Assembly: GCA_965205425.1 (NCBI GenBank)
Contig: CBDBGZ010000003.1
Span: forward strand, 1-43,012
Source of the DNA: Nitrosopumilus sp.
GTDB lineage: Archaea; Thermoproteota; Nitrososphaeria; Nitrososphaerales; Nitrosopumilaceae
Reading direction: 5' to 3'
Length of the DNA stretch: 43,012 bases
The position numbers and the translations under genes are program-made. Every line of letters begins with the position of its first letter. Positions within the stretch are counted from its first letter, which is position 1. Positions 1 to 43,012 of this stretch are shown here, in pieces. The notes beneath the pieces are model-generated. The model ran no database searches and was not told the DNA's origin. It saw only the letters and a program-made list of their open reading frames with translations.

Positions 1-159
1 TAACATTACCACACCAATTAATTACACTCGAGAAAAATTTCAATCATTTGGTGCATTGGGGGATGACGGCGTATTTTTTTGCAGATTCTATGATAAATCA
101 AACACAGACTCATTTCTTGATTTTTTAGAATCACTGCAGAAACAATTTGGTAAGAAACT
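1..159 (+). mobile_element. IS630-family element copy A, internal fragment (continues left of the window)
   Basis: 1..159 is the reverse complement of 391..549 with two synonymous differences (positions 82 and 85). It encodes NITTPINYTREKFQSFGALGDDGVFFCRFYDK..., part of an IS630 DDE domain. Confidence 0.9.
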
Positions 160-632
160 CGAACGTCTCCATTATCTAGTCTCTTCTGCATGTGTTTTCT
201 CATCTCAGTTCCATTTGCAAAGAATGTATTGGCATTACCATTTTTCTCTTCTCTCCACTGTACCTCAATTGGATTGAGTTCTGGGGTGTATGCAGGAAAA
301 TATCTTATGATTACATTTCTTTTTGATTTCTTGAGAAATTCTTTTACTCTGACACTTTTGTGGTATGATGCATTGTCTGCAAATAATAACAGTTTCTTAC
401 CAAATTGTTTCTGCAGTGATTCTAAAAAATCAAGAAATGAGTCTGTGTTTGATTTATCATAGAACCTACAAAAAAATACGCCGTCATCCCCCAATGCACC
501 AAATGATTGAAATTTTTCTCGAGTGTAATTAATTGGTGTGGTAATGTTATTGCCTGCAAGATACCATCCGCGCTTTATGTTAGGTGCTATCTTGTTTGTT
601 GACTCATCCAGACATAGTGTGGTGTATCCCAA
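156..632 (-). pseudogene. IS630 transposase ORF B (DDE domain), native C-terminus lost
   Basis: LDES...DNASYH...PAYTPELNPIEVQW motifs. The native ending (VVKLFKYLMP*, seen at 1370..1405) is replaced by read-through into copy A in the ORF track (to base 18). Confidence 0.85.
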
Positions 633-1186
633 TTTGGAATATTTTTTGATACTCCTTTTTGCGTTTTTTTAAAACGGGTTTGTTCCTCTTTTGAGGCTGA
701 TTTATGATGTGTGGGACGTGGTTTTTTTGATGAAAATCCAATCCTGTGCAGCAATTCACGCATTCCTCTTGCAGAGTATAGGGTGTTGTATTTTTTATTC
801 ACATGTGTAATTACCATTCTTGTACTCCACATGAATTGATTAAATCCAAACTTTTCTGGACCTGAAATCAGATCATTTCTTAATGATACTAGCTGTTTTT
901 CATTTAGAAAACATCTAGAACCAGAATATTTCTTGCGGCGTGATGCAGATATTCCCTCTTCATCCATTCGATTTAGCCAGTAGGACAGAGTTGATGGTAT
1001 GACATCCAGACTTGCACATATCACAGAATACGGAATATTTTGTTTTCTTAGTATTGCAGCCTTTAATCTTATCTTTGCTTTTGCATTTTTTTCATTCTTG
1101 CATACTTTTCTTAAAAAATTAATGCTTGTACCTTTCATGAATTGATTTCCAGAGGAAACCTTGGATTGTCTTGTACTCTTTGACAT
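587..1186 (-). CDS. IS630 transposase ORF A (HTH/winged-helix part), -1 frameshift into ORF B
   Basis: WSTRMV...YSARGMRELLHRIGFSSKKPRP motif; slippery TTTAAAAAAAC at about 663..673 (FKK); ORF B is in the -1 frame. Confidence 0.9.
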   Translation of the reverse strand: MSKSTRQSKVSSGNQFMKGTSINFLRKVCKNEKNAKAKIRLKAAILRKQNIPYSVICASLDVIPSTLSYWLNRMDEEGISASRRKKYSGSRCFLNEKQLVSLRNDLISGPEKFGFNQFMWSTRMVITHVNKKYNTLYSARGMRELLHRIGFSSKKPRPTHHKSASKEEQTRFKKTQKGVSKNIPNWDTPHYVWMSQQTR

Positions 1187-1268
1187 GGTTTCATGAATTG
1201 ATTCTACGATCTAGATCTTTTGAGTTAAAATACTTGACAGTTTATTCAAAATTTATATGCCTAAACTA

Positions 1269-1410
1269 TACAGTGGAGAGAAGAGAAAAATGGTAATGCC
1301 AATACATTCTTTGCAAATGGAACTGAGATGAGAAAACACATGCAGAAGAGACTAGATAATGGAGACGTTCGAGTTGTGAAATTATTCAAATATTTAATGC
1401 CTTAACTATA
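1269..1410 (+). mobile_element. IS630 copy A, 3' end with right terminal inverted repeat
   Basis: 1269..1375 is the exact reverse complement of 156..262. It encodes QWREEKNGNANTFF...DVRVVKLFKYLMP* and ends ATGCCTTAACTATA. Confidence 0.9.
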
Positions 1411-1525
1411 TCAAAGAAAATTAAAAACGCAGTTCAGAGTTCAAAAACAGAACAAGAACTACACAACAAGTTGTCTTCAATTTTGAGTGAAGCAACAAAC
1501 TAGAATTTTTTTCAACCTAGTTTTT

Positions 1526-1618
1526 TTATTTTTTATACTTGCAGTTACAACCAATCTCACAACTGCATTTACAACCATCTTTGCATTTATCAGAACAAGT
1601 ACAGCATTCATTTGTCAT
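1526..1618 (-). CDS. Metallothionein-like Cys-rich peptide, 30 aa (MTNECCTCSDKCKDGCKCSCEIGCNCKYKK)
   Basis: Hand-translated; 9 Cys in CC/CxC/CxxxC spacing, Lys-rich, almost no hydrophobic residues. ATG lies 11 nt after the stop of 1630..1980, with GAGTGA upstream. Confidence 0.75.
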   Translation of the reverse strand: MTNECCTCSDKCKDGCKCSCEIGCNCKYKK

Positions 1619-1629
1619 ACAATCTTCAC

Positions 1630-1980
1630 TCATTTTTTCTCCAAAAGTTTGTTTAGTTTTTCTGCAATTTCCTTGCTGTTATTTAATTCTAAAATAATTT
1701 TAGAATAAAAATTTGATTTTAACACCAACACTAGAAAATCATGTTTTCTTTTCTTCGTATACCAGAATTGTTTCTGTTTTCCCACAAGATATGTCCCAAG
1801 TTCCAATATTCGAGGAAGATTAGTCCCTGCAATCTTGAATCCCAATTGTCTGTGAGGAGATTCTGAAAATACCGATACTATGTTTTCATATGGAATGTAA
1901 AATGAGCCTTTGGCTGCTCCAATTTTTTCAAATACGTTAAGATTAATCCTCAAATGATCATCAAACAGAATTATTTTCAT
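1630..1980 (-). CDS. Hypothetical protein, bacterial PH-domain-like
   Basis: 116-aa ORF with KIAGTNLP...LGTY...FW pattern typical of PH-like hypotheticals. Confidence 0.7.
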   Translation of the reverse strand: MKIILFDDHLRINLNVFEKIGAAKGSFYIPYENIVSVFSESPHRQLGFKIAGTNLPRILELGTYLVGKQKQFWYTKKRKHDFLVLVLKSNFYSKIILELNNSKEIAEKLNKLLEKK

Positions 1981-1983
1981 TTT

Positions 1984-2439
1984 CTATGAAATCCATTGAT
2001 GTAAACTAAAGTATTTTTCTTTGTATTTTACCAAATTAGATTGAATATTCTCACCCATCCAATTTGTGTAATAGTTAGTTTCTGCAGTAGACATAGATAT
2101 CATAATGCGCAATCCCGTGCCTTCTTGATTAAACCAGTAAGAGTTTAAAGATTCATCAAACAATGTAAAGCCATCCTCTTCTAATGGTAGTTTTTGTTTT
2201 AATGCCATTTCTAGCATACCTTTGATTCGGGGTACGTCTTTGAGCTCCTCGTCAGTTAATTCAGTAATTGATTGAAAACTTGAATGCTCAAATATTTTAT
2301 TAGGCTCAGTTTCAGCATAATAATTCAGTCCGATGCCCTCAACATATGGGGAATAGCCGTTTGCTACAATGTAGAGATAAAATAATCCTATTACTACAAC
2401 AGGAATTATCGGAATCAGTATTTTGGTTCTAGTTTTCAT
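1984..2439 (-). CDS. Hypothetical membrane-anchored protein
   Basis: MKTRTKILIPIIPVVVIGLFYLYIV N-terminal hydrophobic anchor. Confidence 0.75.
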   Translation of the reverse strand: MKTRTKILIPIIPVVVIGLFYLYIVANGYSPYVEGIGLNYYAETEPNKIFEHSSFQSITELTDEELKDVPRIKGMLEMALKQKLPLEEDGFTLFDESLNSYWFNQEGTGLRIMISMSTAETNYYTNWMGENIQSNLVKYKEKYFSLHQWIS

Positions 2440-2549
2440 TGTTTTTTCCCACTTGCAGTGTTACGCCTCACAAGCTAGAATTTTGCATAGGAAGTTCATA
2501 AAGTGTTCTGCTCTTTACAAACAATAAATACAGATGTAAAATCGTTAAA

Positions 2550-3158
2550 TTGATGGATACATTTGATGCAATCAAAGAGCGTCGTTCTGTAAAACACTAT
2601 GATGTAAACCACAAACTTACAGATGACGAAATAGATCAATTAATGTCATTAGCAGTTTTATCACCAACTTCATTTAACATGCAAAACTGGAGATTTGTTA
2701 CAGTAAAGGATACTGAAACTAGAAAACAAATACGTGCAGCAGCATGGAACCAAGCTCAAGTAACTGATTCATCATTATTACTAGTAGTTTGTGCAAATTT
2801 GAAATCATGGAAGGATAATCCTGCACAATACTGGATAAATGCACCAAAAGAAGCTCAAGACTTTCTAGTATCTGCAATGGGTCCATTTTATGAAGGAAAA
2901 AACCAGCTACAAAGAGATGAGGCAATGAGATCTTGTGGAATTGCAGCTCAAACCATAATGCTTGCTGCAAAATCAATGGGATATGATTCTAATCCAATGA
3001 TAGGATTTGATCCTGACAAGGTAGCAGAGATTATCAAATTACCAGAGAACCATGTAATCTCTATGCTAATTGCAATTGGAAAACAAGTGAAACCTGCAAT
3101 GCCACGTGGAGGACAACTACCACTGGAAAAAATAGTCTTTACAGACAAATTCACATAA
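2550..3158 (+). CDS. Nitroreductase family protein
   Basis: RRSVKHY, SPTSFNMQNWRF and GYDSNPMIGFD motifs; start probably the ATG at 2553. Confidence 0.93.
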   Translation: MMDTFDAIKERRSVKHYDVNHKLTDDEIDQLMSLAVLSPTSFNMQNWRFVTVKDTETRKQIRAAAWNQAQVTDSSLLLVVCANLKSWKDNPAQYWINAPKEAQDFLVSAMGPFYEGKNQLQRDEAMRSCGIAAQTIMLAAKSMGYDSNPMIGFDPDKVAEIIKLPENHVISMLIAIGKQVKPAMPRGGQLPLEKIVFTDKFT

Positions 3159-3174
3159 GAACAATGATCACAAA

Positions 3175-3831
3175 ATGAAATCAATAGAATCTCTAAACAA
3201 AAAAATTGCTAGCTGCAAAAAATGCCCAAGATTATCAGTGTACATTAGAGATGTTGCAAAAAATAAGGTAAGACGATTCAAAGAAGAGAAATACTATGGT
3301 AAACCACTATCAGGATTTGGAGATGTAAAAGCAAAATTGCTAATTGTTGGATTAGCACCGGCAGCTCATGGTGGAAATAGAACAGGGAGAATGTTTACAG
3401 GGGATTCATCAGGGGATTGGGTAGCCAAAGTAATGCACAAACATGGATTTGCATCGATTCCAACCAGCCAAACATCAGATGACGGTCTAGTTCTCAAAAA
3501 TGCATACATTACTGCTGCAGTTAGATGTGCACCACCTCAAAACAAACCAACACGTGAAGAGATGGATACATGTTTTAGTTATTTAGAGCAAGAAAAACAA
3601 ATTCTAAAAAATGTAACAATAATTCTTTGTCTAGGAAAAATTGCATATGATGCAGCATGCAAGTTGTATGGAGTAAAGCCTGAAAAATTTGGACATAACA
3701 AACTATATTCCTATGAAGGATTCAAAATACTCACATCATACCACCCATCAAAACAAAATACCCAAACAGGTAGACTCACTTGGAATCAGTGGTCAGCAGT
3801 ATTTTCAAAGGCCAAAAAACTGTTAAAATAA
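3175..3831 (+). CDS. Uracil-DNA glycosylase, family 5 (UdgB-like, Fe-S)
   Basis: CKKCPRL, GLAPAAHGGNRTGRMFTGD and YHPS motifs. Confidence 0.93.
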   Translation: MKSIESLNKKIASCKKCPRLSVYIRDVAKNKVRRFKEEKYYGKPLSGFGDVKAKLLIVGLAPAAHGGNRTGRMFTGDSSGDWVAKVMHKHGFASIPTSQTSDDGLVLKNAYITAAVRCAPPQNKPTREEMDTCFSYLEQEKQILKNVTIILCLGKIAYDAACKLYGVKPEKFGHNKLYSYEGFKILTSYHPSKQNTQTGRLTWNQWSAVFSKAKKLLK

Positions 3832-3896
3832 TTCATGTAGTATATTGAATTTTAACACATCTCTTTATTAGATTCAGGAATACAGCAAAGAAAGTA

Positions 3897-5360
3897 TTGA
3901 GAACAAAATCGTTGATTATTGTAGGATTTGCAATTATCTTTGTAATATTTGGGATGTCAAGTTTTATGCAGTGGCAATATTCTCAGGAAATCAAGGAAAT
4001 TTCAGAATACCATAAACTAATGAGCATCCCATCAATTACAATTCTTCAGCACATCAAGATGAGTTTCCAAGAAATGCATATGGCAAATATGGAAATTGCC
4101 AGTGGACATTTATCAGAAATGCAACATACAGAATTTGAAGCAAAGTATCAAAAATCAAAAGCTGAGCTAAACAGGAATATTGAGAGTTATTTTGCCATAG
4201 CATATTCTACAAATCCAAATGGGGATTATCTTGCATCATCAGAAACTCAAGAGCAAATCATAGATTGTGTATCAATGATTAGACAATCAGTAGATAACCA
4301 TGATAAAATCTTTGTACAGTATCAAAATAATGAAATAGATAGTACTGAAATTATACAACTATTAGAAGAAGCAGAAATTGATTTTCATAAAGTCATAGAC
4401 AAAAACTCTAGAATGGAGATTACTGGAATGGAAAAAATTCAAAGTAATGTAGACGAAATTGAAGAAAACATGAAAAGTGTATTTGTTGGATCATCACTTG
4501 TTGCTGCCATTACTGCAATCATAGTAATATCTTTCACATCACGATTTGTTTCAAAACCTATTTCGGAATTAATTGATACAACCAAAAAAATTGGAACAGG
4601 TGATTTTACTAAAATGGATACAACATCATCAAATTCAGATGTTAATGAAATTGCAGATTCATTAAACAAAATGTCAGCAGAACTTGAAAATTACAAATCA
4701 AAAATAATTATGCAAGAGAAATTATCATCAATTGGAGAACTTTCATCTCGTCTTGCACATGACATTAAAAATCCACTAACAGTAATCAAAGTGTCTTTGG
4801 ATGTGATAAAAGCAAAGAATCCAAATTTGTTACCAGAAGATCTTGAAAAGTTTGAAAGAATTAATGCTGCAATGTACAGAATTACGCATCAAATTGACAA
4901 TGTACTTGACTTTATCAAAGGAAAACCCATGAAATTTGTAAAACACCCAATTAAAGACATACTTGAATCAGTACTTGCAGATTTACCAAAATCAGACAAA
5001 ATTACAGTGGAGATAGTATCTGAAAATGCAGAGATAGAATGTGATTTTGAAGCAATGAAAGTAATTTTGATCAATCTAGTAGTAAATTCCATGCAAGCAA
5101 TAGAAGGTATTGGAATTATCAAGATAACATCCAAGGTTAGAGGCGATAAAGTAACTATTCAGGTAGAAAACAATGGACCAGAAATTCCTGAAGACAAACT
5201 AGAAAAAATCTTTGAGCCATTATACACAACAAAGGAAGAAGGAACAGGATTAGGACTTGCTAGTTGTAAATCACTTGTAGAGCAACATCAAGGAACCATA
5301 ATTGCTGAAAATAATCCAACTAGATTCATTATTGAACTTCCTTCAAAAATTAAACATTAA
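3897..5360 (+). CDS. Membrane sensor histidine kinase (2 TM, HAMP, HisKA, HATPase)
   Basis: AHDIKNPL H-box, NLVVNSMQA N-box, GTGLGL G-box. Confidence 0.93.
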   Translation: MRTKSLIIVGFAIIFVIFGMSSFMQWQYSQEIKEISEYHKLMSIPSITILQHIKMSFQEMHMANMEIASGHLSEMQHTEFEAKYQKSKAELNRNIESYFAIAYSTNPNGDYLASSETQEQIIDCVSMIRQSVDNHDKIFVQYQNNEIDSTEIIQLLEEAEIDFHKVIDKNSRMEITGMEKIQSNVDEIEENMKSVFVGSSLVAAITAIIVISFTSRFVSKPISELIDTTKKIGTGDFTKMDTTSSNSDVNEIADSLNKMSAELENYKSKIIMQEKLSSIGELSSRLAHDIKNPLTVIKVSLDVIKAKNPNLLPEDLEKFERINAAMYRITHQIDNVLDFIKGKPMKFVKHPIKDILESVLADLPKSDKITVEIVSENAEIECDFEAMKVILINLVVNSMQAIEGIGIIKITSKVRGDKVTIQVENNGPEIPEDKLEKIFEPLYTTKEEGTGLGLASCKSLVEQHQGTIIAENNPTRFIIELPSKIKH

Positions 5361-5551
5361 CAAAATAGAAGACAGAAATTTTCGAGTTATCCTTTACGAT
5401 ATCAAGCGGGTAGGCATTGACATGTAACACGACAATAGGATATTGTGGTTGGATATCCTATATTCTGTCTTCACTACTAGTAAGCGAATCAGAATAATAA
5501 ACTAGATCAAAAAGATCATGTATATTTGTAAATATTTTATAAAAAATCTAA

Positions 5552-6343
5552 ATGAATTTTAAGATTGGCTGTACGGGATGGAGCTACCAAGGATGGTCTG
5601 GAACATTTTATCCTAAAAATCTAAAAAGTTCAGAATGGCTAAAATATTATTCTCAGATTTTTGAGATTACAGAGGTTAATTCTACTTTTTACAGGATTCC
5701 TGCACAAGAAATTGTTAGACGGTGGAATGCAGATACCCCAAGACATTTTAGATTTACAGCAAAATTTCCATCAATCATAACACATGAAAAAAGACTAGAC
5801 CGAGTAAATTCTGAAGTATTTTCATTTTTGGCATCACTCTCTCCAATTCATGATAAAGTATCAGCACTTGTTTTACAATTACCACCATCTCTGTCATTTA
5901 AAGAGGCAAAACCGAGGCTAGGAGAGCTCTTTGATATGTTACCAGATGATTTTCTATATCCAATTGAAGGACGACATGAATCATGGTTCACTGATGATGC
6001 CATTAAATATCTCAAACAAAACAAGCACTGTCTTGTATGGAATGAAGTTGTAGGAGTGAATAATCCAATGCCAATAACTTCAGACTATCTATATGTTAGA
6101 TTAATTGGAGACCGTTCTATTCCAGATTCAGAGTTTGGTAAAGTTTCAAAAAACAAATCAGAATTGATTTCCAATTGGGTAAAAAAACTACAAGAAATAA
6201 AAAATATTCCATTAGCAATGGTGATGACAAATAATCATTTTGAGGGATTCAGTCCAGCTACTGTAAATTCTTTGAGAATGCAGCTTGGAATGCGGGAATT
6301 AATTTGGGAAGAAAAAAAGCAAAAGACATTAGGTAATTTTTAA
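5552..6343 (+). CDS. DUF72 family protein
   Basis: IGCTGWSY, EVNSTFYRIP and NNHFEG motifs. Confidence 0.92.
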   Translation: MNFKIGCTGWSYQGWSGTFYPKNLKSSEWLKYYSQIFEITEVNSTFYRIPAQEIVRRWNADTPRHFRFTAKFPSIITHEKRLDRVNSEVFSFLASLSPIHDKVSALVLQLPPSLSFKEAKPRLGELFDMLPDDFLYPIEGRHESWFTDDAIKYLKQNKHCLVWNEVVGVNNPMPITSDYLYVRLIGDRSIPDSEFGKVSKNKSELISNWVKKLQEIKNIPLAMVMTNNHFEGFSPATVNSLRMQLGMRELIWEEKKQKTLGNF

Positions 6344-6387
6344 AACAGAAATTCTCCAATTACAGGGGAGTAGTGAAGAATCTCTGT
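6341..6387 (-). terminator. 14-bp hairpin followed by T-run (terminator-like or sRNA)
   Basis: On the minus strand ACAGAGATTCTTCA pairs with TGGAGAATTTCTGT (two G-U) and is followed by TTTT; lies between convergent DUF72 and dedA-family genes. Confidence 0.45.
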
Positions 6388-6440
6388 CATCATCCAGCCA
6401 AAACAATGGGATGTTACCATAAGTAGTGTGTTTTTAATAT

Positions 6441-6989
6441 TTAAGGCAATGGTGTTGTTGTACTAGCGGTAATACCAATTGCCTCACCAAAATAATATCC
6501 AGCTAAAATTGTTCCTGCAGACCAAACACAAGAACCTGCAAATGTGTATGTTACAAATTTTGGTATTCTCATTTTGAGTAATCCAGCTGGAATTGAAATC
6601 ATTTCTCTCATTACTGGAACCATTCTACCCAAAAATACTGCCTTGTCACCATATTTTTCAAACCAAATTTCAACTCGTTCTAATTTGTTTTCATTTACTT
6701 TGACATATTTCAAATATTTCAGTAAAACAACTCGTCCAAGTTTTAATGCAATCAGATAGATTGCAGATGTTCCAATGGTTGCACCAATTGCACCGAGGAT
6801 AATCATTGGGATTAATCCAAGTAGGGTAACTCCTTGTTGTGATGCTAGAAACCCAGCAGTTGGAAAAATTGCCAAAGTAGGAATTGGTGGAATTATAGTT
6901 TCAAGTAGTGCTGCCAAAAAAATTCCTTCGTAAAGATGATCTCCTAAAAAATCTGCAATCCATACAAGAAAAGAATCAAAAGGTTCCAT
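6441..6989 (-). CDS. DedA family membrane protein
   Basis: LETIIPPIP, WFEKYG and GRMVPVMREMISIPAG motifs. Confidence 0.92.
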   Translation of the reverse strand: MEPFDSFLVWIADFLGDHLYEGIFLAALLETIIPPIPTLAIFPTAGFLASQQGVTLLGLIPMIILGAIGATIGTSAIYLIALKLGRVVLLKYLKYVKVNENKLERVEIWFEKYGDKAVFLGRMVPVMREMISIPAGLLKMRIPKFVTYTFAGSCVWSAGTILAGYYFGEAIGITASTTTPLP

Positions 6990-7040
6990 TTGTTTTTGCC
7001 AATGAAATCGTACTAAATTACCTTACGAGTAAATGATTAC

Positions 7041-7069
7041 AGGCATATTTTATGCCTAAAGATTGGGGT
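7041..7069 (+). promoter_or_regulatory. Palindrome AGGCATA-TTT-TATGCCT followed by AAAGATTGGGGT box, upstream of TATA (TATATA at 7088)
   Basis: Perfect 7-bp inverted repeat at 7041..7057; the 12-mer at 7058..7069 recurs at 8611..8622. Confidence 0.5.
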
Positions 7070-7114
7070 GAAAACTGGAAAACGCGCTATATACCAATAC
7101 GATATCATTCAAGC

Positions 7115-7825
7115 ATGAATAAACTAGTACCTGTTATAATGGCAGTGATTATAGTTGGAGTAATCTCAACATTTGCGTTATCTCCATACTTTACAGAATC
7201 AACTATTGATGAGGCATTACCAACTGGTGCAATTACTCAATCAACAATGGAAGACAAAGAATCCATGATGATGAAGGATGATGCTATGATGATGGAAGAA
7301 GAGATGATGAAGGATGATGCTATGATGATGGAAGAAGAGATGATGAAGGATGATGCTATGATGATGGAAGAAGAGATGATGAAGGATGATGCTATGATGA
7401 TGGAAGAAGAGATGATGAAGGATGATGCTATGATGATGGAAGAAGAGATGATGAAGGATGATGCTATGATGATGGAAGAAGAGATGATGGAATCTATTCC
7501 AATGTCATATGCAGGAGCATTTGTAGGGGTTGGTGATGGAGTTCATGATGCTCAAGGGGATGCATACACCATACCATTAGAAGATACTAGTAATGTGTTA
7601 AGATTAGAGAATTTTAAATCAACAAATGGTCCGGACTTGTATGTTTACTTGTCAACTGATGAAAATGCATCAGACTTTGTTAATTTAGGAGCACTAAAGG
7701 CAAGCAGTGGTAATCAAAATTATGATATTCCAGATGATACTGATCTAAGCAAATACAACAAAGTTTTGATTTGGTGTAAAGCATTTGGTGTTTTATTTGG
7801 TAGTGCAGAATTATCTACACAATAA
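7115..7825 (+). CDS. DM13-domain membrane-anchored protein with Met/acidic tandem repeats
   Basis: N-terminal TM; LRLENFKSTNGPDLYVYLS and VLIWCKAFGVLFGSA are DM13 motifs. Start placed at ATG 7115 (27 nt after the start of TATATA) instead of 7052. Confidence 0.9.
   Translation: MNKLVPVIMAVIIVGVISTFALSPYFTESTIDEALPTGAITQSTMEDKESMMMKDDAMMMEEEMMKDDAMMMEEEMMKDDAMMMEEEMMKDDAMMMEEEMMKDDAMMMEEEMMKDDAMMMEEEMMESIPMSYAGAFVGVGDGVHDAQGDAYTIPLEDTSNVLRLENFKSTNGPDLYVYLSTDENASDFVNLGALKASSGNQNYDIPDDTDLSKYNKVLIWCKAFGVLFGSAELSTQ
7268..7489 (+). repeat. Six perfect 36-bp tandem repeats encoding MMKDDAMMMEEE
   Basis: ATGATGAAGGATGATGCTATGATGATGGAAGAAGAG x6 plus a partial ATGATG. Confidence 0.97.
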
Positions 7826-7880
7826 TACTAAAAATCCACAAAAGGAATTTTTTATAACCAGTACTAATTCTGAAAAATCA

Positions 7881-8273
7881 GTGTTTACTGCAACAATTGC
7901 CTTACCGATATTTTCATTTTCAAGTTTGATTCCAAGAGGGTTATTTTCTTTTTCAGGTACAGATAATGGCCAATCAAGCCCAAATCCCAGATTCAAAATG
8001 ATACTTTGGTCAATCATTGCAGGTACACGAGGAGGCATAAACAGAGCAAAAATCCTCAATTTAGTCAAGGATACTCCAATGAATGCAAACAAGATTTCTA
8101 CAGTACTAAATTTAGATCACAAAACAGTAATTCATCATGTAAAAATTCTTGCAAAAAATGAGCTTGTAATTAAAGCTGAAAAAGACTATGGTGCAGAATA
8201 TCAATTAACACAAATTATGAAAGAGAATCAAAATGCTTTAGAGGAGATAATGTTAAAAATTGGAACAAAGTAA
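7881..8273 (+). CDS. Winged-helix (ArsR-like) transcriptional regulator
   Basis: LWSIIAGTRGGINRAKIL...PMNANKIS...LDHKTVIHHVKIL. Start placed at GTG 7881 behind TTTTATAA. Paralogue of 38335..38637. Confidence 0.85.
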   Translation: MFTATIALPIFSFSSLIPRGLFSFSGTDNGQSSPNPRFKMILWSIIAGTRGGINRAKILNLVKDTPMNANKISTVLNLDHKTVIHHVKILAKNELVIKAEKDYGAEYQLTQIMKENQNALEEIMLKIGTK

Positions 8274-8300
8274 ATTAACGAATCAAAGGAGTAGTATACA

Positions 8301-8603
8301 TTGGTAGACTTTATGTTAGCTGCAGTTGTATCTGCATTTCTCAATATTGTATTGTTACTAGTTGTAATTGCAACTTATGTGCAAAACATGAGAGTGATTA
8401 GATCATACTATACTTCAGGTCTAGTACTAGTTGCAGCATTACTAATGATTCAAAATATTGTCATCGTACTATTTTGGTCTACACTATACATGGATGACAA
8501 AGCATTGATGATGTCAGCTGATATGGTATCTCACTATCTGTTTGCAATTAATGTAATTCAAACAATTGGATTATCAGTTCTTGTTTGGATTACTAGAAGA
8601 TAG
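8301..8603 (+). CDS. Small 3-TM membrane protein, partner of the wHTH regulator
   Basis: Three hydrophobic segments; same size and pattern (Asn in TM1, xN in TM2) as 38025..38309. Confidence 0.8.
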   Translation: MVDFMLAAVVSAFLNIVLLLVVIATYVQNMRVIRSYYTSGLVLVAALLMIQNIVIVLFWSTLYMDDKALMMSADMVSHYLFAINVIQTIGLSVLVWITRR

Positions 8604-8610
8604 TTACAAA

Positions 8611-8622
8611 AAAGATTGGGGT
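8611..8622 (+). promoter_or_regulatory. AAAGATTGGGGT box upstream of the spondin gene promoter
   Basis: Identical to 7058..7069; ends 47 nt before the ATG (46 nt for the DM13 gene). Confidence 0.5.
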
Positions 8623-8668
8623 CTAAAGTGAGTAAATCCTTAAGTAATTTTTCAGAATCACTAGTTTA

Positions 8669-9409
8669 ATGAAAACAAAAAAGACAAGTATTTTTGTCAT
8701 AACTGCAATAGTTGCAATGTTAGCTGTTGTAAGCGTAGCGGGAATACCTGAATCTAGTGCAGCAAAGCCACAGATGTATGAGGTAACTGTAACCAACATT
8801 ACTCCAGGCCAGCCAATAACTCCTCCATTGTTAGTTACACATTCCAAAGATGTTAGCTTATTCACTGTTGGAAAGATGGCATCAGAGCAGCTCCAACAAC
8901 TAGCAGAGAATGGAAATTCTAGTCTCCTAGTTGAGAAGCTAGAAGGCAAATCAGGAGTCATGGATATTGTTAAAGGTTCAGTTGGACATTTAGTCCCAGC
9001 AAATGATCCAGGAGATACAGATTTGCAATATTCTGAGACATTTACAGTTTCAGCTGATGGAAAAAATAGATACCTCTCCTTTGCAAGCATGTTAGTTTGT
9101 ACAAATGATGGAATTGCTGGAATTGATTCAGTAAAGCTTCCATTCTACAAAGAAAAAACAGTCTATGCCAAAGCATATGATGTTAGAACTGAGATGAATA
9201 CTGAAGACTTTGCAGACATGGTTCCTCCATGTGCTGCTGAATCGGGAGTAAGTTCTAGTGACAAAGGAACAGGAGCTACCAATTCAGCAATTGCTGAAGA
9301 CGGGGTAATCATTCCACATCCAGGAATCTTTGGAGATGATGATTTATCTCAGAGAGCTCACGGATGGGATGGTCCAGTTGTCAAAATTGACATTGTACGA
9401 ATGAAATAA
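8669..9409 (+). CDS. Secreted spondin_N-domain protein
   Basis: Signal peptide; YEVTVTNIT..QPITP, LAENG, SMLVCTNDG and YDVRTEMN motifs. Confidence 0.88.
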   Translation: MKTKKTSIFVITAIVAMLAVVSVAGIPESSAAKPQMYEVTVTNITPGQPITPPLLVTHSKDVSLFTVGKMASEQLQQLAENGNSSLLVEKLEGKSGVMDIVKGSVGHLVPANDPGDTDLQYSETFTVSADGKNRYLSFASMLVCTNDGIAGIDSVKLPFYKEKTVYAKAYDVRTEMNTEDFADMVPPCAAESGVSSSDKGTGATNSAIAEDGVIIPHPGIFGDDDLSQRAHGWDGPVVKIDIVRMK

Positions 9410-9440
9410 TTTCCAACTCTAGTTGGATTTTTTTCTTTTT

Positions 9441-9764
9441 TTATTTATCAAAATTTACTTCAACGTCTTTTCGATCATCTTCAGAGATTTTGAACATATC
9501 AAAAGGAGTAGTGTTACTTGATTCCTCTATAATTATTCGTGCACAAACACAATCTTGATTTGAAAATGGACTTTTTATAATTCCAGATTTACTTGGAACA
9601 ACTTTTCTATGAATTTCAGAGACACCAACTGCTAAAGAACGAATTTTTGAAGTAGGTAAACTTTGCATTAGTTTTTTTCTTTTCATAGTTTTAAAACCTC
9701 TAAAAAATAATATCAAACCAAAAATTACTCCAACTCCAGCATAACCAAGAATTCTTGTATCCAT
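9441..9764 (-). pseudogene. Truncated GIDE-like membrane protein with a LemA-like tail
   Basis: TM followed by PTSKIRSLAVGVSEI...SPFSNQDCV (GIDE N-terminus); the tail FKISEDDRKDVEVNF resembles the LemA C-terminus. Confidence 0.55.
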
Positions 9765-9841
9765 GAAAAGAATGGAATGTACGGGTATTAGTTAATTTTT
9801 ACATAATTTTCATGAGATTATGAATTTCACATGAAGTAAAA

Positions 9842-10792
9842 TTATGGTTTTAAAAATACCTTCATAGTATCAGGCTTCTTTGCATGCTCTATTGCGTCTG
9901 AAAATTTTTCCAATGAAAAAGTAGAGTCAATCATAGAATTTACGGAAACAATTCCTGAATCTAGTGCATCTATTGCAGGTTTGAATAAACCACATCTAGA
10001 ACCAACTAAAGTTATTTCATTGACTACAGTTGGGGTCAAATCAAGGCTCTCCTTTGATGCAATTGTGGATTTTAAAACTACAGTTCCACGAGGTTTTATC
10101 AATTTCATAGTATCTGCAAATCCAGAATTACTTCCAGTAGCTTCCACTACCAAATCAAATGATTGTTCATCAGATGATTCAATGCCAATTTTTATTTTAA
10201 CTCCAATGTTTATCAAACTCTCAAGTTTGCTTTTGTGTCGACCAAAACAGGTAATGTTTGGGCATGTTAGTTTTAGAACTTGGATAATTAATTGAGCTAA
10301 TCGCCCATCACCAACTACAGCTACACTCCATTGAGGTTGCAAAGTTACTTGTTCTTTAATCTCAAATGCAGCAGCTAAAGGCTCAACAAACACTGCTTGT
10401 TCATCTGTAATTGAATCAGGAATTACATGAAGGTTTTTTTCAGGCAATGAAAGAAATTCTGCAAATGCGCCATCACGTTTCAAGATTCCAAGAACTGTTC
10501 TGTTAGGACAGTGTCTATCCATTCCTTTTTCACAAAAATCACATACGCCACATCCCGCATTAATCTCACCTACAACTCGTTTACCAATTAATTGTGGATT
10601 TTCAGATTTTTCTACAGTTCCAACAAACTCATGACCTAAAATTCCATTATACTTCATGTACCCATCTAAAATTTCTAAATCTGTTCCACAAATTCCAGCT
10701 AAATTTACTCGAACTAGAGCCTCACCAGGTTTAGGATCTGTATAGTTTTCTTCATAGTTCATATTTTTTCCATCAAAACATGTAGCCTTCAT
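9842..10792 (-). CDS. Zinc-dependent medium-chain alcohol dehydrogenase
   Basis: GICGTD, GHEFVG and CGVCDFC...C motifs. Confidence 0.93.
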   Translation of the reverse strand: MKATCFDGKNMNYEENYTDPKPGEALVRVNLAGICGTDLEILDGYMKYNGILGHEFVGTVEKSENPQLIGKRVVGEINAGCGVCDFCEKGMDRHCPNRTVLGILKRDGAFAEFLSLPEKNLHVIPDSITDEQAVFVEPLAAAFEIKEQVTLQPQWSVAVVGDGRLAQLIIQVLKLTCPNITCFGRHKSKLESLINIGVKIKIGIESSDEQSFDLVVEATGSNSGFADTMKLIKPRGTVVLKSTIASKESLDLTPTVVNEITLVGSRCGLFKPAIDALDSGIVSVNSMIDSTFSLEKFSDAIEHAKKPDTMKVFLKP

Positions 10793-10883
10793 GAAATAGA
10801 TGATAATGTATTCTAATTTTAAAATAGTGAAATTCCAAAAAACAAAAGCTTACTTTTAAATAATTTATCCAAGTAAAATACAC

Positions 10884-11248
10884 ATGCCAAGAGTTTCATG
10901 GTTTGATATTCCAGCTGATGATCCAGAAAGAGCACAAAAATTCTACAAGGAAGTATTTAATTGGGAATTTGAGAAATGGGATGGACCAATGGATTATTGG
11001 ATGGCAAAAACTGGAGATGAACAACCAGGAATTGATGGAGGGCTATCAAAAAGAATGCCAGGGCAAATGGGATAACCAATACAATTACAGTTTCATCAGT
11101 TGATGAATATTCAAAAAAGATTGTTGAAAAAGGTGGGCAAATTATAGTTCCCAAAATAGCAATACCAAAAATAGGTTGGATTTCAAACGCAATGGATACT
11201 GAGGGAAACATCTTTGGATTCATAGAAATGGATGAGAAAGCAGAGTAA
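10884..11248 (+). pseudogene. VOC/glyoxalase family protein, frameshifted near 11070
   Basis: N-half WFDIPADDPERAQKFY...IDGGL. Adding one base at ATGGGATAACC restores ITNTITVSSVDEYSKKIVEKGG...DTEGNIFGFIEMDEKAE*. Confidence 0.88.
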
Positions 11249-11289
11249 TACCACCTAAATTAATAATCAGCAAGATTACAAATTTTTAA

Positions 11290-11706
11290 TTGAGTTACAA
11301 GTTTTTAGATCATGCAACTGATGCAATTATAGAGGTAAATGCAAAAGACCTCAAAGAAGCATTTTCTGTAGCAGCTGATGCAGAAATTAATCTAACATTA
11401 GATCAAGACAAGGTTAAGGAGAAAGAACAAAAAGAATTTTCAGCGAGTGGAAAAGATGTCAGATATCTTTTGTTTAGTTGGTTAGAAGAGATTCCATTTG
11501 TTCTAATAACAGAAGGATTTGCAATCAAAAGAGTAGAATTTGATATTAAGCAAAACAACGGCTATACAATTAATGCAATAGCATATGGTGAACCATTAGA
11601 TGTTAAAAAGCACAATTTCAAGGTAGAAATCAAAGCACCTACATTTTACGATATGGAGATAAGACAAGATGATGGTGTCTACATGCGATTTTTACTTGAT
11701 TTGTAG
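11290..11706 (+). CDS. Archease
   Basis: YKFLDHATD, EIKAPTFY and terminal LLDL motifs. Confidence 0.93.
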   Translation: MSYKFLDHATDAIIEVNAKDLKEAFSVAADAEINLTLDQDKVKEKEQKEFSASGKDVRYLLFSWLEEIPFVLITEGFAIKRVEFDIKQNNGYTINAIAYGEPLDVKKHNFKVEIKAPTFYDMEIRQDDGVYMRFLLDL

Positions 11707-11785
11707 AGTTTGTGAATAATTATTCTCAAATCTATAGAAGAAATTAGTCGTATTTTTTAAAAGTCCTTGTTGTAAAATCAGTATT

Positions 11786-13399
11786 GTGAGAACAAAAATA
11801 GGATTTTTGGCAGTATTTTCGCTGTTTGTACTAATGTTATCCCCAGCTTATGCATCAGTCTCTTCAATGTCACTTGAAAAGAACTTTTACACAGAAGATG
11901 AGAATTTAGTGTTTATCGGAACTCAAAACGCAACAGATGTAATTTTTGTTATAATTCGTGACAGTCATGGAAATTTTGAAGGAATGCTCTCAGATCCAAC
12001 ACCTCAACAAGGAGAATTTTCTGTAATACCAAGACAAGCGTCAAATTTCTTCCAAAATACAGGAATCTATAATGCCACTGCCTTTTCAGATACTGAAAAA
12101 GAACATCAAGGCTTTACAATCAAGCTAGAGTTTGATGGAGACAAAGTGTTTGTAGTTCCAGATGCAATTTTACAATTAAATTCAATTTCAGATAGAACTG
12201 TAGAAGTAGAAAAAACAATTACGTTTACTGCTAGCATTACTGATAGTTCAATTAAAGATCCAATTTTTAGTTTAAAGAATGAACCAACAGGTGCAACAAT
12301 TAATTCAAGTACAGGGAAATTTATTTGGACTCCATCAAAGTCACAAGGCAACATACAAGACGTGGTTTACAATTTTGATGTCATAGTAAATCATGGAAGT
12401 CAAGAAGACAAAGAATCAATCAAGATCACCATAAAACAAGCTTATGTTGAACCAGTAAAAGAGCCAGAACCTGAACCAAAACAAATTACTCCTGAACCAC
12501 TACAAATACCAGCATCATTTGTTGATGAAACCAAAGATCCGCAAAGTTATGTTGATAGATATACCAATGAAGCTAGTTACAAGAAATGGTTTGATGATAA
12601 CTTTGCAGAATATGATTCAATTTATCAAGCAGTTGGATTAGAAGAGCCACTACAAATACCAGCATCATTTGTTGATAAAACCAAAGATCCGCAAAGTTAT
12701 GTTGATAGATATACCAATGAAGCTAATTACAAGAAATGGTTTGATGATAACTTTGCAGAATATGATTCAATTTATCAAGCAGTTGGATTAGAAGAGCCAA
12801 AAGTATTAGCATCATTTGTAGATCCTGATTTAGATCCTCAATACTATGTTGATAGGTATACCAATGAAGCCACATACAAAGAATGGTTTGATAAAACATA
12901 TCCAGACATTACAATTTTTGAAGCAGTAGGATTAGAAGAGCAAGAAATTGAAGAAGAAGAATTTGGAGAATGTGGAACAGGCACTGATCTTGTTAATGGA
13001 ATGTGTGTAATTGTAAATAATACTGAAGGCGGAGGTTGTCTAATTGCAACAGCTACCTATGGTTCGGAAATGGCACCACAAGTACAACTACTTAGAGAAA
13101 TTAGAGATAATCAATTAATGAGTACTGATTCAGGTGTTTCATTTTTGACTGGATTTAATTCATTATACTATTCATTCTCACCATATATCGCAGACATGGA
13201 AAGAGAAAGTCCAGTATTCAAAGAGATGGTAAAAATTGGAATTACGCCGTTGCTATCAACATTATCTGTCATGTCACATGCAGAATCAGAATCTGAAGTA
13301 TTAGGTTACGGAATTGGCGTGATTTTGATGAATTTGGGAATGTATGTAGCAATACCAGCAATTGTTATTATCAAAACTAGAAAATACATCAAAATCTAG
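11786..13399 (+). CDS. Secreted surface protein: Ig-like domain, three 50-aa repeats, CFI-box-CTERM domain
   Basis: Signal peptide; PTGATINSSTGKFIWTP; GGGCLIATATYGSEMAPQVQLLREIRD; C-terminal TM. Confidence 0.88.
   Translation: MRTKIGFLAVFSLFVLMLSPAYASVSSMSLEKNFYTEDENLVFIGTQNATDVIFVIIRDSHGNFEGMLSDPTPQQGEFSVIPRQASNFFQNTGIYNATAFSDTEKEHQGFTIKLEFDGDKVFVVPDAILQLNSISDRTVEVEKTITFTASITDSSIKDPIFSLKNEPTGATINSSTGKFIWTPSKSQGNIQDVVYNFDVIVNHGSQEDKESIKITIKQAYVEPVKEPEPEPKQITPEPLQIPASFVDETKDPQSYVDRYTNEASYKKWFDDNFAEYDSIYQAVGLEEPLQIPASFVDKTKDPQSYVDRYTNEANYKKWFDDNFAEYDSIYQAVGLEEPKVLASFVDPDLDPQYYVDRYTNEATYKEWFDKTYPDITIFEAVGLEEQEIEEEEFGECGTGTDLVNGMCVIVNNTEGGGCLIATATYGSEMAPQVQLLREIRDNQLMSTDSGVSFLTGFNSLYYSFSPYIADMERESPVFKEMVKIGITPLLSTLSVMSHAESESEVLGYGIGVILMNLGMYVAIPAIVIIKTRKYIKI
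12497..12940 (+). repeat. 150-bp coding repeats (two near-identical, one diverged)
   Basis: Units start at 12497, 12647 and 12797. Confidence 0.93.
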
Positions 13400-13480
13400 A
13401 AAAATCGGTAAAAATTGTAAATCTCAATTGATCAAATGGGTAGTGAAATTTATTATTGGATTTATTAAATTTGAATCAAG

Positions 13481-16243
13481 GTGGATAGTTACGCATTGAA
13501 AAATAAAATAATTCTTAGTTTCCTAGTCACACTTTGTATTGTATCTATTCAAATAGCATACGCTGAACCAGAATTTTCTTTCAAATTTGGTTCATCAGGA
13601 GCAGATGATGATGAATTTGATAATCCCATAGATGTAATATTAGATAAAAATGCAAAAAACATCTACATCGTAGATAGCAATAATGATAGAATCAGTGTAT
13701 TTGAAGACGATGGGGATTTTAATTTTGAATATGGAACATTTTGTGATATTGTAGAAATCGAAAATTGTAATGACAATGCAGATGGAGCAGATGATGATGG
13801 AGATGGTCAATTTAACAAACCACTTGCAATATCTCGCGATGCTTCAGGCGAATTTTTTGTAGTAGATTCAGATAATGAACGAGTTCAAATATTTGATGAT
13901 GATGGGAAATTTCAATCAAAATTTGGTTCATCAGATAGTGGACATAATGAATACTTGGGTACTGCTAAAGGAATAGTAATACAAGAATCAACTAAAGAAA
14001 TCCTAGTTTCTAACATTGAAAGGGATTCAATATCAGTATTTGATTCAGCTGGCAACTTTATGTTTGAATTTGATTCATTTGATGGTAATGATGATTTTCA
14101 AAATCCAACATTCATGGTAATTGATAATTCTGAACAAATGTTGTATGTGTCAGATTCGGGTAATGATAGAATTGTAATTTTTGAATTAGTAATTGGTACT
14201 ACTTGTCCAAATGGAACTGATGAAGTAGTTGATGGAGTTTGTTTTGTTGAAGAATTTGGATCTTCTGGAAATGATGAGGGGGAATTTGATGATCCGGGAG
14301 GACTAGCATATGACCCAACAGATGATTTACTTTATGTTGCAGATTCAGATAACAATCGAATACAAATTTTTGAAATAGTTAGTGGTAATACTTGCCCATC
14401 AGTAACTGAAGAAATAGTAAATGGAGTTTGTTTTGTTGAAGAATTTGGATCTTCTGGAACAACAAACGGTAAATTTGATACTCCTATGGGAATAGCTCTT
14501 GATACAAAAAATGATTTGCTATTTGTTGCAGATTCAGACAATGATAGAATTCAAGCATTTGATCTAAATTCAGGACCCACAGTCTTAACTCCAGATAAAC
14601 CAGATAATCTAGAAACAGAACCAGTGTCACCTACTTCAGTAATAATTACATGGGATGAGCCTGAAATGGATGAAAATATTCCAAAAATTACAGGTTACAA
14701 ATTAGAATATAAAATTGGTTCAGGGGATTACATTACAATAACTGAAAATTCAGATAGTACTTCAACATCATTTATTCATCAAGGACTAAATTCAGATGAC
14801 ACACATTATTATCGAGTATATTCAATAAATTCAGAAGGAACCAGTGTTTCTACATCAAGTGTTTCAATAAAACCTGAACATACAACAACTCCAACAGCAT
14901 TAACTGCAAATGCAATTGCACCAACTCAGATCAAACTTTCTTGGTTACCACCATCTGAAACTTTTGGTCAAACAATTAGTGGTTATAATATCATGAGAGA
15001 AGTAATTCCAGGAGTATATGATTCAGTAGGAAGTACAAATTCTGGAACAACATCATTTGTTGTCACAAGTTTACAAACAGACAAGGAATACTTCTTTGCA
15101 GTTAGTGCAAGCATTGGATATGGAGTTACTGGTGAATCACCAACAGCTTCTGCAACACCAAGAGATGATTCAACCAATACAATTGAAGATCCATTATCAT
15201 CAACTGCAGTTCAAGTGACTGTTCCTTCATCACCAATAAAATTAACTGCAACAATTGTTTCATCATCTCAAATTAATTTAGCATGGAGTCCCCCAGTAGA
15301 AGATGGGAATACTCCAATCCTAGGCTACAAAATTGAATTTAAGAAAGATGGAAGTTCATACAGTACGCTAGTTGCAGATACTAAAAGTGACACTAGAACA
15401 TATTCTCACAAGAATCTATCAGTTAATTCAATGTACACTTACAGAGTTTCAGCAATTAATGATGCAGGAACAAGTGACCCATCAAACGAATTTTCGGCTA
15501 CTCCAAAATCAACAAATATCCAACTTAGTCCATTAGGCAAATTAACTATTGACGAGGGGAAATTGTTGCTATTTACAGCCAAATTGGCAGATAATTCAGT
15601 TAAAGATGTAGTTTTTAGTTTAGCAAATAGTCCACCGGCAGGAAGTAAAATTATTTCAAATACAGGTGTGTTTTCATGGACTCCAACTAGTTCTGATGGA
15701 GGAAAAACATATGCCTTTGATGTAGTTGCAAAAAAAGATGGGCTTTCAGATAGAGAGACACTTACCATTACTGTCAATGATATATTGGATAGTCCACTAA
15801 TAATAGAACCAGACCCAATTACAGAGCCAGAAGAATTAGGAATAGCATCATTTGTTGATAAAACCAAAGATCCACAAAGCTATGTTGATAGATATACCAA
15901 TGAAGCTAGTTACAAGAAATGGTTTGATGATAACTTTACAGAATATGATTCAATTTATCAAGCAGTTGGATTAGAAGAACCACTGCAAATACCAGCATCT
16001 TTTGTTGATAAAACCAAAGATCCACAAAGCTATGTTGATAGATATACCAATGAAGCTAGTTACAAGAAATGGTTTGATGATAACTTTACAGAATATGATT
16101 CAATTTATCAAGCAGTTGGATTAGAAGAACCAAAAGTTGAAGAGAAGAAATTTGGCATTTGTGGCCCTGGAACAAAACTAATTGATGGTGTTTGTACAAT
16201 TGTAGAAAGACCAGATGTAAAGCCATGGTGGCAGTTTTGGTAA
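13481..16243 (+). CDS. Secreted protein: NHL beta-propeller, three FN3 domains, Ig-like domain, two 50-aa repeats, KPWWQFW tail
   Basis: Repeated YVADSDNNRIQIF and FGSSG...GEFD.P; W..P...GY...YRVSAINDAG FN3 motifs. Confidence 0.9.
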   Translation: MDSYALKNKIILSFLVTLCIVSIQIAYAEPEFSFKFGSSGADDDEFDNPIDVILDKNAKNIYIVDSNNDRISVFEDDGDFNFEYGTFCDIVEIENCNDNADGADDDGDGQFNKPLAISRDASGEFFVVDSDNERVQIFDDDGKFQSKFGSSDSGHNEYLGTAKGIVIQESTKEILVSNIERDSISVFDSAGNFMFEFDSFDGNDDFQNPTFMVIDNSEQMLYVSDSGNDRIVIFELVIGTTCPNGTDEVVDGVCFVEEFGSSGNDEGEFDDPGGLAYDPTDDLLYVADSDNNRIQIFEIVSGNTCPSVTEEIVNGVCFVEEFGSSGTTNGKFDTPMGIALDTKNDLLFVADSDNDRIQAFDLNSGPTVLTPDKPDNLETEPVSPTSVIITWDEPEMDENIPKITGYKLEYKIGSGDYITITENSDSTSTSFIHQGLNSDDTHYYRVYSINSEGTSVSTSSVSIKPEHTTTPTALTANAIAPTQIKLSWLPPSETFGQTISGYNIMREVIPGVYDSVGSTNSGTTSFVVTSLQTDKEYFFAVSASIGYGVTGESPTASATPRDDSTNTIEDPLSSTAVQVTVPSSPIKLTATIVSSSQINLAWSPPVEDGNTPILGYKIEFKKDGSSYSTLVADTKSDTRTYSHKNLSVNSMYTYRVSAINDAGTSDPSNEFSATPKSTNIQLSPLGKLTIDEGKLLLFTAKLADNSVKDVVFSLANSPPAGSKIISNTGVFSWTPTSSDGGKTYAFDVVAKKDGLSDRETLTITVNDILDSPLIIEPDPITEPEELGIASFVDKTKDPQSYVDRYTNEASYKKWFDDNFTEYDSIYQAVGLEEPLQIPASFVDKTKDPQSYVDRYTNEASYKKWFDDNFTEYDSIYQAVGLEEPKVEEKKFGICGPGTKLIDGVCTIVERPDVKPWWQFW
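15845..16133 (+). repeat. Two 150-bp repeats matching those at 12497..12796
   Basis: ASFVDKTKDPQSYVDRYTNEASYKKWFDDNFTEYDSIYQAVGLEEP starting at 15845 and 15995. Confidence 0.93.
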
Positions 16244-16292
16244 ATTATTTTGAAAGCTAAGTTTTAATCACAATACTTTTTCATATTAAATT

Positions 16293-16457
16293 ATGGGAAA
16301 ACTTGGTAGAAATCTTAGAATTTGCGGAGAATGTGGAATTGCATACACCTCTGTTAGTTTTACAAAATATATCGACCAATGCCCAATTTGTAAATCAAGG
16401 AGATTCGAAGCAATTCCAGTAAAATCACTTGATGAACAACCACAACCATCAGTATAG
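16293..16457 (+). CDS. Small zinc-ribbon protein, 54 aa
   Basis: Hand-translated MGKLGRNLRICGECGIAYTSVSFTKYIDQCPICKSRRFEAIPVKSLDEQPQPSV; two CxxC; TTTTAAT 25-31 nt upstream. Confidence 0.8.
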   Translation: MGKLGRNLRICGECGIAYTSVSFTKYIDQCPICKSRRFEAIPVKSLDEQPQPSV

Positions 16458-16488
16458 ATTTTTTAGTAGAATTAAACCTCAAAGAGCA

Positions 16489-16890
16489 TTGTCTGAAGAT
16501 CCAGAAATTGCAAAAATTATGCAAAAAAAGATGGAAGAGATGCTCAAACCAAAACCAGAGCCTAAAATCGAGCCTGGAATCATAGATTTGAACGACTCTA
16601 ATTTTGACCAGACAATATCTGCTGAAAATCCAACATTGGTCGATTTTTGGGCAGAGTGGTGCGGTCCATGCAAATCAATGCACCCAATATTTGAGAGTCT
16701 CTCAAAAAAATATCCAAACGTAAAATTTGCAAGGGTCAATGTTGATCAAAATCAAAATATCTCAATGAAGTATGCAGTACAATCAATTCCAACTTTTATC
16801 ATGTTCAAATCAGGACAAATTGTAGATAAGATGATGGGAGCAGTTGGTGCCCCTGGAATTCATATGATTTGTAAAAAGCACTCTAGCTAG
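16489..16890 (+). CDS. trxA: Thioredoxin with N-terminal helical extension
   Basis: WAEWCGPCK; start placed at TTG 16489 to avoid overlap with the zinc-ribbon gene. Confidence 0.93.
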   Translation: MSEDPEIAKIMQKKMEEMLKPKPEPKIEPGIIDLNDSNFDQTISAENPTLVDFWAEWCGPCKSMHPIFESLSKKYPNVKFARVNVDQNQNISMKYAVQSIPTFIMFKSGQIVDKMMGAVGAPGIHMICKKHSS

Positions 16891-18668
16891 TAACCGTATA
16901 CTGGTTCTAGTTCTCTTTGAATTCTAACTATATCATTGAATATTTCTTGTTCTTCAGGACTAAGTTTATGCATGAATTTTTTTAGAATTTGCTTTGCCTC
17001 ATGTGATGGTGGGAATGTATAGTACACTTCTTCTTCAAAGATTTGTCTGCCAATGGTTACATCTTTTACAGAACATGCTACTTCATCTCCAGTTTTTGCA
17101 GTAGATACAGTTTTTTTGTCAAGTTGAAGTTGGTGAACATATCCTACTTTACGTCCAGCCATATTCATAAATGGAATTTTATGTTTTAGATTTCCAACAT
17201 CTACATGTACACCAAACACTGCAGGATTATTATTTCTAAATACCATTCCTTTCATGAATGTGAATTTAGAAATTGGTGTCAACTCTGCAAACATTGCATC
17301 TTCTTCATTTGCAGAATCTTCTTCTACCCAAGCGTTGTAGTTGTCAATTAAACTGTAAATTACTTTGTCTTCAAATAATTTTATGTGACTTGTTTCGGAT
17401 TCCTCTTTTGCATCAGGTAAAACTTTGACATTAAAAGCCAAAACAATTCCTAAATGTCGATCTTTTTCTTTGATAGCTTTTGATTCAATTACATCACGTC
17501 TAGTTACAGGACCAATGTCTGCTTTTGCAACAGGAACTTGTGAGCGTTTAAGCATCTCAACTATTGCCTCAAGTGAGCCTATAGTATCACATTTTAAAAT
17601 AACCCCATTAGTCTCAGTATCAATAAACACAGATTTCATTTCAGACTCGATGAGTTTGGTGTATTTGGCAATCTCCTCATCATTTGATGCAACATAAAGA
17701 GTACTTCCGGGAAGGACGCCTTCAAGGTCAGGTGATGCAATTTTCAGACCAGCTGCTGCTTCTACTTGAGGAACCGGTTTGAATTTATCACGAGGATCAC
17801 GCATTTCATCAAGAGGTTTTGGTAAGAGTAAGGCCTTAGGTTTTGTTACTATAACTGAATCTCGTTTTGCAACAACGATACTATTTTCTTTTTTGATTAT
17901 ACCATCAATCAAGATAACATTTGCAGTTTGGCCCAATCCAACCTCATCTTTTACTTCAAGTACAATACCACGAGGTTCTTTTTCCACTTGATCTAGTCTT
18001 TTTTGGAGATATTGTTGTGTCAAACCTACCAAAACACTGAGTAATTCAGGAATTCCAACCCCAGAACGTGCTGAAATTGGAACGATGGCAATTTCAGATT
18101 TGAAATCTTCTATACGATAAAATGCTTCAGATTTGTAACCTAGAATAGATAAAGTCCCTACAACATCATAGACTTTCTGATCTAGATCAGTCTGAATTGA
18201 TGTATCTTGCTCTTTAATTGCTTGTGAAATAAATTTTGTATCAGATTTTCTCCATCCAGAGATTTGATCACATTTGTTTAGTGCAACAACAAAGGGAACT
18301 TTTCTGCTTTGTAAAATTTTCAAGCTTTCATTTGTTTGAGGTTGAAATCCTCGATTAACATCAACTACAAGTATTGCAATATCAGCTGCAGAGCCACCTC
18401 TAGAACGAAGATTTGTAAAAACTTCGTGTCCTGGTGTATCAATAACTAAAAGTCCAGGAACTTTATTTTCTGCTTGCTCTAGTTTTTTGTATAGTGGACC
18501 ACACATTTCTTTGATTGTTTCAGTTGGAAGAAAACTTGCACCAATATGTTGAGTAATTCCACCTGCTTCTCTGCCTTGAACACCTGTTCCACGAATTCTA
18601 TCTAAGAGAGATGTTTTTCCAGAGTCTACGTGACCAAGAACTGCCACTATGGGCTGACGAATTTGCAA
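16887..18668 (-). CDS. infB: Translation initiation factor IF-2 (aIF5B)
   Basis: RQPIVAVLGHVDSGKT, GGITQHIGA, DTPGH and NKCD motifs. Confidence 0.98.
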   Translation of the reverse strand: MQIRQPIVAVLGHVDSGKTSLLDRIRGTGVQGREAGGITQHIGASFLPTETIKEMCGPLYKKLEQAENKVPGLLVIDTPGHEVFTNLRSRGGSAADIAILVVDVNRGFQPQTNESLKILQSRKVPFVVALNKCDQISGWRKSDTKFISQAIKEQDTSIQTDLDQKVYDVVGTLSILGYKSEAFYRIEDFKSEIAIVPISARSGVGIPELLSVLVGLTQQYLQKRLDQVEKEPRGIVLEVKDEVGLGQTANVILIDGIIKKENSIVVAKRDSVIVTKPKALLLPKPLDEMRDPRDKFKPVPQVEAAAGLKIASPDLEGVLPGSTLYVASNDEEIAKYTKLIESEMKSVFIDTETNGVILKCDTIGSLEAIVEMLKRSQVPVAKADIGPVTRRDVIESKAIKEKDRHLGIVLAFNVKVLPDAKEESETSHIKLFEDKVIYSLIDNYNAWVEEDSANEEDAMFAELTPISKFTFMKGMVFRNNNPAVFGVHVDVGNLKHKIPFMNMAGRKVGYVHQLQLDKKTVSTAKTGDEVACSVKDVTIGRQIFEEEVYYTFPPSHEAKQILKKFMHKLSPEEQEIFNDIVRIQRELEPVYGY

Positions 18669-18674
18669 ATCAGA

Positions 18675-19076
18675 TCACTCAAATGCTACCCTCGATTCGT
18701 GATCAAAACTTTCTTGGGAATCTGATGCATGAATAATATTTTCACTAAATCCTAATCCAAAGTCTCCTCTAATAGAACCAGGATCTGCTTCAAATGATTT
18801 TGTTGCACCAATCATTATTCGAGTAGTTGCAATGGCATTATTTCCTTCAATGATAGCAGCAACTACAGGTCCTGATGTGATAAAGGATGTTAATTCACCA
18901 AAGAATGGTTTGTCTTTGTGAACGCCGTAAAAATTTTCTGCTTGAGCTTGAGTAAATGTAAACATCTTTAGTTTCAAAAGTTTGAATCCTTTTCTTTCAA
19001 ATCTTGATACAACTTCACCAACTAGATTTCTAGCTACGGCATCAGGCTTTACAATGAATAAGGATTGTTCAGTCAA
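18675..19076 (-). CDS. ndk: Nucleoside diphosphate kinase
   Basis: VKPDAV, PGSIRGDFG and NIIHASDS motifs. Confidence 0.98.
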   Translation of the reverse strand: MTEQSLFIVKPDAVARNLVGEVVSRFERKGFKLLKLKMFTFTQAQAENFYGVHKDKPFFGELTSFITSGPVVAAIIEGNNAIATTRIMIGATKSFEADPGSIRGDFGLGFSENIIHASDSQESFDHESRVAFE

Positions 19077-19078
19077 TT

Positions 19079-19279
19079 CTACTTCTTTCTAATTCCGCCT
19101 TTAACGTATTTTTTTGTCCACTTTAGTTTTCTTGGATCACGTTTTAGGACTAGTGTATTCTTTTTACATTTTGCAGAACAGAACCATAGAACTGTTCCAT
19201 CATTTTTTGCAAGCATAGTACCAGAACCTTTGGCTACTGGTCTATCACAGAAATTACATGGTTTAACTAAAAGACTCAT
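19079..19279 (-). CDS. rpl24e: 50S ribosomal protein L24e
   Basis: CNFC...FCSAKC...RDPRKLKWT; conserved operon position. Confidence 0.97.
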   Translation of the reverse strand: MSLLVKPCNFCDRPVAKGSGTMLAKNDGTVLWFCSAKCKKNTLVLKRDPRKLKWTKKYVKGGIRKK

Positions 19280-19287
19280 CTAAACAC

Positions 19288-19500
19288 CTATTTGATTTTC
19301 TTTGCTTCTCTCTCAGTTTCTCTTAGCATTAGAATTTCTCCCATTCTAACAGAACCTTTGACGTTTCTTGTAAGAATTCTACCTTTATCCTTACCAGTAA
19401 GAACTTTAACTCTAACTTGAATTACTTCACCAGCAATGCCGGTTCTACCAACAATTTGAATAATTTCAGATTGAACTACTTCTTCAGCATTTTGACTCAT
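19288..19500 (-). CDS. rps28e: 30S ribosomal protein S28e
   Basis: [14 protein letters not shown]...RNVKG...ETEREA. Confidence 0.97.
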
Positions 19501-19883
19501 TCTTCAGTCTTACCGCCTTTAATTTTAGCTATGGATGATACAACTTGGTCTACAATGTGTTGTGCATCACCTGCATCCAAAATTGCTGCAGCGGCAGAAG
19601 TAATATCAATACCTAATGATTTGCCTAATTCCTCTTTGTTTGGAACAAATGCATATGCTGCACCTTGTTCTTCACATAGAATTGGAAGATGGGCTACTAC
19701 CTCTGGTGGTTCAACATCTTCAGCGATTACAATTAGTTTACTAGTACCACGTTCAATTGCCTTTGTTGCTTCGTTAGTTCCTTTCTTGACTTTACCGCTA
19801 GTTGATGCTACTCTAACAGCCTCTAAGATTGGATTAACAAGGTCCTCTGGCGTCTCAAATTTAACATAATATGCTTTTCCCAT
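19497..19883 (-). CDS. rpl7ae: 50S ribosomal protein L7Ae
   Basis: [14 protein letters not shown] and [15 protein letters not shown] motifs. Confidence 0.98.
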
Positions 19884-19945
19884 ACTTCGTCACCCTAGGG
19901 GTTCATTCTCCATTCTATCCATCGCTGGGTTTGGTTTTAAAAGTG

Positions 19946-21295
19946 TTATCTGGAAATAATAGAGCTGACTTTTTCTAGATATTGAGACATCAAAGTATCT
20001 AATTTCTCCTGACTTTCTGCTTCTGCATATACTCTAACAATTGGTTCAGTTCCACTTGGTCTAATCATCACCCAATTTTTGGGATCAATTGAAATTTTGA
20101 TTCCATCTGAAGTATCAGCATTAGGGAATTCTTCTTTTAGAGAAGAAATCAATTCAGGTACCTTATCAGCAGAACATGGCACTTTGTCCTTAGTAGTAAA
20201 AGAAGGAGATAAATTATCAATCTCATCGGTAAGAGATTTTCCAGAAGTTGCTAACAAGTCAAGCATTAATGCCAAAGTCATACAACCATCTCTTACTTGG
20301 TTGTGTTTTCCATACATGTAACCACCATTTTCTTCAAATCCAATTAGTGCATCAGTTGGAACCATTTTTCTAGAAACTTCAACACTCCCAACTTTAGTTC
20401 TAATTACTTTAGAATTGAATTTCTCAGCCACAACTTCAATGTTTGAACCAGAATTCAAACAAGTTACAACTAAAGAGTTTGGATTTTTCTTTAGAATATG
20501 TTGTGTAAGAACTAGCGCAGACTTATCACCAGTTAAGATATCACCATTGTTATCACAAAAAATACTTCGATCACCATCCCCATCAAAAGCAATTCCAACA
20601 TCAGCATTGTTTTCCCTTACAGTTTGTGAAAGTTCTGAAAGATTTTGTGGGGTTGGCTCTGAACCACGTCCTGGAAAGGTACCATCAATATTTGGATTTA
20701 CAAGATATGTTTTACATCCAAGTAGTTCACAAAAGTTAGGTGCAGATAATGCTTGTGCACCATTGCCTAAATCTAAAACAACTTTGAAATGTTTTGATTC
20801 TATTAGTTTAGAATCAATATGTGAAACTATTCCTTTCAGATATGTTTCAATTGCTTTGTTTTCTGAACCAGTTATACCCCACAAAGTAGGTTTTCCCAAC
20901 CAATTTTTTTCCAAGTAAATATCCTCAATAATTAATTCATCTTCACGTAAAATCTCTACTCCGTCACTTGCACATGGTTTGATTCCATTGTATTGAGAGG
21001 GATTATGAGATGCTGTGATCATTATTCCACCAGAATATCCAAGACTCTTTACTGCAAATTCAAGACAAGGAGTAGGGACAATTCCTGCAACATTACAATC
21101 AATTCCAATAGAATTAAGCGCAGAACTTATGACTTTACAAATAACAGGACTTGATTCTCGTCCGTCATATCCAATCAATATAGGTCCTTTTTCAAAATAA
21201 GTTCCAATTGCAAGTGTCATATCATGAACAAATTCTAACGTGAAATCTTCAGAGAAAACTCCACGAATACCATTTGTTCCAAAAAATTTTGCCAC
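19946..21295 (-). CDS. glmM: Phosphoglucosamine mutase / phosphomannomutase family
   Basis: FGTNGIRG, TASHNP, DGDGDR and RPSGTEP motifs; probable GTG start at 21295. Substrate specificity cannot be fixed from sequence. Confidence 0.85.
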   Translation of the reverse strand: MAKFFGTNGIRGVFSEDFTLEFVHDMTLAIGTYFEKGPILIGYDGRESSPVICKVISSALNSIGIDCNVAGIVPTPCLEFAVKSLGYSGGIMITASHNPSQYNGIKPCASDGVEILREDELIIEDIYLEKNWLGKPTLWGITGSENKAIETYLKGIVSHIDSKLIESKHFKVVLDLGNGAQALSAPNFCELLGCKTYLVNPNIDGTFPGRGSEPTPQNLSELSQTVRENNADVGIAFDGDGDRSIFCDNNGDILTGDKSALVLTQHILKKNPNSLVVTCLNSGSNIEVVAEKFNSKVIRTKVGSVEVSRKMVPTDALIGFEENGGYMYGKHNQVRDGCMTLALMLDLLATSGKSLTDEIDNLSPSFTTKDKVPCSADKVPELISSLKEEFPNADTSDGIKISIDPKNWVMIRPSGTEPIVRVYAEAESQEKLDTLMSQYLEKVSSIISR

Positions 21296-21342
21296 AATAC
21301 ACTGCAATAATAGATAAATTTGTGTTTAATGGCAAATCCGTT

Positions 21343-21430
21343 GCGGGAGTCGCCCAGCCTGGTCAAAGGCGTAGGGCTTAGGACCCTATATCTTAGGATT
21401 TCGTGGGTTCAAATCCCATCTCCCGCACCA
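21343..21430 (+). tRNA. tRNA-Leu(TAG), CCA encoded
   Basis: GCGGGAG/CTCCCGC acceptor stem, TAGGG-CTTAGGA-CCCTA anticodon arm, long variable arm, GGTTCAAATCC. Confidence 0.96.
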
Positions 21431-21482
21431 TTTTGATTTCTGTGAATGATTAATAATGAGAAAATCTTCAGCAAACAAAGTC

Positions 21483-22325
21483 ATGAAAAAGACAGTAGTA
21501 GGAATTACAGTAGTAGGTAAAGACAGAGAAGGAATTGTAGCTACATTTACTAATTTTGCATTTTCTAAAGGTGGAAACATTGAGAAAGTGAATCAGAATG
21601 TAATCAAAGGTCTTTTTGGTATGTATCTAGAAGTATCTTTTTCAAAAACAGTTGATGTCAAAAAATTTGATTCAAACATTCAAAGTCTTGCTAAGAAAGA
21701 AAAAATGGATGTCAGTACACATCATGAAACTAATTCTCAAAAAAATATTGCAGTACTAGTTACTAAAGAACCACTTTGTCTTCAAACAATTCTTGCAAAT
21801 TCAAAGTCACTTAAAGGAAAAATCTCAGTAATTATTGGTACAGAAAAATCGTTGGAACCATTAGCAAAGAAAGCAAAAATTCCATTTGTAGCAGTAGAAG
21901 ACAAAATTCAAACAAATGCAGAAGAAAAAATTATTCAAATATGTAAAAAATATCATATTGATTTAATTTCTCTAGCAAGATACATGCGAATTCTTAGTCC
22001 TAACTTTGTGTGGAGATATCCAAATAGAATAATTAACATTCATCCTTCATTGTTACCAGCTTTCCCAGGAGCTTTAGCATATGCACAAGCTTATGAGAGA
22101 GGTACAAAAATTGTTGGTGTCACATCCCACTATGTAACAGAAAACTTGGATCAAGGACCAATAATTTTCCAAGACTCTTTCAAAGTAGATCCAAATGACA
22201 CATTAGAGAAAATAAAAACAAAAGGACAAAAACTAGAGGCAGATACATTGGTAAAAGCAATGAAAATGCATTTAGAAAATAAACTCGAAGTTCGTTGGAG
22301 AAAGGTTCACATCAAATCTAAGTGA
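21483..22325 (+). CDS. purU: Formyltetrahydrofolate deformylase
   Basis: N-terminal ACT domain; LARYMRILS, INIHPSLLPAF and LDQGPII motifs. ORF is open from 21456; ATG 21483 is the likely start. Confidence 0.9.
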   Translation: MKKTVVGITVVGKDREGIVATFTNFAFSKGGNIEKVNQNVIKGLFGMYLEVSFSKTVDVKKFDSNIQSLAKKEKMDVSTHHETNSQKNIAVLVTKEPLCLQTILANSKSLKGKISVIIGTEKSLEPLAKKAKIPFVAVEDKIQTNAEEKIIQICKKYHIDLISLARYMRILSPNFVWRYPNRIINIHPSLLPAFPGALAYAQAYERGTKIVGVTSHYVTENLDQGPIIFQDSFKVDPNDTLEKIKTKGQKLEADTLVKAMKMHLENKLEVRWRKVHIKSK

Positions 22326-22330
22326 ATTAA

Positions 22331-23053
22331 ATGACAGAAATCAAAAATCAGTTTGATCCAATTCTAAGAAAATCAATCATAAAGAAAAATCAAATTGCAA
22401 TTATTCCTGTAGGCTCAATAGAACAGCACGGACCACATTTACCAGTATCAACTGATTCAGATATCGTTACTGAGGTTGCAAGAAAAATCTCAGAAAAAAA
22501 AGGATATCTTTTGCTTCCTACACTCAATTACGGAGTTTCATTTGAGCATGCACCATTTTTTAATTTGAGCATCAGAGAATCAACTTTACGTACAGTTCTA
22601 ACTGATTTGTGTACATCATTACTATCAAACAACATCAAAACAGTTTTCATAATTAATGGTCACCATGGAAATCTAAAACCAATAAAGAATCTAGATGTGA
22701 AACTCAAGAAAATCTCAAAGAACAAGCTCAAAGTATTCCCATTATCATATTGGCATTTCATGGATAGAGAGTTTGATCATGCAGGATTTGTTGAAACATC
22801 CCTAATGCTGGCAATTTCAAAAAATGTTAAAATGAAATTAGCAAAAAGAGGACTCATTACTGATGAAATGACAAAGAAAGAAATTGCAAAGATAGGAAAA
22901 TTAGCAAACCAATCATTTCCCAAAGCCACCAAAAATGGAATTTGGGGAGATCCTAGAAAAGCTACAAAGAAAAAAGGACAGATGATTTTAGCTGAAATTG
23001 TTGAAAACCTTGGAAAAAAGTGTCAAACTTGCCTTACTGGGCATAGCTCATAG
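22331..23053 (+). CDS. Creatininase family amidohydrolase (ArfB-like)
   Basis: PVGSIEQHGPHLP, NGHHGN and HAGFVETS motifs. Confidence 0.9.
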   Translation: MTEIKNQFDPILRKSIIKKNQIAIIPVGSIEQHGPHLPVSTDSDIVTEVARKISEKKGYLLLPTLNYGVSFEHAPFFNLSIRESTLRTVLTDLCTSLLSNNIKTVFIINGHHGNLKPIKNLDVKLKKISKNKLKVFPLSYWHFMDREFDHAGFVETSLMLAISKNVKMKLAKRGLITDEMTKKEIAKIGKLANQSFPKATKNGIWGDPRKATKKKGQMILAEIVENLGKKCQTCLTGHSS

Positions 23054-23108
23054 TTTCACCAATGGAAATTTAATATAACGCCTCAATATCCAAGTCAATA
23101 AGTGATTA

Positions 23109-23348
23109 TTGATGTCCGTTGATATGGCAGTAAAAGTATTGGATGAGAGTATCAGTCAAGTAGTATTGATAAAACTCAAAGGAAACAAGACCATTAGAGG
23201 TACTCTTTTAGGTTTTGACCAACACATGAACCTGCTACTCGATTCTTCAGAGGAAATTCCTGCTGAAGGCGATTCAAAAAGCCTCGGTAGCATTGTGGTT
23301 AGAGGAGACAATGTCGTAATGATATCTCCTCCACCGGCACAAAATTAG
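23109..23348 (+). CDS. lsm: LSm (SmAP) RNA-binding protein
   Basis: [14 protein letters not shown] and RGDNV motifs; upstream of rpl37e. Confidence 0.95.
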
Positions 23349-23358
23349 GTGATTTGCA

Positions 23359-23526
23359 ATGACTAAAGGCACAACTTCTATGGGTGGTTTTACAAAGAAG
23401 AAAGTTCACATCAGATGTAGACGATGTGGTAAGAACTCACTTCACAAACGTCATCACCAATGTGCAAGTTGTGGATTCCCAGAGGCTAAACGCAGAAAGT
23501 ATTCCTGGATTAAATGGTATACATAG
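23359..23526 (+). CDS. rpl37e: 50S ribosomal protein L37e (55 aa, not in the ORF track)
   Basis: Hand-translated [10 protein letters not shown]...[13 protein letters not shown]...CASCGFP...RKYSW. Confidence 0.97.
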
Positions 23527-24483
23527 ATGCAAGAGATTGTTCTTATTCTTAGCTCATTAGCAGGTGTTGCTACAGCCGCTGCTGTACGTAAAATGCCCAG
23601 AGACAAAAATCAATTACTTAGTCTTGGTGCAAGTTCACATATCAAAAGTCAAGTTAATTCATTAAAAATTGAAAAAGACATTCTTACTAAAACTATTTCA
23701 AGATTATATCAAGCAGAATCAGAGTTTTCTAAAATTCAAAAAGACAAATTATTGTTAAAGTATCAACATCAACTAGGAATCGTTCTAGCAAAGTTAGAAA
23801 AACTTGAACAAGCAAGTAACCATCCAGACTTGGGCCCAGTTGGAGATGGTTTGATCACATTAATGGATCAGAAATTATCCAAACTAGATGATAGATTGTA
23901 TGAACTATCATCAAAGATGTCAAGTGCTAAAGTTGAAACACCAAAAATAAAAGATCCTAAAGTAAAACAAGAATCAAAACAAACATTATCCAAGCCATTT
24001 AGTTTTGACAAACCAAAAGAAAGTAAAATGGATCCAATTGAAATTCCTCCAACAAAATCAAGACAATCATTTGAATTAACAACTCTTACAAACATTTCAC
24101 GAAAGGAACCAAAATTCCCATTATTTGAAGAAGCAAAACAAGTTACAAAACCAATGCCACAACCAAGAGTAGTTCCAACAGTTGAACCACCAGTGGTTAA
24201 ACCAAAAGAAAAGATTGTTCAAGAAATCATTCAACCAAAACCAAAGGTTGAGGATAAAATCGAGATTATCCAATCAGTTACTCCTGAACCTACTATAGAA
24301 TCAAAACCTGACATTGAGAAAGAAGTAGCAAAAATTACTGAACATAAAGCACTTCCAGAACCAATTAAAGAAAAACTAGTTACACTAGATGATGACTTTG
24401 ATGATGATGCCGATGATTTAGATAAAATCAAAGGTGATATCATGAAAGTATTATCAAAGCTTGATCAAGCAGAGGTAGAATAA
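23527..24483 (+). CDS. Hypothetical membrane-anchored coiled-coil protein with Pro/Lys/Glu-rich linker
   Basis: N-terminal hydrophobic stretch, heptads, acidic C-terminal helix; abuts both neighbours. Confidence 0.85.
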   Translation: MQEIVLILSSLAGVATAAAVRKMPRDKNQLLSLGASSHIKSQVNSLKIEKDILTKTISRLYQAESEFSKIQKDKLLLKYQHQLGIVLAKLEKLEQASNHPDLGPVGDGLITLMDQKLSKLDDRLYELSSKMSSAKVETPKIKDPKVKQESKQTLSKPFSFDKPKESKMDPIEIPPTKSRQSFELTTLTNISRKEPKFPLFEEAKQVTKPMPQPRVVPTVEPPVVKPKEKIVQEIIQPKPKVEDKIEIIQSVTPEPTIESKPDIEKEVAKITEHKALPEPIKEKLVTLDDDFDDDADDLDKIKGDIMKVLSKLDQAEVE

Positions 24484-25158
24484 TTGACATATGATGATGC
24501 CATCAAGGCATTATCAAGTGATGCTTTAAAATTTGTAAAAGATGATTATGTTATTGGATTAGGTAGTGGTAGAGCAGCTACTGCGCTTGTAAAATCACTT
24601 GCAAAATTAATCAAACTGAAAAATTATAATATTTTAGGAGTTCCAACGTCATTACAAATTAAATTAATTGCAGAAAAAGGTGGCATACATCTAGTAGAAG
24701 CTGATCAAGTAGAACATATCGATGTGGTGTTTGATGGTGCAGACCAAATTGATTCACAAAAATATGTAATCAAAGGAGGTGGTGGAGCTTTACTTAGAGA
24801 AAATATTTTGTTTAGTCTTGCAAAAAAAGTTGTAGTTATGGCAGACAAGACAAAGTTTGTAAAAAATTTCACAAGAACAGTTCCAGTGGAAATTCATCCA
24901 CTTGCAAGAAATTCAGTTGTTAAATCAATAAAAAAACTAGGAGGAGATGCACAAATTCGCTCACTTGATAGAGGATATCCATTCTTTACAGAAAATGGAA
25001 ATATAATTTTGGACTGTGATTTTGGAACAATAAGAAATCCTAAAGCATTAACTCAAAAAATTAAACAAACTACAGGCGTACTAGAATCAGGCATATTCTT
25101 GAGAAAGCCAGATGTAATTTATCGAGCAAAAACAGGCGGCAAATTCGACATTATTTAG
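24484..25158 (+). CDS. rpiA: Ribose-5-phosphate isomerase A
   Basis: IGLGSG, DGADQ, IKGGGGALLRE and TENGN motifs. Confidence 0.96.
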   Translation: MTYDDAIKALSSDALKFVKDDYVIGLGSGRAATALVKSLAKLIKLKNYNILGVPTSLQIKLIAEKGGIHLVEADQVEHIDVVFDGADQIDSQKYVIKGGGGALLRENILFSLAKKVVVMADKTKFVKNFTRTVPVEIHPLARNSVVKSIKKLGGDAQIRSLDRGYPFFTENGNIILDCDFGTIRNPKALTQKIKQTTGVLESGIFLRKPDVIYRAKTGGKFDII

Positions 25159-25181
25159 AATTTTTCATAAATTCTTTTATT

Positions 25182-26180
25182 ATGATAGTATTAACTATCT
25201 GTGTGCGTATTACTTGGATATTATTCATATTTTTTGTATTATCAATAGTAATTCATTCAGAGAATGCATATGCAGTAGAAAAACCTCAAAGTGAACTAGA
25301 TGTAATTATACTTCCAGAAACAATTAGTACATTTGCAGGTAAAAAAATAGAAATAACAATTATTGTTACAAATAATCAAAAAATAGATGCAGAAATAGGT
25401 AAACCAGTAATTATTGGAAATATGACAGAAATTAATTTTGTGGAGAAGTTTGAAACAAAAATATTACAATCAAATAGTTCACTTCCAATTTTTGGCACAA
25501 TTCAAATTCCAAATAATACAGCTGTAGGATCATACATTCTAACGACATTAATTGAAGACAAAGAAGGAAATACAGGAATTTCGTGGTTTAATGTATCAAT
25601 AGCAGAAACACCTTCAACAAAACCAGATATAGGTTTGAAACTTGATTCTGTATTACTTTTACTTGCAGCATTTTTAATCCCATCTCAAATTATTGAGAGA
25701 ATCGTAGTTGCCAGAAAATCATTTCATTTAGGAGACAAAGAACATCGTGAAGAACATTTCAACCCAGATGAAAAAATTGCAGTTTTAACAAAAATGAGAG
25801 ACAAACTTGCAGAAAAATTGGGAAGTGCACCTCTAAAAACACCAAATATAATTTTAGAATTTAGACAGAAATTCATACTTGAAAAATTAGAAACGACCAT
25901 AGATGATCATAACAAATATGTGAAAAGACTTAGTGAAGAGGAACAAAAGAAGGAAAAGAAATTTGAAATAACCAAGGAAGAAATAGAAAAAACAATAACA
26001 ATCGAAGATGAGTATGATAAACTTAAAGAATTATTAACAAAGAAAGGTATAGAACAAAATGAAATTGATAAAATAAACGCAATCTATACAGATTTAAAAG
26101 TTACAATACAACAAAATAAGAATTTAATTGAATCATATGCTGAATATGAAAAGAGATCAGATAATGTAAGTAGAGTATAG
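25182..26180 (+). CDS. Hypothetical secreted/membrane protein, probable N-terminal part of a split gene
   Basis: Signal peptide, Ig-like beta region, TM ending SQIIERIV, then coiled coil. Confidence 0.65.
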   Translation: MIVLTICVRITWILFIFFVLSIVIHSENAYAVEKPQSELDVIILPETISTFAGKKIEITIIVTNNQKIDAEIGKPVIIGNMTEINFVEKFETKILQSNSSLPIFGTIQIPNNTAVGSYILTTLIEDKEGNTGISWFNVSIAETPSTKPDIGLKLDSVLLLLAAFLIPSQIIERIVVARKSFHLGDKEHREEHFNPDEKIAVLTKMRDKLAEKLGSAPLKTPNIILEFRQKFILEKLETTIDDHNKYVKRLSEEEQKKEKKFEITKEEIEKTITIEDEYDKLKELLTKKGIEQNEIDKINAIYTDLKVTIQQNKNLIESYAEYEKRSDNVSRV

Positions 26181-26274
26181 CGAAAAGATAAAGTTCGTGA
26201 ACTAAAAATCATCAAAAAACTAGAGATTAGATGATTTTACCTAAGGTAAATACGAATAAACAATCTGAAACACC

Positions 26275-26613
26275 TTGAAAATAGTTCATGAACATATGCT
26301 TCTCGCTATATATGATAAACAATTAGCGGAACATGATGAGCTAATATCAAAAGCACGATCTCTTAAATCCATACATTTAGCAAAACAAGAAGCACTGAAT
26401 TGGGGAATATCATGTGTGATTGCAATGATTCCAGGAATAATATTATCATCTATAGAAATTGGATTATTGCAAGTTTTAGGAGTAACCAGTGATTCATTTA
26501 CGTTAGACTTGTTTTGGACAGATGCAATAATTAGTGCATTATTCATTGGTAGTGGAACAAAACCAATACATGAAATTATTGAAGGCATCAGAAAAGTTAG
26601 AACAGGTAAATAA
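26275..26613 (+). CDS. Hypothetical membrane protein, probable C-terminal part of a split gene
   Basis: TM segments ending ISALFIGSGTKPIHEII. Confidence 0.6.
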   Translation: MKIVHEHMLLAIYDKQLAEHDELISKARSLKSIHLAKQEALNWGISCVIAMIPGIILSSIEIGLLQVLGVTSDSFTLDLFWTDAIISALFIGSGTKPIHEIIEGIRKVRTGK

Positions 26614-28017
26614 TTATTTAGAAAATAAGTTAATTTTTCTCTCAACTAGTTTACCATGACCAAGTTTTCCAATTACCTCAAAGTTTTCAGCAACTAGTTC
26701 CCCTCTAACCATTGTTTTGACAGGCCATCCTGTTAGATTTCTTCCCTCATACACAATATAGTCAGAGAATCCTCCAAACAAATCAGAAGTCACTGTTTTC
26801 TCCTTTTTCAAATCGATCATCACTACATCAGCATCAGAATTTTTCTCCAAAGTTCCTTTTTGAGGATACATTCCAAAAATTTGAGCAGCGTTTGTACTAG
26901 TAAAACGAACAAACTGTTCTAGGGTAATCTTGTTTTGATTAACTCCATCATTTAACAAAATAGGGATTACCGTGCCTATTCCAGGAAAACCTGCAAGTGC
27001 ACTCCAGACATTTTCACCATCTAGTTTGAGTTTGAGTTGATTTGCAACATGATCTGTACCTATAGTATCAATTTGATTATTAGATAATGCATTCCATATT
27101 GCCAATCTATCATTTTCTGTTCTAATTGGAGGCATTACTTTTGCAAGATATCCAGTTTGTTTCTCATAAGATAGTGTAAGATAGTGTGGGCATGTTTCTA
27201 CAAAGATTTTTGTTCCAAGTTTTTTCTCTTCTTCAATTTGTTTTAGTGCACGTTCTGAACCAATGTGAACAAAATAAATTACACAGTCATAATCCCTACC
27301 AAACTTTGATACAGTTTTGATTGCTTTAGCTTCAAATTCGGGTGAACGACTAGAAGACCATGCAGATAATCCATCTTGATTTTTTTCTTTTGCAGTTTTA
27401 ATTCCACAACCACATGACTCGTAATCTTCGGCATGAACTAATACAGGACAACCAAGTTCGGCAGCACTTTTCACTGTTGCTTTAACTAATTCATCAGTAA
27501 CATTTACTTCAGCTGCAACAAGATCAGGGGAATTTGGCGGCATGTCCATGTATACATGCCCAACTTCACCACCAAGATTCATGTAAATTTTAAAAGATGT
27601 AATTCCTTTTTCAACACAAAAGTTCATTTCATTGATTTGTTGTGGTGTAAAAATAGAAGCATGTATTGTATAATCAACATAATGTTTTTGAGATGCAGTA
27701 TCAAGCTGAGCTTGTAAAGAATTAGTGAATGGATCACCTAACCTTAACATCCTCATCATAGTTGTAATTCCACCTATTGCTGCTGCATGAGATTCAGTTT
27801 TTGCGGCTTCATCTATTGGAGAATAAACTCCATAGTGAACATGTGTGTCAATTGGGCCTGGAACTGAAACTAGGCCTGCTCCATTGATTTTATGATCACA
27901 TGCTGGAATATCAGTTGTAAATCCTACAATTTTTCCCTCATCAATTAAGATATTTTTCTCAATCATTCCTTGAGGGAGAATAACATGTGAATCAACAATT
28001 ACAGTATCATATGTCAT
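26614..28017 (-). CDS. Dihydroorotase/hydantoinase-family cyclic amidohydrolase
   Basis: PGPIDTHVH, SFKIYM, VHAED, ETCPHYL and GTDH motifs. Confidence 0.92.
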   Translation of the reverse strand: MTYDTVIVDSHVILPQGMIEKNILIDEGKIVGFTTDIPACDHKINGAGLVSVPGPIDTHVHYGVYSPIDEAAKTESHAAAIGGITTMMRMLRLGDPFTNSLQAQLDTASQKHYVDYTIHASIFTPQQINEMNFCVEKGITSFKIYMNLGGEVGHVYMDMPPNSPDLVAAEVNVTDELVKATVKSAAELGCPVLVHAEDYESCGCGIKTAKEKNQDGLSAWSSSRSPEFEAKAIKTVSKFGRDYDCVIYFVHIGSERALKQIEEEKKLGTKIFVETCPHYLTLSYEKQTGYLAKVMPPIRTENDRLAIWNALSNNQIDTIGTDHVANQLKLKLDGENVWSALAGFPGIGTVIPILLNDGVNQNKITLEQFVRFTSTNAAQIFGMYPQKGTLEKNSDADVVMIDLKKEKTVTSDLFGGFSDYIVYEGRNLTGWPVKTMVRGELVAENFEVIGKLGHGKLVERKINLFSK

Positions 28018-28092
28018 CTGTAAATTTTATGAAATTCTGGCTATTATGCGTTGAGAAAATGAATAAAAGAACAACACAGGGAGGTATTCTGA

Positions 28093-28164
28093 GGGCCGGT
28101 GGTTTAGGAGTATAATGCCTCGTTCGCAACGAGGATGTCGAGGGTGCGATTCCCTCCCGGTCCA
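28093..28164 (+). tRNA. tRNA-Ala(CGC), CCA not encoded
   Basis: GGGCCGG/CCGGTCC acceptor stem with G3-U70; CCTCG-TTCGCAA-CGAGG anticodon arm; T-loop TGCGATT. Confidence 0.93.
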
Positions 28165-28207
28165 CTTTTCCAGAAACTATTATACATAAATAGAAAATAC
28201 CATCGAC

Positions 28208-28567
28208 ATGGAAGGTTTTGACGGCAAAAAAGCTGCACAAGATTACATGTCAAAGCATACTCTAGCATTTTCTACTCCAGAATTAACTCTAATGAGATTT
28301 GCATTTTGGTTAGGAGATTCAGTTCCAGATCCAAAAAATGATGGAAAAGGAATTCCAAGAATGATGACATATTTAGTAGAACAGGACTTTGAGCCAGTCT
28401 TAATTGATGATGAAACATATGTTCCATCAGGGGCAGTAAAAAGTTCAGCAGTTGTTGGAAATGCATTCAATGAACAAATTCCAGATGGAAAGTTTTGTTC
28501 TGAATGTGGAACAAGTCTTTCAGCTACTGCAAAATTCTGTCCTGAATGTGGAAATACACAAGAATAA
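28208..28567 (+). CDS. Zinc-ribbon domain protein
   Basis: C-terminal FCSECG...AKFCPECG. Confidence 0.88.
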   Translation: MEGFDGKKAAQDYMSKHTLAFSTPELTLMRFAFWLGDSVPDPKNDGKGIPRMMTYLVEQDFEPVLIDDETYVPSGAVKSSAVVGNAFNEQIPDGKFCSECGTSLSATAKFCPECGNTQE

Positions 28568-28591
28568 GAAAATAATTTTTAATTATTAATT

Positions 28592-29137
28592 TTATGCTTT
28601 AGCGCCACACTTTGTACAAAACTTTGCACCTGTTCTAAGTGGTGAACCACATGAAGAACATCCATTTCCACTTTGTGGTGGTGCTTGTTGTCTTGGCATC
28701 AAAGCAGGATCAGGGGATGGTAAAGTTCCAACATCTCCAAATGCTTCTTGTGCAGATACAATTCCTGGTGGACTTCCACCTACAGGGTTATCTGCAGTTC
28801 CAGCTCTTGGGGGTTGACCCATTCCGCCAGCCATCATTCCAGGTTGACCCATTCCTGGCATCAATCCAGGAGATTGTGTGTTTCCAGAACCAGTACCAAC
28901 AGATTTTTTTAATTCAAAGATTACTTTGATAGCTAAAAATTCTAATGCAGAATATGCAACTGTATAATCTCCTAATTTTTGGAAGAATTCTTTGTCACTG
29001 AGTTGTCCTTTCTTGTACATGTTGTTTGTATCAAGAAATGATTCATAGTATCCTTGAGACTCATCAAACAAACTCTGTAGTTTGTCAAATAACATACCAA
29101 GAGTATCTACTTCACCAAATGACATAATCTGACTCAA
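28592..29137 (-). CDS. Zinc-ribbon domain protein with helical N-domain and Gly/Pro/Met linker
   Basis: C-terminal CSSCG...AKFCTKCG. Confidence 0.88.
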   Translation of the reverse strand: MSQIMSFGEVDTLGMLFDKLQSLFDESQGYYESFLDTNNMYKKGQLSDKEFFQKLGDYTVAYSALEFLAIKVIFELKKSVGTGSGNTQSPGLMPGMGQPGMMAGGMGQPPRAGTADNPVGGSPPGIVSAQEAFGDVGTLPSPDPALMPRQQAPPQSGNGCSSCGSPLRTGAKFCTKCGAKA

Positions 29138-29191
29138 TTTTTGGAATATTAATTACTTTAGGATCAAAAAAGAGGAAAAACGTGTAGAAAG

Positions 29192-29518
<327 letters not shown>

Positions 29519-29633
29519 TGTAACATTATTTTATTGGACGTACCTAAAAACGTTCACCAGAATTATCACCATATTTTTTGTTGGAAAATTAATTCTGATA
29601 TATACTTAAATGACGTTTTGATAAATCTGAAAT

Positions 29634-30365
29634 ATGAGTTCGGAACTTAGACTTAAAAAATTACGAGGATCTGGAGGTTATGTTATGGCTACCGTTACTG
29701 ATGAACAACAAATGAAAGGTAATCTAGGCGGTCCAGATCTATTTTTGGCACCAATCGGAAGATTAGATGCTGAAAAAATTACTAAACATTTTTGCAATAC
29801 TTGTGAAAAAGAATTTGAAGGTCCTCCAAAAATTGAATTTGAGAATCCAAATGAAGAAGTTGCTGAAAATCTAATTCTTGCAGAACGTGGTCAATACATT
29901 TGTAATTCATGTAATGCTTCAATTGCAGAATATAGAGATTTTAAGAAAGAAGATGAAGCAGGAGAAGTTGGAAGTGCAAAACCATTAGAACCACAAGTTC
30001 AATCTGTACCAGAAACTGCTCCACAACAAACTACAGAACCAGTAGCTCCACAAGAAACTGTAACACAACCAGGTCCAGCAACTTCAGTTACTTCAATTGA
30101 AGGAAAAGCAGTATTTGATGAAGGTGCAAATAAGATAGGAACTACAAAACAAGTTGGAATTGATTCTACACAAGCTATGATTTTAGTAATTACTAAAGAA
30201 GATGGTACAGAAGGTAGCATACCATGGAATAGTATTAAAAAAATTGGCGAAGTTGTTCTTTTAGGGAATCCTCAAGAGGATGCTCAACCAGGTAAATGCT
30301 CAAACTGTGGATTCGGAAATAAAGAAGGCTCTAAATTTTGTGAAGAGTGTGGAAATAAGATCTGA
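29634..30365 (+). CDS. Zinc-finger / PRC-barrel / zinc-ribbon protein
   Basis: CNTC...CNSC; IEGKAVFDEGANKIG...IPWNSIKKIGEVVLL (PRC-like); CSNCG...FCEECG. Confidence 0.88.
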   Translation: MSSELRLKKLRGSGGYVMATVTDEQQMKGNLGGPDLFLAPIGRLDAEKITKHFCNTCEKEFEGPPKIEFENPNEEVAENLILAERGQYICNSCNASIAEYRDFKKEDEAGEVGSAKPLEPQVQSVPETAPQQTTEPVAPQETVTQPGPATSVTSIEGKAVFDEGANKIGTTKQVGIDSTQAMILVITKEDGTEGSIPWNSIKKIGEVVLLGNPQEDAQPGKCSNCGFGNKEGSKFCEECGNKI

Positions 30366-30407
30366 TAGTTAGTAAATTTAATCAATGATACTAAGGCGAT
30401 AAAATAA

Positions 30408-31181
30408 TTGGCAAAAAGATCAATCCCAAAAGGCGTAGTTAAAGACATCATCATTGTTGCCGTAGGGGTTTTAGTGATTTGGATTGGATTACAAGTAGTA
30501 TTTGGAACACAGAGTCCATTTTATGTTGTAGCAAGTGGAAGTATGGAACCAGTGTTGTACAAACATGATGTAATAATTGTTCAAGGCCATGAACCATTCA
30601 AAGATATCGAGGTAGGAGAAATTGTTGTGTTTACACGTCCATCTGATAATAATAAAGATGAAAAGAAAGTAATAGTTCACAGAGTCGCGTCAATTACAGA
30701 CGAAGATCCTAAAACAATCAGAACAAAAGGTGATGCAAACCCAGGATCAATTGCAGGAACCGACTTTCCTATTACAGATAAAGAGTATATTGGAAAAGTT
30801 GAATACATTTTACCTCAGATAGGATACTTTACACAATTACTAAAACCTCCAATCAATTTCATCATTATTGGAGTTGTAATTGGAGTAATGGTATTGAAGC
30901 ATTTTGTAATGAAGAAAAATGAAAAAGAGATTCCATTTACAGATTCATCAGACTCAATTAATCCTGAAACTAAAGAATTATCAGATATTAACAAGATTGA
31001 AAAGGATTCAGAGTATTCAGAACATGTGGAAAAATCTGATAATGTGGAAGAATTAGATGATACTGATGAACCAGAAAATCAAACAAAAACAGAAGGAATT
31101 GATGAAACATTTGAAGGGATTGAAGAATCCATTGATGATGAAACTAAAAAGGATGATAAACCAAATAACGAAGAAAAATAA
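30408..31181 (+). CDS. Signal peptidase I (S26, archaeal SEC11 type) with acidic tail
   Basis: VVASGSMEP, IVHRV and TKGDAN motifs. Confidence 0.94.
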   Translation: MAKRSIPKGVVKDIIIVAVGVLVIWIGLQVVFGTQSPFYVVASGSMEPVLYKHDVIIVQGHEPFKDIEVGEIVVFTRPSDNNKDEKKVIVHRVASITDEDPKTIRTKGDANPGSIAGTDFPITDKEYIGKVEYILPQIGYFTQLLKPPINFIIIGVVIGVMVLKHFVMKKNEKEIPFTDSSDSINPETKELSDINKIEKDSEYSEHVEKSDNVEELDDTDEPENQTKTEGIDETFEGIEESIDDETKKDDKPNNEEK

Positions 31182-31747
31182 CACTAGAGTAAAAATTCAG
31201 GCAAACAAGTTCACATATGCTGTATGACAAGAGCAATAGATCGTCCTGTTTGCTTGGTAGTATAACTACGTCAAATTTACTAAAAAAGGATCCTCAGAAA
31301 TTATTAGTTTCAAGAGTAGCATCACTTATGTAATATCAAAATTTTATCTGTAGAAAAATAAAAAAAGAATTAGGAATTCTTTTTGACTTCACCACAAATG
31401 CCTGGAGTACTTCCATCTGCTTGACATTCTAGTGCGAATTCTTCAATGATTGTTATCTTTCTGTTACCATTTCCATTGTTTTCTTGAGATAGATCAAATT
31501 TTACCCAAGCTTCATTGTTGGTGTTATCTTCATCAACAAATGCATCTAATGGATTCCATTTATGTACCAAGAAATAAGTTCCATCTTCAACATTGGTAAT
31601 GTCAATTTCATTTCCTTCAACTGATTGATGATATTGATCAACCCAACCTGGTTGAATTCCTTGTAAATCTAGCTCACAATCCCAATAGATTTTCTGAGAA
31701 GTTGGAGAGTTACCACTGTTCTTTCCAAAAATTATTTCGTGTCACTT

Positions 31748-32674
31748 TCATGAGTAATTCCTCCATAGAATACTTGGGTCTATGAGTATTTCGTTTGTTA
31801 TCATCTTGGAGTGATACGCATCAGATGGTGTCTCCATATTATCCAAGTCTAGTGCGCCATGAACTCTAATGTGATTGTACCAATGCATAAACTGCTCCAC
31901 TGACTCAAAGTATTCTATTTTACACTCAAAGATATCCCAGAACTTTTCTAGCTTACCATTTGTTTGTGGATGTCTCACTCTTGTACGAGAGTGCTTTACG
32001 TGATGTCTCATTAGTTGCTGCTCAAAGTCTACTGGCTTGTTATGATCAAGAGTATTGACATTTGATGTGAACTGTTTTCCATTATCAGATAGTACGGATG
32101 CTGGTCTACCGTGATTCTTTATTGCATCAGATAGTACTGCAGAAGAATTCACAGATGTTGCCTCATCATACACTCCGAAACCCGTGATAAATCGTGAGGC
32201 ATCATCTTCAAATGCAATTAGTTGTTTTCCTGCCCAGCGTGAATCATGTATTGTGTGCCAGTCAGTATGCCACAGTGAATTTGAATAGTCACGTTCATAC
32301 CTGATCCACCTTCTTCTCATCTTTTTCCGTGGTTGCTCAACTGATAATCCTTCATCTAGCATAATCTTGTGGATGCGATTGTGGTTTATCTTGGTATTGT
32401 ACAATTTTGATATGATTTTCTCAAGGTATAGTGCGTTTGTATGAAATTTTTCTTGAACTTGTTTGACTAGCTCTATCTCGTGTACAGTGACTGGCTTTTT
32501 TGGACGCCCTGGCCTTTTGAGTGTGGGAATCTTTTTGGTTTTTTTGTACTGAGAGTAGACTTGTTGTACTCTTCTAGGCGTTATCTTGAGGATTACTGAA
32601 ATATCTAAATTCTTGACTTTTTCATTTTTAGATTGTATAATCCACCTGATCTTATTCTCATCTAACTTTACCAT
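31748..32674 (-). CDS. IS481-family DDE transposase (308 aa)
   Basis: LWHTDW, DDASRF, LSDNGKQF, HPQTNGKLEK and YNHIRVH motifs. Confidence 0.92.
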   Translation of the reverse strand: MVKLDENKIRWIIQSKNEKVKNLDISVILKITPRRVQQVYSQYKKTKKIPTLKRPGRPKKPVTVHEIELVKQVQEKFHTNALYLEKIISKLYNTKINHNRIHKIMLDEGLSVEQPRKKMRRRWIRYERDYSNSLWHTDWHTIHDSRWAGKQLIAFEDDASRFITGFGVYDEATSVNSSAVLSDAIKNHGRPASVLSDNGKQFTSNVNTLDHNKPVDFEQQLMRHHVKHSRTRVRHPQTNGKLEKFWDIFECKIEYFESVEQFMHWYNHIRVHGALDLDNMETPSDAYHSKMITNEILIDPSILWRNYS

Positions 32675-32739
32675 AGGTATGCCACGATACCCACGCATAC
32701 GATAGTATGGGAATGATGCTCTCCTAGTTAAGGGGTGAA

Positions 32740-32777
32740 ATAATTTCCGGAAAAGATAATAATTTCCGGAAAAGATA
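32740..32777. repeat. Tandem 19-bp duplication of the IS481 end
   Basis: ATAATTTCCGGAAAAGATA at 32740..32758 and 32759..32777. Confidence 0.95.
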
Positions 32778-33438
32778 GTTGGAGAGTTACCACCATTGTA
32801 CTTGAATACATCGACAATGCAGAATCCAATTTTAAGAGTACCAGCACCAGGAGCTATTTCACCTGGAGATCCATTATCATCAACTCTTACTGAGAATTCT
32901 CCTACATCATCAATATGCCAATGATTATGTGTTGGATGAAAAATGAAATCACCCAAAGGTTCATGATAAACAGTTTGTGTTACATCACCAAAGTTTCCTG
33001 CATCATCATATAGATTTTGGAAAGCTTGTTGTGTTTCACCTTGAACTTGACCTTCTTCAAATTCTAAAGCACCTTCACCAACATTAGCCCATACATTTGT
33101 GAATCGTAAAAATTCAGTTTGATTTTGGTTGTGAATGTTGAGATGTTTTGGAATTCCTGAAGATATATCAGGTAATAATGCATTCTCAGGTACATTTTGG
33201 GGTTCGGCAATAATGCTAGAACCCAATGAAGCAGTTAACATAAAGCCAACTGCTACAAGTATTGGAATCATCATTAGTGGTTTTCGAAAGATGTTGTGTG
33301 TGTATGTCATTGATCAAGACAGCAAAATTTGATAATTAAGAAACTGTTAGTTAAAAAATAACAAACTTGATCGCAAGTATAATCAAAAATTAGAAAATAA
33401 TTTTTATGGAAATATTAGATAATAATTTGTAATGATAT

Positions 33439-34965
<1,527 letters not shown>

Positions 34966-35038
34966 GTAACACTATTCATCTTGATGTTGTATAAATATTC
35001 TAAATTAGTGCAAGCTAAATTTTAGGAATGAATTGCGA

Positions 35039-37135
35039 TCAGAGTCCAATTCTGACATCAAGAATTCTACATCCCTTACCCTTTTCCATAACAAGTACGG
35101 GATTCATGTCTAATTCTTTGATCTCTTTAAAGTCAGAAACTAGTTGTGATAATCTTTGAATACATTCAGAAAGTTTTGTAATATCAGAAGGTTTCTCACC
35201 TCTAACACCTTGTAACAATTTTTGAGTCTTAATTGATGCAATCATGTCATCAGCTTCTAGATTAGTTACAGGTGCAAGTTTGAATGTCACATCTTTTAGA
35301 ACTTCTACATAGATTCCTCCCATTCCAAGCATGATAACAGGGCCAAATCCCGGCTCCAGTTTTGAACCAATAATCAATTCTTTACCGCCTTTTACCATTT
35401 CTACAATTAAAACGCCTTTAATCTCGGCTTTCTTATTGTATTTTTTAGCATTTTTGATAATTGTTTTGAACGTATCTTTAATTTCAGCATCATTTGTCAA
35501 ATTTACTTTAACACCACCTGCATCAGATTTGTGAATAATTTGTGGCGATGCAATCTTCATTACAACAGGATAACCAATTTTTTTTGCAATTTTTATTGCT
35601 TCTGCTTCATTTTTAGCTAGTGCGCTTTTAGGTAATGGTAAACCATATGCCTTTAGAACATCTTGTCCTTCTTCTTCTAAAAGATTTGGCCTTTTCTCTT
35701 TTTTGACTTTGTCAAAAATTTTCTGTGCTTTAGCTTTGTTTACTTTGAATTTTGTAATTTTTCCATTTGGAGATTTAACCCAATTTGAAAAAGTAGTCAT
35801 TGCACTAAGTGTTCGAATTGCACCTTCAGCATAGTTGTAATAAGGAACATCGCCCTCTGCTAAGATTTCTCTATTAGTAATGCCTTCATCTAATCCCATT
35901 AGACTTGCAAGCATTGTTTTTTTGTATTTTTTAGACATCTCAACAACAACTTCAGCGAGTTTATCATAATTGAGAGTTCCAGATGGAGTACACATTGTAA
36001 TAACAGAGCCTACTTTTGGATGTTTTAGAACACGATCCAAAACATTGTGGAATCGGTTAAAATCAGCATCACCTACTATGTCAACAGGATTTCTAGAGCT
36101 ACCCCAAGGTGGAATTACCTCATCAATTTTTTTCCTAATACTTGTAATCTCTGCCATTTTGAGTTTCATTTTAGAACATGCATCAGTGGAGATAATTGCA
36201 GGACCTCCAGCATTTGAAACAATTACAAGATCACCACCTGCTGGTAATGGTTGTTTTGAGAATGCTGTAGCATAATCAAAGAGTTCCTCCATGGTATCAA
36301 CCCGTATAGCGCCTGATTGTTTGAGTAATGCATCATAGATTTCATCTGAACCCATCAAGGCTCCAGTATGGGACATTGCAGCCTTTGCACCTTCTGGACT
36401 ACGTCCAGATTTGAGAACAAGAACTGGTTTTTTGAGTTTTTTAGTAATATTTTTACAAACTTTTAGGAATTCTTGACCATCACCCATATCTTCAAGATAC
36501 ATTACGATGACTTCAGTTTGTTTATGATTTGCAAGAATTTTTAGAATGTCAACTTCACTCATTACTGCTTTATTTCCAAGACTAACAACTGCTGAGAAAC
36601 CAATTCCTTGAGCACTAGCATCTTCAACTAATGCTGCACATATCGCACCACTTTGAGATACAAGTGCAATTTTTCCAGACTTTGGTGTAACTTTAAGAAA
36701 AGTAGAATTCATCATTGTTTTTGGATCAAGATTCATGACACCAAGACAATTTGGTCCAATGATTTGGATTTTGTATTTTTTAGCAATGTCTTTGATTTGT
36801 TGTTCGCGTTTTGCTCCTTCCTCATCAACTTCTTTGAAACCTGCAGTGATTATGATAACGCCTTTGACTTTTTTCTTTCCACATTCTTCTAGAACTGGTG
36901 CTACCAATGTATTTTTGATTACAATTACTGCAAGATCAATTGATTTTGGAACATCTAAAATAGATTTGTATGCTTTTTTGTAAAAGACTTTGTCTCTTGA
37001 TGGACTAATTGGATAAACTGTACCTTTGAAACCATTCATAATATTTGATGTAATTGTGGCACCTACACTTCCTCGCTTATCAGATGCACCAATAACTGCA
37101 ATCGATTTTGGTGATAAGATAACAGATTCTGCCAT
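35039..37135 (-). CDS. ADP-forming acyl-CoA synthetase, probably 4-hydroxybutyryl-CoA synthetase
   Basis: IGPNCLG, SHTGAL, NPVD and HKSDAGGV motifs; directly upstream of hcd as in thaumarchaea. Confidence 0.9.
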   Translation of the reverse strand: MAESVILSPKSIAVIGASDKRGSVGATITSNIMNGFKGTVYPISPSRDKVFYKKAYKSILDVPKSIDLAVIVIKNTLVAPVLEECGKKKVKGVIIITAGFKEVDEEGAKREQQIKDIAKKYKIQIIGPNCLGVMNLDPKTMMNSTFLKVTPKSGKIALVSQSGAICAALVEDASAQGIGFSAVVSLGNKAVMSEVDILKILANHKQTEVIVMYLEDMGDGQEFLKVCKNITKKLKKPVLVLKSGRSPEGAKAAMSHTGALMGSDEIYDALLKQSGAIRVDTMEELFDYATAFSKQPLPAGGDLVIVSNAGGPAIISTDACSKMKLKMAEITSIRKKIDEVIPPWGSSRNPVDIVGDADFNRFHNVLDRVLKHPKVGSVITMCTPSGTLNYDKLAEVVVEMSKKYKKTMLASLMGLDEGITNREILAEGDVPYYNYAEGAIRTLSAMTTFSNWVKSPNGKITKFKVNKAKAQKIFDKVKKEKRPNLLEEEGQDVLKAYGLPLPKSALAKNEAEAIKIAKKIGYPVVMKIASPQIIHKSDAGGVKVNLTNDAEIKDTFKTIIKNAKKYNKKAEIKGVLIVEMVKGGKELIIGSKLEPGFGPVIMLGMGGIYVEVLKDVTFKLAPVTNLEADDMIASIKTQKLLQGVRGEKPSDITKLSECIQRLSQLVSDFKEIKELDMNPVLVMEKGKGCRILDVRIGL

Positions 37136-37198
37136 GATAATTTGATTTTGAGATTTTGTATAATAAAGTTATTCTCGAAAAATTCTGATCTATGATTT

Positions 37199-37556
37199 TT
37201 AGCTTCCCAGCATTTTACCAGCCAAATTCTCTTTTCTCGGAACCCAAACGATGGTTAAATTAGAAAATTTTCCAATTATTTCCCATGCTTGTCTAGCCAA
37301 ATTTCTTAATTCTTCATTATTTATTGCAAATTCATGATTTAGTTGATTTACTGTATTTTTAGAATCACTAAAGATAGTAATTTCTTCATTTGAATCGACA
37401 TATTTGTTTAAAGCAGAAATAATTGCCAAATATTCAGATTGATTGTTTGTAAGATCAGGTTTCCCCCCCATAAAAAGATTCACCTGTTTCCTTGACAAAA
37501 TATCCATATCCACTATTTGTTCCACCTGAACCGTCAACGTAAATACTAATTCCCAT
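37199..37556 (-). pseudogene. rnhA: Ribonuclease HI, frameshifted at a G7 tract
   Basis: ATG at 37556 reads MGISIYVDGSGG...GESFY. Removing one G from 37463..37469 joins it to KPDLTNNQSEYLA...FSDS...WVPRKENLA. Confidence 0.88.
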
Positions 37557-37989
37557 CTTTATACACCCTTGATATCTTTACACTTAGATTTAGCACTATC
37601 ATGTAAATAATTGTAGATATTCCTTGTGATACAATCGATGCTAAGTAAGGATCATAGTTTATTGTTAGAAAATAGTATTGTAAAGCCCATCTAGCTATAG
37701 TATATACAATTTCTGCAATTCCTAAAGACGTAATTAATTTTTTTAAATCATGCTTTAGTTTTGCAGTATCTGTTTTGCCAGAATCTAATCGGTATTTTTT
37801 TCTGTTATCCAAATAAAATAGACTACTAAAAACTGAAAAATAAATCACATAATCTGCAATTGTAGTATATGTTGTATTTAGATAATCAGATTGATCAGAT
37901 AAAACTTGAGCAATAATGGCTGAAATTATTATTGATGCGGCAAATGCAATTAGAATATTTTTGTTTAATTTTAGATATTCTTGTAACAC
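37546..37989 (-). CDS. Hypothetical 4-TM membrane protein
   Basis: 147-aa ORF with four hydrophobic segments. Confidence 0.8.
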   Translation of the reverse strand: MLQEYLKLNKNILIAFAASIIISAIIAQVLSDQSDYLNTTYTTIADYVIYFSVFSSLFYLDNRKKYRLDSGKTDTAKLKHDLKKLITSLGIAEIVYTIARWALQYYFLTINYDPYLASIVSQGISTIIYMIVLNLSVKISRVYKDGN

Positions 37990-38024
37990 ATCTTAGAATG
38001 TTGTTTGTTACAAATAAACTAAGA

Positions 38025-38309
38025 TTAGTCTAAAGTGATTTTTAAGAAGATTATCAGTCCAGCAAGTTCGGCAATACCTACTCCTAACATGTATGGGAAA
38101 ATTTCATGAGAGAAAATTTCTTCCATTGAAAAATAAGCTAAAGCTCCAATTACATTATGTAAAAATAGCATTCCTGCTACAACTATCATGCCTAATGGAA
38201 GCTGTGCTCTAGTATTTCCATACATTTTTCCAAATATACAGATTAGAATTCCAAGTATCCCCATATTTGCAATTGAAACAATAGATAATACTAGTGAAGT
38301 AGATTCCAT
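38025..38309 (-). CDS. Small 3-TM membrane protein, partner of the wHTH regulator
   Basis: Same layout as 8301..8603. Confidence 0.82.
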   Translation of the reverse strand: MESTSLVLSIVSIANMGILGILICIFGKMYGNTRAQLPLGMIVVAGMLFLHNVIGALAYFSMEEIFSHEIFPYMLGVGIAELAGLIIFLKITLD

Positions 38310-38334
38310 TTAGTGTAAAACACCTCGAATGCGT

Positions 38335-38637
38335 TTATTTACTTTTGTCCAATTTTCTTTCAATTTCTTCAAATGTCTCCATATTAACTTCAAGGAAAGT
38401 TGAGATAAAATAGGTCACGTTGTATTTTTCTCCAACTTTACTTATCATGTTATTTTTTTCTAGGACTCTAATATGATGTTGAATTGCCTTGTAATCAAGA
38501 CCTAATTCTTTTGCAAGTTGATTTGTATTAAACGGGTTTTCCTTTAATTTTGAAATTATCTTTAATCGATTTAGCCCCCCACGCGAACCTGCAAATACAA
38601 ACCACAAGAGTCTTTTTGCATCAGAATCATTGGCCAT
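38335..38637 (-). CDS. Winged-helix (ArsR-like) transcriptional regulator
   Basis: LLWFVFAGSRGGLNRLKII...PFNTNQLAKELGLDYKAIQHHIRVL. Confidence 0.9.
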   Translation of the reverse strand: MANDSDAKRLLWFVFAGSRGGLNRLKIISKLKENPFNTNQLAKELGLDYKAIQHHIRVLEKNNMISKVGEKYNVTYFISTFLEVNMETFEEIERKLDKSK

Positions 38638-38739
38638 AAGTTATGAAATTCCTCCTTATTTACTACTAAAAGGTATTCTGGGACAAACAAAGTAGAAAGT
38701 ATAAAAAACATAATTAGACAAATTTGAATGAACTAGAAA

Positions 38740-39621
38740 ATGATGTTAAATTATGATGCACCTATGTATAGACCACCATCAGAAGCTAGATCATTAATTT
38801 TCCAAGTAACTTTGGGTTGTTCATTTAACGAATGTTCTTTTTGTGATATGTATAGATCAAAAGAATATTCCGAAAGACCATGGGAAGATGTCAAAGCAGA
38901 AATAGATATGATGGCAGGTTATCTTCCAGATACGAAAAGAGTATTTCTTGCAGATGGCGATGCATTAAATCTTGATTCAGAATATATGATTAAAATTGTA
39001 AAGTACATTAGAGAAAAATTCCAAAACATTGAAAGAATTTCATGCTATGCAATGCCTATGAATATTCTAAAGAAAACTTCTGAAGAATTAAAGAAAATGA
39101 ATGAAGCTGGATTAGATATGTTCTATCTAGGAATAGAAAGTGGTTCAGATATTGTTTTAAAAAAAGTAACAAAGGGTGCAATTGCAAAGACAATAATCAA
39201 ATCAGTAAACAAGGCAAAAGAAGCTGGGTATGTAATGTCATGTATGGTAATTTTAGGATTAGGTGGAAAAAAATATTCAAAAGATCACATCAAAGGAACT
39301 GCTGAAGTACTTAGTGCATGTTCACCAAATTATGTTGGAGCATTAACACTCTATTTAGAAAATGGAATTAAACAAGAATTCATTGATAAATATCAAGGTG
39401 AATTTGTTAGAATTAATGATGATGAATCTTTAGAAGAATTATATGATTTAGTTGATCAAATTAATACCAAAGAGGAAATTGTGTTTAGAGTAAATCATGG
39501 TTCTAACGCATATACAATAAAGGGAACATTTCCTCAAGACAAACAAGACATGTTAGATAAAGTAGAATGGATGAAACAACATCCGGAAATTGTACGTCCT
39601 CAAGGATTACGTGGATTCTAA
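38740..39621 (+). CDS. Radical SAM protein
   Basis: YRPPSEA and CSFNECSFC (Cx4CxxC); FLADGDA. Confidence 0.9.
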   Translation: MMLNYDAPMYRPPSEARSLIFQVTLGCSFNECSFCDMYRSKEYSERPWEDVKAEIDMMAGYLPDTKRVFLADGDALNLDSEYMIKIVKYIREKFQNIERISCYAMPMNILKKTSEELKKMNEAGLDMFYLGIESGSDIVLKKVTKGAIAKTIIKSVNKAKEAGYVMSCMVILGLGGKKYSKDHIKGTAEVLSACSPNYVGALTLYLENGIKQEFIDKYQGEFVRINDDESLEELYDLVDQINTKEEIVFRVNHGSNAYTIKGTFPQDKQDMLDKVEWMKQHPEIVRPQGLRGF

Positions 39622-40085
39622 ATTAGATTTTCTTGGTTAAGATACACTACTTTGAAGATTTTAACTGAATAATCACCATCAAAAATTTTACTTGTTATGC
39701 CATCATCAGAATGCAAAACTCTGAATTTATACTCATAATTACCGTTTGAGTTTACATCAGTCTGAGCAAAATGAACGGCATCGTTTTCTTTGAAAATTTG
39801 GATAATTACTGGGTAACCCTCAACATGATTTGCAATTTTTCCTTCTACAAATGCCCATGGTAATGCATTATCTTCTGAAGAATGGAAAAGAAGAGTTGTT
39901 TTTTCAAGACCTATCATTCCGTTAAATGAAACAATTTCAGTTTGAGATTCATGAGTATGATCATTAATTAGAACTTGACCTGAATGAGGATGCGCAAAAA
40001 CAGAATCTGCTGAAAAAGCAAAAAGAAAACTCATAGACAAAATGGTTGAAAATAAAACTACTTTATTCATATCAAAATCTTGCAT
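39618..40085 (-). CDS. Hypothetical secreted protein
   Basis: Signal peptide ending VFA-HPH; His-rich mature N-terminus. Confidence 0.8.
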   Translation of the reverse strand: MQDFDMNKVVLFSTILSMSFLFAFSADSVFAHPHSGQVLINDHTHESQTEIVSFNGMIGLEKTTLLFHSSEDNALPWAFVEGKIANHVEGYPVIIQIFKENDAVHFAQTDVNSNGNYEYKFRVLHSDDGITSKIFDGDYSVKIFKVVYLNQENLI

Positions 40086-40110
40086 TATAGTAGTTTAAGA
40101 ATTTTTCAAA

Positions 40111-40362
40111 CTAGAGATTGTCAATTATAGATTTGAGATGTTCTGGAAGTTCAGGTAATTCAGTGTGGCTTTCATTATTTTGAAGATTTTCAGGACCTAT
40201 ACGTCTAACACGTTGGGTTCCAAGAAGAGTATCAATATTTCTTTGAATATCTTTTTCTGACAATATTGTTTTTAATTTTTCAAAGATTGTTTCTTCATTT
40301 TCATATTTTTTAATCCCATATTGAACTAAAATTGTTTTTTCTTCAGAAGTATAATCAGTCAT
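40111..40362 (-). CDS. Hypothetical protein
   Basis: 83-aa ORF, non-overlapping, normal composition. Confidence 0.75.
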   Translation of the reverse strand: MTDYTSEEKTILVQYGIKKYENEETIFEKLKTILSEKDIQRNIDTLLGTQRVRRIGPENLQNNESHTELPELPEHLKSIIDNL

Positions 40363-40443
40363 GTTTTTGAAAAGAAGTCTATGGCTAATAGTCTTTGTAA
40401 ATCAAAAAATAGTTAAAATATGATGAATTGTAAATGAACCTAC

Positions 40444-40935
40444 TTGGTAAGTAAATTACAATTAATTTCAAATGTACTAACAACAAAAAGATATGCCTCT
40501 ATTGCAATTATTAGTGGTACTGGGTTAGGAATAATTTATTATTTTTTGACAATGTCAATGCTGCCTACTCATTTGGGAACCACCATGGAGATCATGCCTT
40601 TTTACATTATTACATCAGTTGTATTAACCATTATAATTTCAGCTTTAGCTGGAGTAAATTTTGCAATGATGGCATCTAAAATCAAAAGAATGAAGATGAT
40701 GAATTCAGTCAAATCAAATTCTTCAGCAATGTTGGGAGGAGCATTTGCAGCATTTACACCAGGATGTCCTGCATGTACAGCACCACTGGCAGTAATCTTA
40801 GGTGCAGTTGGAGGGTTATCATTATTTCCAATGCAAGGATTAGAATTGAAATTCATTTCAGTAGGAGTGTTGATTTTCTCTATTTGGTGGATTGCAAGAG
40901 GACTACAAAGTAAAAGTTGTTGTAAAATAGGATAA
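40444..40935 (+). CDS. Membrane protein with intramembrane GCPAC and terminal CC
   Basis: Four TM segments, TPGCPACT, KSCCKIG. Confidence 0.82.
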   Translation: MVSKLQLISNVLTTKRYASIAIISGTGLGIIYYFLTMSMLPTHLGTTMEIMPFYIITSVVLTIIISALAGVNFAMMASKIKRMKMMNSVKSNSSAMLGGAFAAFTPGCPACTAPLAVILGAVGGLSLFPMQGLELKFISVGVLIFSIWWIARGLQSKSCCKIG

Positions 40936-40942
40936 TTTTGAA

Positions 40943-41302
40943 TTATTCTTCATCATTATCTCCCCACTGTCTACCAAGATTTGATAAGACTCTAAAAGCA
41001 AATCTATCTATGTTAATGTGAGATTCGGCAATGATCATTACCACTTTATCGTATATTGGAAAACTCATTATTACAACTCGCTCTCTTCGTGATGCAGAAT
41101 ATTTTACATGACCTAGTTCAGAGTTGAACTTTTTTCTTTTTGTAACTCGTGATGCCAATTCTGTACTGATGGATTTATGTTGTTCTTCAGATAATCTAGA
41201 ACAGGTTCCTTCTTTGTAACCTCCATCTAAGAGAGTTCCAGAACCATCAAGTAATCCTGCAAAAAGAATTTCTGGATCTTCTAGAATCTTATTAAGATCC
41301 AT
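40943..41302 (-). CDS. Thaumarchaeal roadblock/profilin-like protein (DUF6659-like)
   Basis: ILFAGLLD...LGHVKYSASRRERVVIMSFP pattern. Confidence 0.75.
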   Translation of the reverse strand: MDLNKILEDPEILFAGLLDGSGTLLDGGYKEGTCSRLSEEQHKSISTELASRVTKRKKFNSELGHVKYSASRRERVVIMSFPIYDKVVMIIAESHINIDRFAFRVLSNLGRQWGDNDEE

Positions 41303-41372
41303 AAGGAAAATCTAAAATCACCTCATATTAATAGTGAAATTGATTCTCAGCATAGAAATTAGATATTCAAAA

Positions 41373-41825
41373 TTAATCTAAATTCTTTATAAATGAAAGA
41401 GATAATTGTTCAAATCCCAAATGTTTGTAGAATTGATGAGAGTCTTTTCTCTGATTTCCAGATTCTAATCTAATTCTATGACAGTTTTTCTCTTGTGCAA
41501 GAGTTATACAAGAATGAATTAATTTTTTACCTATTCCCTGTTTTTGATATTTTTCAAGTACAATTAATTCTGGAATGTACATCTCCAAAGTAAGTTGATT
41601 TAGTCGCGGTAAAAACATCACACTGACCATACCAACTATTTTCATATCATCAATTTCTGCAACAAGAACTGTTTTGTCTGAATCTTTCACATATTTTGTA
41701 ACTAATTTACGAAATATTTCAATATCAGAGTCTTTTTTGGGTTTTGGACGTCCAAGATCATATAGTAATCCAAGAAGTATAGGAACATCTTTCTCAGAAG
41801 CTGGTCTAACTAATGTAATATCCAT
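41373..41825 (-). CDS. GNAT acetyltransferase
   Basis: YQKQGIGKKL and FYKHLGF motifs. Confidence 0.9.
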   Translation of the reverse strand: MDITLVRPASEKDVPILLGLLYDLGRPKPKKDSDIEIFRKLVTKYVKDSDKTVLVAEIDDMKIVGMVSVMFLPRLNQLTLEMYIPELIVLEKYQKQGIGKKLIHSCITLAQEKNCHRIRLESGNQRKDSHQFYKHLGFEQLSLSFIKNLD

Positions 41826-41965
41826 AGTATAGATTGCAAGTAATTCTATAAGAAGTACATCTCACAGTATGAATCAAGGTCATCTACCCCATCAGGAACA
41901 AAAATGGAAACTAAAAACAAATTCTAGACGTGAGGCTTGATACATACATCTCACATTATACTTAA

Positions 41966-42592
41966 TCAAGATTTTTTCTTCAAAACTGAAAATAATGCTT
42001 TTGGGTAAAATTCAAGTGCACCGTGAAATTCGCTATCTTTAATTTTTAAAATATCAAAATTTTCATTAAAAGAATCAATAATCTCTTGCTTGGATAATTT
42101 GTGTGGCATGTCATTATCAGGTATACTTTTTTCTTCAATACTCATACATTTTAAAAATAAAATTCCACCATCATTCAATATTCGTTTGATTTGTTGTACA
42201 TATTGTGGTCTTTGAGAAACATCAAAAATGTGAAAAATACCCCTGTCTAAAATAAAATCAAATTTTTTATCAGGAAGCTTAGAATTTAAGACATCATCTA
42301 CTAAAAAATTAATTTCATTTGATAGTTTTTTAGCTTTTTCTATTGCATTTTGAGAAATATCAGTTCCAGTTACTTTGAAATTATATTTTGATAATTGTAA
42401 TGCTTGTGTTCCTGGACCGGTACCTAAATCCAAGAAATTTCCATCATTATAATTATGAGATTTGATTTCGTTTTCAATGTCATGATCTAAGTTTTTCGCA
42501 TACCAAGGCATTGTTTCAACTTCAGTTTCTTTATAGTAATCATCCCAACCTGGAAAAGTTTTTTTAAAATCTTCTAATTCTTTGTTAGTCAT
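41966..42592 (-). CDS. Class I SAM-dependent methyltransferase
   Basis: LDLGTGPG and FDFILDRGIFH motifs. Confidence 0.92.
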   Translation of the reverse strand: MTNKELEDFKKTFPGWDDYYKETEVETMPWYAKNLDHDIENEIKSHNYNDGNFLDLGTGPGTQALQLSKYNFKVTGTDISQNAIEKAKKLSNEINFLVDDVLNSKLPDKKFDFILDRGIFHIFDVSQRPQYVQQIKRILNDGGILFLKCMSIEEKSIPDNDMPHKLSKQEIIDSFNENFDILKIKDSEFHGALEFYPKALFSVLKKKS

Positions 42593-42739
42593 GTATTCAA
42601 ATCAAACATTGTTACTCATAAAGAATTCGAATATTTTGTACTAATTGAAGGTAAAATGAACCCAGTGGAATTCAATCACTAAATTGGAGATAGATGTAGA
42701 TAGGTATAGATTTGATTTTATCTAGTTGCTTCAATAGAA

Positions 42740-42844
42740 TTAGTTTTCATCTTTATCCTTGTTTATGTTTTCTTTAAGTCGGTTTAGAATTTTTTTTGCT
42801 TTTTTAGATAAATCATCAAAATCAATTTTTTCTTCATCACTCAA
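42740..42844 (-). CDS. Putative 34-aa charged helical peptide
   Basis: TTG start; MSDEEKIDFDDLSKKAKKILNRLKENINKDKDEN; AT-rich box about 25 nt upstream. Confidence 0.45.
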   Translation of the reverse strand: MSDEEKIDFDDLSKKAKKILNRLKENINKDKDEN

Positions 42845-42979
42845 TTTAAGACACTTAATCTAAAATAATTTTAAGAATACAACATTAATAATAATTCTGA
42901 ATTCAAAGAATTTTTTGTAAGCTTTAGCTAGTAAAGTAAGGATTCATTTTCAAGATAGATTTTAGGAAATTATTTAGTT

Positions 42980-43012
42980 TTAATATGATTCTGCCGCACA
43001 TGCAGTAGAACA
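42980..43012 (-). CDS. Possible C-terminal end of a Cys-containing protein running off the window
   Basis: Reads CSTACAAESY* on the minus strand. Confidence 0.3.
   Translation of the reverse strand, partial: CSTACAAESY

Follow-up and report, generated by a model that had tools for sequence, protein, structure and literature searches.

Does a cysteine-dense reading frame that escapes gene callers encode a functional peptide in an ammonia-oxidising archaeon, and might that peptide be a metallothionein? The question is raised by a short minus-strand frame in the window, i.e., the whole stretch of 43,012 nucleotides analysed here, which is contig C3 of a 2.2-Mb Nitrosopumilus sp. genome (G000). 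The first-pass annotation had described the host as an ammonia oxidiser, and an archaeal amoA gene in the genome (E 2e-116) bears this out. Ammonia-oxidising archaea depend on copper enzymes. In one study the archaea tested were less well adapted to copper toxicity than a bacterial ammonia oxidiser (PMC13003922), and a 2013 review states in one of its passages that 'MTs are absent in archaea' (PMC3600143). The phrase 'archaeal metallothionein' was not found in the literature searched, whose coverage leaves out subscription journals and supplements; papers retrieved for metallothionein together with Nitrosopumilus or Thaumarchaeota report no such gene in their titles or the beginnings of their abstracts. 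Our comparisons indicate that the frame is a real, uncalled and selected mini-gene of a new Cys-rich family, mobile as a one-gene unit and probably metallothionein-like.

The ORF at window:1526-1618(-) translates exactly into the 30-residue, nine-Cys peptide that had been claimed. Its ATG at 1618 lies 11 nt beyond the stop, at 1630, of a co-oriented 116-aa gene, and the SD-like GAGTGA (1631-1626) stands 7 nt 5' of this ATG, both as previously described. The claimed CC, CxC and Cx3C spacing of the Cys residues is also present, with the repeated GCxC amounting to two units, and the core of the mini-gene reads C-x0-2-[CxC]-x3-C-x3-[CxCxC]-x3-[CxC]-K-Y. The frame is indeed uncalled: neither its 30- nor its 35-aa version occurs among ~15 billion predicted proteins, unlike both upstream neighbours, which are present there. 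The longer version begins at a further in-frame ATG at 1633, absent from the first-pass annotation, which overlaps the upstream stop (ATGA), has GGAG 5 nt on its 5' side and brings the peptide to 35 aa and 10 Cys. The proposed start at 1618 therefore holds only in part, since an ATG and GAGTGA are found there but the true start may be at 1633; the two starts cannot be separated by these sequence data (Table 1).

Table 1 Features of the mini-gene locus, with positions in the window
Feature	Position	Strand	Remarks
Cys-rich mini-gene	1526..1633	-	35 aa/10 Cys from ATG 1633; 30 aa/9 Cys from second in-frame ATG 1618
GGAG within the terminal part of the preceding gene, possible ribosome site for coupled start	1639..1642	-	Sequence; putative function
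GAGTGA, possible ribosome site for the shorter form	1626..1631	-	Sequence; putative function
A6T 7-nt direct repeat, copy 1	1632..1638	-	Covers start/stop overlap; joint of run X7 falls here
A6T 7-nt direct repeat, copy 2	1528..1534	-	Last codons and stop of mini-gene; sequence
Inserted block, three co-oriented genes	1538..2513	.	Site empty in seven relatives
116-aa hypothetical gene	1630..1980	-	No Pfam/NCBIfam match; next gene differs in every close relative inspected
151-aa gene, MKTR start, N-terminal hydrophobic stretch	1984..2439	-	First gene of block; ORF list, comparison
TATA-like stretch at head of block	2480..2510	-	Resembles stretch directly 5' of G413 homologue; motif built from the G000 and G413 sequences themselves, a lead only
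3' remnant of conserved ~115-aa gene, then T-rich tracts to ~1537	1408..1503	+	Split by IS630 copy; 5' part at C7:980-1228
IS630-type element (HTH and DDE_3 frames) with inverted copy of its end	156..1410	.	Outside cassette; domain matches, repeats
Nitroreductase-family gene	2553..3158	+	Right-hand host flank of insertion; locus comparison

The mini-gene is a rare accessory gene, with clear homologues in 4 of 150 other genomes of the genus (G452, G413, G291 and G386; E 2e-11 to 8e-7, 66-85% identity). The genus search gave matches at E <=0.1 in 10 of the 150; the six weak ones reach E 0.002-0.07, and the three of them examined (L292-L294) turned out to be shadow frames or non-coding. A profile of five sequences recovered the same four homologues and one weak match in the genus, and two of the four plus a weak match in another genus (G241, E 0.008) in a family sample of 400 genomes; its one weak match in an order sample of 250 genomes (G539, E 0.007) has an internal stop and was rejected. 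An earlier single-protein search of 200 family genomes, a sample that did not include the true homologues, gave weak matches only (E 0.06-0.76), in 11 genomes. Among 1.84 billion representative proteins, HMMER found three homologues of 37, 35 and 102 aa, all unnamed metagenomic singletons, the 102-aa call containing a member when read from an internal Met. A word-index protein search returned zero candidates, although exhaustive HMMER gave these three, and six translations from the four relatives were absent from the protein collection. The rarity is unlikely to reflect search failure, because a search of the same type detects a 47-aa Cys-rich peptide, unrelated to this one, in 144 of the 150 genomes. 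In a single-gene IF2 tree of 15 genomes, several nodes of which have weak support, the five carriers are scattered, and no mini-gene match was found in the closest sampled relatives of G000 (G183, G162 and G375; 88% nucleotide identity). DNA pattern scans for the Cys spacing in genome and metagenome collections are uninformative on range: the matches listed are repeats or shadow frames, the one Nitrosopumilus match among them (L084) lies antisense to an Ala-rich protein, and of 199 Cys-pattern matches in viral contigs none was confirmed.

Judged from its codon pattern, the mini-gene is real and under purifying selection, with codon-by-codon conservation in a few related species. The selection test covers, in full, the 25 ungapped codons of the core in five DNA sequences. 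Variable columns there at codon positions 1, 2 and 3 number 9, 4 and 20 of 25, respectively (33 in total), and the third-position excess has a P of about 1e-5 with columns taken as independent. The pN/pS of the Cys frame is 0.16, a low value being favoured by the retrieval of the homologues through a protein search in this frame; the +1 frame gives 1.23 and the +2 frame, with 4-6 stops, 0.90. Values of 1.06, 0.25 and 2.11 are obtained for the antisense frames. Identity is 0.76 in the core versus 0.28-0.30 in the flanks. Of the 8 Cys columns in the five DNA sequences, 7 differ at the third position and only 1 at position 1 or 2; over all eight members, the core Cys is invariant in 7 of 8 columns, the exception being a Cys-to-Arg change in G291. 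The first-pass annotation had proposed looking for homologues with conserved Cys and synonymous variation, and both were found among the relatives. A DNA search of the genus matched across the ORF at E <1e-10 in G452 and G413 only, both intact. In the alignment of members, the downstream Met is present in G000, G452, G413, G386 and two metagenomic proteins. The upstream Met occurs in G000, G452 and G291 and again in these two proteins, whose gene calls start there; the ATGA overlap with the preceding gene is retained in G000 and G452.

Chance and assembly were considered as well. Only three ATG-ORFs of the genome have 20-50 aa, >=9 Cys and >=25% Cys, and the mini-gene is the sole hydrophobic-poor one among them (hydrophobic fraction 0.09, versus 0.29 and 0.36 in the other two). 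Sixteen Markov-simulated genomes (eight of order 2 and eight of order 5) contained one such ORF in total and none with low hydrophobicity. Contigs from three further runs (X4, X5 and X6) span all or most of the ORF with zero differences, so the mini-gene is no assembly error.

In G000 the mini-gene comes last in a block that begins with the 151-aa gene carrying the MKTR start and continues with the 116-aa gene. The block is bordered by a terminator-like T-rich tract on one side and the nitroreductase promoter region on the other. Seven of 11 related loci (G333, G419, G311, G375, G450, G436 and G269) have both flanks directly joined, so the block is most simply an insertion. Linkage to the 116-aa gene was examined and rejected: none of ten close homologues of this gene (>55% identity) is followed by the mini-gene, and each precedes another gene, often via the same ATGA overlap. 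A 5.3-kb contig from run X7 lacks exactly the mini-gene and is 94% identical elsewhere in the block. It joins 1512 to 1632 via 14 other letters; the 7-base A6T repeats flank both ends of the missing unit. Gain and loss cannot be told apart from this single contig. The mini-gene is present or absent as a single-gene unit. The G452 homologue lies within a row of genes with MKTR-like starts and is ATGA-coupled to the preceding one, and the next MKTR gene starts within the last codons (Tyr-Glu-Asn-stop) of the G452 and G413 homologues; two metagenomic members share these terminal Tyr-Glu-Asn residues. The G291 and G386 homologues stand alone among unrelated genes, which leaves the array context in 3 of 5 genomes. 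As to the arrays themselves, L322:1787-8921 (G452) has five near-identical MKTR-type starts and L323:8141-11820 (G413) has six, both with overlapping stop/start joints; in G452 and G413 together, at least one of these starts is followed by an early stop.

The surroundings of the insertion have features of their own. The IS630-type element (window 1-1410) has 26 further genome copies of >1,100 bases; the stretches 1-159 and 1269-1375 of the window repeat 391-549 and 156-262, respectively, in inverted orientation, reflecting either nested copies or a contig-end assembly artefact. Upstream of the nitroreductase gene, many relatives carry a three-gene unit, spread here over window 1408-1503 and G000:C7:980-2059, that encodes a regulator with a Cys-rich N-terminus, a 57-aa Cys-rich protein (about a dozen paralogues in the genome) and a ~115-aa protein with a Cys-rich N-terminal tail. 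Control of the mini-gene by this regulator, which lies across the IS element and which we take to be of the HxlR type, was rejected, as the regulator belongs to the host operon on the opposite strand. Elsewhere in the window, a DM13-domain protein (7052-7825) has a long tandem repeat rich in Met that may bind soft metals.

What the peptide does can be approached through its composition. Metallothioneins contain few or no aromatic and hydrophobic residues. All eight members have 31-37 aa, 23-29% Cys (8-10 Cys), no His, 0-3 I/L/V, 1-2 aromatics and CC/CxC motifs, and none has a hydrophobic export signal. Tyr is invariant in the family despite the scarcity of I/L/V, and an invariant Tyr is atypical of classical metallothioneins. 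The definition given in the accessible part of PMC9781358 (<100 aa, about 15-30% Cys, CC/CxC/CCC motifs) covers the size and Cys content of 8 of 8 members, and CC/CxC motifs are found and are conserved among the homologues. The best reading is a single-domain, single-cluster cytoplasmic metallothionein-like metal buffer, to which we give a little more than an even chance. Translation of the peptide is likely and probably coupled to the stop of the preceding gene. We predict that the nine conserved Cys of the peptide enclose soft metal ions (Cu(I), Zn, Cd) in a single thiolate cluster, which by analogy with beta-type domains would hold about three divalent ions on nine thiolates. Such a buffer would be expressed from whichever promoter heads the array, with no metal sensor of its own, and would supply extra metal tolerance or storage to scattered lineages; the gene may move when the short A-rich junctions between the stop and start of successive array genes recombine.

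Neither a metal sensor nor a metal transporter is a conserved neighbour in the five loci. An HMA-domain P-type ATPase gene lies ~7 kb from the G413 homologue only, and a CopD-like gene ~3.4 kb from the G386 homologue only; HMA-domain matches are absent from the carriers G000, G452, G291 and G386, and no DUF326/Csp match was found in the G000 genome. The mini-gene does not provide ammonia-oxidising archaea with a general copper buffer, because it is a rare accessory cassette without a conserved adjacent metal regulator. The earlier metallothionein-like claim is supported in part, as regards a real, selected and uncalled gene of fitting size and composition. Cassette neighbours in G452 and G413 mostly have N-terminal hydrophobic anchors, which suggests a surface rather than a cytoplasmic context and counts against a cytoplasmic buffer. 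The AlphaFold model lacks a confident fold (pLDDT 52), which would be expected of a metallothionein without metal and equally of any short peptide, and a Foldseek search with this low-confidence model found nothing and is uninformative. Five of five members have no Pfam family at E <=10, metallothionein families included; short members have no NCBIfam match, and PDB sequences offer none that is credible.

The first-pass annotation had likened the peptide to a metallothionein beta-domain. Like beta-type domains, as far as they are set out in the available text on molluscs (PMC7826182) and vertebrates (PMC3600143), it has ~30 residues, nine Cys and CxC units spaced by three residues, and its terminal x3[CxC] resembles the end of mollusc beta1, [CxC]x3[CxC]x3Cx5[CxC]x3[CxC] (PMC7826182). 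The Cys count is therefore upheld, but the spacing C-x0-2-[CxC]x3Cx3[CxCxC]x3[CxC] differs from that of beta1, beta2 and beta3 in the same text. Unlike the beta-type domains, the domain stands alone, has no detectable sequence homology to them and is only predicted to bind metal; since such homology is lacking, the likeness would be convergent. Small Cys-rich proteins that sequester metals are known from prokaryotes, on chromosomes and plasmids (SmtA/BmtA, PmtA and MymT; accessible part of PMC12193353). The present peptide differs from SmtA, PmtA and MymT as described there. SmtA has 56 aa and His ligands and is under the SmtB repressor, whereas the present peptide is shorter, has no His in 8 of 8 members, no Pfam match and no dedicated sensor adjacent; the ORF lists of G000 and the homologue loci contain no SmtB-type adjacent repressor. 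Language-model look-alikes, to be taken as leads only, score 0.84-0.85 and comprise Metallothio_5 and unnamed clusters. The top one, the dipteran metallothioneins of PF02067 (Metallothio_5), is similar in size (41 aa) and shares 183 of 256 features, with a score of 0.84 below the tool threshold of 0.9 and no HMM match at E <=10. As for its mode of transfer, the mini-gene resembles integron cassettes in being a single-gene unit gained or lost in co-oriented gene arrays, but its joints, viewed by eye, are short A-rich stop/start overlaps and not attC hairpins, and neither the window block nor any of the four homologue regions showed a recognisable integrase.

Fixed length and spacing, together with the invariant non-Cys residues S, G, G, K and Y, would also suit a structural micro-protein that binds Zn at one or two fixed sites, or has an Fe-S site, and exerts its effect on a partner, either a protein or a nucleic acid, as archaeal zinc-finger micro-proteins do; the genome has many other short zinc-ribbon-type Cys-rich ORFs. 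We consider such a role unlikely: the core contains no CxxC pair, nine Cys per ~23 residues are more than one or two tetrahedral sites would take up, the peptide has next to no hydrophobic residues from which a core or an interface could be built, net charge ranges from -5 to +4 across members, and no partner gene is conserved. It is quite unlikely, too, that the peptide serves as a cytoplasmic thiol redox buffer or a scavenger of reactive oxygen or nitrogen species, with metal binding secondary. A scavenger needs less than the strict Cys spacing observed, and the nitroreductase and the Cys-rich-N-terminus regulator across the IS element, which along with the high thiol density speak for a redox role, surround an insertion site found in G000 only and lie on the opposite strand.

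The anchored neighbours in G452 and G413, in an array of exported-protein genes, and a B12-binding radical SAM gene 4.7 kb from the G413 homologue recall an exported peptide, either disulfide-bonded and knottin-like or an enzymatically cross-linked RiPP core. This is very improbable, given that a signal peptide or leader is missing and the Cys number is odd in 5 of 8 members; moreover, the radical SAM protein at the G386 locus is a molybdenum-cofactor enzyme, none is common to the loci, and none was recognised near the G452 and G291 homologues (27 selected ORFs of four 17-kb regions scanned). Finally, the frame might be untranslated or no longer functional in G000, its conservation stemming from another frame or a DNA element. 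All five DNA homologues have an open +1 frame, which in G452 and G413 continues in frame into the next MKTR gene, and G000 is rich in IS elements. Against this, the +1 frame has the pN/pS of 1.23, the other low value (0.25) belongs to an antisense frame whose third positions are those of the Cys frame, stops interrupt the in-phase antisense frame in 2 of 5 sequences, and for three relatives it was the Cys frame that gene callers chose; we regard an untranslated frame as just as improbable as an exported peptide.

The metallothionein-like buffer may then be placed in a wider setting, though we rate the full proposal at somewhat less than an even chance. The mini-gene would represent a new archaeon-specific family of single-domain metallothioneins with their own Cys spacing, traded as a one-gene cassette of MKTR arrays between ammonia-oxidiser lineages; within an integrase-free cassette system, it would be the first cargo for cytoplasmic metal defence. 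If true, such a family would be a counter-example to the archaeal absence stated in that passage of PMC3600143. Its significance is limited by its rarity among relatives (4 of 150). Invisible mini-genes of this kind belong to the accessory cargo of ammonia-oxidising archaea, and a peptide of 30-35 residues is cheap to synthesise, which makes the metallothionein question directly testable.

Other small Cys-rich ORFs were noted in the same genome. The unrelated 47-aa, nine-Cys peptide (G000:C9:54814-54954(-) and C4:281983-282123(-); locus L342:1312-1455) is a candidate for a metal-binding peptide of the genus core; many of its matches there have 80-100% identity, and in most of the matched genomes a second match occurs, often within an open frame of ~460-520 aa. 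Kinship of the mini-gene to this peptide was rejected (hhalign probability 13%). G000:C4 280600-283600 and C9 53500-56500 form a similar, non-identical duplicated three-gene region, which may reflect 5% contamination or a second strain. Further Cys/His-rich ORFs of 31-48 aa lie at G000:C9:677516(+), C5:128397(-), C8:178830(-), C9:1165823(-) and C9:318607(-), the first of them with a look-alike in L010. Additionally, a convergent pair of Cys/His-rich ORFs of 33 and 38 aa is found at G000:C4:39540(+) and C4:39775(-) (L344:1041-1276), and look-alikes of both occur in L029, from another genus.
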